From: Alphaproteobacteria bacterium UBA2903
Lineage (GTDB): Bacteria > Pseudomonadota > Alphaproteobacteria > CAAGCB01 > CAG-977
Direction: 5' to 3'
NCBI GenBank assembly: GCA_002349565.1
Contig: DEDN01000030.1
Location: 9,184 to 73,183, forward strand
DNA: 64,000 bases
The notes beneath the pieces were generated by a model. That model ran no database searches, was not told the DNA's origin, and saw only the letters and a list, made by a program, of their open reading frames with translations. Positions 1 through 64,000 of this stretch are shown one piece after another (the stretch's first letter is position 1; each line of letters starts with the position of its first letter). Both the position numbers and the translations under genes were made by a program.

Positions 1-226
1 AAACTTTGGCGATATTTCCCTGTGCGTCATAAACGAAGCGCGGAGAGTCCATATAAATTTGCGCTTTGGTGCATCCCGCCGCATCGGCGCCGTTGCAGTC
101 AATCCGCGGCAAAGAACGGTCATAGCTCACTTTGCCGTTTTCGACGGACAGCGCCAATTCTGGCGCGGCGGCAACCGCCCGCCCCGCCGTCAGCAACAAC
201 AGCAAAACCGCTTTCCACACAAACAT
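1..226 (-). CDS. Hypothetical secreted protein, N-terminal part only (gene runs off the window start)
   Basis: Minus-strand ATG at about 224-226. It is followed by a signal-peptide-like sequence, MFVWKAVLLLLLTAGRAVAAAPELALSVENGKVSYDRS... The reading frame stays open to position 1. It is absent from the ORF track because no stop lies within the window. Confidence 0.4.
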   Translation of the reverse strand, partial: MFVWKAVLLLLLTAGRAVAAAPELALSVENGKVSYDRSLPRIDCNGADAAGCTKAQIYMDSPRFVYDAQGNIAKV

Positions 227-339
227 CTTCACCGCCTTTTTTACCCAGTTTAAAAAACAAGCCGCAAAAAGACAATCTTTTATCTGGATTTTATTTTCTT
301 TTTCGGGTACAAAGAAGGAAAAGGATAAAAGACAGAGAA

Positions 340-1188
340 ATGAACGACGATTCCGGTAGTATTTCACGCCCTCCCCCTGCTTCCCCTGCGGAAACGGGGC
401 TGTTTTCGGTTACAACGTGGAACGTCAATTCAATCAAGACGCGCTTGCCGCAAGTGATTGAATACTTGAAAAAATATTCTCCCGACATTGTTTTGCTGCA
501 AGAAATCAAGACCGAAACGGACGGCTTTCCGTTTTTTGAACTGCAGGCGGCGGGCTATTACTGCGCCGTCAAAGGGCAAAAAAGCTACAACGGCGTTGCG
601 GTTTTATCCAAAGCCCCCGTCCGTGTGATTTCCGACACGCTTTCCCCCGAATTTGCCGACCAAGCCCGCTATTTGGAGGTTGAACAAAACGGCACGCGCT
701 TTATCGGCGTGTACGTTCCGAACGGACAAGCCCCCGCGGCGGCGCCCGACGACACGTCGCGGCTGGACTATAAAATCAAATGGCTTGACGCGCTGAACGC
801 CCGCGTCGCCGAATTGCTGAAAAGCGAAACCGATTTCGTGCTGGGCGGAGATTTCAACGTCATTGAATTCGATTCGGACGTGTATAGCCCGGCGGCGTTC
901 AAAGATTCCGCCTTTACCGTTCCCGCCGTCCGCGGACGGTTCAAGGCTCTGTATTTCCAAGGCTTGACCAACGCCTTGCGTGAAAAATGCGATGACGTTC
1001 CGCTTTATTCCTATTGGGATTATCGGGCGGGCGCGCGCGAAAAAAATGACGGCATACTGCTTGACCACCTGTTTTTGTCGCCGAAATTGGCGGACAAGCT
1101 GGTGCAGGCAGCCGTCGACGGCGAAATGCGCGACGAACCGAAAGCGTCGGATCACGCGCCCGTTCGCTGTCTTTTGTCATTAACTTAA
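340..1188 (+). CDS. xthA: Exodeoxyribonuclease III (AP endonuclease, EEP family)
   Basis: The ORF is 22..1188, and the conserved part begins at MNDDSG (ATG at 340). It carries the motifs TWNVNSIKTRL, VLLQEIK and SDHAPV that are typical of Xth/ExoIII. The upstream 106 codons of the ORF look like non-coding read-through. Confidence 0.85.
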   Translation: MNDDSGSISRPPPASPAETGLFSVTTWNVNSIKTRLPQVIEYLKKYSPDIVLLQEIKTETDGFPFFELQAAGYYCAVKGQKSYNGVAVLSKAPVRVISDTLSPEFADQARYLEVEQNGTRFIGVYVPNGQAPAAAPDDTSRLDYKIKWLDALNARVAELLKSETDFVLGGDFNVIEFDSDVYSPAAFKDSAFTVPAVRGRFKALYFQGLTNALREKCDDVPLYSYWDYRAGAREKNDGILLDHLFLSPKLADKLVQAAVDGEMRDEPKASDHAPVRCLLSLT

Positions 1189-1197
1189 GAGGAAAAG

Positions 1198-2559
1198 ATG
1201 GACTCCCCTTCTTCATATACGTTTTTAAAACTGTTTGCGGCTTTTGTTTTTGTGGCGATTAACGCGTTTTTCGTCGCCGCGGAGTTTTCAATCGTTAAAA
1301 TCCGCCGTTCCCGTTTGGAGGAAATCGAAGCGCACGGCAATAAAAAAGCCAAACTGGCTATCAAAGTCACGTCCGCGCTGGATTCTTATTTAAGTGCGAC
1401 TCAGCTGGGCATTACGCTGGCTTCGCTGGCTTTGGGCTGGATTGGCGAACCCGCTTTGGCGGTCATTATCGACCCCTTGTTCGGTCATTGGCTGAAAGAC
1501 GACCCCGTGCTGATGCATTCGGTCAGCATTGCCGTCGCTTTTACAATCATTACCTTGATGCATGTCGTTTTCGGCGAACTGGTGCCGAAATCCATCGCGA
1601 TTCAGAAAACAGAGATGTCGGTCATGCTGATTGTCCGTCCTTTGTACTGGTTCGCCCGCCTGTTCCGTCCCGTCATCTGGGTGTTTGACCACTGCGCCGC
1701 GCTTGCGCTGAAGCTTATCGGCATTCACCCCGCTCAGGAAAGCGACTTGGTTCATTCCGAAGAAGAATTGAAGCTGATTGCGGGCGCGTCCCAACGCGGC
1801 GGCATCATCGACAAAACGGAAAGCGAAATCATTAAAAACGCCGTTGACTTTTCGGATAAAATCGCGCGTGAAATTATGATTCCGCGGCAAGATATGGAAT
1901 GTCTGTATCTGGAATGCAGTTACGACGAAAACATTGAAATCGTCAAAACAAGCAACCACACGCGCTATCCCGTTTGCGACGAAGACAAGGACAACATCGT
2001 CGGCATGGTGCATTTGCGCGACATTTTGATGAATGAAGGCGAACGCGATATCAAAAAAATGCTGCGTGAAGTTCTGTTCGTCCCCGAAAGCCTGTCGGTG
2101 TCCGAAGTTCTGCACACAATGAAAAAACGCCGCATCCACATGGCGATAGTGATTGACGAATACGGCGGCACGTCGGGCTTGATTTCCATGGAAGACGTTT
2201 TGGAAGAACTGGTCGGCGACATCCAAGACGAACACGACACATCAACCGATGTTTACGAAAAACGCCTTGACGACGGTTCGTACGAATTCTTGGGAATGAC
2301 TTTGCTGGACGAAGCCATGGAATACATGGGACTGCGCCCGTTGGAAGAACACGAGGAAGACACCATCGGCGGCTATGTATTCGGGCTGCTGGCGCGCAAA
2401 CCCAAAGTCGGCGACGTCGTGAACTGCCCGCAATGCAGTTTCGAGATTTTGGAAATCGACGGCTTCCGCGTCAAAAAGGTCAAAGCGACCGTCTCGCCCA
2501 AGCACGACGATGATGACGAAGAAGAAGACGATAAATCCGACGCAGAATCCGAGGAATGA
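1198..2559 (+). CDS. HlyC/CorC-family membrane protein (DUF21 - CBS pair - CorC_HlyC transporter-associated domain); putative Mg/Co efflux or hemolysin-like protein
   Basis: The protein is 453 aa. The N-terminal TM region FAAFVFVAINAFFVAAEFSIVK is the DUF21 signature. CBS-like segments follow, and the C-terminus has an acidic tail (DDDDEEEDDKSDAESEE). A GAGGAAAAG RBS lies before the ATG at 1198. Confidence 0.8.
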   Translation: MDSPSSYTFLKLFAAFVFVAINAFFVAAEFSIVKIRRSRLEEIEAHGNKKAKLAIKVTSALDSYLSATQLGITLASLALGWIGEPALAVIIDPLFGHWLKDDPVLMHSVSIAVAFTIITLMHVVFGELVPKSIAIQKTEMSVMLIVRPLYWFARLFRPVIWVFDHCAALALKLIGIHPAQESDLVHSEEELKLIAGASQRGGIIDKTESEIIKNAVDFSDKIAREIMIPRQDMECLYLECSYDENIEIVKTSNHTRYPVCDEDKDNIVGMVHLRDILMNEGERDIKKMLREVLFVPESLSVSEVLHTMKKRRIHMAIVIDEYGGTSGLISMEDVLEELVGDIQDEHDTSTDVYEKRLDDGSYEFLGMTLLDEAMEYMGLRPLEEHEEDTIGGYVFGLLARKPKVGDVVNCPQCSFEILEIDGFRVKKVKATVSPKHDDDDEEEDDKSDAESEE

Positions 2560-2579
2560 TTTTCCGCTGGAAAAATAGC

Positions 2580-2626
2580 AAAAATTTGCTATAATGTAGA
2601 AAATTTCGGAAAAAAGGAGTGTTCTT
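2580..2626 (+). promoter_or_regulatory. Putative sigma70 -10 box (TATAAT in 'ttgctataatgtag') plus AAGGAG RBS upstream of the HAD hydrolase gene
   Basis: The sequence ...aaaaatttgctataatgtagaaaatttcggaaaaaaggagtgttcttATG was read directly. The -10 consensus and a strong RBS lie 11 nt before the ATG at 2627. Confidence 0.35.
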
Positions 2627-3583
2627 ATGACGGAAAAACAGCCTATAGCTTTGGTTGTCAGCGATATTGACAACACGATTGCCGATAAATTCAACGTGTG
2701 GGGAAATGCGCTTGATTCGGCTTTGGACAAACTGGCGAAGCTGCATAAACGCGACCGCAAGGACATTGAACAGGATTTGCTGGCGCACGTTCCGGAATCC
2801 GTCAAACACATTTCCGGTCCCTATATCGGCAAAGACTTGCGTTCGGACGTTGCCTGCACGCCGTCATTGAAGCCTTCTTCGCCCGAAATGGAAAAAGAAC
2901 AGGAAAAAATCTTTCACGAATGGGACAAGGACAGAAGCGAAGTCAGTCTGTATGCCGGCGTTTTGCCCACCATCAACAAAATCAAAGCATCGGGGGCGAA
3001 GCTTGTTCTTTACACCGATTCCCGCGAATCCGTTTGTGTTCCGCGTTTGGCGAAAATGGGCATTACGGCGGATATGATTGACGCGCTTTACGTCCAGCCC
3101 GATTTGAAAGACGGTCAAATCATCCGCAAACCCGTCAAAGGCGTTGCCAACGATTTCCGCGCGGCTTTGGGAGACAAGCTTGTTTTGCTGGATCCGAAAA
3201 CAAACAAGCCGCATCCCAAAAACATGCAAAGAATTCTTGACGATATGGGCGTCAAAGACCCGAAAACCGCCGTTATGGTCGGTGACAACATCCGCGCGGA
3301 CGGCACGGGCGCAATCGCCGTCGGCATGAACTTTGCGTGGCAAAAACAGGGAACGGTCATCAACGACGCGACCCTGCGCTGTTATAAAACGTTCTGCCAA
3401 GACCCGAATTACAAGCTGACAACGGCGGAACATCTGGAACAGATGGACGCCACAAACCGCCCGACCGCCGTGCTGAACGGCTTTGCGGATTTGAACAAAT
3501 TTTACCGTTTTACGGCGCAAAACACAAAGCCGTCCGCTGTTTTGACGGCGGCAATAAAAGTCGGCAGACGAAACGGAAGATAA
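2627..3583 (+). CDS. HAD-superfamily hydrolase (phosphatase-like), specificity unknown
   Basis: HAD motif I is VVSDIDNTI (DxDxT). A conserved Lys lies in KPHPKN, and motif IV is MVGDNIRADG. The protein is 318 aa. Confidence 0.6.
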   Translation: MTEKQPIALVVSDIDNTIADKFNVWGNALDSALDKLAKLHKRDRKDIEQDLLAHVPESVKHISGPYIGKDLRSDVACTPSLKPSSPEMEKEQEKIFHEWDKDRSEVSLYAGVLPTINKIKASGAKLVLYTDSRESVCVPRLAKMGITADMIDALYVQPDLKDGQIIRKPVKGVANDFRAALGDKLVLLDPKTNKPHPKNMQRILDDMGVKDPKTAVMVGDNIRADGTGAIAVGMNFAWQKQGTVINDATLRCYKTFCQDPNYKLTTAEHLEQMDATNRPTAVLNGFADLNKFYRFTAQNTKPSAVLTAAIKVGRRNGR

Positions 3584-3746
3584 GTCAATATCAAACATCC
3601 TGCAAATGGATCGCCGCGTCGCTTCGCTCCTCGTGATGACGAACAAGGTTCAATGCCTGTACGGGACTGCCGCGCCCCTGTGGGGGCTCGCAGTTTCGAT
3701 TCTAAAAAACACTTATTCTATTGAAATCGCCCGCAAAGTCGGTCTG

Positions 3747-3995
3747 CGTCCCGAACTGAAAGCGGCAGCAACGTACGACTTTGCCCAAGACAACGAAGAC
3801 CGCATTGCCATGCTGCCCGATGAAACGGTGTATTCCGTCAAAGGCAAGCCTTTGGAAAAATTCGGCGTGGAAGCGGGCGCGGATCTGTTTATGACGTTCG
3901 GCAACAGCAGCGAAATCAACCTAACTTACGAAGGCAGATTCCGCAAAAATTTCCAAGACCACACCGCTATGCTCAGCTTCAAGGTCAATTTCTGA
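3747..3995 (+). pseudogene. Remnant of an autotransporter beta-barrel (C-terminal approximately 83 aa only)
   Basis: The C-terminus of ORF 3606..3995 (RPELKAAATYDF...FGVEAGADLFMTFGNSSEINLTYEGRF...SFKVNF) aligns with the last approximately 83 aa of the large autotransporter at 21718..24216 (MPELKAAATYDF...FGIEAGAGFSMNFGKSASLSLLYDGMF...NAKINF). No passenger domain or signal peptide lies upstream. Confidence 0.6.
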
Positions 3996-3997
3996 AG

Positions 3998-4975
3998 TTA
4001 CCGTTTTTCCAGATAGTTCATCGGATCGACGGCTTTTGTTCCGCGGCGGATTTCAAAGTGCAGCTGCGGTTCTTTGGCGTTGCCCGTTTTGCCCGCTTTC
4101 GCCATCGGCTGCCCGCGTTTGACGGTATCGCCGCGCTTGACCAGAAATTCCTTGTTGTGCGCATACGCGGTAATCCACCCGTCGGCGTGTTTGACCAGCA
4201 GCAGATTGCCAAATCCTTTCAGTTCGTTGCCCGCGTAAGCCACAACGCCGTTTTCCGCGGCGCGGACAAAAGTCCCTTCGGCGACTTTGATATTGATGCC
4301 GTCGTTGTGTCGCCCTCCCCCCGCCGAACCGAATTTGTTCATGACCGTGCCATTAACGGGCCAAGCAAACTTGGCTTTGGCGCGATCGGGCGGCGCAGGC
4401 AGACGCGCCGCCGTTTTGCGGGTTGTTTTCTTGCTTGATTTGGCGGATTTCGCCGCCGTTTTTTTCACGGTCGTTTTGGCGGGGGTGTTTTTCAACGCAA
4501 CCCAGCGTTCCGTCGGTTCAACGACAGATCCAGGCAGCTTTAAAATCTGTCCCAGATAAATCGAATACGGCGCGTACAGGTTGTTCGTGCGGGTCAGCAC
4601 GCTCATATCCACGTTATAACGGCGGGAAATGCTGTAAATGGTGTCGCCCTTTTGAACAACGTGAACGGACGGTTCGGGCAGACGAAGACGCGCCCCTTTG
4701 GACAGGATGAACGGCGGTTTGAGGTTGTTGACCTCGATCATTGAACGGATGGGGACGTTATAGCGGCGGGACAAGGAATAAACCGTATCGCCTTTATGCA
4801 CTGTCACATACGACGGCGACAGGCTTTGCACACGGTATTGTTCGCGGTAATAGGGCGAATTTTGCGCTTTGACGGGCGCATAATATCCGCCGCGATTCAG
4901 CACGACGCCCGAACACCCCGCCAAAGCGGCGGCAAGCGCGGCAATCCCGACAATCCTTTTCAAGTCCCATTCCAT
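3998..4975 (-). CDS. LysM-domain M23 family metallopeptidase lipoprotein (NlpD-like murein hydrolase activator)
   Basis: A lipoprotein signal with lipobox (LAGC) is present. There are two LysM repeats (HKGDTVYSLSRRYNV... and QKGDTIYSISRRYNV...). The C-terminal M23 domain reads GINIKVAEGTFVRAAENGVVAYAG...GWITAYAHN...PQLHFEIR. Confidence 0.8.
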   Translation of the reverse strand: MEWDLKRIVGIAALAAALAGCSGVVLNRGGYYAPVKAQNSPYYREQYRVQSLSPSYVTVHKGDTVYSLSRRYNVPIRSMIEVNNLKPPFILSKGARLRLPEPSVHVVQKGDTIYSISRRYNVDMSVLTRTNNLYAPYSIYLGQILKLPGSVVEPTERWVALKNTPAKTTVKKTAAKSAKSSKKTTRKTAARLPAPPDRAKAKFAWPVNGTVMNKFGSAGGGRHNDGINIKVAEGTFVRAAENGVVAYAGNELKGFGNLLLVKHADGWITAYAHNKEFLVKRGDTVKRGQPMAKAGKTGNAKEPQLHFEIRRGTKAVDPMNYLEKR

Positions 4976-5095
4976 TTTGAAACACCGTTGTTCAAACTTT
5001 ATCAGGATAGACGCAAAAGGTTTAGAAATTTTTAATCTTGGTTTTCGAATGAAAATCGGCTAAAATCCGCCCGTTTTTTGATGAAAGGAAGCTTT

Positions 5096-7675
5096 ATGAC
5101 CGCATCGCCCGAAACCGTTTACGCCGCAGATTACAAAAAGCCCGCTTATCAAATCAGCCGCGTCGATATAACGTTCGACCTTGGTTTGAACCATACGGAA
5201 ATCACGGCGGAAATGCGCGTTCGCCGCGAACCCGACACGGCGGCGGGAACGCCTTTGTTTTTGGACGGCGACGAACTGACTCTGCAAAGCGTCGCGATTG
5301 ACGGCAGGATTTTGACGGAAAGCGAATACGCGCTGTCGGACGACGGCATGACGATTTTCAATCCGCCCGAAAGCTTTGACTTGACAATCAAAACGGTTGT
5401 CAATCCTACGGCGAACACAAAACTGCAAGGGCTTTACGCGTCTGACGGAATCTTGTGTACCAAATGCGAAACGCACGGTTTCCGCCGCATTACCTATTTT
5501 CTTGACCGGCCCGACGTGATGCCCGTTTGGCGCACGACGCTGATTGCCGACAAAGCAAAACTGCCGACTCTGGTTTCCAACGGCAACAAGGAAGAAGCCG
5601 CAGACTTGCCAGACGGACGGCACAAAGCGGTGTTTTTCGATCCCGTGCCGAAAGCGTGCTACTTGTACGCCGTTGTCGCGGGCAATCTGGACAGGCGGCA
5701 GGACAGCTTTGTGACCCGATCGGGACGCAAGGTTGAACTGAATGTCTTTGTCGAGGCGGGCAAAGGCGATATGACCGCTTACGCTTTGGAATCGCTGAAA
5801 CGCGCGATGAAATGGGACGAAGACACGTTCGGGCGCGAATACGACCATGATGTTTTCAACATTGTCGCGGTGTCGAATTTCAATTCGGGCGCATGCGAAA
5901 ACACGTCTTTAAACATCTTCAACGACAAATATGTGCTTGCCGACCCCGCCAAAGCGACGGATGCGGATTACGCCAACATCGAAGGCGTCATCGCGCACGA
6001 GTATTTTCACAACTGGTCGGGCAATCGCGTTACTTTGCGCGACTGGTTCGATTTGACGCTGAAAGAAGGCTTGACCGTCTACCGCGATCAAGAATTTTCG
6101 TCCGACATGCGGTCGCGCGCCGTTAAACGGATAGAGGACGTTGCGGCGTTGCGCGCGTTCCAGTTCCCGCAGGACGCAAGCCCCCTCGCCCACCCGATAA
6201 GCCCCGATTCCTATATTTCCGTGCGTTCGCTTTACACCACAACCGTTTACGACAAAGGCGCGGAAGTCATCCGCATGATGGCGCGCATGGCGGGCAAAGA
6301 CAAATTTCGCAAAGGCATGGATTTGTACTTTTCCCGCAACGACGGCAAAGCGGTGACGTGTCACGACTTTGTCGCGGCGATTGCCGACGGCGCGGATTTG
6401 GACTTAAAGCAATTCGAGGATACTTGGTATCATCAGGCGGGAACGCCCGCGGTAACCGCTTCGGGCGTTTATGACGCAAAGGAAAAAACATACTCGCTGA
6501 CTTTGCGGCAATCAACGCCCGCGACACCGAATCAACCCGTCAAGCGTCCTTTTGTCATTCCTTTGCAAATCGGGCTGATGGATAAAAACGGCAAAGACAT
6601 GGCGGACGAAATCGTCGTTTTGACCGAATCCGAACAGACTTTCGTGTTTGAAAACATCCCCGAAAGCCCCGTTTTATCAGGCAACCGCGGCTTTACCGCG
6701 CCGATTTGGTTCAAAGCCGACTATACGCCCGAACAGCGCGCTTTGCTGATGGCAAAAGATTCCGATTTGTTCAACCGCTGGGACGCGGGACAGCAGTTCG
6801 CAATCGATATTTTATTGGCTTTGGTCAAAGCCCCCGCCGCCCCCGTTCCGCCCGCTTTCATAAACGCGCTTAAGGGGTATCTGACCGATGAAATGCCGGA
6901 CAAAGCCTTTGTCGCCAAAGCTTTCATCCTGCCGTCCGAACGCATGCTGGCGGAACAAGTCGCCGTTATCGACGTTGACGCGATTCACCGCGCGCGCGAA
7001 GCTTTGCGCCGCCGTATCGCAACCGAATTGAAAGCGGAACTGCTGAACGCTTACAACGCCAATGCCGCAACGGGGGCTTATGTTCCGAACGCGGCGGATT
7101 CGGGCAAGCGCGCCGTTAAAAATACGGCGTTGGCGTATTTAAGCCTGCTTGACGACACATTGGCGCAAAAACAGTACCGTTCGGCGGCGCAGATGACCGA
7201 CAAAGAAGCCGCCGTCCGCGTGTTTGCAGGCAAAGATTCGCCGCAAGCCCAAGCGATTATGGACGACTTTTACCAAACATACAAAAAAGACTCTTTGGTC
7301 GTCGACAAATGGCTGACAATGCAGGCGACGGCGAACGAAAATGCGCTTTCCACCGTCAAAAAGCTGTTGCGCCACGAAGCGTTTTCCATAACCAACCCGA
7401 ACAAAGTCCGCGCGCTTATCGGCGCGTTTGCCGCCAATCCGACGGCACTGCACAAAGCGGACGGTTCGGGTTATGACTTCATCGTTGAACAAACACTTGC
7501 CGTTGACAAAATCAATCCGCAAATCGCGGCGACCATCCCTGTTGCTTTGGGAATGTGGAAAAAATTCGACGCACGGCGGCAGACGTTGATGAAAAACGCC
7601 CTTGTTCGCCTGATGAACACGCCCGATTTATCGCCGAACACTTTTGAAATCGTGTCAAAGTCGCTGAAAGGATAA
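5096..7675 (+). CDS. pepN: Aminopeptidase N (M1 family zinc metallopeptidase)
   Basis: It has the gluzincin motif HEYFHNWSGNRVT...LKEGLTVY, and the N-terminus is PepN-like (YKKPAYQISRVDITFDL). The start was chosen at the ATG at 5096, which has an AAAGGAAG RBS. The gene encodes about 859 aa. Confidence 0.9.
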   Translation: MTASPETVYAADYKKPAYQISRVDITFDLGLNHTEITAEMRVRREPDTAAGTPLFLDGDELTLQSVAIDGRILTESEYALSDDGMTIFNPPESFDLTIKTVVNPTANTKLQGLYASDGILCTKCETHGFRRITYFLDRPDVMPVWRTTLIADKAKLPTLVSNGNKEEAADLPDGRHKAVFFDPVPKACYLYAVVAGNLDRRQDSFVTRSGRKVELNVFVEAGKGDMTAYALESLKRAMKWDEDTFGREYDHDVFNIVAVSNFNSGACENTSLNIFNDKYVLADPAKATDADYANIEGVIAHEYFHNWSGNRVTLRDWFDLTLKEGLTVYRDQEFSSDMRSRAVKRIEDVAALRAFQFPQDASPLAHPISPDSYISVRSLYTTTVYDKGAEVIRMMARMAGKDKFRKGMDLYFSRNDGKAVTCHDFVAAIADGADLDLKQFEDTWYHQAGTPAVTASGVYDAKEKTYSLTLRQSTPATPNQPVKRPFVIPLQIGLMDKNGKDMADEIVVLTESEQTFVFENIPESPVLSGNRGFTAPIWFKADYTPEQRALLMAKDSDLFNRWDAGQQFAIDILLALVKAPAAPVPPAFINALKGYLTDEMPDKAFVAKAFILPSERMLAEQVAVIDVDAIHRAREALRRRIATELKAELLNAYNANAATGAYVPNAADSGKRAVKNTALAYLSLLDDTLAQKQYRSAAQMTDKEAAVRVFAGKDSPQAQAIMDDFYQTYKKDSLVVDKWLTMQATANENALSTVKKLLRHEAFSITNPNKVRALIGAFAANPTALHKADGSGYDFIVEQTLAVDKINPQIAATIPVALGMWKKFDARRQTLMKNALVRLMNTPDLSPNTFEIVSKSLKG

Positions 7676-7680
7676 CCCCC

Positions 7681-8166
7681 GTGAACAAAACCGTTTTGAC
7701 AGGAATTATTTGCTTTGCGGGGGGGGCGGCGACGGTCGCTTTTGCCCCGCGGGAACGGCTTCCCCTGCCCTTGGAAGCCAAACTGACGTCGCAGGGACGC
7801 GAAATCGTGCGCGATTTGGAACAAAAGCTGAATACGCTTGATTACGCCGATGTTTTGGCGGAACAAACGAAAATTCTGCAAGCCCTTGCCCAAAAACAGC
7901 CCGACTTGGCACAGGCGGAAACTTATGCCGCTGTTCTGCGCGAAAAGCAAGCCGAACTGCAATCCGCCGCTTTGCGTGCGGAAATCGGGGAAATCGCAAA
8001 AATGCCCCTGTCCGACCGCGAAGCCTACCGCGCGTACCGTTTGAAGAACAAAGAGGCTTTGAAACGGCAAATTCTGCTAATTCCTTTGCTGATTGAAGCG
8101 GATTTGGAACCGTCGGGCGACCGTCCGCGCGACAAAATCTTTAGAAAAATCGGGAAACTGCAATGA
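7681..8166 (+). CDS. Hypothetical exported coiled-coil protein
   Basis: A GTG start lies 6 nt after the pepN stop. The N-terminus is hydrophobic (VLTGIICFAGGAATVAFA), and the remainder is Ala/Gln/Glu/Leu-rich helical. The stop overlaps the ybaK start (ATGA). Confidence 0.45.
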   Translation: MNKTVLTGIICFAGGAATVAFAPRERLPLPLEAKLTSQGREIVRDLEQKLNTLDYADVLAEQTKILQALAQKQPDLAQAETYAAVLREKQAELQSAALRAEIGEIAKMPLSDREAYRAYRLKNKEALKRQILLIPLLIEADLEPSGDRPRDKIFRKIGKLQ

Positions 8167-8645
8167 CCGCTTTAAAGAAAACCAACGCCATGCGCCTGCT
8201 GGAACAGGCAAAAGTGCCTTTCGAGTTTTACGAATACGAAACGTCCGACGGCAAAATCGATGCGAAATCCGTCGCCGCCAAAATCGGGCAAGCCCCCGAA
8301 CAGGTGTTCAAAACGCTGGTAACGCAATCGCCGACGCACGAACATTTCGTTTTCGTCGTCCCCAGCATCGGCGAGCTTGACTTGAAAAAAGCCGCCAAAG
8401 CCGCAGGGCAAAAAAGCATCGAAATGATAGCGCAAAAGCAACTGTTGCCGCTGACGGGCTATATTCACGGCGGATGTTCGCCAATCGGCATGAAAAAGCC
8501 GTTCCCGACATTCATCGACGAAACGGCTTTGCTGTACGACAAATTCTGCATCAGCGCGGGCAAAGTCGGCGTGAACCTGTGCCTGAACCCGCAAGACGCC
8601 GCGGCGTATTTAAACGCTCAATTCGTCGATTTGCTCAAAGGCTGA
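8163..8645 (+). CDS. ybaK: Cys-tRNA(Pro)/Cys-tRNA(Cys) deacylase YbaK
   Basis: It is 160 aa and has the YbaK/ProX-type editing domain motifs (FEFYEY..., GYIHGGCSPIG). Confidence 0.8.
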   Translation: MTALKKTNAMRLLEQAKVPFEFYEYETSDGKIDAKSVAAKIGQAPEQVFKTLVTQSPTHEHFVFVVPSIGELDLKKAAKAAGQKSIEMIAQKQLLPLTGYIHGGCSPIGMKKPFPTFIDETALLYDKFCISAGKVGVNLCLNPQDAAAYLNAQFVDLLKG

Positions 8646-11014
8646 ACATACTCCCGCACGATATCGGGGGCGCGCCACGGTCCGAGAACGGACGGCAACA
8701 CTTTGCCCGACGGTGTTTTCGGGGAAAACAGAATGTTGGCGGGCAGGATATCCTGCCCCGTTCCTTCCAGCAGACGGCGCACAAACGGATGCGCATAGGA
8801 AACGCCCATCACTATCAGATTTCCCTGCTTGATTTCGTCACGCCCGCCTTTGTACATCATAACCAGTCTGTTGGATTGACAAATCAAACAGCCGCTTTCC
8901 GTCACATTCAAATAAACCGATTTGCCGTCCGCAACGGCTTGTTTCAGCACTTGTTCGTCGAAATCGGCGGCTCCGAATGTGTTGAAGTCGTATTCCGTCG
9001 GCAAAAGCGGCACTACCGCCAAGCTTGCCAGCAAAGCGGCAGCCGCCGTTTTTTTGCGGTCGAAATATTTAAACACCAATCCGACAATGACCGCGAAAAC
9101 GATTGCAATATCTGTCCTGAACGCTCCGATTTCCAGCCCGAGCGTTACAGCCAGCAGAACGATTTGAACAAACAAGGGCGCAACCATGACTTTGGACAGG
9201 AATTTAATTTCTTTGCCCGATTTGATTGCGGCTTCGTTCAGCAAAATCACAAGCACGAACACCGATGCCGCCGCCGATAAAAACAACAGCGTGTAAACGA
9301 CTGGCGATCGGCTCAGCAGTTCTAGAAGCCCGTTGAAAAACGCAATCTCCGGCGTAAAAAGCAACAATCCCGCACAAATCAATCCTGTCAGAAAGCCCGC
9401 CGTTTTCCGCGGATTGTCCGACTTGACAAACGGCAGACGCGAAACAAACGCATCGTCAAACAATTTGGGCAGAATGACTGCCGCGGCGGAAAAAGCGGCA
9501 ATGTACACGCCGTTCAGCCACGGGGATTTGAATTGGACACCGAAAAACGCAAATCTGCCCGCCCAATGCCCGATAAGAACCAAAGCGGCAGCACCGCAAA
9601 CGCTCCACTTTGCGCTGTCAGCCAACCCGTCAAAGAAATCCCCCGTTCTTTCAGCCGTTCTGTTGTCCGCATTGAACATCTGGTACATCAGCATCAAAAC
9701 GGCTGTCAGCAGCGGCGTCAAAAGCAGCGTCAGAAATCCGCCTGCAAAAGCGGCGAAACATCCCGCAATCGACGTTGAAAAATTGAACGCAAAATCTTTT
9801 CCGACAGCGGCATTGACGGGAAACTCGTCGGCTTTGACTTGGTTATAAAACGTCAACGTCAGCGGAATTTCCTTTTTATCGGCGATTTTTTCGGGATTTT
9901 TCAAGCGCGCGCGATAAAAGAAACCGCTCCCCTCCGAACCGACGAAAGCATCCTCGAAATGCAATCCGAGTTCGTTCGCAATCCGCAGTTTCGGCTCTCC
10001 CGCAAAAGAAAACGGCTTTTCAACAGCGGCGATCAGGAAAACTTCGCCCTGCTCTTTTTTCAAAACGGCGTCTTTCAGTTTTATTTTTGCATTGCGGCGC
10101 GCCGGAGCGTTATAAACCGTCCTGTTCAGTTCCGTGCAAACGGACGATTCCAGATAAGATTCCGGAATTTCGTATTCGACTTGCGGATAATGTTCCACGG
10201 CGCACACGCCGTCGCGGCAAACGGTCGCTTTCGCCGTCGCGCGGACAATTGCGGGTTTGGCGGTGTCTTGGATGTGAACAGTAAAGGGCAACACGGCTTC
10301 TTTGACATACCCCGTCGCATTCAATTCCGGCAATTCATCCTGCAGCGGATAATCAGGCGCATCGACAACGACGTTTTCGGAAGCGGAAAAATCCAAAGTT
10401 ACGGGCGCGGGGCGTTCGCCCTCCCTTTGCTGCAAAATAACGGCGGACGGATCCTGCAACAGCATCGCCCCCATCAGCAAATTCGGGTTTGCGGCGTCCG
10501 TCCGCGCGCATGCCGCCAGCATAAACGCCCCCGACGGCGTGTAAACGGGATCCGAAAAGTACTTGCTTTTCGTGAAATCCCACAAGTAATCTTTTAAATT
10601 TCGATCACCGACCGCCATATATTGGATATTCGTCCATGTCGAAGAATCGTCGGGATCAATCAGCAAATCGTCGCGTCCGGGATTGTTTTCCCGAATTTGA
10701 CGGTTGATATCGTCCACAGCCATGCGGATATAAGAGTCATAGTTGTCGAGCTGCGACGAAATTTTGGCGAACATTCTAATTTTGAAATTGTTTTGAATCC
10801 CGTCGATTTTGACGATTTCATTCAAAATTTCGCCGTCCGTCGCGCCGACCGCTTTGTTTTTTTTGTAAAAGTCGACCAAAAACGACATTTTGTCTTTTGC
10901 GGGCAAAGCGTTGTACTTTTCCAAATCCCCGTATGTGAGCGGAATAACCTCCGCAGCGCAAAGATTGGGAAAAACCGCCAGCAGCAGCAAAAAAACAAAG
11001 CGAAACATTTTCAT
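8618..11014 (-). CDS. dsbD: DsbD-family thiol:disulfide interchange (protein-disulfide reductase) protein with long N-terminal extension
   Basis: It has a signal peptide. The periplasmic N-domain carries a Cys pair (TVCRDGVC). The multi-TM core has two Cys (SIAGCFAAF and WSVCGAA). The C-terminal thioredoxin-like domain has CXXC (ESGCLICQ). At 798 aa it is far longer than the 565 aa of E. coli DsbD. Confidence 0.7.
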   Translation of the reverse strand: MKMFRFVFLLLLAVFPNLCAAEVIPLTYGDLEKYNALPAKDKMSFLVDFYKKNKAVGATDGEILNEIVKIDGIQNNFKIRMFAKISSQLDNYDSYIRMAVDDINRQIRENNPGRDDLLIDPDDSSTWTNIQYMAVGDRNLKDYLWDFTKSKYFSDPVYTPSGAFMLAACARTDAANPNLLMGAMLLQDPSAVILQQREGERPAPVTLDFSASENVVVDAPDYPLQDELPELNATGYVKEAVLPFTVHIQDTAKPAIVRATAKATVCRDGVCAVEHYPQVEYEIPESYLESSVCTELNRTVYNAPARRNAKIKLKDAVLKKEQGEVFLIAAVEKPFSFAGEPKLRIANELGLHFEDAFVGSEGSGFFYRARLKNPEKIADKKEIPLTLTFYNQVKADEFPVNAAVGKDFAFNFSTSIAGCFAAFAGGFLTLLLTPLLTAVLMLMYQMFNADNRTAERTGDFFDGLADSAKWSVCGAAALVLIGHWAGRFAFFGVQFKSPWLNGVYIAAFSAAAVILPKLFDDAFVSRLPFVKSDNPRKTAGFLTGLICAGLLLFTPEIAFFNGLLELLSRSPVVYTLLFLSAAASVFVLVILLNEAAIKSGKEIKFLSKVMVAPLFVQIVLLAVTLGLEIGAFRTDIAIVFAVIVGLVFKYFDRKKTAAAALLASLAVVPLLPTEYDFNTFGAADFDEQVLKQAVADGKSVYLNVTESGCLICQSNRLVMMYKGGRDEIKQGNLIVMGVSYAHPFVRRLLEGTGQDILPANILFSPKTPSGKVLPSVLGPWRAPDIVREYVQPLSKSTN

Positions 11015-11079
11015 TTCCTTTAACTTGTATTAAGGTATTCAGAATATCATACAATTCTGTGTTTTCAAACGAGGAAATA

Positions 11080-11637
11080 ATGGCGACGTTAAGCGGACAA
11101 TGTTTGGTGGCAATGCCGGGGATGGCGGACGAACGCTTTGAAAAAGCGGTGATTTTTCTATGCGCCCATTCCGAACAGGGGGCTATGGGATTGATTATCA
11201 ACAAACCGATCGAAGACATTTCCTTTGTATCTTTGCTGTCCCAGCTGAATATTGAAGCCGCCCCTGAAACAACCGGCGGCATTCCCGTTCTGGCGGGCGG
11301 TCCGATGGATTCCAACCGCGGTTTCGTCCTGCACAGCCCCGAATACACCGGCACGGCAACCCTGCCCGTAGGCACACAAACATCCCTGACGGTGACAACG
11401 GAAATTTTACGCGACATCGCACACGGCGGCGGACCCAAAAGTTTTCTGATTATGCTGGGATACGCGGGCTGGGGCGCGGGTCAGCTGGAAGAAGAGCTGA
11501 AGCAAAACGCATGGCTGCCCGTTCGCGCCACCAATGATTTGCTGTTTGACTGGCGGTTGGAAAAGAAATGGGAATTTGCCCTGCGTTCAATAGGCATCGA
11601 TCCGCTGCGGCTGTCCGCGGAACAAGGGAAAGCCTAG
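11080..11637 (+). CDS. yqgE: YqgE/AlgH family protein (UPF0301)
   Basis: It has LVAMPGMADERFEKAVIFLCAHSEQGAMGLIINKP, a GAGGAAA RBS and an ATG at 11080. Confidence 0.8.
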   Translation: MATLSGQCLVAMPGMADERFEKAVIFLCAHSEQGAMGLIINKPIEDISFVSLLSQLNIEAAPETTGGIPVLAGGPMDSNRGFVLHSPEYTGTATLPVGTQTSLTVTTEILRDIAHGGGPKSFLIMLGYAGWGAGQLEEELKQNAWLPVRATNDLLFDWRLEKKWEFALRSIGIDPLRLSAEQGKA

Positions 11638-12362
11638 TCCGCCAACAGCCTGTCGCGCAATACTTCCGTAATATCGACGTTGTTGAAATAGCAGGTGGCG
11701 TTTGCGTCTTCGACGGCGCAGCGAACCGTTGAAGCGTCAACATTCTTCAGCAAAGTTTGAAAAGCCTCGCCCGCTTTACCCGCGCGAATTTTAACGTTCA
11801 GCTTGTATGTCTTGCCGCCTATTTTTATTCTGTCCGCGCCGACAACGGTGACCGTTCCCTGCACAATCTTGGACGGATTGACGCCCGCCAAAGCGTCTTT
11901 GGAACGGGAATTGCTCATCAGCTGCGCCCACGAAACGGCTTCGGCGGCATTTTGTCTGCGCCGTTCTTCCGCCGCTTCGTTTTTCTCCGCCGCCTGTTTT
12001 TCCGCGTCCCGCGGGACGGCGATTTCCGCCGATCCGCTTTCGATTGCGGGAACTGCTTTGAGCGGTTCGGCGGGACGCACTTGTTTTCTGGGAAGCATCA
12101 CGCCATTTTCCGCCAATTTTTGAACCGCTTTGTTGGACATGCCGTCAGCGTTCGCTTTCAAGTTGTCTATGCGTTGACCGACGGCGGGCATCGCTTTGCC
12201 TTTTATCCAGTCCCCGATTTCGTCGGGTTTGATTCCCGCCGCGTAAAAAGCGCCGAAAAACACGCAAAGGAACAACGCGACAACAGACGGTCTTTTGACA
12301 AACCATATCAAAAACCGTCTGCCGTCGTCCAAAAAAAACAAAAACCCTTTGAGTATCTTCAT
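11634..12362 (-). CDS. Hypothetical membrane-anchored protein (N-terminal TM, Ala/Glu/Lys-rich linker, small C-terminal beta-rich domain)
   Basis: Its ATG overlaps the metG stop (ATGA), which implies translational coupling. The TM segment is [18 protein letters not shown]. The C-terminal segment [27 protein letters not shown]...[11 protein letters not shown] faintly resembles an SNase-like OB fold without catalytic residues. That resemblance is speculative. Confidence 0.5.
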
Positions 12363-14062
12363 TCGTTCGGATCCGCGCCGTAGCGTTCACACAGTTCGGC
12401 GACGCGTTCCGGCGTGATTTTCTGGAACAAAGGCGTTTCGGGAACGGTGAACGGATGTCCCGCGGGCAGTTTTTGCAGCTCTGCCGCCAAATCATCACCG
12501 ACCCAGCCCAATTCGGCGGAGTTCAGGTTCAGCAGCTTCAGCATTTCAGCCGACGTTTCGGGAATGACGGGCGCGGACAATACGGCGTACAAGCGGATGA
12601 CGTTCAGCGCCATGCGCAAAATCATCGCCGCCTGTTCGGGGTTTTCTTTAATCACCGTCCACGGCGCGGCGGCGGTCAGATAGTTGTTGCCTTCCACCCA
12701 AATCGCGCGCAGCTCGACCAACGCCTTGCGAAATTCCATTTCACGCATGTATTTGGAATAATCGGCAATGCGGGCGGACAATGTGCGGACAAATTCGCGT
12801 TCCATATCGCCCCATTCGCCGCCGGCGGGAACAGCCGCGCCGATTTTGGACGCCGTCATTTTCAAAATGCGGTTGACGAAATTGCCCAAAACGTCGTTCA
12901 AGTCTTTGTTGATTGTCGCGGCAAAGCCCGTAAACGTAAAGCTTGAATCCGAATTTTCGGGCGCGTTTGCCATCAGCCAGTAACGCCAATAGTCGGCGTT
13001 GAATTCGTCCAAAGCCTGATTGGTGAAAATGCCGCGTTTCTGCGATGTGGAGAACTTTCCGCCATAGAACGTCAGCCAGTTGAATCCTTTGATATAATCG
13101 ACCTTTTTCCACGGTTCGCGCACGCCCAGCAAAGTCGCGGGGAACATAATCGTGTGGAAAGGAATGTTGTCCTTTGCCATAAATTCGACATAGCGGACAT
13201 CGCGGGTGTCATACCACCAGTCTTTCCAGTTGCGGTGTTCGGGGTCTTTTTCCGCCCATTCCGCCGTCGCGCCGATATATTCGATCGGAGCGTCGAACCA
13301 CACATAAAACACTTTGCCGTCAAAGCCGTCGCACGGAACGGGAATCCCCCACTTCAAATCGCGGGTGATGCAGCGTTCGCGCAATCCCTCTTTCAGCCAT
13401 TTGCGGGCAATCGAAGTCACAACAACGGGCCATTCGGCTTCGTGGGAGTCGATGAATTTCGTCAATTCGCCTTCCAGCATCGGCAGTTTCAGGAACAAAT
13501 GCTTGCTGTCCTTGATTTCCAAGTTGTGCGATCCCGACACGGCGGAACGCGGGTTAATCAAGTCCGTCGGATCAAGCACGCGCGTGCAGTTTTCGCATTG
13601 GTCGCCGCGGGCGGCTTCGTATCCGCAGTGCGGGCAAGTCCCGACGATGTAGCGGTCGGGCAAAAAGCGCCCGTCATCAACGGAATAAACCTGTTTGATG
13701 GTGCGTTCCTCGATATAGCCGTTTTCCATCAGCTTTTTGCACATATGCTGGGTCAGCTTGGTATTTTCATCCGAAGACGACCGACCGAAATGGTCGAACG
13801 ACAGGTTGAAGCGGCGATAAATATCCTTTTGGACTTCGTGCTGTTCGGTGCAGAATGTTTCGACATCCTGATGTTTTTCCAGCGCCGCCAGCTCTGCGGG
13901 CGTACCGTGTTCGTCGGTTGCGCAAATAAACAGAACATCCTCGCCCGTTTGGCGCAAAAACCGCGAATAAACGTCGGCGGGCAGCATGGAGCCGACCAGA
14001 TTGCCCAGATGTTTGATGCCGTTGATGTACGGCAGCGCGCTTGTAATCAGATATTTCGTCAT
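12359..14062 (-). CDS. metG: Methionine--tRNA ligase, short form lacking C-terminal tRNA-binding/dimerisation domain
   Basis: The true start is at [21 protein letters not shown] (HIGH-like). It has KMSKS-type FSTSQ, and Zn-knuckle Cys are present ([17 protein letters not shown]). The 5' part of ORF 12359..14629 is read-through of the upstream intergenic region. The gene encodes 567 aa. Confidence 0.9.
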
Positions 14063-14161
14063 GACAGCCTCGAAGCTCTTTGATAAAAAATACTGTTTGA
14101 TTTTTACCCGCTTTTCGGACAACATTTCAAGGACAAAAACAGCTTTTGCCAAAATATTTGA

Positions 14162-14734
14162 ATGGGAGTTTTTAAAATGTTGCTTAATTTGCCCGACAGT
14201 ATTCTGTTCCGCCCCGTCCGTCCGCAGGATTTGAATGCGGTGATGGAAATCGAAAAAGGGGCGTTCGATGCCGGTGTACAGGAAGGCAGCGATTTGTACG
14301 AAAAGCGGATTGACGCGTTTCGCGACGGTTTTCTGGTTGCCGAAGATTACGAAACGGGGCAAGTCGGCGCATATATCTGTTCCGAAATCTGGCACAAGGA
14401 TATGGCGCTGGATTCGGAAACGCTCGCCCTCGGACACGATCCGCAGAAAGCCCACAATCCGCAGGGAACGCAGCTGTACATCACATCGTTTGCCGCGCGT
14501 TCCGATTGGCGCGGACGGCAAATCGGGACGGGATTGTTTCAAGCGCTGGAAAAACGGATTCGGACGAAATATCCCGCCGTTGACGAATTCATTTTGATTG
14601 TGTCCGAAAAATGGAACGCCGCGCATCACATCTATGAAAAAGGCGGCTTCAAGGAAATCGGTCGGATTATCAATTTCTTCACGCCCGACAACAAACCCGA
14701 GGAAGACGCGATTTTAATGCGCAAAGCCTTATAA
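14162..14734 (+). CDS. GNAT-family N-acetyltransferase
   Basis: It has the acetyl-CoA binding motif region ([16 protein letters not shown]), is 190 aa, and has a start alternative at MLLNLP (14177). Confidence 0.7.
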
Positions 14735-15196
14735 GTGTTCCGCCGCCCACTGCTTGGCGGTGGCGGCAAGCGGCGCGATATCCGCGTTTTTCAGCCGATC
14801 GGGCGGCAGATAAGCCGCCAGTTCGATTAAACGCGCCGCCCGTTTGTCCAATGCTTTGTTTTTCAGCGTTTGACGCAAAAACGCGCTCCATTGCGCGCCA
14901 TGCAAAGCGGCAACCTGCTCTTTCGGGAACTTCATCAGCGCCATACGCCGCAACAGTCCCAGCAAAGCCGTTATTTTGTCGTATGCGTCGCCTTGTTTCG
15001 TTATGCGGTCGATTTCGGCAAACGTGTACGCTTTCGCCGTCAGCTTGCGGCGGTATTTCAAGGCAACGCGGATTAAAACGGCAAAGACGATTACACCCGC
15101 CAGCATATACCATACGCTTGCATTCGGCGGGAAAGCCGACGGCATAGGCGGCAAATGAATGTCTTTCAATCCCGACAGATCGATATTCGGCTGCAT
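14729..15196 (-). CDS. DUF4381-like small membrane protein, third gene of MoxR operon
   Basis: It has one TM (WYMLAGVIVFAVLI) and lies immediately downstream of the MoxR and DUF58 genes. Its start overlaps the stop of the DUF58 gene. Confidence 0.55.
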   Translation of the reverse strand: MQPNIDLSGLKDIHLPPMPSAFPPNASVWYMLAGVIVFAVLIRVALKYRRKLTAKAYTFAEIDRITKQGDAYDKITALLGLLRRMALMKFPKEQVAALHGAQWSAFLRQTLKNKALDKRAARLIELAAYLPPDRLKNADIAPLAATAKQWAAEHL

Positions 15197-16155
15197 TACC
15201 CTTTCCTTTCAAACAAAGCGGAACGAAGCGTTCGAATCAAATCGTCATCCGTTCGGACGGGAACATACAGCATTTTGTGCGCCAAGCAAAAATCGGAAAC
15301 ACGCTTGCGCGCCGTTTCAAAACGCTGTGTGTACGCCGTGCGCCAATCCGCATCATCGGCGGGCAAAGTCATCATGTTTTGTCCGTCGCTGACACGATAC
15401 GTCCCCGACGGCGGCGGTGCGGCTTCCAGCGCGTCGAAAATTTGAACGCACACCACATCGCAATGCAGTCCGATTGCCGCCAAATGTTTTTCGGAATCTT
15501 CGTCAAAGTCGTGAAAGTCGCTCAGCACGAACACGCGTCCGCCCGTTTTGCTGACACGTCGCAATTCCGCCAGAACGCCCGACAACGCGGGTTCGTTTTC
15601 GGCGGCGTTCAAATCGTCGCATGCGGCGGCGGTCGCGTTGAACACCTCCATCAGCCGCCGCATCTGGCGGTGCGGAGCGACCTTGACAAACCCGTTCGAC
15701 GATACAATCAGCGCGCCGATTTTGTCGCCGTTTTCGCGCGACGCCCACGCCAAAGCCGCCAAAGCTTTTGCCGCAACCACGGATTTAAAGGCTTTGCGCG
15801 TGCCGAATTTCATAAAGCTGCGGAAATCCCCCAAAAACAAAACGGGACGGTCGCGTTCTTCGCGGTACAATTTGGTATAGGGCTTTCCCGTCCGCGCGGT
15901 TACGCGCCAGTCTATCAACCGCACGTCATCGCCCGCGTGATAGGATCGCACTTCGTCGAACTCCATGCCGCGTCCGCGAAACGGCGAACGGTGCTGTCCG
16001 AATCCTTCGGAGCGCGACACGCCGCGCGTATCAAACGACAGCAGCCGCACAAAACGCTTCATCGCCGTCAAATCCGACAAAGCGACCGAAACGCCGTTTT
16101 CCCGATTTTCTTCGGTACGTTCGGCTTTCAGCAATGTGCGCAGTTTTTCCAGCAT
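15196..16155 (-). CDS. DUF58 domain protein (vWA-like, MoxR partner)
   Basis: It is 319 aa and has the characteristic DUF58 region (RPYHAGDDVRLIDWRVTARTGKPYTKLYREERDRPVLFL). It is adjacent to and overlaps the MoxR ATPase gene. Confidence 0.75.
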   Translation of the reverse strand: MLEKLRTLLKAERTEENRENGVSVALSDLTAMKRFVRLLSFDTRGVSRSEGFGQHRSPFRGRGMEFDEVRSYHAGDDVRLIDWRVTARTGKPYTKLYREERDRPVLFLGDFRSFMKFGTRKAFKSVVAAKALAALAWASRENGDKIGALIVSSNGFVKVAPHRQMRRLMEVFNATAAACDDLNAAENEPALSGVLAELRRVSKTGGRVFVLSDFHDFDEDSEKHLAAIGLHCDVVCVQIFDALEAAPPPSGTYRVSDGQNMMTLPADDADWRTAYTQRFETARKRVSDFCLAHKMLYVPVRTDDDLIRTLRSALFERKG

Positions 16156-17132
16156 TACGGCAAAGGCACCCGTTTCAACAGCAAATCCAAAAAGCTGTCG
16201 GGCGTAATGCCCTCGGCTTCTGCTTCAAACGTCAAAATGACGCGGTGGCGCAGAACATCATGAACGATGCCGTGCACGTCTTCGGGCAGGACAAAATCGC
16301 GCCCCGCCAGCCACGCTTTCGCCCGCGCACAGCAGTCAAGCGCGATTGTGCCGCGCGGGCTTGCCCCGAAAGCGACCAAGCGTTTGAACTTTTCGCCGTA
16401 TTTTTCGGGTTTGCGCGTCGCCATGACCAGCTGAATGACATATTCCTCCAAAGCGGGGGACAAATGCACGTTCAAAACTTCGCGGCGGGCTTCAAAAACG
16501 CGCTGCTGAGGCATAACCTCGACGGGGATTTCAGCCCCCTCCTCCAGCGCTTCGTTGCGGACAATCTGCAAAATCCGACGTTCCGCCGCCGCGTCGGGCT
16601 GGTCGATTTTGACATACATCAAAAAACGGTCAAGCTGCGCTTCCGGCAAAGGATACGTCCCTTCCTGCTCTATCGGGTTTTGGGTCGCCATAACCATAAA
16701 CAAAGCGGGCAAACGATATGTTTTTCCGCCGACGGTGACTTGCCGTTCCGCCATGGCTTCCAGCAAAGCCGACTGCACTTTCGCGGGCGCGCGGTTGATT
16801 TCGTCAGCTAAAATCAAGTTGTGGAAAATCGGTCCCGCCTGGAATTTGAAATCGCCCGTTTCGGGACGGTAAATATCGCTGCCCGTAATATCGGACGGCA
16901 GCAAGTCGGGCGTGAACTGAATACGCTGATCGTCGCCTTCAATGGCTTCGGACAGTTTTTTGATTGCCTTTGTTTTCGCCAGCCCCGGCGCGCCTTCGAC
17001 CAGCAAATGACCGTCCGCCAGCAAAGCGACCAACAGCTTGTCCACCAAATCCGCCTGTCCGACGATATTGGCGTTCATATAGTCTTTTAACCGCTGAAAA
17101 CTGCGGGCGGCAACCGTTTTTTCCCGTTCCAT
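16155..17132 (-). CDS. MoxR-family AAA+ ATPase
   Basis: Walker A is GAPGLAKT. Walker B/sensor is ILADEINRAPAKVQSALLEAMAERQVTVGG. The protein is 325 aa. Confidence 0.85.
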   Translation of the reverse strand: MEREKTVAARSFQRLKDYMNANIVGQADLVDKLLVALLADGHLLVEGAPGLAKTKAIKKLSEAIEGDDQRIQFTPDLLPSDITGSDIYRPETGDFKFQAGPIFHNLILADEINRAPAKVQSALLEAMAERQVTVGGKTYRLPALFMVMATQNPIEQEGTYPLPEAQLDRFLMYVKIDQPDAAAERRILQIVRNEALEEGAEIPVEVMPQQRVFEARREVLNVHLSPALEEYVIQLVMATRKPEKYGEKFKRLVAFGASPRGTIALDCCARAKAWLAGRDFVLPEDVHGIVHDVLRHRVILTFEAEAEGITPDSFLDLLLKRVPLP

Positions 17133-17163
17133 CGAAAACTCCTTTTATTCTGCTTTCTGTTAT

Positions 17164-18306
17164 TTAGTACGCGCGCCGCCTGCATGCAAGGGGCAGCAGA
17201 ACGGCAATCACCGTTTGCATTGACACGCCGATTTTCGCCGCCCAAACGCCGTCAAAGAAAATCGCCCCGAACGCCAAAACAAACAGGGGCAAGTCCGCTT
17301 TCAAATACCCGCGCCGTTCGGAATCGTACAGCAAAAACGCACCCGCCGCGGATAAAAGCGCGCCGTCCCCCGCCGCCGCAACGGGTGTCAGCAACACGCT
17401 TGCGGCACACAAAAACGCATTCTGCACAGCTTCTGATTTAAAGCGATACTTGAAAAACAGCTTATATCCGATTGAAAACACATACAACACACAGACGGTC
17501 TGAAAAAGTATAGCGACAAAAGGACTTGCCCCGCCGCACAGCAAAATCCCCGCAGGCGACACAAAGCGGCACGGAGCGGCTTTCAACGCCTGGAACGCCG
17601 CCGAAACAGCCGCGCCGTAAGCCGCAAAACCGTAGCGCATCCCTGCCGCAATCAGCAAAAAACCGCCGACCAAAGCCGCCGTCATCAACGCTTTTTTCTG
17701 TTTTCTAAAAGCAAACGCAAACAAGACCAAAGCGAACATCAGCGGCTCAGCCGCCAGCAATCCGCCGAAGAATCCCGCCCGTTTCGGACAGTTTTCCGCC
17801 AGCATCAAAGACAGCACGGCGCAAGCGGCGACATACAGTCCGAAACCGCCGAACGCGAAATTCAAAAACGCGGCGGGCAAAGCGGCAAGCAGTAAAACGG
17901 AGATACGCAAAGGAAACAACGCGTACAGCGCAACGCCGAACAGAAAAAATCCCCAGAAAAACACAGTATCGAAATAGCCTATATACGGCAAAGGCATGAA
18001 CGGCACGGCGATAAAAGCTTTGACGGGCGACGCGAACGCGGCAAAAGTCCCCCTGCTTTGCATTTTATTGCGCAAATACGCGGTTTGCACGGCGGAATCG
18101 TATGCGTCCGCGGGGGAGCTTTCCAACAATCGGAACGCCGCAAAATCCCCTGCGGCGTCTTCACCGATGACGCGCAAAGCCGAACTTTCCAAACGCGGCA
18201 AGCCGTCTTCATTATACATCGCCGACCGCAGCAGCAGAGTGTAAACCGTCATCGCGCCGATCAAAAACAGCAGCACCAGTTGAAAAAAGCGTTTTTCCGT
18301 ACTCAT
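17164..18306 (-). CDS. Uncharacterised polytopic integral membrane protein (about 10 predicted TM helices)
   Basis: The 380-aa protein is dominated by hydrophobic Ala/Phe/Leu/Gly-rich segments. There is a 31-nt gap to the MoxR gene downstream and a 34-nt gap to the DUF3800 gene upstream, all on the same strand. Confidence 0.55.
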   Translation of the reverse strand: MSTEKRFFQLVLLFLIGAMTVYTLLLRSAMYNEDGLPRLESSALRVIGEDAAGDFAAFRLLESSPADAYDSAVQTAYLRNKMQSRGTFAAFASPVKAFIAVPFMPLPYIGYFDTVFFWGFFLFGVALYALFPLRISVLLLAALPAAFLNFAFGGFGLYVAACAVLSLMLAENCPKRAGFFGGLLAAEPLMFALVLFAFAFRKQKKALMTAALVGGFLLIAAGMRYGFAAYGAAVSAAFQALKAAPCRFVSPAGILLCGGASPFVAILFQTVCVLYVFSIGYKLFFKYRFKSEAVQNAFLCAASVLLTPVAAAGDGALLSAAGAFLLYDSERRGYLKADLPLFVLAFGAIFFDGVWAAKIGVSMQTVIAVLLPLACRRRAY

Positions 18307-18340
18307 TAAGACATCCTTTTAAATTTCGGAAAGAATATAA

Positions 18341-19195
18341 TTACTTCACATCTTTGAACATAGCGACAGCGTTTTTCTTTTGCAGCGGATCGGAAACGAC
18401 GATGCCGCCCATATTGAACCCCGCGCTGTTTGTAAAGCGGTGCTGAAGCTCGCGCAAACGGTGTCCGTAGCGTTCCCTCAGATCCAGCGCGGCGGGCTGA
18501 ACGTGAACGTTATGCACAACATCCGCACAATAAACATAGCTGGCAATCGGAAACAAAAAAGCGGAACACAGGATATCGCACAGCTGCAATCCCGCCAGAT
18601 TGTTGCTGTGTCCGAAACACGGCATTTCCACTATGTTTTGATAAAGCGGATGCAGCACGCGGAATTTCTGCGTAAAAACGGAATGGGACACGTTGATGTT
18701 TTTCATATAATCGCGGCTGTCCGCAACGCAAAACCCGAAATCGTTCCGTTCTTTCAGATAATTGTCAAAGTAAGTGTATATGCTTTGAATCGACGACGTG
18801 TAAACCGCTTTGCCGTTGAACGGTTCGCCGGGGACTTTGACCCAGATGCGCCCGACGATGCGGATGTCGTATTTGAAAAACAAATCGACGATCCTGTCCA
18901 AAAATCCGATGGCATGCCGCTGGACACGGTGTCCGCCGCGCATGGCGTTGCGGCGCAAATCCGCCCCTTTGATTTCGGGAATGATGCGGTCCAGATATTT
19001 GTCCGTCTGGTAATTCAAGTGCGGGTAATAGCGGTATTTCAGCCCGATGAAATCATGAGTCAAATCATACAGGCATTCATGGTCGACAAAAATGCCGCCG
19101 ATCGCCAAAACGGGCTGATGATTGCCGTCGGGATTTTCCACAACGGGCAAAGTTCCCAAATCGCCCGATTCGTCAATGTAGCAGATTTTAACCAC
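18341..19195 (-). CDS. DUF3800 family protein
   Basis: The N-terminus MVKICYIDESGDLG matches the hallmark (Y/L)IDESG start of DUF3800. It has a GTG start at 19193-19195 with a GGAGG RBS 6 nt upstream. It is 284 aa and has lower GC than its neighbours. Confidence 0.65.
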   Translation of the reverse strand: MVKICYIDESGDLGTLPVVENPDGNHQPVLAIGGIFVDHECLYDLTHDFIGLKYRYYPHLNYQTDKYLDRIIPEIKGADLRRNAMRGGHRVQRHAIGFLDRIVDLFFKYDIRIVGRIWVKVPGEPFNGKAVYTSSIQSIYTYFDNYLKERNDFGFCVADSRDYMKNINVSHSVFTQKFRVLHPLYQNIVEMPCFGHSNNLAGLQLCDILCSAFLFPIASYVYCADVVHNVHVQPAALDLRERYGHRLRELQHRFTNSAGFNMGGIVVSDPLQKKNAVAMFKDVK

Positions 19196-19213
19196 ACTTC
19201 CTCCGATACAACT

Positions 19214-19236
19214 AAGACCACCCGAGGGTGGTCTTT
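19214..19236 (-). promoter_or_regulatory. Perfect 10-bp stem / 3-nt loop hairpin in the 5' leader of the DUF3800 gene
   Basis: The sequence aagaccaccc-gag-gggtggtctt lies about 19 nt upstream of the GTG and just 5' of the RBS. No U-tract follows on either strand, so it is not a canonical terminator. Confidence 0.4.
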
Positions 19237-19366
19237 AGGATTTGCAAGCCGATAAAGGACTTGCCGAAAAATTACTTTTTCAGGATAGGAAAAAAGCCCC
19301 TGTCCGTCAAGAAAAAAATCAAAAATTAACTTAAAAGCCGTATAAAGAAAACCAAAAGGAATAAAA

Positions 19367-20080
19367 ATGAAAGACACCGGACTGAAATCTTTTTACTCGT
19401 CAATGCTTGCGCCCTGCCCGTATATTGCGGGACGCGAGGAATCGAAACTGGCGGTTGACATATCGGGCGCGTTTGCATCGGATTGGAACAATTTGCTGAG
19501 CCGCGCCGGTTTTCGACGCTCGCACAGCGTTTGCTACATTCCCGCATGCCCGAATTGCAGCGAATGCATATCCGTGCGCATTCCCGTCGCGGAATTTCAG
19601 CCGTCGAAAAAAATGCGCAAAGTTCTGCGAATCAACGAAAACGCCAAAATCGCTTTTACGCCGAACATTGCCACAACGGAACAATTCGACCTGTTTGCGG
19701 CTTATTTGCTCTGCCGCCATGCCGAAAGCGATATGACGCAAATGTATTACGAAGAATACCGCGCCATGATTGAAGACGCCAATGTCGATTCCGTTTTGAT
19801 GGAAGTGCGCGAAAACGCGACCCTGCAAGCCGCGATGCTGGTTGATGTTCTGGATGACGGGTTGTCGGCGGTTTACAGCTTTTTCGACCCGAAGCAGCGC
19901 AGGCGCAGCTTAGGGACTTTTATGATTTTAAAGCTGATTGAAGAAGCGCGGAAAATCGGACTGCCGTATGTTTATCCGGGGTATTGGATAAAATCCGTGT
20001 CCAATATGGCGTACAAAGCGAAATTCCAGCCGCTGGAATACTTTGTCAACGGAATGTGGACGCGCTCACTCCCCGATTAA
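19367..20080 (+). CDS. bpt: Arginyl/leucyl-tRNA--protein transferase (Bpt / Ate1-like, N-end rule)
   Basis: It is 237 aa. The Cys cluster CYIPACPNCSEC and the C-terminal GNAT-like fold motifs (FDLFAAYLLCRH, YVYPGYWI) are typical of bacterial Bpt. Confidence 0.8.
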   Translation: MKDTGLKSFYSSMLAPCPYIAGREESKLAVDISGAFASDWNNLLSRAGFRRSHSVCYIPACPNCSECISVRIPVAEFQPSKKMRKVLRINENAKIAFTPNIATTEQFDLFAAYLLCRHAESDMTQMYYEEYRAMIEDANVDSVLMEVRENATLQAAMLVDVLDDGLSAVYSFFDPKQRRRSLGTFMILKLIEEARKIGLPYVYPGYWIKSVSNMAYKAKFQPLEYFVNGMWTRSLPD

Positions 20081-20485
20081 ATGCAGCACGATGTTGCGAA
20101 TGTGCGCTTCGGCGCGGTGTTCGCAAACATACAAAGCCTGCCACCGTCCAAACGCAGGCAATCCTTTGACAACGGGAATGCCGACGGAAACATCCGTCAA
20201 AGACGTGCGGATATGGGCGGGCATATCGTCTTTGCCCTCGTAAGTATGGCGGTACAGGCGGTTGTCCTGCGGAACGGCGCGGTCGAAAAAGTCTTTCAAG
20301 TCCAGCATCACATCGGGATCAGCGTTTTCCTGAATGGTCAAGCTGGCGGACGTGTGCGTCATAAACACGGTCAGCAATCCCGTTTGAATCCCGCTTTGCC
20401 GCACAAAATCGCATACGGCGTTCGTAATGTTGACAAAGCTTTCGGGCTTGGTTTGCACGGAAAAAACGGTTTGCTTTTGAATCAT
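20066..20485 (-). CDS. yjbQ: YjbQ/UPF0047 family protein (secondary thiamine-phosphate synthase-like)
   Basis: It is 139 aa and has the conserved motifs GLLTVFMTHTSASLTIQEN and HIRTSLTDVSVGIPV. Confidence 0.8.
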   Translation of the reverse strand: MIQKQTVFSVQTKPESFVNITNAVCDFVRQSGIQTGLLTVFMTHTSASLTIQENADPDVMLDLKDFFDRAVPQDNRLYRHTYEGKDDMPAHIRTSLTDVSVGIPVVKGLPAFGRWQALYVCEHRAEAHIRNIVLHLIGE

Positions 20486-20910
20486 TTGTACAAATTCCGT
20501 TCGTCGGTCTGTTCCGCCTGTTCGCGGTCAAGCAGCGGTTTGACGGAAGCCCCGTCCAGCGGCAGGCTTTTGACATGGCGGCATTTTGCCGTATATTCAC
20601 GCACAACTTTGTAATCGGCGGCTTCGGCAATCAGGACGGTTTCCGCCTGCGCCAGATAAGGGCGGGCATCGGGATGGATAAAGTCCAGCAAAACGGATTG
20701 TTCGGGGGTGCGGTACAGCAAAGCATGCGCCCCGCCGTCATAAAGCAGCACGGACGATTTCGGCGCGCCGTCCTTGGCATGAATGGAAATCATCACTTCG
20801 CCGTTTTTGTTCAAGTGAAGCTCGTAAAACGATTCTTGCTGCGGTTTTTTAGCCAAAACGCCACCTCGTTGTTTTTTTGGAATTATAGACGCAATTCCCC
20901 TTTTTTTCAA
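20482..20910 (-). CDS. Hypothetical protein
   Basis: The ORF runs to the yjbQ start with a 4-nt overlap. Its amino-acid composition is protein-like, and the competing plus-strand ORF is Arg/Gly-rich junk. The exact start is uncertain; an internal Met (MISIHAKDG) is possible. Confidence 0.4.
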   Translation of the reverse strand: MKKRGIASIIPKKQRGGVLAKKPQQESFYELHLNKNGEVMISIHAKDGAPKSSVLLYDGGAHALLYRTPEQSVLLDFIHPDARPYLAQAETVLIAEAADYKVVREYTAKCRHVKSLPLDGASVKPLLDREQAEQTDERNLYK

Positions 20911-20963
20911 TCGCTTTTATGATATACTGACTGCAACTTAACTTTTAAAAACAGGAGTTTATT

Positions 20964-21521
20964 ATGCATCCTTGGCATGACGTTGAGCTGATCGGAACCA
21001 AAGTTCCGCAATTCGTTCCCGCGGTTATCGAGGTTCCCAAAGGTTCAAAATACAAATACGAACTGGACAAGCCCAGCGGTTTAATCCGCGTTGACCGCGT
21101 GCTGTATTCCAGCGTTCATTATCCCGCAAACTACGGGCTGATTCCCCGTACTTACTGCGAAGATCACGACCCGCTGGACATTCTGGTTTTGGGACAGGAA
21201 CCTGTTTTCCCGCTGACAATCATGTCTGCGCGCCCCATCGGCGTGATGAAGATGATCGATCAGGGCGAAGCGGACGACAAAATCATCGCCGTCCACGCCG
21301 ACGACCCCGAATACGCGCACTATTCGTCCATTGACGAACTGCCGCCGCACCGCATGATCGAGGTTCAGCGTTTCTTTGAAGATTACAAAAAACTGGAAAA
21401 CAAAACCGTGGTGGTTGAGGGCTTTCTTGACCAAAACGAAGCGTTCAAAGTCATTTTGAAAGCGATTGAAGAATACGAACGCGTCAAAGAAACTTTGGTC
21501 GGCTATAAAAAACACGACTGA
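20964..21521 (+). CDS. ppa: Inorganic pyrophosphatase (family I)
   Basis: It has [10 protein letters not shown] and the DDKIIAV motifs, and is 185 aa. Confidence 0.9.
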
Positions 21522-21613
21522 CAAAAAAACACCCGCGGCGGGTCACGGCTCCGTCGCGGGCTTTGACTGTTATCTGTCGAAAATTTCAAGCAATAATGCT
21601 AAAGCTTTCAGAT

Positions 21614-21640
21614 GCAGAGGTGTCTCATTGCACCTCTTTT
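21614..21640 (+). terminator. Putative intrinsic terminator of ppa
   Basis: The hairpin is agaggtg-tctcattg-cacctct followed by TTTT. A second hairpin, gaccgcgg...ccgcggtc plus TTTTT, lies at about 21643-21676. Confidence 0.45.
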
Positions 21641-21687
21641 CAGACCGCGGCTTCACTACCCGCGGTCAACTTTTTCGGGCAACAAAA

Positions 21688-21718
21688 AAAGGCGGAGAAT
21701 TTTCCCCGCCTTTTGCTT
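21688..21718. terminator. Bidirectional intrinsic terminator (A7-GGCGG...CCGCC-T4) at the 3' end of the autotransporter gene
   Basis: The sequence aaaaaaaggcggagaattttccccgcctttt was read directly. It serves the minus-strand autotransporter, whose stop is at 21718, and any plus-strand read-through from ppa. Confidence 0.5.
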
Positions 21719-24700
21719 TAAAAGTTGATTTTCGCATTCATCACAACGGAATGGCTTTCCAGTTTTCCTTGGAACATACCGTCGTACAAAAGGGACAGGC
21801 TGGCGGATTTGCCGAAATTCATTGAAAAACCCGCCCCCGCTTCAATGCCGAACCGTTTGTCTTGGTCCGTTTCAACGATATAGCTTGTGCCGTTGGGCAG
21901 CACCGCGGTCCTGTCGCTGCCGGTGCGGACAAAATCGTATGTGGCGGCGGCTTTCAGTTCCGGCATAAACAAAACGGGGGTCTTCCCTTTCAGACGATAC
22001 CGTTTTGACAGCTTGAATCCGAGGACAGAGGTTGCGGCGGAACTGTTTTTGTCTTCCAGCTCAACCCCCAAAGCATCGGTGTAAGCCTTTTGATGCGTGT
22101 TGATGAAGCGCACGGCGAATTCGGGGGACAACAGCACGGGAGCGGCATAGCCGAACGCGATTTGCGCGCTGATCGTGTTGGTCTGGTATTCGCTTTCCAA
22201 TTTCGCGATTTTTGTTGTGTCGTTGTAGGAGGAACGACCGAAGCCCGCAAAAAAGTTCGTGTAGAACCGTTTGGGCTGATACTGGGCGTACACAAAACCC
22301 GTTTGCGTGTCAACATCGACATCGGATCTGTCCGCGTCAATGGATGTCGAAGCATAGGAATACCCCAATCCGACTTTGAAATCATCGGAAAGATAGGCTT
22401 CCATACCCGCCGCAAACCCTGCCGAATCGGATGAAAAGCCCTCTGTTCCGCGCTGTTCGGCGTGGTTGTACAGCCCTTGCGCCCAAACCGCGCCGTTTCC
22501 TGCTTCGTAATCGCCGCCGGAACGTCCGTACATCCGTCTGTATCCGGCAAAACGGGGCGCGCTCGGCATATTAAAGCGGGTGGACACGACATTGATAACG
22601 TTTTTGGCGTGGTTTTCGTCAATCAGGATTCCGAATTTCGACAAATCGGGGGCGATTTCGCGCATAACTTGGTATTTCTTTTCGGTATCGCCGTCAAACT
22701 TTGTCAGCAAATCGTCGATTTTATTCAAAGCGTCTTGCTGTTTGTCCGTCAGCTTGTCCAAATCTTTGTCGTTCAGATCCAGAATTTTCAAAGCGTCCTT
22801 GATAACGGGATGAACTTCCATGTCTTTGACCATCGAGGCAGCTGACAAGCGCAATATGTACAGATCTCCACCGTCCCAGTTCGTCAAAGCTCCGATTTTC
22901 GAAGCGTCCGCAGGGTCGAAATATTTTGCCGAAACCGCATAACGGCTTGTCAAATAGTCGCCGAATTTGAACCCCGATCCTTCGGTGATGTGATACAGCG
23001 TCGTTTTGGTGGTGGATGCCGTCCCCATTTCCAGCTTGATCGTAACGTTTTCCGCATTGGCGGTGATGATGGGCGTGGTCTTTGCGGCATCGGTCAATAT
23101 GGCGGAAATCGTCCCGCCCGTGATGTTGTCCGCTTTCAACGGGGTCGCCCCGATGTCCAGCGTTTTGCTGTCGCCGATGCCGATATCGCGGAATGAAAAG
23201 CCGTAGCCGCGGGTCACGTCGCTTAACGCGTAATCGGCATTAAAGTTCACATTCGCCGATCCCGACAGCGTGCCGTTCAGACGCGCCGATGAGGTTTGAA
23301 AATCAATCGTCGCGCCGTCGGCGGCGACATCGCCGATCATCGTTCCTTTTAACTCAAGGGTGGAAGCACCGTCCAAATGCAATTTCTCGTCTGCGGACGA
23401 AAACGTCAAAACGGCGTTGTCGGCGACATCCAAAACAGAGCCGACAAACTGAACTTTACCCGAACGGGCGGACAATTCGTTGTTGCCGTTGGCAATGATT
23501 TTTGAGTTTTCGACATATATGTTGCCCGCCTCGAAAGCCACACTTAAAGGAGTAACCATGTAGGGTTGTACATTATATACAGGGGCTTTTTCATTTGACA
23601 AACTGTCGTTGATCAGCTTTGCATTGTCGTTCAGCACAAATGTCGAATTGACAATCGTTACATCCGCCCCGTAACCATTTTTCAAAGTGTTGTTGAAGTC
23701 TTCATAATCAAACGTCATCCATTCTCTAAAACCTGCTTCATCATTGCACCTCGATTGGATTTCTTCTTTGGTGGAAGAACTGCCGAAAATCTTTTTTGTA
23801 AAATCCGTCAATGATTCGCCATCTCCGTAAACATCTTCAACAAGGAAGTCTACGGCAGTCTTGATTTCATCGGCTGTCAATTGACCGCGAAAGAGCAAAA
23901 GAGGACTGTCTTCACTCGAACTGCCGACACTCGAAACCGAAGCCGGAGGTCTGTAGGCGGTGGATGCCAAAGAAGCATATCCGATTCCCGCGGCTGAATT
24001 TCCATTTAAAGTTATTGTCGCATCCGTAAAAGCGACATCATATTTGTCGGCAGAATAAATTTGGGAAGGGGTGTACAATGTTTTGCCATCAATTTGGTAA
24101 ACCAAGATTCCGGTATTTGTAAAATCACCCAAAAAAGAATTGTTGTTCGCCGTGATTTTTTTCGGAAACAGACAGCGCAGAAATTGATGTATCCGAAACG
24201 GAAATCCCCCGTTCACCCGTAACTTTTAAATCCCAAGTCGAAATTAACGGATATTCAGGAACATTATATCCCAGCCCATTTGATTTGTATATTGTGTTGA
24301 AAGACACCTTGTCGGAATCGATGGAAATCGTTTCGGCGTCCAAATATACAAAATCATCCAGAGTGCCGCCCGTAAGGGTGATGGTGCCAGCCTTAAATGC
24401 CGCCGCCCCGAACGTTCCCCCCGAAATTGTAATGCTCCCCGAGTTTTGAGCTCTAAAAGAAACGTCCGAGAAATCGCCGTCCTCAATCGACAAAGCGGCG
24501 GACGCATCGTACCAGCCGCCTTTGTGCGTTCCGCCCTTGATTGTGATATCCGGTGCGTCAATGTCTGTATCCGAAAAATCACCGGCTTCAATCAGTAAAG
24601 AATCTTCATCGGAAAGATATTCATTTTTATGTGGTCCCTCCGAAATTGTTGTTGCCGCTTCGACGATATAAGGAAAAAACGTTAAATTCGCCAAAAAACA

Positions 24701-24769
24701 TTTGATTAAAACGGAACGGTAACGGGCAGACAATATACCCGATGCGGATTTCGATAATTTCATAAGCAT
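21718..24769 (-). pseudogene. Autotransporter (type Va secretion) adhesin/protease-like protein, about 1016 aa, interrupted by a frameshift in an A7 (T7 on the plus strand) homopolymer
   Basis: ORF 24125..24769 encodes an extended signal peptide (MLMKLSKSASGILSARYRSVLIKCFLANLTFFPYIVEAATT) and the start of a beta-helical passenger. It stops at TGA 24125. ORF 21718..24216, in a different frame, continues the passenger and ends with a canonical beta-barrel (…YDGMFQGKLESHSVVMNAKINF). Deleting one A from the minus-strand A7 at about 24156-24162 fuses the frames (…LSVSEK-ITANNNSFLGDF…). Confidence 0.7.
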
Positions 24770-24942
24770 CTCTACCCCTTGTGCAAGATATCATTAGAAA
24801 AAATTCAGTACTGTTTTGATATGAAGTTTGGGCTACTCTCCCTAAAACATACAATTCCTATTTTCAGGATACATCTCGATAATTGTATTGGCAAGGATTT
24901 TTTTATTTTTGATTATGTGCGTCAATTTTCAGAATACAAAAA

Positions 24943-24976
24943 AGAGCCGCAAATCTGCGACTCTTTTCCGTTGAGT
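24943..24976. terminator. Bidirectional intrinsic terminator downstream of rpsI
   Basis: The sequence aaaaaagagccgcaaatctgcgactctttt has a GC stem flanked by an A-run and a T-run. It lies 13 nt after the rpsI stop on the minus strand. Confidence 0.5.
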
Positions 24977-24988
24977 AATCCGAAACGA

Positions 24989-25468
24989 TTAACGTTTGGA
25001 GAACTGATAGCTGCGGCGCGCTTTGGCTTTGCCGTATTTTTTGCGTTCGACGACGCGCGGATCGCGTGTCAGGAAGCCTGCGCGTTTCAGCGCGGTGTGC
25101 AATTCCGGTTCATAGTTATCCAAGCAACGGCTGATACCGTGGCGGATAGCCCCCGCCTGACCCGACAAACCGCCGCCGGAAACGGTAACAACGGCGTCAA
25201 ACTGACCTTCGCGGTTTGTAACCGCAAACGGCTGGTTGATCAGCATGCGCAGAACGGGACGGGTAAAGTAAACGTCCAATTCCTTGCCGTTGATGGTGAT
25301 TTTGCCCGAACCGGCTTTCAGCCAAACGCGGGCGGAAGCGTCTTTGCGGCGACCCGTGGCATAAGCACGACCGAATTTGTCGCGCTGCGGTTCACGAACG
25401 GCGACCGGTTCGGCGGCAATGGCTTCGGCGGTCTGTTTCAAGTCTTCAAAAGATTTGATTTCAGCCAT
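24989..25468 (-). CDS. rpsI: 30S ribosomal protein S9 (long, alphaproteobacterial-type N-terminal extension)
   Basis: It has [15 protein letters not shown]...[17 protein letters not shown]...[18 protein letters not shown] and is 159 aa. Confidence 0.9.
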
Positions 25469-25471
25469 GGA

Positions 25472-25933
25472 TTAGCTCCTTTTGTTTTTCGGGTTCAGCG
25501 CGGCGATGTCCAGAAATTCGGGATTCTGGGCTGCATGCGGGTGTTCTTTGCCGGCATAGACGCGCAGATTCGTCATCTGTTTGCGTCCCAGCGGATTGCG
25601 CGTGATCATGCGTTCAACCGCTTTGATGATAACGCGTTCCGGATGTTCGCCCGCAATGACTTTGCCGGCGGTCACGCCTTTGATGCCGCCGGGATGACCC
25701 GTGTGGCGATAGTACACTTTGTCTTCCAGTTTTTTACCGGTCAAAGCGACTTTTTCCGCATTGATGATGACAACGCAGTCGCCGCAATCCATGTGCGGAG
25801 TGAAAGAGGTTTTATGTTTGCCGCGCAGAATTTTCGCGACAATGCTCGCCAAACGACCCAAAACCAAGTCTTCGGCATCGATCAGATACCACTTCTTTTG
25901 GATATCGGCAGGCTTAACGGATAAGGTCTGCAT
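25472..25933 (-). CDS. rplM: 50S ribosomal protein L13
   Basis: The start is at [30 protein letters not shown] (the ORF track extends 23 codons upstream). The protein is 154 aa. Confidence 0.9.
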
Positions 25934-26179
25934 AGAGTTATTCCCTACATTGAAGTTAAAAACTGCAAGGAAGATACCCAATACCCCGCCTTGTGTCAAC
26001 AAAAATCACAACACAAAAACGATTTATTTTCAATGAGTTATAAAATAGGTATTATTTTACCAACTTTACAGGCGTTAAAAACGGTCGGTTTCGGACGAAA
26101 AACGCGCATTTTTCTTTTTACATTGATTTTTTAATCCGAATCCGCCATAGTTCGGTACATTGCGATGGTGGAAACGATT

Positions 26180-27463
26180 ATGAACGAAAACCTTTTTTCT
26201 GCGGAACGCGATTCCGCGCCCGTCAAAGACATTCCTTTCAATATCCCTTTGGTCGCCGATCTGGACGACAACGGCGGGGTTGTCGAACTGACGACTTTTT
26301 ATGAAGCGGGGCGGTTCGCGTCCGCCGAATTGAAAGCCTGGATCGAACTGTTCGGCAAAGAAAAGGCGGACAAGGATTTCTTGCAGACCGTCATCGACTT
26401 TCAGCTGCGCACGCCCCGTTCGATCTGCGCCGCAGCCGAATCGGTCCTGAACGGCGAAATGTCGCCGACCGAAGGCTTTTCCGTCATCCGTTCGGAACTG
26501 AACAACTATCTGGGATTCAAGTGCATTCACAGCGGCGGCACGATCGGAAAAATGGCGGCGGTCATGTACCGCTACGAACCGATGCTGATGGGCATCGTCG
26601 CTGGTGCTTCGGGTTCCGTTCCGCTGTCGGACGCCGAAGCGTATCCGTCGCATGCCGACGCGGAAAGCTTTACGTTCGGCTATGCGCTCACGATGCATTG
26701 CCGCACGAACATCCGCCCCGAAATGCTGGACGGAAAAGTCGGCGACACCCTGCGCAAAATCAACCACATCATCCGCCGCGTCGAACTGGCGGACAAACAG
26801 ATAAAGCCGATTGCCAACGAACAGATAGCCTTGCAGCAAAATATTGAAGAAGCTCACAGGCAGCTGAAAACTTACCGCACGGACGTCGCGGAATACATTT
26901 CCCAACTGGTGGCGGAAATCAAGCAGACTTCGGACAGCGCAATCAATGAAATGTGGAATCAGCTGAACCTGATTCAAAACGATCACGAACGCCAGCTTGC
27001 CGCCCTGCGGCAAAGCGTTTCCAGCCGAATCCGCTACGGGACGGCATTGGATTATTGGAACGCGCAGCAATCCCTGAATCAGGCGAAAGCCAACCAAATG
27101 ACGGGCTGGTATGTAATCTCCGGATTGTTTTCGATTACGTTTTTGGGATTGATCGGCATTCTGACGAAAAAATATCTGGCGGGCGTGTCGGCTTTTGTGC
27201 CGTTCATTACCCTGTTTTTGCCTTTGATGGTCGCGGGCGGACTGTTCTGGCTGCTGCTGCAAACCCGCACGCGTTATGAAAAAGCCGCCGCGCAGGCGCA
27301 GGAAAAAGTAGCCCTGCTGGAAACGCTTGCCGCTTTGGAAACAGAGGGAAAAGCCAAAGAATCCGACAGGGACGGCGTTTTGGAATCGATTTTCAAAACG
27401 ACTTTTACCGCGCCCTCCCCCGCTATGGAAGCGGCGGAACACGAAGATTCCGCCGAATCGTAA
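26180..27463 (+). CDS. Orphan protein: approximately 210-aa N-terminal globular domain, long coiled coil, two adjacent TM helices, acidic C-terminal tail
   Basis: The plus-strand ORF is 26165..27463, with the probable start at ATG 26180 (GGTGGA RBS). Heptad-like stretches are present (ANEQIALQQNIEEAHRQLKTYRTDVAEYISQLVAEIKQ...). The TM hairpin is WYVISGLFSITFLGLIGILT and FVPFITLFLPLMVAGGLFWLLL. A fully antisense 455-aa ORF (26075..27442) exists, but it is Arg/Phe/Gly-rich junk. Confidence 0.55.
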   Translation: MNENLFSAERDSAPVKDIPFNIPLVADLDDNGGVVELTTFYEAGRFASAELKAWIELFGKEKADKDFLQTVIDFQLRTPRSICAAAESVLNGEMSPTEGFSVIRSELNNYLGFKCIHSGGTIGKMAAVMYRYEPMLMGIVAGASGSVPLSDAEAYPSHADAESFTFGYALTMHCRTNIRPEMLDGKVGDTLRKINHIIRRVELADKQIKPIANEQIALQQNIEEAHRQLKTYRTDVAEYISQLVAEIKQTSDSAINEMWNQLNLIQNDHERQLAALRQSVSSRIRYGTALDYWNAQQSLNQAKANQMTGWYVISGLFSITFLGLIGILTKKYLAGVSAFVPFITLFLPLMVAGGLFWLLLQTRTRYEKAAAQAQEKVALLETLAALETEGKAKESDRDGVLESIFKTTFTAPSPAMEAAEHEDSAES

Positions 27464-27470
27464 CTTTATT

Positions 27471-28028
27471 TTATCCGCCGACGGCTTCTTTTACGGCGTC
27501 AAACAGCTTCACCGCATCAGCAGGCGGCGGGGTCATTTCGCGCAACAGCGGATCTTTCGCCCATTTGACGGTGTTTTCCGTGCCGTCGACGCTGTACGTT
27601 ACAAAACAAAAGTCGGCACCTTCGGGATAGCTGTCGAACTTTATCCCCGAAAAACCGATTTTTTCCGCATAATCGAACAAGTTTTTCGCAGCGGCGGCAT
27701 CCGTTTTCAACAATGTGTAAAAATACGGATTCATTCTGTCTATTTGCGGATAATCTTCGTAGCCGTAAAATTTACCGTCTTCCTGGAAATAAATGCCTTT
27801 CGCCCTGAAAACGATCGCCTTTTCGGCGGGCGAACAGCCCGTTGCCATTTTGGACGGCAGACGAACGGCGGCGGGAACGGTTGAATCGGCAGCGCCGTCC
27901 TGCTCCATCCCGCTTATATAATAAGACGCGTCATGCTGCGGCTTGTTGCCCATCGCCAGCGAATCCCGCGCTTGAAAAAACAGTCCTGCAACCACCAATC
28001 CGTTGATAAACAGGTCTTTTTTCGTCAT
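27471..28028 (-). CDS. Hypothetical secreted protein
   Basis: The start was chosen at MTKKDLFINGLVVAGLFFQARDSLA, which is a signal peptide. The ORF track begins 34 codons earlier in a poly-K/R region. It is convergent with the orphan gene. Confidence 0.5.
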   Translation of the reverse strand: MTKKDLFINGLVVAGLFFQARDSLAMGNKPQHDASYYISGMEQDGAADSTVPAAVRLPSKMATGCSPAEKAIVFRAKGIYFQEDGKFYGYEDYPQIDRMNPYFYTLLKTDAAAAKNLFDYAEKIGFSGIKFDSYPEGADFCFVTYSVDGTENTVKWAKDPLLREMTPPPADAVKLFDAVKEAVGG

Positions 28029-28181
28029 TGTTTTTCCTTTCTTTCGTTTTGCCGCTCTTTTTCGCAAAATTTTTTCGAAAAAATCGTTTTTTTCTGAAAA
28101 AAAGTCTGGCGAAAAGATAAAAAATGTCATATCATCCTTATAAATGATTAACCCAACGAGTTCAACGACTCTTTTGCAAAG

Positions 28182-30821
28182 GTGACTTCTATGGCGATCT
28201 TAAACGAATATGAATTGCATCTGTTGGCGATGATGTCCGGTATCGACGAACACGCGACCATTGATAACAAACAGTCTTTGCTGGTGGCTCTGGACGTTTT
28301 AAAGCCGCAGGAAAATATGAGCGACGCCGACTACGCCGCGGAAATCAACAAAACTTTGAACAAAGCTTTGGACGAACAGTACGCCAAACCGCTGGCGAAT
28401 GTTTCCGTTTTGCGCAAAGACCGACAGAACCGCGTTGAATTCGTCGTTCCCGCCGGACACGACAACGAATCCCTGACTTGGGGCGTTACCGAAGAAAACG
28501 GCGCCAAACACGACGGTTCCGTCAAAATCGCCGATACGCAAATCTGCTACGGCGTCGACGGAAAGCCGATGCGCCGCGAAATCAACGGAGTCACTTACGA
28601 AAAGCGGTCTTTTGAACTGAAAGCCGATATGGAAATGGGCTACCATTCACTGGAAGCGCAAATTCCCGGTCAGCCCAAAGCCAAAGCGGAAATGATTTAC
28701 GCGCCGACGAAATGCTATGACCCGATCGACATCAAAAACGGCGGCAAAGCTTGGGGTGTTCCCGTTCAGCTGTATGAACAGCGTTCCGACGAAAACCAAG
28801 GCATCGGCGATTTGTCCGACTTGGCTGAAATCGCGGACACCATCGGCAAGCACGGCGCGGGCATCGTCGGCGTCAACCCGCTGCACGCCATGTTCCAAAA
28901 CGGCGCGGAAGAAGCCAGCCCCTACTCGCCCGCCAGCCGCACTTACTTCAACCACATTTATTTGGATGTGACCGCCGTTCCCGATTTCAAGGACAGCAAA
29001 GAAGCGCAGGCGTTGTACGATTCGCCCGAATACACGGAAAAACGCCGCAAAGCGCAGGACACGGTTGACGTCGACTATACGTCTGCGTTCGAACTGAAAA
29101 ATCCGATTTTGGACAAATGCTTCGACACGTTCGAAAAGTCCGCCTCCCCCGAACGCCGCGCCGCTTTTGAATCTTTCAAAGCCGAAGGCGGCAAACGTCT
29201 GGAAGACTTCGCGACATGGCAGGCTTTGTCCGATCACTTCTCGAAAGCCGATCCGAAGAGCTTTGACTGGCGCGACTGGCCCAAGGAATACCAAGATCCC
29301 TCGACTCCCGAAGTTCAGGCGTTCAAAGAACAGAACAAAAAGCAGATTGAAAAATACACCTATCTGCAATGGGAAACCTTGCGTCAGATGGAAAACGTGC
29401 AGGACGTCTGCCACAACAACGGCATGAAAGTCGGTTTGTACACCGACATCGCCGTCGGCAGTGCGCCGTTCGGTTTCGAAGGCTGGGGCTGCAAAGACCT
29501 GTATATGAAAGCGTCCGCGGGCGCTCCCGCCGACATTCTGAGTCCGAACGGTCAGAATTGGGACGTTTTGGGCTTCAAGCCGAAAGCATTGAAAGAAACG
29601 GGCTACAAACCGTTTATCGAAATGCTGCGCAACAATATGAAAACGTCGGGCTGCACCCGTTTGGACCACGTTTTGCAGCTGGCGCGTCTGTACATGATTC
29701 CGCACGGCAAAACCGCGAAAGAAGGCGCGTTCGTTTACTATCCCGTTGACGACTTGATGGCTGTCGCGGCGTTGGAATCCAACCGCAACAAATGCATGCT
29801 GATCGGCGAAGATTTGGGGCAGCTGCCTCCGGGATTCCAAGACAAACTGATGGATCACGGCATTCTGTCGTACCGCGTGCTGCCCTTTGAACGTCAATGG
29901 GGCTACCAGAACGGCAGCGACAACAACGCTTTCCGTCATCCCGAAGAATACCCGCAGTATTCGACGGCGGCTCCATCCACGCACGACACTCCGTCTTTGG
30001 CGAGCCAATGGACGGCGCGCGACGTGCATTTGAAAGACTATTTGGGCTATTACGAAAGCGATCAGCAGCGCAATATGGAATTCAGACAGTATGAAACCCA
30101 GCGTTGCGCCATCAACTACGCCTTGAACGAAAAAGGCAGCTGGCAGAAAGTCGGCGCTCAGCCTGTTTCCGACCCCGCGCACGACACCCGTTCCGTTCCC
30201 TACAAGTTCGAACAGGCGATTGCGGATTACTTGGGTCAGTCGAAATCGGCGATGCTGCTGTTCCCGTTCTCGGATATGTTCCGCACGAACTACATGGGCA
30301 ACATCCCCGGCACGCGTCAGCGTCATGCGTCCAAGAGCGAAAACGTCCAGAAAGTCTTTGAACAGGGCGGCGCGAGCAACATTCCTTGGAAAAACTGGCG
30401 TCCGAAAATGCACCTGAAAGTCAACGAAATCAAAGAAGTTCCCGTGTTCAAGGAAATTTCCACGATTTTGAACGGCTATCGTCAGGCGGGCAATGAAAAT
30501 TCGAAAGTCAAAGACCCGCAGGTTCCTGATTTCAAACGCCCCGGTCGCACGGAAAACAAACAGCGTGACGCAAAACGTGTTGTTTCCCTGTACCAGAGCT
30601 TGGCGAACAGCGGATACTTCAAAACCTACGCTTATGACATCATTGCGGCGAAATTCTCTGAAAAGCATCGTCAGCGCGATGTCCAGAAGACCGAAGAATT
30701 CAAAAAGAATTACGAAGGTCGCCGTCAAGCGATTGAAGAAAAGAAACGGCAATATCAGCAGAGCGGCGCAGCCAAAACGCTGAATATTCAAAAGCTGAAA
30801 TCCGACCGCCGTTCACGCTAA
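28182..30821 (+). CDS. malQ: 4-alpha-glucanotransferase (amylomaltase, GH77) with N- and C-terminal extensions
   Basis: It has the GH77 core motifs (WGVPVQLYEQRS...GIGDLSDL, GVNPLHA, LIGEDLGQLPP, STHDTPSLASQW). It is 879 aa with an approximately 150-aa Lys/Arg/Glu/Gln-rich C-terminal tail. It has an apparent GTG start, with an alternative ATG at about 28191. Confidence 0.8.
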   Translation: MTSMAILNEYELHLLAMMSGIDEHATIDNKQSLLVALDVLKPQENMSDADYAAEINKTLNKALDEQYAKPLANVSVLRKDRQNRVEFVVPAGHDNESLTWGVTEENGAKHDGSVKIADTQICYGVDGKPMRREINGVTYEKRSFELKADMEMGYHSLEAQIPGQPKAKAEMIYAPTKCYDPIDIKNGGKAWGVPVQLYEQRSDENQGIGDLSDLAEIADTIGKHGAGIVGVNPLHAMFQNGAEEASPYSPASRTYFNHIYLDVTAVPDFKDSKEAQALYDSPEYTEKRRKAQDTVDVDYTSAFELKNPILDKCFDTFEKSASPERRAAFESFKAEGGKRLEDFATWQALSDHFSKADPKSFDWRDWPKEYQDPSTPEVQAFKEQNKKQIEKYTYLQWETLRQMENVQDVCHNNGMKVGLYTDIAVGSAPFGFEGWGCKDLYMKASAGAPADILSPNGQNWDVLGFKPKALKETGYKPFIEMLRNNMKTSGCTRLDHVLQLARLYMIPHGKTAKEGAFVYYPVDDLMAVAALESNRNKCMLIGEDLGQLPPGFQDKLMDHGILSYRVLPFERQWGYQNGSDNNAFRHPEEYPQYSTAAPSTHDTPSLASQWTARDVHLKDYLGYYESDQQRNMEFRQYETQRCAINYALNEKGSWQKVGAQPVSDPAHDTRSVPYKFEQAIADYLGQSKSAMLLFPFSDMFRTNYMGNIPGTRQRHASKSENVQKVFEQGGASNIPWKNWRPKMHLKVNEIKEVPVFKEISTILNGYRQAGNENSKVKDPQVPDFKRPGRTENKQRDAKRVVSLYQSLANSGYFKTYAYDIIAAKFSEKHRQRDVQKTEEFKKNYEGRRQAIEEKKRQYQQSGAAKTLNIQKLKSDRRSR

Positions 30822-30837
30822 AGATTACATAAAGAAA

Positions 30838-30868
30838 GCAGCCCTTCGAAACAAGGGCTGTTTTTTTA
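30838..30868 (+). terminator. Intrinsic terminator of malQ
   Basis: The hairpin is agccctt-cgaaac-aagggct followed by GTTTTTTT. Confidence 0.6.
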
Positions 30869-30903
30869 TACTCTTTTTTATGCTCCTGCCTTTTTCCGCA
30901 TAC

Positions 30904-30937
30904 AAAAAAAAGCCGCCCGAAAACGGACGGCTTTTTT
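30904..30937. terminator. Bidirectional terminator serving the minus-strand gene 30949..31530
   Basis: The sequence aaaaaaaa-gccgcccg-aaaac-ggacggc-tttttt lies 12 nt beyond the gene's stop. Confidence 0.5.
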
Positions 30938-30948
30938 ATTGAAATGTT

Positions 30949-31530
30949 TTATTTTGCAGACAACAAATCCAACGAGTTGCCGATAACGTTTTCAAACGTC
31001 ATGCCCGTTTCGTTTTCAATCGTTTCACGCGCGAACTGGGCGGAGCGGGAAAACGGATCGTCCGCCCGTTCCATATCTTTCATCGCTTTCATAACTCTGT
31101 CGCGAACGGCTTCGGGCGCGGCTTTGATTCTGTTTTCGAACGATGTCGGGATTTTATATCCCATACGGCGCAAATGTTCGGTAATCGACAGCATGTTGTG
31201 CATATTGACCTCGGGTGCCGTAGCGCGCTGACCGTAATCCGTTCCCCATGTCGTCATTTCCCCTGTAAACTCGGGCATTTTTGTGTTCCAGATATTGCTG
31301 GAACCGCCCGCGTATGTTGGTTGATACGGCTGAGAGCCGTAAACCACGGGACCGACCTGCTGCACCTGAATCGGCTGCTGCTGTTGGTAGTAAACGGGCT
31401 GCTGATAATAAACAGGCTGTTGAGCCGTATTCGACGCCGCCCACGGATCGGACGGCAATGCTTGAGCGCTCGCTTGCACCGACAGCGCAACAAACGAAAC
31501 CGCTGCTGTCAAAATCATATTTTTCTTCAT
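30949..31530 (-). CDS. Hypothetical secreted protein with Gln/Tyr/Pro-rich tandem repeat
   Basis: It has a signal peptide (MKKNMILTAAVSFVALSVQASA), a low-complexity QQPVYYQQPVYYQQQQPIQVQQVGPVVYGSQPYQPTY region and a C-terminal helical domain. Confidence 0.55.
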   Translation of the reverse strand: MKKNMILTAAVSFVALSVQASAQALPSDPWAASNTAQQPVYYQQPVYYQQQQPIQVQQVGPVVYGSQPYQPTYAGGSSNIWNTKMPEFTGEMTTWGTDYGQRATAPEVNMHNMLSITEHLRRMGYKIPTSFENRIKAAPEAVRDRVMKAMKDMERADDPFSRSAQFARETIENETGMTFENVIGNSLDLLSAK

Positions 31531-31618
31531 TGGACTACCCCCGCCGAATTTTTCATTATTGGTTACAGCTTACTCTCTTTTTAACAAAAGGAACAGTTAC
31601 AAAAATGTGTCGTTTTTG

Positions 31619-32995
31619 TTAAGCCCGTTTCCATTGCGTCCCGGACGGCGTGTCTTCGATAACAACGCCTTTGTCCGCCAATTCCTTGCGCACGGCGTCC
31701 GCCGTTGCGAAATCTTTGGCTTTGCGGGCATCGGCGCGTTTTTGAATCAACGCTTCGATTTCCGATTCGGACAATCCCTGTTCCTGTTTTGCGGGCGACC
31801 AACGGAACCATTCTTCGGGGTCTTGATACAAAATACCCAACAAATGCCCAGACGCAATCAGCGTTTTTTTCAGTTCGACCGCTTTTTCGGGCGATTTGTT
31901 CATTTCGGTCACAAGCCCGTGCAGAACGGCAATCGCTTTCGGCGTGTTCAAATCGTCGCTCAACGCTTCGACCACTTCGGCGGACGGCAGAGCTTCCGAC
32001 AAATCAACCGCAGGCGTCAACCGCAAAGCCGTATAGAATCTGTCCATAGTCTGCTTGGCTTGTTTCAAACCTTCGGGCATCCAGTTCAGCGGCTGGTGGT
32101 AATGCGTTCCCAACGCGTACAGGCGGAACGCTTCCCCCGGCACTTGGTCAAGGATTTCGCGAATGGTAAAGAAGTTGCCCAAAGACTTGGACATCTTTTC
32201 GCCGTTGACCATCAAATGCCCGTTGTGCATCCAGTATTTGGCGTAGAAATCGTGTCCGAAAGCACAGCACGACTGCGCGATTTCGTTTTCGTGGTGCGGG
32301 AAAATCAAGTCCTGCCCGCCGCCGTGAATATCGAACGTTTCGCCCAAGTATTTGCTGCTCATCGCGGAACATTCCAAGTGCCACCCCGGACGGCCGCGCC
32401 CCCAAGGGCTGTCCCACCCCGGCTGAGTATCGTCGGACGGCTTCCACAAAATAAAGTCGGCGGCGTCGCGTTTGTACGGAGCAACCTCGACACGCGCGCC
32501 GGCAATCATTTCATCCATGGAGCGTCCCGACAGGCGTCCGTAGTTTTTCATCTTGGCAACGCTGAACAAAACATGCCCTTCGGCTTCGTAAGCATAGCCG
32601 TTGTCAATCAGCTTTTGCACCAAAGCAATCATCTCGGCGATATGTTGCGTGGCGCGCGGTTCGATGTCGGGCGGCAAAGCGTTCAGTTCGGCAATGTCGT
32701 CGTGAAAGAATTTCGCCGTTTTTTCGGTAATGACGTTAATGGGTTCGCCCGATTCCTGCGACCGTTTGATGATTTTGTCGTCCACATCGGTAATGTTGCG
32801 GACATACGTTACCTTGGGATACAGCTGTTTGAGCAAGCGGTACAGCGTATCGAAAACGATAATCGGGCGCGCGTTGCCGATATGAGCGCGGTCATAAACC
32901 GTCGGACCGCAAACGTACATGCGGACGTTATTCGGGTCAAGCGGCTCGAATTTTTCCTTTTTGCGGCTCATCGTATTTGTAACGTACAAAGTCAT
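31619..32995 (-). CDS. cysS: Cysteine--tRNA ligase
   Basis: It has MYVCGPTVYDRAHIGNARP (HIGH) and KMSKSLGN, and is 458 aa. Confidence 0.9.
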   Translation of the reverse strand: MTLYVTNTMSRKKEKFEPLDPNNVRMYVCGPTVYDRAHIGNARPIIVFDTLYRLLKQLYPKVTYVRNITDVDDKIIKRSQESGEPINVITEKTAKFFHDDIAELNALPPDIEPRATQHIAEMIALVQKLIDNGYAYEAEGHVLFSVAKMKNYGRLSGRSMDEMIAGARVEVAPYKRDAADFILWKPSDDTQPGWDSPWGRGRPGWHLECSAMSSKYLGETFDIHGGGQDLIFPHHENEIAQSCCAFGHDFYAKYWMHNGHLMVNGEKMSKSLGNFFTIREILDQVPGEAFRLYALGTHYHQPLNWMPEGLKQAKQTMDRFYTALRLTPAVDLSEALPSAEVVEALSDDLNTPKAIAVLHGLVTEMNKSPEKAVELKKTLIASGHLLGILYQDPEEWFRWSPAKQEQGLSESEIEALIQKRADARKAKDFATADAVRKELADKGVVIEDTPSGTQWKRA

Positions 32996-33000
32996 CTCTT

Positions 33001-34356
33001 TTATCCTTGCAAACGTTTTAAAGTTTTTTCATAGCCCAAGACAGGCAGCAGCATTTTCAATTCGGGTCCCTGCTCCAGTCCCGTCAGCGCCAAACGTATC
33101 GGGTGGAACAAATCGCGCCCTTTGCGTCCTGTTTTTTCCTTGACGGCGGCGGTCCAAGCCCCGAACGTGTTTTCGTCAAACTCGCCCGCCGGCAGCAATT
33201 CCGCCGCCTGACGCGCAAAAGCGCGGTCTTCGGCGCTTAAATCGAAAGTCAAATCTTCGCCGCAGATTTTCACCCAGTCGTTTACGTCGTCGACCTTGGT
33301 CAAATTCGGCGAAACCGCCGCCCACAGCTGTTCGGAAATCGGGGCTTTGCCCTCGGCTTTCAAACGGTCGTTGACTTCGGACAGCGGCAAAGCGTGAACA
33401 ATGCGGGGATTGAGCTTGAACAAATCCTGCGTGTCGAAATGCGGCTGAGCGCGTCCGAATTTGGTCAAATCGAAATGCGGCGCAAGCGCTTCCATGCTGG
33501 TTTCGACTACGGTCGCGTCCGACGTTCCCAAGCGCGCCAGCAAACAGGCGATAGTCATCGGCTCGATGCCCGCTTCACGCAAATCGCGGAAGTTGACGGA
33601 CCCCATACGTTTGGACAGTTTGCCCTCTTTTCCCGTCAGCAAAGGCGGATGTCCGAACACGGGAACCTTGCCGCCCAAAGCTTCGAACATCTGAATTTGA
33701 ACGGCGGTGTTTGTAACATGGTCTTCACCGCGGATAACGTGCGTAATGCCGAAATCCATATCGTCGATGACGGACGGTAGCATATAGGGGAAAGTCCCGT
33801 CTTCGCGCACAATAATCGGGTCGCTTAAATGCGCGCCGTTGTACGAGCAATGCCCGCGCACCATATCGTCCCACGACGTTTCCTTGTGTTCCAGAACAAA
33901 GCGGTAGTGCGGACGGCGCCCTTCGGCTTCGTACGCTTTGCGCTGTTCGTCGGTCAAACGCATGCCCGCGCGGTCGTAAACAGGCGGCAGCCCGCGCGCG
34001 TGCTGGCGGCGGCGTTTGTATTCCAATTCCTCCGCCGTTTCGTAGCAGGCGTAAATCAAGCCTTTGGCGCGCAACTGTTCGACGACTTCGCGGTAACGCT
34101 CCAAACGGGCGGATTGATGCTCCAGCCTGTCCCAAGAAATCTTCAGCCAGTTCAGTGCTTCGTAAACGGCGGCTTCGTATTCGGGCTTGGACCGTTCCGT
34201 GTCGGTGTCGTCCATTCGCAAAACGAAAGACACGTCCTCGCCCGCCTGTTTTTTATTCAAAGCAAACAGATAATTCAACAACGCCGTACGCAGATTCCCG
34301 ATGTGCATATATCCCGTCGGGCTGGGGGCAAAACGAACAACAATCACTTTAATCAA
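33001..34356 (-). CDS. gltX: Glutamate--tRNA ligase
   Basis: It has RFAPSPTGYMHIGNLRTAL (HIGH) and KLSKRMGS (KMSKS variant), and is 451 aa. Confidence 0.9.
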   Translation of the reverse strand: MIKVIVVRFAPSPTGYMHIGNLRTALLNYLFALNKKQAGEDVSFVLRMDDTDTERSKPEYEAAVYEALNWLKISWDRLEHQSARLERYREVVEQLRAKGLIYACYETAEELEYKRRRQHARGLPPVYDRAGMRLTDEQRKAYEAEGRRPHYRFVLEHKETSWDDMVRGHCSYNGAHLSDPIIVREDGTFPYMLPSVIDDMDFGITHVIRGEDHVTNTAVQIQMFEALGGKVPVFGHPPLLTGKEGKLSKRMGSVNFRDLREAGIEPMTIACLLARLGTSDATVVETSMEALAPHFDLTKFGRAQPHFDTQDLFKLNPRIVHALPLSEVNDRLKAEGKAPISEQLWAAVSPNLTKVDDVNDWVKICGEDLTFDLSAEDRAFARQAAELLPAGEFDENTFGAWTAAVKEKTGRKGRDLFHPIRLALTGLEQGPELKMLLPVLGYEKTLKRLQG

Positions 34357-35831
34357 ACCTTCTTGGTAATGGGATAATCCCAGTCTTCGTCAAAAGAACG
34401 GCGGGACAATCTGATGCCCTGCGCGCCCTGTTTGCGCTTGAATTCCGCGCGGTGCAACAGCTGCCAAACTTTGCGAACCGTCGCTTCGTCATAGCCCGCG
34501 GATATAACTTCGTCAACACCCGCGTCATTTTCAATCATCATTTTCAAAATCGCGTCCAAAGTCGGATACGGCGGCAAAGAATCCTCGTCCTTTTGGTTCG
34601 GACGCAGTTCCGCGGTCGGCGCTTTGGTAATCAGGTTGTCGGGCATCACGCGCTTGATATCGTTTTCAATCCAGCGCGGATGGTTTTCGTTGCGCCAGCG
34701 CGCCAAAGCGTAAGCGTCCGTTTTGTACAAGTCCTTTATCGGCGCAAAGCCCCCGCACATATCGCCGTACAAGGTCGAATAGCCAACGGCTTCCTCGGAT
34801 TTGTTGCAGGTTGCCAGCAGCAAATCGCCGAATTTGTTGGACAACGCCATCAGCATCGTGCCGCGCATGCGCGCCTGCAGGTTTTCCTCGGTCGCGTCAC
34901 GGTCTTTGCCCGCGAACACGGGAGCAAGCACATCCTCCATCGCTTTGACGGGATCGAGAATCGGCAGGATGTCATAGCGGATGCCCAAACATTCGGCAAC
35001 CGCGCACGCGTCGTTCAGGCTTTCCTCGCTGGTAAAAACGGACGGCATCATCACGGCGCGCACTTTGTCCGCGCCCAAAGCGTCAACGGCGATTGCGGCG
35101 CACAGCGCGCTGTCGAACCCGCCCGACAATCCCAGCAAAACGCCGTTAAAACCGTTTTTGCGCACATAGTCGCCGACGCCCATCGTCAGCGCGCGCCAAG
35201 TGTTTTCGGGTTCGCTTGTCCACGGCCACGACACTTCGTCAACGCCCGCGACGCCATCTTTCCACAGCGGCAGGCATTCGATAAAGCCGCCGTCCAAATC
35301 CAGCATGAACGAACCGCCCGCAAAAACCGCGCTGTCGTTTCCGCCGACAAGGTTTGTATAAACCAGCGGCAGACGGATGCGCGACGCGAACGTGCGGGCG
35401 TGTTCCAGCGTTTCGGTGACCGTGCCGCTTCTGAACGGACGGGCGTCCAGAACAATCAGTTTGTCCACGCCGTTGCAGTTGACGGGTTCAAAGCCGATCG
35501 AAACCGCGACCGTCAACCCCGTAATCGTAAAGTGATTGCCGTAATGCACCCCTTTGGAGTTGACCAGAACGGGCGTCGCACCGCCCGCGCCGTCGGGAAT
35601 GGCGGTCAAAACCTCGCGGTCGTTGTGATACAGTTTTTCCAGCGTTTTATGGACGTTCGCCATAAAGGATTTGGAATAAGCCAAATCCCCCAAAGGCCAG
35701 CCCGTCAAAGCGTAAGCGGGCAAAACCAGCGTTTCGCCTTTGCTTTGAATCCCCTGTTCCGCCGCCCAATGGATTTTTTTCAAATTTCCTTCCAAATCGC
35801 CGGCTACAGGGTTGATTTGCGCAATCAGCAT
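34353..35831 (-). CDS. nadE: NAD+ synthetase NadE with truncated/degenerate N-terminal CN-hydrolase (glutaminase) domain
   Basis: The C-terminal half has the PP-loop GLSGGFDSALCAAIA and NAD-synthetase motifs. The N-terminal approximately 210 aa resembles the CN-hydrolase domain, but the expected catalytic positions read PAYAL (not PE-LT) and SIGFE (not ICxE). The protein is 492 aa, against about 540-560 aa for typical Gln-dependent NadE. It overlaps the gltX stop. Confidence 0.75.
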   Translation of the reverse strand: MLIAQINPVAGDLEGNLKKIHWAAEQGIQSKGETLVLPAYALTGWPLGDLAYSKSFMANVHKTLEKLYHNDREVLTAIPDGAGGATPVLVNSKGVHYGNHFTITGLTVAVSIGFEPVNCNGVDKLIVLDARPFRSGTVTETLEHARTFASRIRLPLVYTNLVGGNDSAVFAGGSFMLDLDGGFIECLPLWKDGVAGVDEVSWPWTSEPENTWRALTMGVGDYVRKNGFNGVLLGLSGGFDSALCAAIAVDALGADKVRAVMMPSVFTSEESLNDACAVAECLGIRYDILPILDPVKAMEDVLAPVFAGKDRDATEENLQARMRGTMLMALSNKFGDLLLATCNKSEEAVGYSTLYGDMCGGFAPIKDLYKTDAYALARWRNENHPRWIENDIKRVMPDNLITKAPTAELRPNQKDEDSLPPYPTLDAILKMMIENDAGVDEVISAGYDEATVRKVWQLLHRAEFKRKQGAQGIRLSRRSFDEDWDYPITKKV

Positions 35832-35903
35832 ACGGATTCCTCCAAAATTTTTAATAAATTTAAGCCAGTTTATCGCGCTTTTTGTCGGAATGCCATAAAA
35901 AAA

Positions 35904-36806
35904 CTATTTTGTTTCAATTTCTTTCAATCGCGCTTCGATTTCGCACAAAGCCGGCAAAGATTCCTGCGCCCCCGTTTTCAAACACGCCAAAGCCGCACCG
36001 CAACACGCATGCCGCACGGCGTCCGCAAAGGACAGCCCCGCGTCAATCATAGCGGCGAATATGCCGACAAACGCATCGCCCGCCCCCGTCGTGTCCACGG
36101 GCGCGATCGGCAAAGAGACTACCGACAGCACTTGCCCGTCCTTGGCGGCGACGACGCCTTTTTTGCCCAAAGTCATCAGGCATGCCCCGCCCGTTTTTTC
36201 AGACAGGGCAAGGACGGTTTTTTCGGGTGTTTCGCCCGCTTTGCCCAAAACGGTTTGCGCTTCGATTTCGTTGACAATCAGATAATCGATGTTCCGCAAA
36301 GCGGTTTGCGGTACTTCGCGCGCGGGGGCGACGTTCAGAACCGTTTTTGCGCCTTTGGCTTTCGCGCGTTCCAACAGGGCGAAATTTTCTGCGGGCGGGA
36401 CTTCCATTTGCATTACGACGACCGTTTCGGGCGTCAGCAAAGCGTCGGGAACGGCGGCGGCGCTGAGGTTCATATTTGCGCCGCTTGCCACAACAATCGA
36501 ATTTTCCGCGGTTTCGTCAAGCATGATCATCGCCATTCCCGTTGCCGAATCCGTCTTTTGCACGAAAGAACAATCGACCCCGACCGCTTTCAATGCCGTC
36601 AGCGGCACTTTGGCGATTTCGTCCGCCCCGACCGCGCCGACAATTTTGACAATGCCGCCCGCTTTTGCCGCGGCGGCGGCTTGGTTCGCCCCCTTGCCGC
36701 CCGCTTTGACAACGGCGTTCGGAGTCAAAACCGTTTCCCCCGGCTTTGGAAAAGACTGGATTTTCAAAAAGAAATCCGCGTTCAGCGATCCGAAAACGAC
36801 TATCAT
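35904..36806 (-). CDS. PfkB-family carbohydrate kinase (ribokinase-like)
   Basis: It has the N-terminal GG motif (VVKAGGKGANQAAAAAKAG) and the PfkB signature 2 (PVDTTGAGDAFVGIFAAM). It is 300 aa. Confidence 0.8.
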   Translation of the reverse strand: MIVVFGSLNADFFLKIQSFPKPGETVLTPNAVVKAGGKGANQAAAAAKAGGIVKIVGAVGADEIAKVPLTALKAVGVDCSFVQKTDSATGMAMIMLDETAENSIVVASGANMNLSAAAVPDALLTPETVVVMQMEVPPAENFALLERAKAKGAKTVLNVAPAREVPQTALRNIDYLIVNEIEAQTVLGKAGETPEKTVLALSEKTGGACLMTLGKKGVVAAKDGQVLSVVSLPIAPVDTTGAGDAFVGIFAAMIDAGLSFADAVRHACCGAALACLKTGAQESLPALCEIEARLKEIETK

Positions 36807-36937
36807 GCGCAGCTCCTTGTTTCGATTTTGTTCAGCATATCAGAACCGCTTGAATGCGACAAGCGCGGATTTTATTTTGTATTTTGGCAAAAACGCGATA
36901 ATCTTAAATCAAATCAATTTCATACGAGGTTTGACAA

Positions 36938-37921
36938 ATGGCTAAAGACGACGATTGGGACGCCGACGATTTGGAAGACGAAGAAGACTACGACGACGAA
37001 GAGGATGATGAAGACGACGATGCGGACAAGGAAGACTCCGCCCGTTCGAAACGACTGGTCGTCGCGTCGTTGAAGATTCTTGTTTCGCTGGCTTTGCTGG
37101 GCGGCGCGGCGATCGTCGTTTTCGCCCCCGGCAAAATTCCGGCGAATCTGACCGCCAAAGTAAAACAGGCAACGCCTTTCATCGAACAAGCCAAACGGCA
37201 GGTTTCTTCCGCCGCGTCGAAAATCACGGCTTCCGACAAAAAAGCGCCGACGCCGCCCCGTATCGCCCCCGCGCGGGAACCGGAAGCCGCCCGCCCCGCC
37301 GCCCCTGTCGATTTCGCGCAAAAACGCGAAATGCCGATAACGGCGGAACCGGTTGAAAAAAACGCAGAACAGCCTGTCGAGCAGCCTGCCAAACCGCAGC
37401 AAAACCGTTTCAACATCAGCGGCAGAGGGCAAATTCCCGATTTGCTGACAGCGATTTCAAACGATCCGCAGCTGAAAGACATTCTGCTCAAAGCGGATGT
37501 CTATACTTTCGAAAAGCTGCCCAAACTGCGTCCGTTCATCAAGTCCTTGATTCTGCGCTGGGCGAAAACGAACAGCTATCCGATGGTTGAAGCCTTGACC
37601 GGCGTTCCGTTCAAAACGTTCGAAGACCATGTTTTGGTTGAACTGTTGCCGTTTACGACGCTGAAACAGGCGGGCTTGACGCCGTCGTATGACGAAAGGC
37701 TGATCAAAGAAAGCCCCTCCAACGCCGCGGGAACGCTGTTCACATACCTGAAACCCGTTGTAGACGCTTTGGATTCGGACAAGGACAAAATCGATACCGT
37801 CGAACCGATTGCGACTTTCTTTGTTTATAAATGCGGCGGCAAAAAAGACTGCCTGATGGCGCTGGATCTGCTGATAGAAATGTTGGGATTGACGGAATAC
37901 AAGGATAAACTGCCGCAATGA
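36938..37921 (+). CDS. Hypothetical membrane-anchored protein (highly acidic N-terminus, single TM, Pro/Ala-rich linker, approximately 170-aa C-terminal domain)
   Basis: The N-terminus is MAKDDDWDADDLEDEEDYDDEEDDEDDDADKEDS. The TM is LVVASLKILVSLALLGGAAIVVFAP, and the linker is PTPPRIAPAREPEAARPAAP. The stop overlaps the ATG of the next gene (ATGA). Confidence 0.55.
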   Translation: MAKDDDWDADDLEDEEDYDDEEDDEDDDADKEDSARSKRLVVASLKILVSLALLGGAAIVVFAPGKIPANLTAKVKQATPFIEQAKRQVSSAASKITASDKKAPTPPRIAPAREPEAARPAAPVDFAQKREMPITAEPVEKNAEQPVEQPAKPQQNRFNISGRGQIPDLLTAISNDPQLKDILLKADVYTFEKLPKLRPFIKSLILRWAKTNSYPMVEALTGVPFKTFEDHVLVELLPFTTLKQAGLTPSYDERLIKESPSNAAGTLFTYLKPVVDALDSDKDKIDTVEPIATFFVYKCGGKKDCLMALDLLIEMLGLTEYKDKLPQ

Positions 37922-39732
37922 CAAAAACGCGTGACTTTTTTTGGCGGATCAGAATCGGCATTATCAGCCGCACAGCCGCTTTCAAAGAAAAAGCAATTCG
38001 GACGTTTCAAGCCGTCCGCCGTTTTTCCCTGCGCCAAAGTCTGCGCGCGTTTCCGTCCGCAGCGCGTCAATTTTTCAAGCATACGCCTCAAACGCTGCTG
38101 CTGTGGACCGCCAAAGCCAAAGGCGGGCGGCTTCGGCTGATTTTGCTGTTTGCGATTTTGTCCGTCGTTTTCGGGCTGGCTGCCATGCCGTTCCGCTTTA
38201 TTGCGAACGACGGTTTCGTGTCGTTCCGTTATGTCGCGCAATCCGCCGCCGGAAACGGCTTTGTCTGGAATCCGCCGCCGTTTGAACCCGTCAGCGGATA
38301 CACCAGCTTTCTGTGGCTGGTTTGTTTGCGGATTTTGTGGTTTTTCGGATTTCAGCCGCCGTTTTCCGCGAATCTGCTGACTTTTTCGTTTTCGATGGGG
38401 GCGGTGGTTTTCGGCTTTTTGTTTTTGCGGCGCGCGCCGTTTTCGCCCGTTCTGCAAAGCAAAAGCTTTTTTCTGTTTTTGCTTTATTGTTTGATTTTGC
38501 TGACAAATCCGACCTTTTTGATGTTTTTCTGGTCGGGAACGGAAGCCGCTTTGTTCAATTTTCTGGTTTTGTGGTGGACATACACCGCCGCAGGCAAAGA
38601 CAAACACCCCGTCAAACAATCCGTTATCGCCGTTTTACTGGCAATGACACGGTGGGACGGCGTTGTTTTTCTTCCGTTCACGCTGATTTTAAACATTCTG
38701 ACGTTCAAACATGCCAAACTGAAGTCCGTTGCGGCGGCGGCGTTTTTGTGCCTGTCCTATTTTTATTTCGATTGGATAAAGCAAACTTACGGTTCGGTCA
38801 TTTCGACAAGCTTTGCCGCTTTGCGAAAAGACAACTTGCCGTTCGGATTTGATTACGCCGGCAGCTTCGCCGTCGAATACGCCCTTTGGTTTTGGGGAAT
38901 TTTCTTTGCGGCAGGTGCGTTGTTCAAAATCGCGCGGCACAGAAAAGCGGAACTGGAGTTTCCCTGCTTGATGATAGTGCTGTTTACGGCATATATCTTG
39001 TTTTTCTCCGTCCTTATCGGAGCGGACGTTTTGGCTTACCGTCCTTTGTCGTTCTTTGTCCCGCTTGCCGCTTTGGGCGCGATCAGAGTGCTGACTGCCG
39101 GCATTACAAGCCGCCTGAGAACGGTTGCCGCGATTGTTTGTCTGTATGTCGGGCTGTCGCTGGTCATTCCGATCACGCATTTTGCCGAGGTTCGCGACTT
39201 GACGACCCGTCGGCAAACGGCGTTTTTGTACAAACCCGTCGGCAAACCCTTGTTAGCTTTCTTTGCGGATTACTGGAACAAAGCGCAGCAGCGTTTGATA
39301 TATCAAGGGGCGGCTTTGCGGCACAAAGAACATCAAGTCTTGTTCAACGAACTGACAAAAAGCCTTCCTTCGCGCGAAAAAGGCAAACTGCTGAAAGCCG
39401 AATACCGCCGCATACTGGCATGGGATTTTGCGGGACAGATTGGTTGGGTGTTTCCGTATGTTTACATTTTGGACACATCGGGACAAAACGACCGTTTTAT
39501 CGCGGCAAGCAAATTCAAGTACGACAACCGCCGTCTGTTGGGACATGAAAGAGTCGTCGCACAGGGATATCCCTTGTGTTTCGGCGGAAACAATCTGAAA
39601 ATCACACCGTTTGACGGAACGCCAGACGTTCAGTACATCCCCGCGCCGTTTCCGCTGACGGACGGCATTATCAAAGGATGCGAAAAGCTGTGGAATCCTT
39701 TGAACAGCCGCATTCCCGTCAAAAAGAATTAA
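37918..39732 (+). CDS. Large polytopic membrane protein, possible GT-C-fold glycosyltransferase-like (speculative)
   Basis: It is 604 aa with more than 10 hydrophobic segments, for example [41 protein letters not shown] and [15 protein letters not shown]. The extracytoplasmic loops have conserved-looking acidic/aromatic motifs ([12 protein letters not shown]) and the C-terminal soluble domain is approximately 150 aa. The antisense ORF 37825..38619 is Lys/Arg/Gln junk. Confidence 0.55.
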
Positions 39733-41078
39733 GCGTTTTTCCGTTTCAGCATTTCGGCGACCAAAAACGCCAATTCCAGCGATTGATTCGCGTTCAGACG
39801 AGGGTCGCAAAGCGTGCTGTAACGCTGTCCGAGCGTTTCTTCGGTGATTGCCTGCGCACCGCCGACGCATTCGGTCACATCCTGCCCCGTCATTTCAAAG
39901 TGCAATCCGCCCGCGTAAGTGCCTTCGGCTTCGTGAACGGCGAAAAAGTTTTTCACTTCTTCCAAAATCGCGTTGAAATCGCGGGTTTTGTAACCGTTGG
40001 ACGCAACCTGCGTGTTGGCGTGCATCGGATCGCACGACCAAACGACCTGATACCCTTCGCGTTCAACCGCCCGAATCAGCGGCGGAAGCTTTTCAGCGAC
40101 TTTGTGCCGCCCCATACGGATAATCAAAGTCAGTCTGCCCGCTTCGTTCAGCGGATTCAGGATATCGCACAGCCGCAACAAGTCGTCGGTCTGGACATTC
40201 GGTCCGACCTTGACGCCCAGCGGATTGGACACGCCGCGCGCAAATTCGACATGCGCCCCGTCGGGATCGCGGGTGCGTTCACCGATCCAAAGCATATGCG
40301 CGGAACAGTCGTACCAATCGCCCGTTGACGAATCGACACGGGTCAAGGCTTCCTCAAACGGCAGCAGCAACGCTTCGTGGGACGTGTAAAACGGCGTTTC
40401 CCGCACAACGGGAACGGTCGAAGCGGAAATGCCGCATGCCGTCATAAAGTCCAGCGTTTCGCTGATGCGTTCGGAAAAACGGCGGTAGCGTTCGCCCTGC
40501 AAAGAATTTGCGACAAAGCCCAAATTCCATTCCTGCACTTTGTTCAAATCGGCGAAACCGCCTTGGGAAAACGCGCGCAGCAGGTTCAGCGTCGCCGAAG
40601 CGTGATGATACGCCTGCAGCATCCGTTCAGGCTGCGCCGCGCGGGATTCGGGCGTAAATTCGATGCCGTTGATGTTGTCGCCTTTGTATGACGGCAAAGT
40701 TACTCCGTTAATCGTTTCGAACGCCGACGACCTCGGCTTGGCAAACTGTCCCGCCATGCGCCCGACTTTGACGACGGGACGCGCCGCGCCGTACATCAAA
40801 ACGACCGCCATCTGAAGCAAAATGCGGAACATGTCGCGAATATTGTTTGCGCCGAAGTCTTCAAAGCTTTCGGCGCAATCGCCGCCCTGCAGCAGGAAAG
40901 CCCTGCCGTTGGCAACTTCACCCAGCGATTTTTTCAGCCGCATGGATTCTTCGGCAAAAACCAAAGGCGGATATTTATGCAGCTTTTGTTCGACACGTTT
41001 GAGCAAAGCGGCATCGTCATATTCGGGCAAATGCGCCGCAGGCTTCAAACGCCAGCTGTCGGGCAGCCATTCTTCCAT
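39729..41078 (-). CDS. 3-deoxy-7-phosphoheptulonate (DAHP) synthase, class II (plant/actinobacterial type)
   Basis: It is 449 aa and has the class II motifs GGDCAESF and [15 protein letters not shown]. Confidence 0.85.
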
Positions 41079-41115
41079 AGTTGAGATTCCTCGCGAACCG
41101 TAAATTTCAAAGCTT

Positions 41116-41694
41116 TTATAAACTTTCCCGCCCGCTTTGACCAGCGTTATTTTCCAACCGTTCCAAGATAAGACGATTCTGCTCTTCGATTTCCTTTTCC
41201 AACTTCAGCCGTTCTTCCCGCGCACGTTCCATCAAAGTCATCGGATCTTCGGGGACGGTTTCGGGCATCGGCAGCGTATCGAACTTTTTGAACTGTTCAT
41301 CCAAATACTTCGGATCGGTCAATTTTTCAAACAGCTCTTTTTCCGCTTTTTCATCAATCGGCGGCAAAGAAAACGGCGGCGAAAAATCGGGCGGCAGGTA
41401 TTCGCTCCCCGTTACTTTCCCCCAAACGACGCGCGCGTCGCACCACGCCGTTTGATAGGAACACACCGTCATCCGCGTCAGTTTGTCAACGGACAAATCG
41501 GCTTGAAGCTTATCCCCCATGCAAACAAACAGTTGCGCTCCGCACCCCTTGAAAGAACCGTCTTTGGACGTTGAAACGAAAATAGCCAGAATGACCGCAA
41601 AAACAAACAGAATCACGGCGGGAAACCATAGCGTTAATACATACTTAACACTTTTCTTGAATTTCCTTGCGTATCTGGCTATTTTTTCTTTCAT
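41116..41694 (-). CDS. Hypothetical membrane-anchored protein with Cys-containing exported domain and coiled-coil C-terminus
   Basis: The N-terminal TM is [22 protein letters not shown]. Four Cys are present ([10 protein letters not shown]...CSYQTAWC), and the tail is Glu/Lys-rich helical. It lies between glmS and the DAHP synthase gene on the same strand. Confidence 0.45.
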
Positions 41695-41703
41695 ACCGAA
41701 GCC

Positions 41704-43530
41704 CTATTCCACAGTCACGCTTTTTGCCAGATTGCGCGGCTGATCGACATCCGTTCCTTTCGCAACAGCTGTATGATACGCCAACAGCTGAACGGGAATG
41801 GCGTACAAAATCGGCGCAACGAACGAATCGACCGTCGGCAGGATAATCGTCGCCGCGGAACGGTCTTTGACCGTGCCGACGCCGTCCTTGTCGCCAAAGA
41901 AAACAACCTTGCCGCCGCGCGCCAAGACTTCCTGCATATTGGAAATCGTTTTATCGAACAGTTCGTCCGTCGGCGCGACAACCACGACGGGCACGCCTTC
42001 GTCAATCAAGGCAATCGGTCCGTGCTTCATTTCGCCCGCGGCGTATCCTTCGGCGTGAATGTACGAGATTTCTTTGAGCTTCAGCGCGCCTTCCAAAGCA
42101 ATCGGATAGCTGCTGCCGCGCCCCAAATACAAAACGTCGTGCGCGGGAACCATCAGATTTTGCGCGATTTTTTCAATCGCTTTGTCATTGTTCAGCACTT
42201 CGGCGGCGCGGGACGGCACTTCGACCAAAGCGCGGGACAGGCGGCTTTCCTCCGATCGGGACAGCGCGCCTTTCGCCCTCCCCAAGGCAATCGCAAAGCA
42301 CGCCAGCAGCGTCAGTTGAGTCGTGAACGCTTTTGTGGACGCGACGCCGATTTCGGGACCCGCCAAGGTTTTCAGCACGCAATCGGATTCGCGCGCCATG
42401 GTGCTGGCGGAAACGTTGACGATAGAAACGATTTTCTGCCCCTGCTCTTTGCAATAGCGCAAAGCCGCCAGCGTGTCCGCCGTTTCGCCCGATTGGGAAA
42501 TGAACAGCGCGACGCCGCCTTTTTCCATAACGGGACGGCGATAGCGGAATTCGGACGCGACGTCGATGTCGACGGGAACGCGCGCAATCGATTCAATCCA
42601 GTATTTGCCGACCAAGCCCGCGTAATACGACGTGCCGCACGCGACAATCGTCAAACGGGTCATTTCCTTTAAATCAAACGGCACGTTCGGCAACGTGATG
42701 GTGTCCATATCCTGATTGATCATCGTGTTCAGCGTATCGCCGATGACTTGCGGCTGTTCATAGATTTCTTTAAGCATAAAGTGACGGTAGCCGCCTTTGC
42801 CGATCATCGCCCCCGATGTCGAAGATTGTTCGACGGGACGTTCCGCTTCCTTGCCGTTTTCGTCATAGACCGTGGCGGACGAGTGCGTCAAAACAACCCA
42901 GTCGCCGTCTTCCAAATACATAATCTTTTGCGTCAAAGACGCCAGAGCCAAGGCGTCGGAGCCGAGGAACATCTCGCCGTCGCCGAAGCCGACCGCCAAG
43001 GGAGCGCCTTTGCGTGCGCCGATTAGAATGTCTTCACGTCCCGCGAAAATAATCGCCAGAGCAAACGCGCCGTTCAGCCGTTTCAACGACTGCGCGACCG
43101 CCGTTTGCGGGTCAAGCCCTTCCTCGATTTTCTGGGAAATCAGATGAACGACGACTTCGGTGTCCGTTTCGCTTTCGAAAACGTGTCCCAGTTCTTTCAA
43201 TTCGTCGCGCAGTTCGCGGTAGTTTTCGATAATGCCGTTATGCACGACGGCGACGTATTTCGTCGCGTGCGGGTGCGCGTTCGTTTCGTTCGGAACGCCG
43301 TGCGTCGCCCAGCGGGTATGCCCGATTCCGATTGTCCCCGTCAGCGGATTTTCGGCGATTTTCTTTTCCAGATTGACGATTTTCCCCTTGGCGCGGCGGC
43401 GTTCGATTTTGCCGTCAACCAGCGTCGCCACCCCCGCGGAATCGTAACCGCGGTATTCCAGCCGTTTCAGCCCGTCAATCAGCAACGGGGTAACTTGTCT
43501 GTTCGATATAATGCCTACAATGCCGCACAT
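41704..43530 (-). CDS. glmS: Glutamine--fructose-6-phosphate aminotransferase (isomerising)
   Basis: It has the N-terminal MCGIVGI (Ntn Cys) and two SIS domains, and is 608 aa. Confidence 0.92.
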   Translation of the reverse strand: MCGIVGIISNRQVTPLLIDGLKRLEYRGYDSAGVATLVDGKIERRRAKGKIVNLEKKIAENPLTGTIGIGHTRWATHGVPNETNAHPHATKYVAVVHNGIIENYRELRDELKELGHVFESETDTEVVVHLISQKIEEGLDPQTAVAQSLKRLNGAFALAIIFAGREDILIGARKGAPLAVGFGDGEMFLGSDALALASLTQKIMYLEDGDWVVLTHSSATVYDENGKEAERPVEQSSTSGAMIGKGGYRHFMLKEIYEQPQVIGDTLNTMINQDMDTITLPNVPFDLKEMTRLTIVACGTSYYAGLVGKYWIESIARVPVDIDVASEFRYRRPVMEKGGVALFISQSGETADTLAALRYCKEQGQKIVSIVNVSASTMARESDCVLKTLAGPEIGVASTKAFTTQLTLLACFAIALGRAKGALSRSEESRLSRALVEVPSRAAEVLNNDKAIEKIAQNLMVPAHDVLYLGRGSSYPIALEGALKLKEISYIHAEGYAAGEMKHGPIALIDEGVPVVVVAPTDELFDKTISNMQEVLARGGKVVFFGDKDGVGTVKDRSAATIILPTVDSFVAPILYAIPVQLLAYHTAVAKGTDVDQPRNLAKSVTVE

Positions 43531-43542
43531 AATTGTTTTTCC

Positions 43543-44889
43543 TTATTTTTTCAAAGATTCTTTTAACGTTTTTTTCTGTTCGCGGAATTTTTCCGCCCAA
43601 CCGTCCAACACCGTTTGCTTGCCGCGCGCGACAGCCATGGCGTTTTTGCCGACCGTTTTGGTAATGACCGACCCCGCCGCCGTCATCGCGCCGTCTTCAA
43701 TGGTGCAAGGCGCGACGATAATCGTGTTTGATCCGATGAAAGCCCCCGCGCCGATGTCGGTTTTCGATTTGAAATAACCGTCATAGTTGCAGGTAATCGT
43801 TCCCGCGCCGATATTGGTTTTCGCCCCGATTCGCGCGTCGCCGATATAGGACAAATGATTGACTTTTGCCCCCGTTTCGATAACGGATTTCTTGATTTCG
43901 ACGAAATCGCCGATATGGCAGTTTTCGCCGATGTCGGCTTCGGGACGCAAACGGGCGAAAGGTCCGACTTTCGCGCCTTTGCGGATGCGAGTCCCCTCGA
44001 AATGGCAAAAGCCCTTGATTTCAACGTCGTCTTCGACAGAACAGCCCGTTTCAAAGATAACGTTCGGCTCGATAACGACATCTTTGCCCAACACGGTGTC
44101 ATAAGAAAAATACACCGTCTTCGGGTCAATCATGGTGACGCCCTGCGCCAAGAATTTTTCGCGCAGTTCATTTTGAACGACCGCTTCAATCGCCGCCAAA
44201 TCCGCGCGGGAATTCGCGCCCGCGACTTCCGATTCGGCACATTCGATGGCAACGGCTTTTCCCCCGTCCGCACGCGCCAAAGCCACCAAATCGGTCAGGT
44301 AGTATTCGCCCGCCGCGTTATCGTTGGTCAAGCGGTCCAGCCAGCCAAACAGCTTTTCGGCGGCAACGCACATCACGCCCGAATTGCACAGGCGAACGGC
44401 GCGTTCGGTTTCGGAAGCGTCCTTGTATTCGACAATGCGTTCCAGCGTGCCGTCTTTGACGATTAAACGCCCGTAGCGCGCGGGGTCAACGGGACTGAAG
44501 CCCAAAACGACCACATCCGCGCCGTTTTCGCGTTCTTTAATCATCGCTTCCAGCGTTTCCTTGCGCACCAAAGGCGTATCGCCGTACAGCACCAAAACGC
44601 TGCCCGACGCGCCCTTTAAAGCTTCGCGCGCGGCTTTGACCGCGTCGCCCGTTCCCTGCTGTTTATGCTGAACGGCGACCGCGTGCGGCGCAACCGCTTC
44701 GGCGACTTGCTCCATATTCGGACCGACGACAACGACGGCTTTTTCGGCATGCAAAGAATCGACGGTCGCCAACAAATGCGACACCATCGGACGCCCCGCG
44801 ATTTTGTGCAGGACTTTGGGCAAAGCGGACTTCATGCGCGTTCCCTGCCCCGCCGCCAGCACGACGGCATAAATCGAATTTTCAGCCAT
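43543..44889 (-). CDS. glmU: Bifunctional UDP-N-acetylglucosamine pyrophosphorylase / glucosamine-1-phosphate N-acetyltransferase
   Basis: It has LAAGQGTRMKS and C-terminal left-handed beta-helix hexapeptide repeats, and is 448 aa. Confidence 0.9.
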   Translation of the reverse strand: MAENSIYAVVLAAGQGTRMKSALPKVLHKIAGRPMVSHLLATVDSLHAEKAVVVVGPNMEQVAEAVAPHAVAVQHKQQGTGDAVKAAREALKGASGSVLVLYGDTPLVRKETLEAMIKERENGADVVVLGFSPVDPARYGRLIVKDGTLERIVEYKDASETERAVRLCNSGVMCVAAEKLFGWLDRLTNDNAAGEYYLTDLVALARADGGKAVAIECAESEVAGANSRADLAAIEAVVQNELREKFLAQGVTMIDPKTVYFSYDTVLGKDVVIEPNVIFETGCSVEDDVEIKGFCHFEGTRIRKGAKVGPFARLRPEADIGENCHIGDFVEIKKSVIETGAKVNHLSYIGDARIGAKTNIGAGTITCNYDGYFKSKTDIGAGAFIGSNTIIVAPCTIEDGAMTAAGSVITKTVGKNAMAVARGKQTVLDGWAEKFREQKKTLKESLKK

Positions 44890-44984
44890 AAGCTTCCCTC
44901 TTTATCTTTCTGCCGAAATTTGGCATACTTAAGTTCAAATTTGAAATAAATTATGGCTACATATTGTTACGGAAGTTTAAACAA

Positions 44985-45647
44985 ATGGCAAAAAAGTATC
45001 TGGTTTTCGATTTGGACGGCACGCTGATTAACTCGATTCCCGACATGTGCCGCGAAATCGGGCTGTTTTTGCAAAAGCAGGGAAAGCGTCCGCTGACCGA
45101 AGCCGAAACCGTTTCGATTATCGGCAACGGCGCGCGGGTCATGTTGGCGGGCGCGCTTAAATTAACCGGCATGGAAACAACGCCCGAACAGTTTGAATCT
45201 TTGCTGTCCGATTGGCTGAAACAGTACGCCGAAGCCCCGATGAACCATACAAAGCCGTGGAAAAACGTTGTTGAAACGCTTGAAAAACTGAAATCGGCGG
45301 GGTGTCGCATGGCGGTTTGCACGAACAAGCCCGACGCCCCGACCAAAGCCATTTTGCAAAAGCTCGATTTGGAAAAATACTTTGACGTCGTACTGAGCGC
45401 GGATTCGCTTCCCGTGCGCAAACCGCGCCCCGAACCGCTGTGGGAAGCCGTCAAGCGCATGGGCGGAACGAACGACAACGCCGTGATGATAGGCGACAGC
45501 GAAGCGGACGCGGAAGCCGCCCGAAACGCGGGCTTTCCCGTTATTCTGCTCAGTTTCGGCTATGCGCACGTTCCGTTTTCGGAAATCAAGCCCGACGCCT
45601 TGATAGACGATTTCGGCGATTTGCCCGAAGCGTTAGGACAGCTTTAA
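44985..45647 (+). CDS. gph: HAD-family phosphoglycolate phosphatase-like hydrolase
   Basis: It has YLVFDLDGTLINS (motif I), CTNKP and the GDSEAD motifs. The start was taken at MAKKY (44985). Confidence 0.75.
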   Translation: MAKKYLVFDLDGTLINSIPDMCREIGLFLQKQGKRPLTEAETVSIIGNGARVMLAGALKLTGMETTPEQFESLLSDWLKQYAEAPMNHTKPWKNVVETLEKLKSAGCRMAVCTNKPDAPTKAILQKLDLEKYFDVVLSADSLPVRKPRPEPLWEAVKRMGGTNDNAVMIGDSEADAEAARNAGFPVILLSFGYAHVPFSEIKPDALIDDFGDLPEALGQL

Positions 45648-46460
45648 TCCGTTCAAAAACTTGTCGAAGTCTTTGCCGTCATAATCTTCGATTTTGCCCG
45701 CGTCGCACATTTTCGCCGTTTCGGGGTTCATCGGCAGCTGAACGGTATACGGAATCGCATACTTGCCCGCGATTTCAAAGATATGGCTTTCCCCGAAAAT
45801 GTAATGCTTTTTATGACAGTCGGGACATTCAAAGTACGCCATGTTTTCGACGATTCCCAAAACGGGAATGTTCATTTTGTTCGCCATTTTGACCGCTTTT
45901 TCGACAATCATCGAAACCAGTTCCTGCGGCGAAGTCACAATCACGATACCGTCAACGGGAATCGATTGAAACACGGTCAGCGGCACGTCGCCCGTTCCGG
46001 GAGGCATATCGATAAACATCACGTCGACATCGTTCCAAATCACGTCCGTCCAAAACTGCTTAACCGTTCCCGCAATCACGGGACCGCGCCACAAAACGGG
46101 ATCGGTATCGTTTTCCAACAGCATATTGACGGACATAATCTCAATACCCGTATCCGTTTCGGCGGGGAAAATGCCGCTGTCGTTGCCCATCGCCTTTTGC
46201 GTCACGCCGAACGTTTTGGGAATCGAGGGACCTGTAATATCCGCATCCAACACGGCTGTTTTCAGCCCCTTTTTCCGCGCCGCAACCGCCAGCATGCTCG
46301 TCACGGACGATTTGCCGACTCCGCCTTTGCCGCTGACGACCGCAATGACTTTTTTGACATGCGCGTTTGTGTTCGATTTCGCAATCAAGTCTTCTTTGGC
46401 GACCTGCCGTTCCGAACAATGGTGCGTACACGTTGAACAGTTATGCGAACATTCAGTCAT
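45633..46460 (-). CDS. apbC: Mrp/NBP35-family Fe-S cluster carrier ATPase (ApbC) with Cys-rich N-terminal tail
   Basis: It has VSGKGGVGKSS (deviant Walker A) and the CxxC motif (FECPDCHK). The N-terminus is MTECSHNCSTCTHHCSE. Confidence 0.85.
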   Translation of the reverse strand: MTECSHNCSTCTHHCSERQVAKEDLIAKSNTNAHVKKVIAVVSGKGGVGKSSVTSMLAVAARKKGLKTAVLDADITGPSIPKTFGVTQKAMGNDSGIFPAETDTGIEIMSVNMLLENDTDPVLWRGPVIAGTVKQFWTDVIWNDVDVMFIDMPPGTGDVPLTVFQSIPVDGIVIVTSPQELVSMIVEKAVKMANKMNIPVLGIVENMAYFECPDCHKKHYIFGESHIFEIAGKYAIPYTVQLPMNPETAKMCDAGKIEDYDGKDFDKFLNGLKLS

Positions 46461-47626
46461 TGTTTGTTTTCCTTTATCAAGTTCAAAATCGCGTCGGCGG
46501 CTTTTTGACTGGGCGTTTCAGCCCCGTCCGCCCCCAACCTTTTCAGCACATCGAACGCGCCGTCCACTTCTGCGTTTTTGTATGCTTCGTCCGTTAAGAG
46601 CTTTTCGATTTCCGCCGCCAACAGATCGGGCTTGCAGTCCTCCAGCAAGTATTCTTTGACGATTTCCCCGTCCGCCAAAATGTTGACCAAGTTTGCGTAC
46701 TTTCCGCTGACCAGTTTGCGCGCCAAGAACGACGACACGGGATTCATCTTGTACGCAATCGTGTAGGGGACTTTCGCCATCGCCAGTTCCAAAGCAACCG
46801 TTCCCGACGCCGCCAAAGCCGCATCCGCCGCCGCGAAAGCGTCGTACCGCGCCTTTTCCCCCTCGACAACGCTGACGGGCAAAGCCCATTCCCTGACCGC
46901 CGCCTTGACCGCATTCTGCACCGTCGCGACCGTCGGCACGACGATTTTTGCATCGGGATGCTTTTGCGCCAGCAAAGCGACCGTATCCTTGAACACGGGC
47001 AGCAAGTATTTGATTTCCGAACGCCTGCTTCCCGGCAAAACGCACAGCAGCTTTTCATTTTCGGCAATACCGTGTTCGGCGCGGAAAGCCGCTCCGTTTC
47101 CTTTCGCCGCGCCGCCCTCGACAACGGGATGCCCGACGAAATCGACTTTCAAGCCGTAGGGCGTAAAGTATTTCGCTTCATACGGCAGCAAAGCCAGCAA
47201 CAAATCGATGTAGCGTCCGCACGTTTTCGCACGCCCCTTTTTCCATGCCCAGACTTGGGGGGCGACGTAATGCACCTGCGGAATCCCCGTGTGCAGAGAG
47301 CGCAAACCCTGATTGACGCGCGCGGAAAAGCTCCAGCTGTCAACTGTAATGACGACAGCGGGCTTTTTGGCAACAATGTCGTCGACCGTTTGACGGATGC
47401 GCGCCATAATGCGCGGAATGGACGGAATGACCTCCGCCAAGCCCATAACCGCCAGTTCCGACGAATCGAACAGGCTTTCAAAGCCCTGTTCCGCCATGGT
47501 TTCCCCGCCGACGCCCGCAAAGCGGACTTTGCCGCCCGTTTTTTCACGCAAAGCTTTCATCAGCCTTGACGCCAGCAAATCGCCCGACGGTTCGCCCGCA
47601 ATCAGATAAATCAGTTTTTCTTCCAC
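46457..47626 (-). CDS. lpxB: Lipid-A-disaccharide synthase
   Basis: It has LIAGEPSGDLLASRLMKAL and is 389 aa. Confidence 0.88.
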   Translation of the reverse strand: MEEKLIYLIAGEPSGDLLASRLMKALREKTGGKVRFAGVGGETMAEQGFESLFDSSELAVMGLAEVIPSIPRIMARIRQTVDDIVAKKPAVVITVDSWSFSARVNQGLRSLHTGIPQVHYVAPQVWAWKKGRAKTCGRYIDLLLALLPYEAKYFTPYGLKVDFVGHPVVEGGAAKGNGAAFRAEHGIAENEKLLCVLPGSRRSEIKYLLPVFKDTVALLAQKHPDAKIVVPTVATVQNAVKAAVREWALPVSVVEGEKARYDAFAAADAALAASGTVALELAMAKVPYTIAYKMNPVSSFLARKLVSGKYANLVNILADGEIVKEYLLEDCKPDLLAAEIEKLLTDEAYKNAEVDGAFDVLKRLGADGAETPSQKAADAILNLIKENKQ

Positions 47627-47631
47627 AGCGA

Positions 47632-48453
47632 TTACTCCTGTATTTTCACACCGACAACAAACAGCCCCAAGCTGTCGGCTTTGGCAACTACGGCGGCGCG
47701 GTCAACGATTAAAGTCTTGCCCGCCTGCACCGCAATTCCGCGCAATCCCGAAGCCGCCGCGTTTTCTACCGTCGAAACGCCGATGGTCGGCAAATCCGCG
47801 CGCTGTTCCTGCTGAGGCTTTTTCGTTTTGACCAGCACGCCGCCCAAGCCGTCGCGCTTCAAATCTTTGCACCGTTTTATCAAAGCGTCCGTTCCTTCGA
47901 CCGCTTCGACACCCAGCACGATTCCCTGCTGAACGATAACGGATTGTCCGACGTCCAGCGCCCCCAATCCGCGGGCGATTTTAACACCATGTTCGATGTC
48001 CGCCAAAGCCTGCTCATCGGGCTTGATTTTGCCGAATACGCCATCGGTTGCCAGAATGTCGCCCAAAACTTCGTGAACGCCGATGATTTTAAAGCCCTCG
48101 GTTTCGATGTATTTGATGACCGAAGTCAGCAAATGGTCGTCGCCGAACGCTTTGAACCCGATTTTGGCAAGGAATTTCGCCGTCCACCAATCGGGGCGCA
48201 GCTGAAACAAAGACGGACGGCGGACGGGACCGATCATCACGATTTCCTCGACGCCCTGTTCGTGAAAGAACTTGACCGCCTTTCCCGCTTCGCCCAAGCG
48301 AATCCACAGCCCGACGTCGGCGCCGATTGAATCGGGCAAAGCAAAATCTTTCAGCCCGACAACGGCAAAGGGGCGACCTTGCGCCCGACAGCCGTCAATC
48401 AGCTGACGCGGCAAAGAACCGCCCCCCGCTATAATGCCCAGTTTTTTCATCAT
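47632..48453 (-). CDS. lpxI: UDP-2,3-diacylglucosamine diphosphatase LpxI (DUF1009)
   Basis: It is 273 aa with LGIIAGGGSLP at the N-terminus. It lies between lpxA and lpxB, as in Caulobacter-type lipid A clusters. Confidence 0.8.
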   Translation of the reverse strand: MMKKLGIIAGGGSLPRQLIDGCRAQGRPFAVVGLKDFALPDSIGADVGLWIRLGEAGKAVKFFHEQGVEEIVMIGPVRRPSLFQLRPDWWTAKFLAKIGFKAFGDDHLLTSVIKYIETEGFKIIGVHEVLGDILATDGVFGKIKPDEQALADIEHGVKIARGLGALDVGQSVIVQQGIVLGVEAVEGTDALIKRCKDLKRDGLGGVLVKTKKPQQEQRADLPTIGVSTVENAAASGLRGIAVQAGKTLIVDRAAVVAKADSLGLFVVGVKIQE

Positions 48454-49238
48454 TCCGCAGTCTTGGGGTGCATAAAGCCGCGTTTGTAATCGCTTTGCAT
48501 AAACGCAACGATTTCCTGCACAGGTTCACAGGCGGAATACGTTTTGGCGACTTTCGCGACGCGTTCGGACAGCGTTCCTTCGCCGTTGAAGATTTCACCG
48601 ACCGCCAAACGCAACGTATTAATCGTTTCCAGCGAAAAACCGCGGCGTTTCAATCCGACGATGTTGACCCCTTCCAATATATTGAAAGAAATCAAGGAAT
48701 ACGGAATAACGTCGCGGGCGATACCGCACATGCCGCCGACCATCGCATGCGCGCCGATTCGCGTGAATTGATGCACCGCGGACAGCCCGCCGATAATCGC
48801 GCGGTCGCCGACTTTGACGTGTCCCGCCAAAGTCGCGTTGTTTGACATGATGACGTTGTTGCCGACTTGGCAATCGTGCGCGATGTGCGTCCCGATCATG
48901 AACAAGCCGTTATCCCCGACGCAGGTCACGTTTCCGCCGTCGGGCGATCCGGGCTGCATGGTCGCATGTTCGCGAATCGAGTTGTTTTTGCCGATAATCA
49001 GCTTGCCTTTCTTTTCCTTGTCTTTCAGGTCTTGGTTTTTACCGCCGATGACGGCAAAGGGGCTGATTTCGGTGTTTTCGCCGACGGTTGTGTCTCCGCC
49101 GACCCACACATGGGAAATCAAGGTAACACCGTCGTTCAAAACGACCTGCGGTCCGACATAGCTGTAAGGACCGACGGTTACGTTGTCGCCCAGCTGCGCG
49201 CCGTCTTCGATAATGGCGGTAGGATGAATATTGTTCAT
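48450..49238 (-). CDS. lpxA: Acyl-ACP--UDP-N-acetylglucosamine O-acyltransferase
   Basis: It has the hexapeptide-repeat beta-helix with MNNIHPTAIIEDGAQLGDNV, and is 262 aa. Confidence 0.9.
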   Translation of the reverse strand: MNNIHPTAIIEDGAQLGDNVTVGPYSYVGPQVVLNDGVTLISHVWVGGDTTVGENTEISPFAVIGGKNQDLKDKEKKGKLIIGKNNSIREHATMQPGSPDGGNVTCVGDNGLFMIGTHIAHDCQVGNNVIMSNNATLAGHVKVGDRAIIGGLSAVHQFTRIGAHAMVGGMCGIARDVIPYSLISFNILEGVNIVGLKRRGFSLETINTLRLAVGEIFNGEGTLSERVAKVAKTYSACEPVQEIVAFMQSDYKRGFMHPKTAE

Positions 49239-49241
49239 GGA

Positions 49242-49709
49242 TTATTTCTTTTCTTCAAAAATCATGGCGGTAAAGACGGCTTCGGCGTGCAAAACGCCGT
49301 CAACCGTCGCTTCGCCGCGGAAACGGTAGACGTTGCGGCGTTCCTGTTCCTTGACGACGTGCATTTTCAGCTGATGACCGGGCAGAACGGGCTTGCGAAA
49401 CTTGGCGTTTTCGACGCTCATAAAGAAAACGCTTTTCTTGTGTCCCTCTTCCTGATTGCTCATCACGGTAACCGCGGCTGTCTGCGCCATCGCTTCAATA
49501 ATCAACACACCCGGCATCACGGGATTTTCGGGGAAATGCCCCGTGAACTGCGGTTCGTTCATCGTAATGTTTTTCAGCCCGATTGCTTCTTCGTTTTGTT
49601 TGATGATGTCAACCTTGTCCACCAGCAAAAACGGATAGCGGTGGGGAATCATTTTCAAAATTTCGTTGATTCCGATTTCTCTGATAACTTCTTTTTCCAC
49701 GGAAAGCAC
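49242..49709 (-). CDS. fabZ: 3-hydroxyacyl-ACP dehydratase
   Basis: It has HRYPFLLVDKV and FTGHFPENPVMPGVLIIEAMAQ, and is 155 aa. Confidence 0.92.
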   Translation of the reverse strand: MLSVEKEVIREIGINEILKMIPHRYPFLLVDKVDIIKQNEEAIGLKNITMNEPQFTGHFPENPVMPGVLIIEAMAQTAAVTVMSNQEEGHKKSVFFMSVENAKFRKPVLPGHQLKMHVVKEQERRNVYRFRGEATVDGVLHAEAVFTAMIFEEKK

Positions 49710-49712
49710 TCC

Positions 49713-50729
49713 TTAACGTTTAATCAGTTTTTTCAAAGTGGCGACTTGGCGCATGTATTCTTTCAACGGAACGGCGGGCGACCCCATCAAATGTTCCATC
49801 GGTTCGACATCGCGCAAAATACCGGATTGAGCCGCAATCTGCGCCCCGCTGCCGATATTCAAGTGTCCGGCAACCCCGACTTGCCCCGCCAAAACAACAA
49901 AATCCCCCATTTTCGTACTGCCGGCAACGCCGACTTGGGAAACGATGACACAGCATTTTCCCGTCTGGACATTGTGTCCGAATTGAATCAGGTTGTCCAA
50001 ACGCGAACCGTCGCCAATGACCGTGTCGCCCAAAGCCCCGCGGTCAAGGCATGTATTCGCCCCGATTTCGACATCGTTGCCGATAATCACGCGCCCCAAC
50101 TGGGGAATTTTGGTGTGTCCCTGCGGACTCATAAAGAAGCCAAATCCGTCCTGACCGATGCGGGCGCCCGGATAGATGTAAACCTTGTTGCCCGCAATCG
50201 TGTACTGCACGGATGCATTCGCCCCGACGATGCAGTCATCGCCCAAAATCACATTGTCGCCGATAACGGCATTCGGAAAAACGTGTCCGTTTTTGCCGAT
50301 TTTGACGTTTTCACCGACGACCGCCCCCGCATCAATGCACGTTCCTTCGCCGATTTCCGCGGTGTCGGCGACAACGGCGCGCGGATGAATGACTGTTTTT
50401 TCCGATTTTTCGTTCGGATAAAACGCCGCCGCCGCCAATCCGTAAGAGCGGTACGGTTCTTTTGCAATCAAAACCGCAGAGCTTTCGGGCACTTTATCCA
50501 CAAATTCGGCGGAAACGATGCAAACGCCCGCTTTGGTGCGTTCCAAATCGGAAACGTATTTTTTGCTCAATAAAAAGCTGACATCCTTTTCGCCGCCGTC
50601 CTGCAAAGAACCGACGTTTTCATAAACCGCGTCCGCATGGGAATGAGGTCCGATTTCAGTCTGCGTGATTTCCGCCAACTGCTGTAAAGTAAAAGGTCCC
50701 GCCTTTTTGAAAAAACGACTGTCGGGCAT
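49713..50729 (-). CDS. lpxD: UDP-3-O-(3-hydroxyacyl)glucosamine N-acyltransferase
   Basis: The start is at MPDSRFFKKAGPFTLQQLAE (the ORF track extends 34 codons upstream into skp). It has hexapeptide repeats. Confidence 0.88.
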   Translation of the reverse strand: MPDSRFFKKAGPFTLQQLAEITQTEIGPHSHADAVYENVGSLQDGGEKDVSFLLSKKYVSDLERTKAGVCIVSAEFVDKVPESSAVLIAKEPYRSYGLAAAAFYPNEKSEKTVIHPRAVVADTAEIGEGTCIDAGAVVGENVKIGKNGHVFPNAVIGDNVILGDDCIVGANASVQYTIAGNKVYIYPGARIGQDGFGFFMSPQGHTKIPQLGRVIIGNDVEIGANTCLDRGALGDTVIGDGSRLDNLIQFGHNVQTGKCCVIVSQVGVAGSTKMGDFVVLAGQVGVAGHLNIGSGAQIAAQSGILRDVEPMEHLMGSPAVPLKEYMRQVATLKKLIKR

Positions 50730-50751
50730 CGGTGTATCCTTTGCTTGTTGA

Positions 50752-51312
50752 TTATTTTTTTGCTTTTTTCGCAGGTTCAAGCGAAACTTTTTTAATGTCG
50801 ATTTTGGGCATTTTTTTATTGACGCGTTCAATGGCTTGCTTTGTCACATCCAGCTTGTCATCCATGTAAAACGCCGTCCGCGCATCGACAATCGCGCTGA
50901 ATCCCTTTTCTTTTGCCAATTCCTTGACAACGGGATTGATGGCTTTTTCCTTGAAAGAAATCAAAGCGTTTGCAAATTCTTCCTGCAATTCCTGTCCGGC
51001 TTTTTGCGCTTTTTCCTGCAATTCGCGTTCGGCTTTGTCGATGGAATCCAGCTTGATGCCCAATTCGGCTTTTGACAGGTCTTTTTCCTGTTCAGCCAAT
51101 TCTTTTTTACGGTCGATGATGGCTTGAGCTTCTTTTTCGACCTGCGCCTTCAGCGACGCTATCATTTTGTCGCGCTGCAGTTGCAATCCCTGCAAAGCCG
51201 TCGACTGCTGCGCCAAAGCGGCATCGTTGATAAAGCCGATCTTGGTTTCCGCCGCATGAACGGAGGACGTCAGCAACACACCCATCATCACCAGTAAAAG
51301 TTCTTTTTTCAT
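50752..51312 (-). CDS. skp: OmpH/Skp periplasmic chaperone
   Basis: It has a signal peptide and a Lys/Glu/Gln-rich helical 186-aa protein. It is positioned between bamA and lpxD. Confidence 0.8.
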   Translation of the reverse strand: MKKELLLVMMGVLLTSSVHAAETKIGFINDAALAQQSTALQGLQLQRDKMIASLKAQVEKEAQAIIDRKKELAEQEKDLSKAELGIKLDSIDKAERELQEKAQKAGQELQEEFANALISFKEKAINPVVKELAKEKGFSAIVDARTAFYMDDKLDVTKQAIERVNKKMPKIDIKKVSLEPAKKAKK

Positions 51313-51315
51313 CTT

Positions 51316-53583
51316 TTAAAATCCTGTTCCAAAGTTCAAACGAAAATACTCTGTTTTGTCAAAGCGTTCTTTGCGTATGGGAATCGCGTAATCGATATTG
51401 ATCGGACCCAAGGGGGACGACCACACGAAACCGATACCTATACTACCACGCAATTTCGAAGAATACCACATTTCCGACGAATTAAATCCGCTGGGCTTTC
51501 CGATAATGCCCCAATCCGTGAAAATTTTGCCTTTCATGCCGAATTCGCTGGGCAGTCCGAGCGGAAACATCACTTGCGCCCCCGCCGTCAGCTGCCAGTT
51601 GCCGCCCAAAGAATCGTTTCCGTCTTTCGACCGCGCGGCGACGCCGCCCGTTTCAAAGCCGCGCAGGTTTCCGCCGCCCAGAAAATAACGGTTGTTCAGC
51701 CGAACGTCCTGACCGAATCCGAAAATATAGCCGCCCGAAGTGCTTAATCCCAGCACCCATTTGTCCGACAGCGGATAATACGTTCCCAAGCTGTAATCGG
51801 AACGCAAATAGCGGTTGTCGCCGCCGAATCCCGCCAGATCGTTGGAAATCGACAAATACCACCCGTCCGTCGGGTTGTAGCGGTTGTCCAGATAATCCCA
51901 AAACAGCGATTGGGAAACCATGGATGTCGTTGTCGTGCCTTCCTGTTCGCGCACATAACGGGACGCCCCCGCGCTGATGTCGAAAATTCTGTCGTTGCGC
52001 AAAGTGTATTTGACGGTATGCGACAGTTCTTCGGTATACTTCCAGCCGAACGAATTGGAAAAGCCCGCCATTTCCGAATTATACGAGCTGGTGTCTTTGT
52101 AGTTTCGGGTCAAATAGAACAAATCGACGCCCCACGACAGTTCCCTGTCCAAAAACCACGGTTCGACAAAGCTGATGTCAAACAGCGTTTTCTGTTCCGC
52201 AACGCTTGCCGACGCGCCGATGACGCGTCCCGTTCCCAAAAAGTTCCGTTCCTGCACGGACACTTCCGCCAACGGACCGTCGTACGACGACCAGCCGATG
52301 CCCAGTTTCAAAGCTCCCGTCGATTTTTCCGTCACATCGGCGCGCAAAACCGCTTTGTCGGGCGCGTCTTCGGACGGATCGAGAGAAACGTCGACTTTTT
52401 CAAAGTAGTTCAAATTTTCTATGCGCTGTCTGGTGCGGCGTATTTTGGCGGGACTGTAGGCGTCGCCTTCCGAAAAGCGAAATTCGCGGCGAATAACGCG
52501 GTCTTGCGTGCGGGTGTTGCCGCGAATGTCGATGCGGTCGACAAACAAGTGCTGCCCCTCTTTGACATCGAAAACAACATCCACAGTCGCATCATCGTGC
52601 TTGTCCAATTTGTATTCCACCTCGACAAACGGGAAGCCTTGCGCCCCGACGGCGTTTGTCAAAGCCAGAACGCTGTCGTCGATTTTGCTTTGATTGAACG
52701 TTTTGCCCGATGCGAAAGTCGGAACGGAACGCACGGTTTCTGCGTCAAATCCTTTCAAAGACGAAACGATGTCTATTTTGCCGACTTTGTATTTTTTGCC
52801 CTCGGACAGCATTAAAGTCAGATAAAAATCCTTGCGGTTTTGGGACAGTTCGGCGGATGAAGACACGACTTCAAAGTCGATAAAACCGTGATTGAAGTAA
52901 AAACGGCGCAGCAATTCCCTGTCGTAAGCAAACCTGTCGGGATCGTAGGTGTCGGTTGACGTGAACCAGCGATACCAGCGCGCTTCTTTGGACAGCAGCG
53001 TTTCTTCCAGCACGTCGGAATCAAAAGAATCGTTGCCGATAAAATCGATTTTGCGGATGTATGTCGGATCGCCTTCGTTGATTTCGAAAACGACATCCAG
53101 CCTGTTTTGCGGACGTTCGATGATCTTCGGTTCGACAATGGCGGAATACCGCCCCATACGGCGGTACAATTCGACAATTCTTTGCGTGTCCGCCCGTACT
53201 TTCGACCGCGTAAAAACCATGCGGGGATGCAGGGACAGTTCGCCTTTCAGCTGGTCTGTCTTGATTTTTTTGTTCCCCTCGAACGCGATTTGATTCACGA
53301 TCGGATTTTCCACCAGATCAACCGTCAGCACGCCGTTGTTTTCGGACAGTTTGACATCGGCGAACAATCCCGTCGAAAACAAGGATTTCAAGCTTCTGTC
53401 CAGTCTGTCGGGCGTTGCTTCGTCCCCTTGCCGAATCATCAAATAAGTCAAAACCGTTTCGGGTTCGATGCGCATCGTTCCGTTGATGACGATTTCATTC
53501 ACGACTTTGGGCGTTTCCTGCGCTTTGGCGGCGGAAACGGCGAAAATCAATCCCAATGTCAATAAAGCACAACGAAACAACAA
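51316..53583 (-). CDS. bamA: Outer membrane protein assembly factor BamA
   Basis: It is 755 aa with a signal peptide, POTRA repeats and a C-terminal beta-barrel ending ...RLNFGTGF. Confidence 0.9.
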   Translation of the reverse strand: MLFRCALLTLGLIFAVSAAKAQETPKVVNEIVINGTMRIEPETVLTYLMIRQGDEATPDRLDRSLKSLFSTGLFADVKLSENNGVLTVDLVENPIVNQIAFEGNKKIKTDQLKGELSLHPRMVFTRSKVRADTQRIVELYRRMGRYSAIVEPKIIERPQNRLDVVFEINEGDPTYIRKIDFIGNDSFDSDVLEETLLSKEARWYRWFTSTDTYDPDRFAYDRELLRRFYFNHGFIDFEVVSSSAELSQNRKDFYLTLMLSEGKKYKVGKIDIVSSLKGFDAETVRSVPTFASGKTFNQSKIDDSVLALTNAVGAQGFPFVEVEYKLDKHDDATVDVVFDVKEGQHLFVDRIDIRGNTRTQDRVIRREFRFSEGDAYSPAKIRRTRQRIENLNYFEKVDVSLDPSEDAPDKAVLRADVTEKSTGALKLGIGWSSYDGPLAEVSVQERNFLGTGRVIGASASVAEQKTLFDISFVEPWFLDRELSWGVDLFYLTRNYKDTSSYNSEMAGFSNSFGWKYTEELSHTVKYTLRNDRIFDISAGASRYVREQEGTTTTSMVSQSLFWDYLDNRYNPTDGWYLSISNDLAGFGGDNRYLRSDYSLGTYYPLSDKWVLGLSTSGGYIFGFGQDVRLNNRYFLGGGNLRGFETGGVAARSKDGNDSLGGNWQLTAGAQVMFPLGLPSEFGMKGKIFTDWGIIGKPSGFNSSEMWYSSKLRGSIGIGFVWSSPLGPINIDYAIPIRKERFDKTEYFRLNFGTGF

Positions 53584-53592
53584 AAACGTCCT

Positions 53593-54681
53593 TTATCCGA
53601 ACAAACGCGCAATTATACGCACGATATCATTCCACGACGTTACAATCAACAATCCGATAAGCAGCAAAAAGCCTATATTCAACGCGACCGTTTCCGCTTT
53701 TTCGGGCAAGGGACGGCGAATGACCGCTTCTATCGCATAAAATAGCAAATGCCCGCCGTCCAGCATCGGCACGGGCAACAGGTTTAAAAAGCCGATGCCG
53801 ACAGACACTTGAATCAAAAACGACAAAAAGCTCAACGTCCCGCCCATTGCGGCGTCGCCCGACGCTTCCGCAATGCCCAAAGGACCGCGCAAATCGTCGG
53901 CGGAACGTTCGCGCAGAATGATGCGCTTCAAAACGGCGGTCGTGTCCACGGTCGTTTCCCAAACATCGTTCAAAGCCGCCATAAACGCTTCCGGCAAATT
54001 CAAATCCTTAACGCGCACCCTGTTCGGCGCCGCCATAACGCCCAGTATCGCACCGCCGTTTTCACGCGTCAGGCGCGCGGTCAAAGCGACCTTTTTTCCG
54101 TCGCGCAAAACGGTGATGTTCAGCGTGTTGTCCAGCGCGACCATACGGCGGATATCATGAAATTCGACAATCTTCGTCCCATTGATGTCCAAGATTCTGT
54201 CATCGGGCAAAATTCCCGCGGCTTCGGCGGCGGAACCCGCAGACACTTCGGAAACGACGGGAGGAACGGACAGCAGACCGTACGCGCGAAACATTCCCGT
54301 CAAAAGCACAATCGCAAACACATAGTTCATCGCCGGTCCCGCGAAAGCGATGACCGCTTTTTTCCAAAGCGGCTGATAAACAATGGAAACCTTCTTTTCC
54401 TCGTCCGTCAATTCTTTGACTTTTTCATCGACTTTCGTTCCCGCCGCGTCGGCGTCACCCAGCATTTTGACATAGCCGCCCAACGGAATCAGGCACACTT
54501 TCCACAGCGTCCCCTTTTTATCCTTGCGCGACCACAAAGTTTTACCGAAACCGACGGAAAACTCGTCGACTTTGACGCCGCAGGAACGCGCCGCCTGAAA
54601 ATGTCCGAATTCGTGAATAATCACAACCAGCGACAGCACAACCAAAAAAGAAATCGGATACAGCAAAGCCGTCATTTTCAA
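53593..54681 (-). CDS. rseP: RIP metalloprotease RseP (site-2 protease)
   Basis: It has HEFGHF (HExxH), a PDZ domain and the LDGGH motif, and is 362 aa. Confidence 0.88.
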   Translation of the reverse strand: MKMTALLYPISFLVVLSLVVIIHEFGHFQAARSCGVKVDEFSVGFGKTLWSRKDKKGTLWKVCLIPLGGYVKMLGDADAAGTKVDEKVKELTDEEKKVSIVYQPLWKKAVIAFAGPAMNYVFAIVLLTGMFRAYGLLSVPPVVSEVSAGSAAEAAGILPDDRILDINGTKIVEFHDIRRMVALDNTLNITVLRDGKKVALTARLTRENGGAILGVMAAPNRVRVKDLNLPEAFMAALNDVWETTVDTTAVLKRIILRERSADDLRGPLGIAEASGDAAMGGTLSFLSFLIQVSVGIGFLNLLPVPMLDGGHLLFYAIEAVIRRPLPEKAETVALNIGFLLLIGLLIVTSWNDIVRIIARLFG

Positions 54682-55832
54682 GCCCTTTCACAAATAACCG
54701 CCGCCGCCTGTTCGCGCGCCTGCGCGTCGACGGCAATCACGTCTTCAATCGTACGAACGGCGGGCAAAGACATCTTGTCCAGCACCGCTTCGACCGTTTT
54801 GACAATGTCCAAAAATCCGATTTTGCGATTCAAGAAAGCCCCGACAGCGACTTCGTTTGCCGCGTTCATCACAGCCGTTGCCGTCTGACCTTTGTTCAAA
54901 GCGGCCTTGGCAACGCGCAAAGCGGGGAATTTCTCTTCGTCGGGATGACTGAACGTCAACCCCGAAAGCGCCGTCAAATCAAGCGGTTTTGTCGGCGATT
55001 CCATACGATCGGGGTACGCCAGAGCGTACGCAATCGGCGTGCGCATGTCGGGCATGCCCAAATGCGCCAAAACAGACCCGTCGATATAAGCAACCGCGCT
55101 GTGAACGATGGACTGAGGATGAACCAGCACTTCGATTCTGTCCGTCCCGAAACCGAACAGATGATAAGCTTCGATAATTTCCAAGCCTTTGTTCATCATC
55201 GTCGCGGAATCGACGGAAATCTTCGCCCCCATGCTCCAATTCGGATGAGCAACCGCCTGTTCGGGCGTGACTTGCGCCATAAAAGCGGTGTCTTTTTCAC
55301 GGAACGGACCGCCCGAAGCCGTCAGTAAAATGCGGTCGACGGCGGCGCGGTGACGTTCTTCCAAAGTTTGGAAAATCGCGCTGTGTTCCGAATCGACGGG
55401 GACAAGAACGGTCTTTGTTTCCTTTATCGCGCGCATCACGATTTCGCCCGCGCAAACCAGCGTTTCCTTGTTTGCCAAAGCCAGCGTTTTACCGCGTTTG
55501 ACGGCTTCCATTGTCGGAATCAGCCCCGCCGCGCCGACAATCGACGACATCGTCCAATCGGCATCCAACCCCGCCGCCGCCTTAACCGCATCGTCACCCG
55601 CTTCGACACGGACGGACGATCCGCTTAACGCGTCTTTCAAAGCGGCATAGTTGTTTTTGTCGGCGGTAACGGCGACTTCGGCGTTCAGCAGTTTCGCTTG
55701 TTCCGCCAGCAAAGCGATATTCTTGTTGCCCGTCAGCGCCACAACGCGGCAATCGTCGGGATGACGGCGGATAATGTCAACGGTGCTTTTGCCTATCGAA
55801 CCGGTCGAGCCTAAAATCGTAACGGACTTCAT
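54678..55832 (-). CDS. dxr: 1-deoxy-D-xylulose 5-phosphate reductoisomerase
   Basis: It has ILGSTGSIGKST at the N-terminus and is 384 aa. Confidence 0.9.
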   Translation of the reverse strand: MKSVTILGSTGSIGKSTVDIIRRHPDDCRVVALTGNKNIALLAEQAKLLNAEVAVTADKNNYAALKDALSGSSVRVEAGDDAVKAAAGLDADWTMSSIVGAAGLIPTMEAVKRGKTLALANKETLVCAGEIVMRAIKETKTVLVPVDSEHSAIFQTLEERHRAAVDRILLTASGGPFREKDTAFMAQVTPEQAVAHPNWSMGAKISVDSATMMNKGLEIIEAYHLFGFGTDRIEVLVHPQSIVHSAVAYIDGSVLAHLGMPDMRTPIAYALAYPDRMESPTKPLDLTALSGLTFSHPDEEKFPALRVAKAALNKGQTATAVMNAANEVAVGAFLNRKIGFLDIVKTVEAVLDKMSLPAVRTIEDVIAVDAQAREQAAAVICERA

Positions 55833-55835
55833 ACC

Positions 55836-56618
55836 TTACCCCCAAAAATCCAATTCGGGAAAGAACGCCAAAATCAAAACCACAATCGGCGTAACCGCCA
55901 GCAAAGCGTCCGTGCGGTCGAAAATACCGCCGTGTCCCGGAATCAAGTCGCCCGAATCCTTGACGCCCAAATAGCGTTTAATCCACGATTCAAACAAATC
56001 GCCGCCTTGCGACACCGCCGCCAAAACGGCGGAAACAACCATTACAAACGCATAGTTCTGCAGACTGTCCAAAGCAGCACAGCCAAAGCCCCACAACGCC
56101 GCCGTCGCCATACCGCCGATTAAGCCCGCCCACGTCTTTTTGGGGCTGATTTTCGGGCAAAGCTTGGGACCGCCGATAGTCTTGCCGAACACGTACGCAC
56201 CCGTATCCATCGCCCACACCGTTCCAATCAGCCAAATCGTGCAGACGAAGCCGTAGTTTTGAAGCATGTACGTCAAAGCAACCATCGGATAGACCGAATA
56301 CGCCATGCCGAACGCGAACAGCTTTTGATGTTCCGTGTTTTGTTTTTTCGCGGCAACGTACAAAGCGATTGTCATCACGGCGGGCAACGTCCACGCGACT
56401 TCGGGGAAATCACCCAGCATAAACACGCTTGCAACGCCTGTTACGGCAATCAGCATGCCCAAAACGGTAAAGCGTTTCAGCACCAGCTTTTCCCATTCCC
56501 ACCCCATGACGGTCAGCACGGCGGCGCAGAGCAATTCAAACCACGGCGATTCATACCAAAGCGCCAAAATCGGCAAAGGCAACAGCACCAAAGCGGATAA
56601 AATTCGTTGTTTCAACAT
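55836..56618 (-). CDS. cdsA: Phosphatidate cytidylyltransferase
   Basis: It is a multi-TM protein with the C-terminal signature SWIKRYLGVKDSGDLIPGHGGIFDRTD. Confidence 0.88.
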   Translation of the reverse strand: MLKQRILSALVLLPLPILALWYESPWFELLCAAVLTVMGWEWEKLVLKRFTVLGMLIAVTGVASVFMLGDFPEVAWTLPAVMTIALYVAAKKQNTEHQKLFAFGMAYSVYPMVALTYMLQNYGFVCTIWLIGTVWAMDTGAYVFGKTIGGPKLCPKISPKKTWAGLIGGMATAALWGFGCAALDSLQNYAFVMVVSAVLAAVSQGGDLFESWIKRYLGVKDSGDLIPGHGGIFDRTDALLAVTPIVVLILAFFPELDFWG

Positions 56619-56633
56619 GAAAAAGCTCTCCTC

Positions 56634-57350
56634 TTACACTTTGCCGAAGCGACGTTGACGCTTGGCGTATTCGGTCAAAGCCGCCTGTACATCGTCGGCG
56701 GAAAAATCGGGCCACAGCGTATCGGTGAAATACAGCTCCGTATACGCCAGCTGCCATAACAAAAAGTTGCTGATTCGCAATTCTCCGCTGGTGCGGATAA
56801 GCAAATCGGGATCGGGAATGTCGGGACGGTACAGCGCGTTTGAAACCGTTTCGTCCGTAATGTCTTCGGGGTTCAAAACGCCGGCTTTGACCTGTTGCGC
56901 CAAACGGCGGGCGGCTTGGGTGATTTCCTCGCGTCCGCCGTAGCCGATTGCCAAATTCAAGCGCATTTTTTCCTGCTCAATCGGCAGGTTTTGCGCTTCA
57001 AAGCTGCGGATTGTTTCCTGCAACCCCTTGGGCAAACGATCGATTTGCCCCGTAAAGACGGCGTTAATTCCCTTTTTGCGGAACGGGGCGATTTCTTTGT
57101 GCAAATACTCGTCCAGCATTGCGAATAAAGCGTCGATTTCGGATTGAGGTCTGTTCCAGTTTTCCGAAGAAAAGCAAAACAGAGTCACATAGCGCACCCC
57201 CGCGGCAAGGCACGCATCCGCCAGCCTTTCGACCGCTTTTGCGCCCGCGCGGTGTCCCTGCGTTCGCGACAATCCTCTTTGTTTCGCCCAACGACCGTTG
57301 CCGTCCATAATGACGGCAACATGCGTCGGAATTCGCCCCGAATCCGTCAT
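56634..57350 (-). CDS. uppS: Isoprenyl transferase (undecaprenyl diphosphate synthase)
   Basis: It has HVAVIMDGNGRWA and RTSGELRISNFLLWQ, and is 238 aa. Confidence 0.9.
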   Translation of the reverse strand: MTDSGRIPTHVAVIMDGNGRWAKQRGLSRTQGHRAGAKAVERLADACLAAGVRYVTLFCFSSENWNRPQSEIDALFAMLDEYLHKEIAPFRKKGINAVFTGQIDRLPKGLQETIRSFEAQNLPIEQEKMRLNLAIGYGGREEITQAARRLAQQVKAGVLNPEDITDETVSNALYRPDIPDPDLLIRTSGELRISNFLLWQLAYTELYFTDTLWPDFSADDVQAALTEYAKRQRRFGKV

Positions 57351-57922
57351 TAAACCTGCTTGATTTCCTGTTCTTTGATTTTCAAAGCTTCGTCAACGGC
57401 TTTGACAGCGGCATCCGTCATATTTTGAATTTCGGTTTCGTATTTTTTCTGTTCGTCTTCGGAAATTTCACCGTCTTTCTGCATTTTTTTGACCGCGTCC
57501 ATCGCGTCGCGGCGGATGTTGCGGATGGCGACGCGCGCCTGTTCGGTGTATTTGCCCGCAACTTTTGTCAGTTCAATGCGGCGTTCTTCCGTCAAAGCGG
57601 GAATGGGAACGCGAATCACCTGTCCGTCGGAAGCGGGATTCAGCCCCAAGTCGGACGAACGAATCGCTTTTTCAACGGCTTTTGCCAAAGAACGATCCCA
57701 AACCTGAACGGTCAGCATTCTGGGTTCGGGAACGCTGATGTTGGCGACTTGGTTCAAAGGCGACATGCCGCCGTACGCTTCAACCGTAATGCCTTCCAGC
57801 AAAGCCGTGGAAGCGCGCCCCGTGCGCAAGCCGGAAAAGTCTTTTTTCAAAGCTTCGGTCGTTTTATCCATACGCACGCGCGTATCCTGCTTTAATTCGT
57901 TGTAGTTTGCAAAAGTTCCCAT
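57350..57922 (-). CDS. frr: Ribosome recycling factor
   Basis: It is 190 aa and shows typical Frr conservation ([17 protein letters not shown]). Confidence 0.9.
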
Positions 57923-57932
57923 CGTAGTATCC

Positions 57933-58649
57933 TTATTTATCGCAAGTGATTTCCGTAAACGCGCCCTGCCCCGACAATGTGCGCATCAATGCGCCCTGTT
58001 CGTGCATGGAAAACACAACAATCGAAATGTTGTTGTCGCGCGCCAAAGCAATAGCCGAAGCGTCCATCACTTTCAAATTCTTGACCAGCACTTCATCATA
58101 GCTGACTTTTTCAAAGCGTACAGCATTTTTATCTTTTTTCGGGTCGGCGGAATAAACGCCGTCGACCTGCGTGGCTTTGAAAATCGCTTCACAGCCCATT
58201 TCGGCGGCGCGCAAAGCCGCGCCCGTATCCGTCGTAAAGAACGGGTTTCCCGTCCCCGCGGCAAAGATGATGACATCGCCGTTCTGCAAATGGCTTTTGG
58301 CTTTGGGCTGAATGTAGGGTTCGCAAATCGTCGGCATGACCACGCCCGAAACAACGCGCGTCGGCACGCCGATTCGCAGCAAAGCGTCCTGCATTGCCAA
58401 AGAATTGATAATCGTCGCCAGCATGCCCATGTGGTCGGCGCTAACCCTGTCCATGCCGCCCGCCGCGCCTTTCAGTCCGCGGAAAATATTTCCGCCGCCG
58501 ATGACGACCGCCAACTGAATCCCGGCGTCATGCACCTGTTTGATTTCCTGCGCCATTTCGGACAATTTGGATTCGTCCAAACCGAACGATTTTTCCCCCA
58601 TCAAGCCTTCGCCCGACAGCTTCAGTAAAATGCGCTTGTATTTGACCAT
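57933..58649 (-). CDS. pyrH: UMP kinase
   Basis: The start is at [14 protein letters not shown] (the ORF track extends 49 codons upstream). The protein is 239 aa. Confidence 0.9.
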
Positions 58650-58667
58650 TGCAGTTCCCTTTGAATT

Positions 58668-58706
58668 GACACAAAAACGGCGGGATGTTTGATGTCCCGC
58701 CGTTTC
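58668..58706 (-). terminator. Hairpin plus U-tract between tsf and pyrH (partial terminator/attenuator)
   Basis: It has a perfect 9-bp stem, cggcgggat/atcccgccg, with a 5-nt loop. On the minus strand it is followed by TTTTTGTG. Confidence 0.45.
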
Positions 58707-58713
58707 AAAAGTT

Positions 58714-59655
58714 TTACTTTCCGGCAGCAGCCGCGACTTCCGCAGCGAAGTCTTCCTCTTTCTTTTCGATGCCTTCACCCAAAGCAAAGCGGGCAAACGC
58801 TTTCAATTCGACGGGGGCGCCGACTTCTTTGGCGGCTTCCGCGACGATTTCTTTGACTTTCTTTTTGTCGTCCATAATGAAGAACTGTTCGTTCAAAACG
58901 ACTTCTTCATGGAATTTGCGGATGCGTCCGACAACCATTTTTTCGATGATTTCGGCGGGTTTGGATTTGCCCGTTTTCGCCTGTTCTTCTTTAATCTGCG
59001 CTTCGACAACGTTCTTTTCGCGTTCTTCCATTTCGGCGGGAACGTCGGCAACGTTCAAGCAGACGGGAGCGGCGGCGGCAACGTGCATCGCCAAGTTTTT
59101 CGCCAGTTTTTCCAAAGCGGCTTTGTCGCCCGTCGATTCCAAAGCGACCAGCGTGCCGATTTTGCCCAGACCGTCGGCAATCGCGCCGTGCATGTAGCCG
59201 ACGACGACACCGTCGTTGACGGACAGTTTTGCAACACGGCGCAGATTCATGTTTTCGCCGATTTTGGCAATCAGGTCGGTCAAAGCGGCGTGAACGTCTT
59301 TACCGTCTTCGTACGCGGCGGCTTTCAAAGCTTCGATGTCGCCGTTGCCCTGCAAAGCGATGTCGGCGGTTTTGGCGACGAACTGCTGGAACAATTCGTT
59401 TTTGGAAACGAAGTCGGTTTCGGAGTTGACTTCGACGACAACACCCTGTTTGCCGTCCGTTTTCATGGCAACCAAGCCCTGAGCGGCAACACGACCGGCT
59501 TTCTTTGCGGCGGTCGCCAAGCCTTTTTCACGCAGCCAGTCGACGGCTTTTTCAATGTCGCCGTTGGACGCGGTCAACGCTTTTTTGCAATCCATCATGC
59601 CTGCGCCGGATTTTTCGCGCAATTCTTTTACGGCGGCGGCGGTAATTTCAGCCAT
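58714..59655 (-). CDS. tsf: Elongation factor Ts
   Basis: It has MAEITAAAVKELREKSGAGMMDCKKAL and is 313 aa. Confidence 0.92.
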   Translation of the reverse strand: MAEITAAAVKELREKSGAGMMDCKKALTASNGDIEKAVDWLREKGLATAAKKAGRVAAQGLVAMKTDGKQGVVVEVNSETDFVSKNELFQQFVAKTADIALQGNGDIEALKAAAYEDGKDVHAALTDLIAKIGENMNLRRVAKLSVNDGVVVGYMHGAIADGLGKIGTLVALESTGDKAALEKLAKNLAMHVAAAAPVCLNVADVPAEMEEREKNVVEAQIKEEQAKTGKSKPAEIIEKMVVGRIRKFHEEVVLNEQFFIMDDKKKVKEIVAEAAKEVGAPVELKAFARFALGEGIEKKEEDFAAEVAAAAGK

Positions 59656-59740
59656 TTGAGTATTTTCCTTTCTGATAACTGATAGTTATAAAATAATGGC
59701 GGCAGAACAAAGCCACCGCCATTAGTCAAGCCTTTAAGAC

Positions 59741-60511
59741 TCAAGCGTCGGCTTTATCGGCGACTTCGACGTCTTCGACAACGGTTTCCTGAGCGCCCAA
59801 ATCAACGCCCGCGGCGGTCATTTCCGCCTGAATGCCGTCCAACACGGAACCCGCGATCAAATCGCAGTACATGTTGATGGCGCGGATGGCGTCGTCGTTG
59901 CCCGGAACGGGAAATTCAATGTCGTCGGGGTTCGAATTCGTATCGCAAATCGCGATGACGGGAATGCCCAAACGGCGCGCTTCGTTCAAAGCCAAGCCTT
60001 CTTTGACGGTGTCGATGACGAAAATCAAATCGGGACGACCGCCCATGTCTTTGATGCCGCCCAGCGAGCAGTCCAGTTTTTCACGTTCGCGTTCCAGATT
60101 CAGTTTTTCCTTTTTGGTCAAACCTTCCAGTTCGCCTTTTTCCTGCTTGGCATTGATTTCTTTCAAGCGGCGAATCGACTGTGAAACGGTTTTCCAGTTC
60201 GTCAGCGTGCCGCCCAGCCAGCGGTGGTTGACATAGTACTGACCGCAACGTTCGGCAGCTTCGCGAACAGCCTGCTGAGCCTGATTTTTCGTACCGACGA
60301 ACAAAACGCGGCCGCCGTTTGCGGCGACATCGCGCGCCGCCTGCATGGCGCGGTACAGCATCGGAACCGTCTGCTGCAAGTCGATAATGTGAACATTGTC
60401 GCGCGTGCCGAAAATGTACTGTTTCATTTTCGGATTCCAGCGGCGGGTGTTGTGACCAAAGTGAACGCCCGCTTCAATCAGCTGACGCATTGTGAATGTG
60501 GGAAGAGCCAT
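59741..60511 (-). CDS. rpsB: 30S ribosomal protein S2
   Basis: It has [22 protein letters not shown] and is 256 aa. Confidence 0.92.
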
Positions 60512-60519
60512 TTTATATC

Positions 60520-60600
60520 CTCTTTTTCCGGTTAAACCTCCGCGGGTTGTTGAGGCGGGAACCCTCCCGCCACCGGAGCGATTTTCCCCTTGCGAAGAAA
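60520..60600 (-). promoter_or_regulatory. Structured GC-rich 5' leader of rpsB (nested stems), candidate S2 autoregulatory element
   Basis: The sequence ctccg-cgggttgttga-ggcggga-accc-tcccgcc-ac-cggag forms nested perfect stems immediately upstream of the rpsB start. Confidence 0.35.
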
Positions 60601-60673
60601 TCCGCCTGTACCCGCGTGTGAAATCGGGTTGTTTTTACCCTGTTTTTTTTCCTTTTGCAAGCGTTTTTATCAT

Positions 60674-61420
60674 TCAGGCGTCATCTTTTACACGGACATA
60701 CAGATACGCCATAAACGCCGCCTGAAGCATCACGGACAGCAGTCCCGCAAACACCGCGAAAAAGTTGCTGAACATTTCCCCCGCAGGCAGAAAAAACACC
60801 ATCAGAAAGACAGCCGCGATCGGCAGCAAAGCGACCGCCAGATAAACCAGACACAGCGGAATCCCGCCTCTGCGCGACAGCCGCCAGCCGCGAACAAAAG
60901 CGGCATCGTCGCCCGCAACGCAGGCGGGAAAGCGCATGCATTGCCGAATCAGAAAATACGGAACCAGCATCAGCGTCAGCAGCACCGTCGCTTTGTCGGG
61001 AAAAGGCGGCAGAGAAGCCAGTTTTTGCATGGCGGTCAGCCCTCCCCATGCGCAAACGGCGGAAAACAGCAGCGAAACCGTCAAGCTTTTGAAAAACACG
61101 CCCGCAAACCGAAGCGCCGCTTTGGGCAGTTGCGGCGTCCAAAAAGCCTCTGCCGTCTTGTCGAAAAAAATCGCCAGCATCGTTCTGACCATCACCGCCA
61201 CTACCGCCGCGGCAAGCACCAGCAAAAACCCGCCGATGGCAAACGGATCCAAAACATACACAAACGCATCCTGTTCGTCCGGCTTCAAAAAAGGAAAAAA
61301 CCGGACCATTACCGTCAAAAACGCGGACGTTCCCGTCAAAACAGGCAAAAAACACTTCCACATTTCTTTGCCGGCAAAAAACGAAAGCGTGTTTTTCAAC
61401 GATTGCAATAAAGGAAACAT
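60674..61420 (-). CDS. Hypothetical polytopic membrane protein
   Basis: The 248-aa protein has hydrophobic helices (FAIGGFLLVLAAAVVAVMV, IPLCLVYLAVALLPIAAVFLMVFFL). The two other long ORFs overlapping this locus (60681..61451 minus, 60590..61411 plus) are Arg/Gly/Gln-rich and were judged spurious. Confidence 0.5.
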   Translation of the reverse strand: MFPLLQSLKNTLSFFAGKEMWKCFLPVLTGTSAFLTVMVRFFPFLKPDEQDAFVYVLDPFAIGGFLLVLAAAVVAVMVRTMLAIFFDKTAEAFWTPQLPKAALRFAGVFFKSLTVSLLFSAVCAWGGLTAMQKLASLPPFPDKATVLLTLMLVPYFLIRQCMRFPACVAGDDAAFVRGWRLSRRGGIPLCLVYLAVALLPIAAVFLMVFFLPAGEMFSNFFAVFAGLLSVMLQAAFMAYLYVRVKDDA

Positions 61421-61431
61421 AGTTTTCTCCT

Positions 61432-64000
61432 CTAAATCTCTCTGATTTCATTGACGCCTGGGCATTTGCGCAGTTCGGACATCACTTCGGCGGACAAAGC
61501 GTACGGCTTGTCCAACAGCACTTCGACATCCCAATCGTCAACCTGCACGACCACCCACACCTTTGTGCGTCCGAACGGCACATGCGCAAAGATGTCTTTG
61601 ACCTGCCCGACCGCTTCGGGTTTGTTGATGCACACCATCAGCCCGTCGGTCATTTTGGAAATCAATTCTTCCAGATTTTCGACGTTCTGGACAATCAGGC
61701 GCGGCGTTTCGGCATCCTCTTTCTTTTCCGCGGACACGCTGACCAGCAAAGGCTGCTGGGATTTCAGCAGATCGCGATACAAATTCAGCATTTCCGAAAA
61801 CGCCATCATTTCAAAGCCGCCCGTCGAATCGGACGCGGAAATGAAAGCGAACTTTGTTCCTTTCTGGCTGATTTTTTCGCGCACGGAATTGACGGTCAAG
61901 GCGATTTTGGCGCGTGTCTGCCCTGCTTTGGCGGCAATGCGGGCGGTTTCGGCGTACGTCATCGCGCGCAGACGTTCCAGAGCCGACGCGTACTTGTCCA
62001 GCGGATGCGCCGACAGGTAAAAACCGATAACCGACAATTCCGCCGCCAGTTTTTCGTCCAAGTTCCAATCTTTCGCGGGAGTCAAGGTTATCGGCGGATT
62101 TTCTTCGGTCGTTCCGCCGAACAGACTGATTTGCGAGCTGTTTTTTTCCTCGACCGCCGCTTTGGCATGCTGCATCAGGTTGGTCAGATTGGCAAACAGC
62201 AATCCGCGCCGTTTTTCGAAACAATCGAAAGTCCCCGCCTTGATCCACGCTTCCATCGATTTGCGGTCGAGGTTGCTGGCATCCACGCGGCGGATGAAAT
62301 CGGAAATGGATTTGTACGCCCCGTTTGCGTTGCGTTCGGCGACAACGGCGTTCGACGTCGCTTCGCCCGATCCCTTGACCGCCGACAAAGCATAGCGCAC
62401 AGCCCCGTTTTCGACCGAAAAGTGCTGAACCGATTGATTGATGTCGGGCGGCAGCAAAGGAATTCCCAAGCGTCCCAATTCGCGTTTGTACTGCGCCAGC
62501 TTGTCCGTGTTCTGCATATCGTAAGTCATGGTCGAAGCCATAAATTCGACGGGATAATGCGCTTTCAAATAAGCGGTTTGATACGTCACCAACGCGTACG
62601 CCGCGGCGTGGGATTTGTTGAACCCGTATTCGGCGAATTTCGCCATACGGTCGAAAATCATTTCGGCAAGGCTTTTTTCAATCCCGTTTTTCACGGAACC
62701 CGACACGAACTTTTCGCGTTCAAGGGGCAGTTTTTCCTTAATCTTTTTCCCCATGACCTTGCGCAAGCCGTCCGCGCCGCCCATCGTGTAGCCGCCCATT
62801 TTTTGGGCGATTTGCATGACTTGTTCCTGATAAATCATAATGCCGTAGGTTTCTTTGAGGATTCCTTCCAGCATGGGGTGCATATAGTCCGGTTCTTCCT
62901 GCCCTTTTTTACGGGAAATATAGCTCGGGATGTTGTCCATGGGTCCCGGGCGGTAAAGCGAGATGACCGCGATGATTTCCTCGAACGTCGTCGGCGCCAA
63001 ATCGCGCAGGACTTTGCGCATCCCCGTACTTTCCAGCTGGAACACGCCGTCCGTTTCAGCCCTTTGCAGCAAAGCGAACGTTTCGGGGTCCTCCAAAGAA
63101 ATTTCGGAGATGTTCAGCGGCTTCTGCCCCTGCTTGACAATGCGTTCGTTAACCATGTCGACGGCTTCTTTAATCACCGTCAGCGTTTTCAACCCCAAAA
63201 AGTCGAACTTAATCAAGCCCGTCGATTCGACGAACTTCATATTGTACTGTGTCACGGGCAATTCCGAACCCGAACCGATATCGCGAAACACAGGCACGAT
63301 TTGGTTCAGCGGCTTTTGCCCCACAACGACGCCTGCCGCATGGGTCGACGCGTTGCGGTACAGCCCCTCGAGCTTTTCAGCCAAGGAAAGCAGTCGGTCA
63401 ACGCCTGCATCATCCTTGCGCCAGCGGGCAAATTCGGGTTCGGAATCGTACGCGATTTGCAGCGTCATTTTCGGATCGGGCGGCACCATGCGCGCCAGCT
63501 TGTCGGCAACAAAGTCCATTTGCAGCACGCGCCCGACGTCGCGAATGACGACTTTCGCCTGCATTTGACCGAACGTGATGATTTGCGCCACGCGGTCATG
63601 CCCGTATTTGTTGCGGACGTATTCGATTGTTTCGCCGCGTCTGGTCTGGCAAAAGTCGACGTCGAAGTCGGGCATGTTCACGCGTTCGGGGTTCAAAAAG
63701 CGTTCAAACAGCAAATTGAACCGCAGCGGATCCAAATCCGTAATCGTCAAAGACCACGCCACGACCGACCCCGCGCCCGAACCGCGCCCTGGTCCGACGG
63801 GAATGCCGTGCGCTTTCGACCATGCGATAAAGTCAGAAACGATAAGGAAATAGCCCGAAAACTTCATTTTGATAATGACGGACAATTCGTATTCCAAACG
63901 GTCATAGTATTTCTGTCCCGCCTGTTTTTTGTCTTCGTCAGTCATATCGGGGGTGAAAACGTGGACTTCCAGTCGTTTGACCAGCCCCTCGCGCGCCCTT
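61432..64000 (-). CDS. dnaE: DNA polymerase III alpha subunit, C-terminal approximately 855 aa (5' end of gene lies beyond the window)
   Basis: It has PDFDVDFCQTRRGETIEYV and FNKSHAAAYALVTYQTAYLKAHYP. The frame is open through 64000 upstream of the first in-window Met (63945). Confidence 0.9.
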   Translation of the reverse strand, partial: RAREGLVKRLEVHVFTPDMTDEDKKQAGQKYYDRLEYELSVIIKMKFSGYFLIVSDFIAWSKAHGIPVGPGRGSGAGSVVAWSLTITDLDPLRFNLLFERFLNPERVNMPDFDVDFCQTRRGETIEYVRNKYGHDRVAQIITFGQMQAKVVIRDVGRVLQMDFVADKLARMVPPDPKMTLQIAYDSEPEFARWRKDDAGVDRLLSLAEKLEGLYRNASTHAAGVVVGQKPLNQIVPVFRDIGSGSELPVTQYNMKFVESTGLIKFDFLGLKTLTVIKEAVDMVNERIVKQGQKPLNISEISLEDPETFALLQRAETDGVFQLESTGMRKVLRDLAPTTFEEIIAVISLYRPGPMDNIPSYISRKKGQEEPDYMHPMLEGILKETYGIMIYQEQVMQIAQKMGGYTMGGADGLRKVMGKKIKEKLPLEREKFVSGSVKNGIEKSLAEMIFDRMAKFAEYGFNKSHAAAYALVTYQTAYLKAHYPVEFMASTMTYDMQNTDKLAQYKRELGRLGIPLLPPDINQSVQHFSVENGAVRYALSAVKGSGEATSNAVVAERNANGAYKSISDFIRRVDASNLDRKSMEAWIKAGTFDCFEKRRGLLFANLTNLMQHAKAAVEEKNSSQISLFGGTTEENPPITLTPAKDWNLDEKLAAELSVIGFYLSAHPLDKYASALERLRAMTYAETARIAAKAGQTRAKIALTVNSVREKISQKGTKFAFISASDSTGGFEMMAFSEMLNLYRDLLKSQQPLLVSVSAEKKEDAETPRLIVQNVENLEELISKMTDGLMVCINKPEAVGQVKDIFAHVPFGRTKVWVVVQVDDWDVEVLLDKPYALSAEVMSELRKCPGVNEIREI

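What the first reader, a model, noticed from the sequence alone, without database searches (positions are those of the whole stretch)
34353..35831. NadE whose N-terminal glutaminase (CN-hydrolase) domain appears catalytically dead and shortened
The C-terminal half is a standard NAD synthetase (PP-loop SGGFDS). The N-terminal approximately 210 aa still align with the nitrilase-type glutaminase domain of glutamine-dependent NadE, but the positions expected for the Glu-Lys-Cys triad read ...LVLPAYALTGWP... (Ala instead of the catalytic Glu of PE-LT) and ...VSIGFEPV... (Gly instead of the nucleophilic Cys of ICxE). No Lys is evident at the expected place. The domain is also about 50 residues shorter than normal. 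This suggests an ammonia-dependent enzyme that retains a vestigial glutaminase domain, or a domain repurposed for another ligand.
Basis: partly seen in the sequence, partly recalled or inferred. Interest (0 to 1): 0.5.

Follow-up and report, generated by a model that had tools for sequence, protein, structure and literature searches.

The report
NAD synthetase with a dead glutaminase domain
A group of uncultured gut and rumen bacteria makes its NAD-forming enzyme with an attached glutamine-splitting domain that has lost every catalytic residue yet is still strongly conserved, so the enzyme most likely uses free ammonia, although databases label it as glutamine-dependent.

Summary
The ORF at 34353-35831 (-) encodes a 492-aa two-domain NadE. 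Its synthetase half is intact: PF02540 at 2.7e-72, PP-loop SGGFDS, and 118 of 138 canonical-conserved positions kept.

Its N-terminal nitrilase-fold domain lacks the whole Glu-Lys-Cys triad, the second Glu/YRE-loop block and the helix after the nucleophile. The protein is about 55 residues shorter than its nearest relatives. Four independent alignments agree that no triad residue remains; they differ only on what replaces the Cys.

This is not decay. The same architecture occurs in 27 species-level MAGs of gut/rumen Alphaproteobacteria, in a conserved pfkB-nadE-gltX-cysS locus. The dead domain is under purifying selection as strong as the synthetase domain (dN/dS about 0.09 vs 0.10-0.14). It still folds confidently as a docked CN-hydrolase sandwich.

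The best reading is a secondarily ammonia-dependent NadE derived from a dimeric NadE2(Gln). The pseudo-glutaminase domain is kept as a structural, ammonia-entry or regulatory module, as in CPS1.

Other NadE lineages have also lost triad residues, mostly independently. I found no published description. Ammonia dependence and the absence of a second nadE could not be tested here.

The parts
34353..35831 (-). nadE ORF, 492 aa plus stop: a two-domain NAD+ synthetase with a pseudo-glutaminase N-domain
   Evidence: ORF. NCBIfam NF010588 'NAD+ synthase' scores 532 bits against a cut-off of 479. Best PDB matches are 4f4h, 5kha and 3n05.
35838..35843 (-). Shine-Dalgarno GGAGGA, 6 nt upstream of the ATG
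   Evidence: Read directly from the sequence. It supports the annotated start, so the short N-domain is not a mis-called start.
35217..35831 (-). N-terminal CN-hydrolase (nitrilase-fold) pseudo-glutaminase domain, residues 1-205
35715..35717 (-). Codon for Ala39, at the position of the catalytic Glu (canonical P-E-L reads P-A-Y)
   Evidence: phmmer against 4f4h, MAFFT, hhalign and hmmalign all agree. Ala39 is invariant in the clade.
35472..35642 (-). Remodelled core, residues 64-120. The Lys strand, the YRE-loop/second-Glu block, the Cys-Glu nucleophile elbow and the following helix are deleted or replaced.
   Evidence: Alignments. DSSP comparison of the window model with the canonical P0040 model. 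The segment is still constrained: dN 0.164, against 0.180 for the synthetase domain.
34356..35216 (-). NAD+ synthetase (PP-loop ATP pyrophosphatase) domain, residues 206-492
   Evidence: PF02540 at 2.7e-72 and TIGR00552 at 194.6 bits. 118 of 138 canonical >=90%-conserved columns are retained.
35109..35126 (-). PP-loop SGGFDS, residues 236-241
   Evidence: Read from the sequence. S236, G237, G238 and S241 are invariant across the clade and the canonical enzymes.
34356..34424 (-). Extended C-terminal loop, residues 470-492, the signature S-domain element that contacts the G-domain. It is retained, but the canonical invariant Arg-Arg is changed (R540 to an invariant Trp484; R541 becomes variable).
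   Evidence: The alignment runs to the end of 4f4h. Substitutions are listed. The role of the loop is described in PMC3376133.
35904..36806 (-). Upstream neighbour: PfkB-family ribokinase-like kinase, 300 aa
   Evidence: TIGR02152 ribokinase scores 252.9 bits, below the 299.65 cut-off. It is syntenic with nadE in 21 of the 24 loci that hold DNA upstream of nadE.
33001..34356 (-). Downstream neighbour gltX (glutamate--tRNA ligase), abutting the nadE stop; cysS follows at 31619-32995
   Evidence: TIGR00464 scores 344 bits. The order nadE-gltX-cysS is conserved in every locus that extends far enough.

Best explanation
This is the housekeeping NAD+ synthetase of a clade of uncultured gut/rumen Alphaproteobacteria. 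It descends from a dimeric, glutamine-dependent NadE2-type enzyme and has become secondarily ammonia-dependent.

Shown: the synthetase domain is intact. The fused nitrilase-fold domain has lost the Glu-Lys-Cys triad, the second Glu/YRE loop that binds glutamine and gates the ammonia tunnel, and the helix behind the nucleophile. The remodelled domain still folds, still docks on the synthetase domain in the canonical orientation, and is under strong purifying selection.

Inferred: NaAD is adenylated by ATP at the PP-loop site, as in any NadE. The amide nitrogen comes from free NH3/NH4+ rather than from glutamine. This is affordable because these organisms live in ammonia-rich gut and rumen contents.

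Inferred: the pseudo-glutaminase domain is kept because the synthetase domain of fused NadEs depends on it, through the alpha9/alpha18/alpha20 helices and the C-terminal-loop interface. The hollowed-out former active site may also serve as the entry to the ammonia tunnel. The situation parallels the inactive glutaminase-like domain of ammonia-dependent CPS1.
For: - Synthetase domain intact: PF02540 at 2.7e-72, SGGFDS, NF010588 above its cut-off; 118/138 canonical-conserved columns kept.
- Triad and YRE block absent by phmmer, MAFFT, hhalign and hmmalign. Only 32/80 canonical-conserved N-domain columns are kept.
- Descent from NadE2(Gln): the best solved relative is 4f4h, and the nearest synthetase-domain relatives are triad-intact enzymes at 59-60% identity.
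- Selection: N-domain dN/dS about 0.09-0.10 against 0.10-0.14 for the synthetase domain over 26 coding sequences; identity 80% vs 77%.
- Vertical, housekeeping character: 27 species-level genomes, all from gut, rumen or faeces, with conserved pfkB-nadE-gltX-cysS synteny.
- Canonical fused NadEs accept ammonium as nitrogen donor (PMC6946656; PMC7196632).
- The loss is specific to NadE: GlmS in the same window keeps its nucleophile Cys (MCGIVG).
- The C-terminal loop that contacts the G-domain shows a fixed R-to-W change, consistent with co-adaptation of the interface.
- Precedent: the inactive glutaminase-like domain of CPS1, an enzyme that uses free ammonia (PMC4655335).
Against: - No enzymology exists, so ammonia use is inferred only from loss of the glutaminase residues.
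- The rest of the genome could not be searched, so a second nadE or a stand-alone glutaminase subunit acting in trans cannot be excluded. Only the 64-kb window was checked.
- The strength of conservation, with 59 clade-specific fixed positions, is more than a purely passive scaffold obviously needs, which leaves room for a new function.
- The AF2 alignment included canonical sequences, which may bias the model towards the canonical fold.
- dS is near saturation for many pairs, so the dN/dS values are approximate. The 13 low-dS pairs give 0.024 for the N-domain and 0.061 for the synthetase domain.
Confidence: 0.7

Rival explanations
1. Neofunctionalised domain: the remodelled nitrilase-fold domain has gained a new ligand-binding, regulatory or catalytic role. 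Examples would be an allosteric sensor for NAD+ or a nitrogen-status signal, a docking site for a partner protein, or hydrolysis of a different amide using new residues. NAD synthesis would be controlled or fed through it.
For: - 59 positions in the N-domain are >=95% conserved within the clade but differ from the canonical consensus, including polar residues H61, S111, D129, E143, H144, R146, R151, R153 and D178.
- dN/dS is as low as or lower than in the catalytic domain.
- Canonical NadE2 enzymes have an allosteric NAD+ site and bind PII, both at unmapped locations (PMC7196632).
Against: - No recognisable new motif or family match appears in the N-domain.
- No PII gene lies near nadE in the window or in 27 related loci.
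- The glutamine-binding YRE loop is deleted, so glutamine sensing is unlikely.
- High conservation can also be explained by a tight interface with the synthetase domain.
Confidence: 0.15
2. Trans-complemented or redundant enzyme: the genome also encodes a separate nitrilase-like glutaminase subunit, as in the two-subunit Thermus NADS, that delivers ammonia to this protein. Alternatively a second canonical nadE does the main job and this copy is an accessory paralogue.
For: Two-subunit NADS systems exist, and many genomes carry more than one nadE (PMC3376133). The genome outside the window could not be inspected.
Against: - No second NadE or CN-hydrolase lies in the 64-kb window or within +/-10 kb in the four contigs that carry this exact protein.
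- The gene sits in a conserved housekeeping block next to gltX and cysS, and diverges at the same rate as gltX.
- Its own N-domain occupies the docking surface that a separate G-subunit would need.
Confidence: 0.1
3. Artefact: the triad is really present and only mis-aligned, or the gene is a decaying pseudogene or an assembly error.
For: The region between residues 64 and 120 aligns unstably. Different programs place different residues under the Cys.
Against: - No program places Glu, Lys or Cys at any triad position.
- No Cys or Lys is conserved in residues 60-120.
- All 25 assemblies that hold the complete gene read as intact ORFs of the same length, with dN/dS about 0.1.
- The fold is confidently predicted.
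Confidence: 0.02

Closest known systems
Dimeric glutamine-dependent NAD+ synthetase NadE2(Gln), e.g. Burkholderia thailandensis (PDB 4f4h), Acinetobacter baumannii (5kha), Azospirillum and Herbaspirillum NadE2
   Same: - Same two-domain architecture and the same NCBIfam equivalog, NF010588.
- The synthetase domain is 57-60% identical to alphaproteobacterial members.
- The extended C-terminal loop and the interdomain packing are retained.
- These are the closest sequence relatives, and they are triad-intact.
   Different: - Lacks the catalytic Glu, Lys and Cys, the second Glu/YRE loop, and the helix following the nucleophile.
- About 55 residues shorter.
- Only 29% identity in the N-domain.
- The C-terminal-loop Arg-Arg is changed to Trp-x.
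- Predicted not to hydrolyse glutamine.
Single-domain ammonia-dependent NadE(NH3), e.g. B. subtilis 1nsy, E. coli 1wxi, H. pylori 1xng
   Different: Those enzymes have no N-terminal domain at all. According to PMC3376133, they also lack the alpha18 helix and/or the extended C-terminal loop. The window protein keeps a 205-residue nitrilase-fold domain and the C-terminal loop.
Carbamoyl phosphate synthetase 1 (CPS1) of ureotelic vertebrates: an ammonia-dependent enzyme with an inactive glutaminase-like S2 domain
   Same: An amidotransferase that switched from glutamine to free ammonia. It kept the dead glutaminase domain as a conserved, integrated part of the enzyme, and the ammonia path is thought to be re-routed (PMC4655335).
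   Different: - Unrelated folds: a class I triad GATase in CPS1, a nitrilase-type class IV domain here.
- CPS1 lost mainly the Cys (Cys to Ser), whereas this NadE lost all catalytic residues plus about 55 residues of structure.
- This is an analogy of mechanism, not homology.
Two-subunit NADS of Thermus thermophilus (a separate nitrilase-like G-subunit plus an S-subunit)
   Same: It shows that the G and S functions of NADS are separable and that the S-domain interface elements mark G-partnered enzymes (PMC3376133).
   Different: In Thermus the G-subunit is catalytically active and is a separate protein. Here it is fused and inactive.
Other triad-less fused NadE lineages found here (e.g. P0202, P0208, P0268, P0316, P0238, P0196, P0341)
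   Same: They are two-domain NadEs in which one to three triad residues are replaced or deleted, and several are also shortened to 483-529 aa.
   Different: - They are only 36-44% identical to the window protein overall.
- Their nearest synthetase-domain relatives are mostly triad-intact, which indicates independent losses.
- All are rare sequences, in clusters of 1-3 members.
- None shares the window clade's specific remodelled N-domain: 403 bits for the clade representative against <=93 bits for everything else.

Membership tests
NAD+ synthetase (NadE), PP-loop ATP pyrophosphatase family (PF02540) | Significant match to the NAD_synthase profile over the whole domain | tested here: met
   PF02540 at E=2.7e-72, residues 212-468, covering profile positions 2-241 of 242. 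TIGR00552 scores 194.6 bits against a cut-off of 63.65.
NAD+ synthetase (NadE), PP-loop ATP pyrophosphatase family (PF02540) | PP-loop motif SGGxDS | tested here: met
   S236-G-G-F-D-S241. S236, G237, G238 and S241 are invariant across 75 aligned sequences.
NAD+ synthetase (NadE), PP-loop ATP pyrophosphatase family (PF02540) | Conservation of family-invariant synthetase residues | tested here: met
   118 of 138 columns that are >=90% conserved in canonical relatives are retained.
NAD+ synthetase (NadE), PP-loop ATP pyrophosphatase family (PF02540) | [quoted passage not shown] | not testable with these tools
   Requires an enzyme assay.
Fused two-domain (type F) NadE, dimeric NadE2(Gln) subtype | N-terminal nitrilase-fold domain fused to the synthetase domain | tested here: met
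Fused two-domain (type F) NadE, dimeric NadE2(Gln) subtype | Score above the curated cut-off of the two-domain NAD+ synthase equivalog model | tested here: met
   NF010588 scores 532.2 bits against a cut-off of 479. The score comes mostly from residues 117-491.
Fused two-domain (type F) NadE, dimeric NadE2(Gln) subtype | Glutaminase catalytic triad Cys-Glu-Lys (tbNadE C176/E52/K121; PMC6946656) | tested here: not met
   Glu is replaced by Ala39. The Lys strand is deleted. Cys is absent, with Ala, Thr, Gly or a gap in its place depending on the aligner.
Fused two-domain (type F) NadE, dimeric NadE2(Gln) subtype | YRE loop and second Glu, which bind glutamine and gate the ammonia tunnel | tested here: not met
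   The canonical invariant block L114-E122 (P0040 numbering) is deleted in the clade. The role of the loop is described in PMC6946656.
Fused two-domain (type F) NadE, dimeric NadE2(Gln) subtype | S-domain elements that contact the G-domain, notably the extended C-terminal loop (PMC3376133) | tested here: met
   The alignment runs to the C-terminus of 4f4h (query 491 to chain 559). The loop is present, but with R540 changed to W484. The alpha18 helix was not mapped individually.
Fused two-domain (type F) NadE, dimeric NadE2(Gln) subtype | Glutamine as physiological nitrogen donor | not testable with these tools
   Predicted to be lost, from the missing catalytic residues. Needs an assay with Gln vs NH4+.
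Fused two-domain (type F) NadE, dimeric NadE2(Gln) subtype | Homodimeric quaternary structure, NAD+ feedback inhibition, PII relief | not testable with these tools
   Only a monomer model could be made. No PII gene is adjacent in the window or in 27 related loci, which does not bear on the interaction itself.
Single-domain ammonia-dependent NadE(NH3) | Synthetase domain only (about 250-290 aa), with no N-terminal domain | tested here: not met
   The protein is 492 aa, with a folded 205-residue N-domain.
Single-domain ammonia-dependent NadE(NH3) | [quoted passage not shown] | tested here: not met
   The loop is present.
Single-domain ammonia-dependent NadE(NH3) | Free ammonia as the only nitrogen donor | not testable with these tools
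   Predicted here, but it needs an assay.
Nitrilase / CN-hydrolase superfamily enzymes | Alpha-beta-beta-alpha sandwich fold | tested here: met
Nitrilase / CN-hydrolase superfamily enzymes | Catalytic Glu-Lys-Cys (plus the second Glu) | tested here: not met
   As above.

The most novel reading that the evidence does not exclude
The remodelled nitrilase-fold domain is not just a scaffold. It would be a new functional module, either a dedicated intake vestibule for external ammonia or a regulatory/ligand-sensing domain. Fused NadEs with pseudo-glutaminase domains would then form a recurrent, previously unrecognised functional class that breaks the rule 'fused NadE = glutamine-dependent (EC 6.3.5.1)' used in enzyme classification and genome annotation.
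Probability: 0.25. Interest if true: 0.65.

Novelty: new variant of a known kind. Interest (0 to 1): 0.45.

Why it matters
NadE catalyses the last, essential step of NAD synthesis. The field divides these enzymes into single-domain ammonia-dependent and fused glutamine-dependent forms, and domain architecture and S-domain signatures have been proposed as sufficient to tell them apart (PMC3376133). This clade, and the other triad-less lineages seen here, carry the full 'glutamine-type' architecture without any glutaminase machinery.

Three consequences follow:
- **Annotation:** automatic annotation and metabolic models will assign the wrong nitrogen donor and the wrong EC number. For example, JGI names the Cys-less P0196 'NAD+ synthase (glutamine-hydrolysing)'.
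- **Enzymology:** this is a natural experiment on what the glutaminase domain contributes beyond catalysis, such as folding, tunnel formation or allostery. It is a nitrilase-class counterpart to the CPS1 case.
- **Ecology:** it suggests that life in ammonia-rich gut and rumen contents relaxes the need for glutamine-derived nitrogen in cofactor synthesis.

The prediction can be tested directly with one recombinant protein.

Tried and rejected
- **Mis-alignment.** I tested this with phmmer against PDB, two MAFFT alignments, profile-profile hhalign, and hmmalign to a canonical HMM. All lack E/K/C, so I rejected it. My first hmmalign count was off by one residue because of trimming; one search corrects it.
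- **Pseudogene or assembly error.** Rejected: the ORFs are intact in all 25 assemblies that hold the complete gene, and dN/dS is about 0.1.
- **Mis-called start.** Rejected: there is a strong Shine-Dalgarno, and the N-terminus aligns with canonical N-termini.
- **Second nadE or separate CN-hydrolase.** tblastn of canonical NadE against the window found only the ORF itself.
- **NAD-related riboswitch.** The Rfam gathering-threshold scan found only an rpsB leader at 60513-60620.
- **One ancient family for all triad-less NadEs.** Not supported: the nearest synthetase-domain neighbours of most of them, including the window clade, are triad-intact.
- **AFDB Foldseek.** The library was unavailable.
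- **Literature.** Searches for an inactive, degenerate or pseudo glutaminase domain in NadE found no description. Only CPS1 papers use 'glutaminase-like domain'. The library lacks most subscription-journal papers (e.g. the 2018 JBC paper on dimeric NadE2), so absence of a report is not proof of novelty.
- **Taxonomy.** The search for CAG-239/RF32 gave nothing useful for this gene. Placing the clade in GTDB order RF32 is my recollection and was not tested.
Full report
**What is there.** The window carries an intact 492-aa ORF on the minus strand at 34353-35831. A GGAGGA ribosome-binding site lies 6 nt upstream of the ATG. The C-terminal 287 residues are a standard NAD+ synthetase: PF02540 at E=2.7e-72 over the whole profile, TIGR00552 at 194.6 bits, and the PP-loop S236-GGFD-S241. 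The whole protein passes the curated cut-off of the two-domain 'NAD+ synthase' equivalog NF010588 (532 bits against 479). Its best solved relatives are the dimeric glutamine-dependent enzymes of Burkholderia thailandensis (4f4h, E=8e-111) and Acinetobacter baumannii (5kha). The N-terminal 205 residues barely register as CN_hydrolase: PF00795 scores 25.1 bits against a cut-off of 23.2, and only residues 3-55 align.

**Checking the observation.** The phmmer alignment to 4f4h places 'LVLPAYALTGWP' under 'LIAPELALSGYP'. It then jumps from query 63 / chain 71 to query 118 / chain 182, so about 55 residues are missing.

MAFFT alignments with 8 and 49 canonical relatives, a profile-profile hhalign of the clade against canonical enzymes, and hmmalign to a canonical HMM all agree on three points:
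- The catalytic Glu is Ala39.
- The catalytic Lys is deleted, together with the invariant 'LPNYGVFDE' block. That block is the counterpart of the YRE loop and second glutamate, which bind glutamine and gate the ammonia tunnel in tbNadE/hsNadE (PMC6946656).
- The 'ICED.W' nucleophile elbow is replaced by 'AVS(I/V)GFEP'.

No aligner finds a Cys, and no Cys or Lys is conserved in residues 60-120 of the clade. Of 80 N-domain columns that are >=90% conserved in canonical relatives, only 32 are kept. In the synthetase domain 118 of 138 are kept. The only correction is that 'Gly replaces Cys' is not determinable.

I compared DSSP strings with a model of a canonical relative (P0040). The beta-sandwich and helices alpha1, alpha2 and alpha4 are kept but trimmed. 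Missing are the loop and short helix after the Lys strand (P0040 111-125), the helices behind the nucleophile (147-161) and a linker strand (249-253). The domain is therefore a pared-down nitrilase fold, docked on the synthetase domain in the canonical orientation. One caveat: canonical sequences were part of the input alignment.

**Distribution and selection.** A search of the 5.8-billion-protein collection returns 25 clusters of 492-493 aa at 64-96% identity. Identity then drops sharply to about 43% for ordinary 547-560-aa enzymes. A scan of GTDB species representatives found 27 loci. All are MAGs of uncultured Alphaproteobacteria from human gut, rumen, horse faeces and similar sources (HGM, UMGS, RGIG and UBA bins, and 'Acetobacter sp. 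CAG:977'). One further record is an obviously mislabelled 'Limosilactobacillus' bin.

The order nadE-gltX-cysS-hyp193 holds in every locus that extends downstream, and pfkB precedes nadE in 21 of the 24 loci that hold upstream DNA. NadE diverges at about the rate of GltX.

Within the clade the dead domain is, if anything, more conserved than the synthetase domain: about 80% vs 77% identity to the window protein. Nei-Gojobori dN/dS over 26 coding sequences is 0.09-0.10 for residues 1-205 and 0.10-0.14 for residues 206-492. The 13 least-diverged pairs give 0.024 and 0.061. Even the remodelled segment 60-120 has a lower dN than the synthetase domain. Fifty-nine N-domain positions are fixed in the clade but differ from the canonical consensus.

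The history is therefore one burst of remodelling in the clade's ancestor, followed by long purifying selection. 'Vestigial' is the wrong word.

**How unusual is it?** I searched the N-domain alone against 1.84 billion cluster representatives. It found one representative of this clade at 403 bits and nothing else above 93 bits, so this particular remodelled domain is clade-specific.

However, several weaker hits were also short and matched in one piece. Aligning them and scoring all 80 non-clade full-length two-domain hits against a canonical HMM gave this result:
- 60 have an intact Glu-Lys-Cys triad.
- 20 lack at least one triad residue. Examples are A-- (P0202, P0268), K-- (P0203), KPE (P0316) and E-K-G (five clusters).

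These come from other uncultured lineages, including a Micrococcales MAG and another alphaproteobacterial MAG, and are rare (clusters of 1-3 members). By synthetase-domain identity, the nearest relatives of the window clade (59-60%) and of most other degenerate lineages are triad-intact enzymes. The losses are therefore mostly independent. The sample is biased towards degenerate domains by the choice of query, so it gives no prevalence estimate. All 94 ordinary relatives are triad-intact.

**Mechanism.**
- Shown: an intact PP-loop synthetase; no glutaminase catalytic residues; no glutamine-binding/gating loop; preserved fold and domain packing; strong constraint.
- From the literature: fused NadEs can use free ammonium as well as glutamine (PMC6946656; PMC7196632). 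[quoted passage not shown]
- Inferred: the enzyme adenylates NaAD and amidates it with free ammonia. The N-domain is retained because the synthetase domain of this lineage co-evolved with it. The only radical fixed change among the conserved synthetase-domain positions is in the C-terminal loop, where the invariant Arg-Arg becomes Trp484-x, as expected for a re-fitted interface.
- Speculative: removing the Lys/YRE loop and the nucleophile elbow opens the former active site as an ammonia entry to the old tunnel.
- My own knowledge, not tested: rumen and colon contents are ammonia-rich (millimolar), which would remove the advantage of glutamine-derived nitrogen.

As a control, GlmS in the same window keeps its nucleophile Cys, so the loss is specific to NadE.

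The closest conceptual precedent is CPS1. Its glutaminase-like domain is inactive (Cys to Ser) while the enzyme takes ammonia from the medium (PMC4655335).

**Rivals.**
- A new ligand-binding or regulatory function for the domain is compatible with the many clade-specific fixed polar residues. It has no positive support: no motif, no family match, and no linked PII gene.
- A trans-acting glutaminase or a second nadE cannot be excluded, because only the window and +/-10-kb flanks could be searched.
- Mis-alignment, pseudogene and assembly artefact are rejected.

**Comparison with known families.** The protein is a member of the NadE PP-loop family; all sequence-level criteria are met. Architecturally and phylogenetically it belongs with fused, NadE2-type enzymes. 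It fails their defining functional features, the catalytic triad and the YRE loop. It should therefore not be filed as a glutamine-dependent NAD+ synthetase (EC 6.3.5.1), even though the curated equivalog model accepts it. It is also not a member of the single-domain NadE(NH3) group, although it probably works like one.

The statement in PMC3376133 that the S-domain signature elements are necessary and sufficient to recognise glutamine-utilising enzymes fails for this clade.

I found no description of triad-less fused NadEs in five literature searches (and reading). The searchable library is incomplete.

**Verdict.** The feature is real, conserved and clade-wide. It is a new variant of a known enzyme kind, of moderate interest. 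It corrects an annotation rule and offers a clean natural system for asking what a dead amidotransferase domain is kept for. The concept has precedent (CPS1), and the key functional claim, ammonia-only activity, remains to be measured.

Noticed in passing
Proteins P0202, P0208, P0268, P0203, P0253, P0316, P0238, P0255, P0235, P0341, P0196, P0251, P0269, P0295, P0333, P0199, P0285, P0300, P0275, P0330: At least 20 other 50%-identity clusters of two-domain NadE lack one or more triad residues. Several are also shortened to 483-529 aa. Their nearest synthetase-domain relatives are mostly triad-intact, so triad loss in fused NadE looks recurrent and independent. JGI names P0196 (Glu-Lys-Gly) 'NAD+ synthase (glutamine-hydrolysing)'.
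   Followed up: partly
Protein P0285: This 522-aa NadE-like protein has a degenerate glutaminase triad (E-Q-G). Its synthetase motifs also look degenerate (SGGADGAL; the NKSE and YGD motifs are missing). It may be a fully non-catalytic NadE homologue.
   Followed up: no
L005 (CAVCSV010000024.1): The record is titled 'Limosilactobacillus gorillae ... cleanbin'. It carries a 32-kb contig with the alphaproteobacterial glmS ... pfkB-nadE-gltX-cysS locus, with most genes 89-97% identical to the window. The bin is contaminated or mislabelled.
   Followed up: partly
window 36938-37921 (+) and 37918-39732 (+): Two overlapping genes are transcribed divergently from pfkB-nadE. One encodes a 327-aa protein with a very acidic D/E-rich N-terminus and a hydrophobic segment. 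The other encodes a 604-aa protein with only a faint resemblance to an arabinofuranosyltransferase (26.5 bits). Neither matches a Pfam or NCBIfam family. They evolve much faster than their neighbours within the clade (28-64% identity, against 75-99% for the flanking housekeeping genes).
   Followed up: partly
window 60513-60620 (-): There is an Rfam rpsB leader/sRNA match (RF01815, 50.6 bits, E=8e-07) immediately upstream of the ORF at 59741-60511 (-). It is the only Rfam family above its gathering score in the window.
   Followed up: no
window 34353-34356: The longest gltX ORF (TTG start) overlaps the nadE stop codon by 4 nt. Gene callers on identical contigs start gltX 3 codons later, 6 nt after the stop (448 aa). 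Either way nadE and gltX are tightly packed and probably co-transcribed with cysS.
   Followed up: no
window 41704-43530 (-): GlmS keeps its N-terminal nucleophile Cys (MCGIVG). I used this as an internal control: another glutamine amidotransferase in this genome is not degenerate.
   Followed up: yes
window 35904-36806 (-): The PfkB-family kinase upstream of nadE resembles ribokinase (TIGR02152) but scores 252.9 bits, below the 299.65 cut-off. It is syntenic with nadE in 21 of the 24 loci that hold DNA upstream of nadE. A link to NAD or ribose/nucleoside metabolism is possible but was not examined.
   Followed up: no
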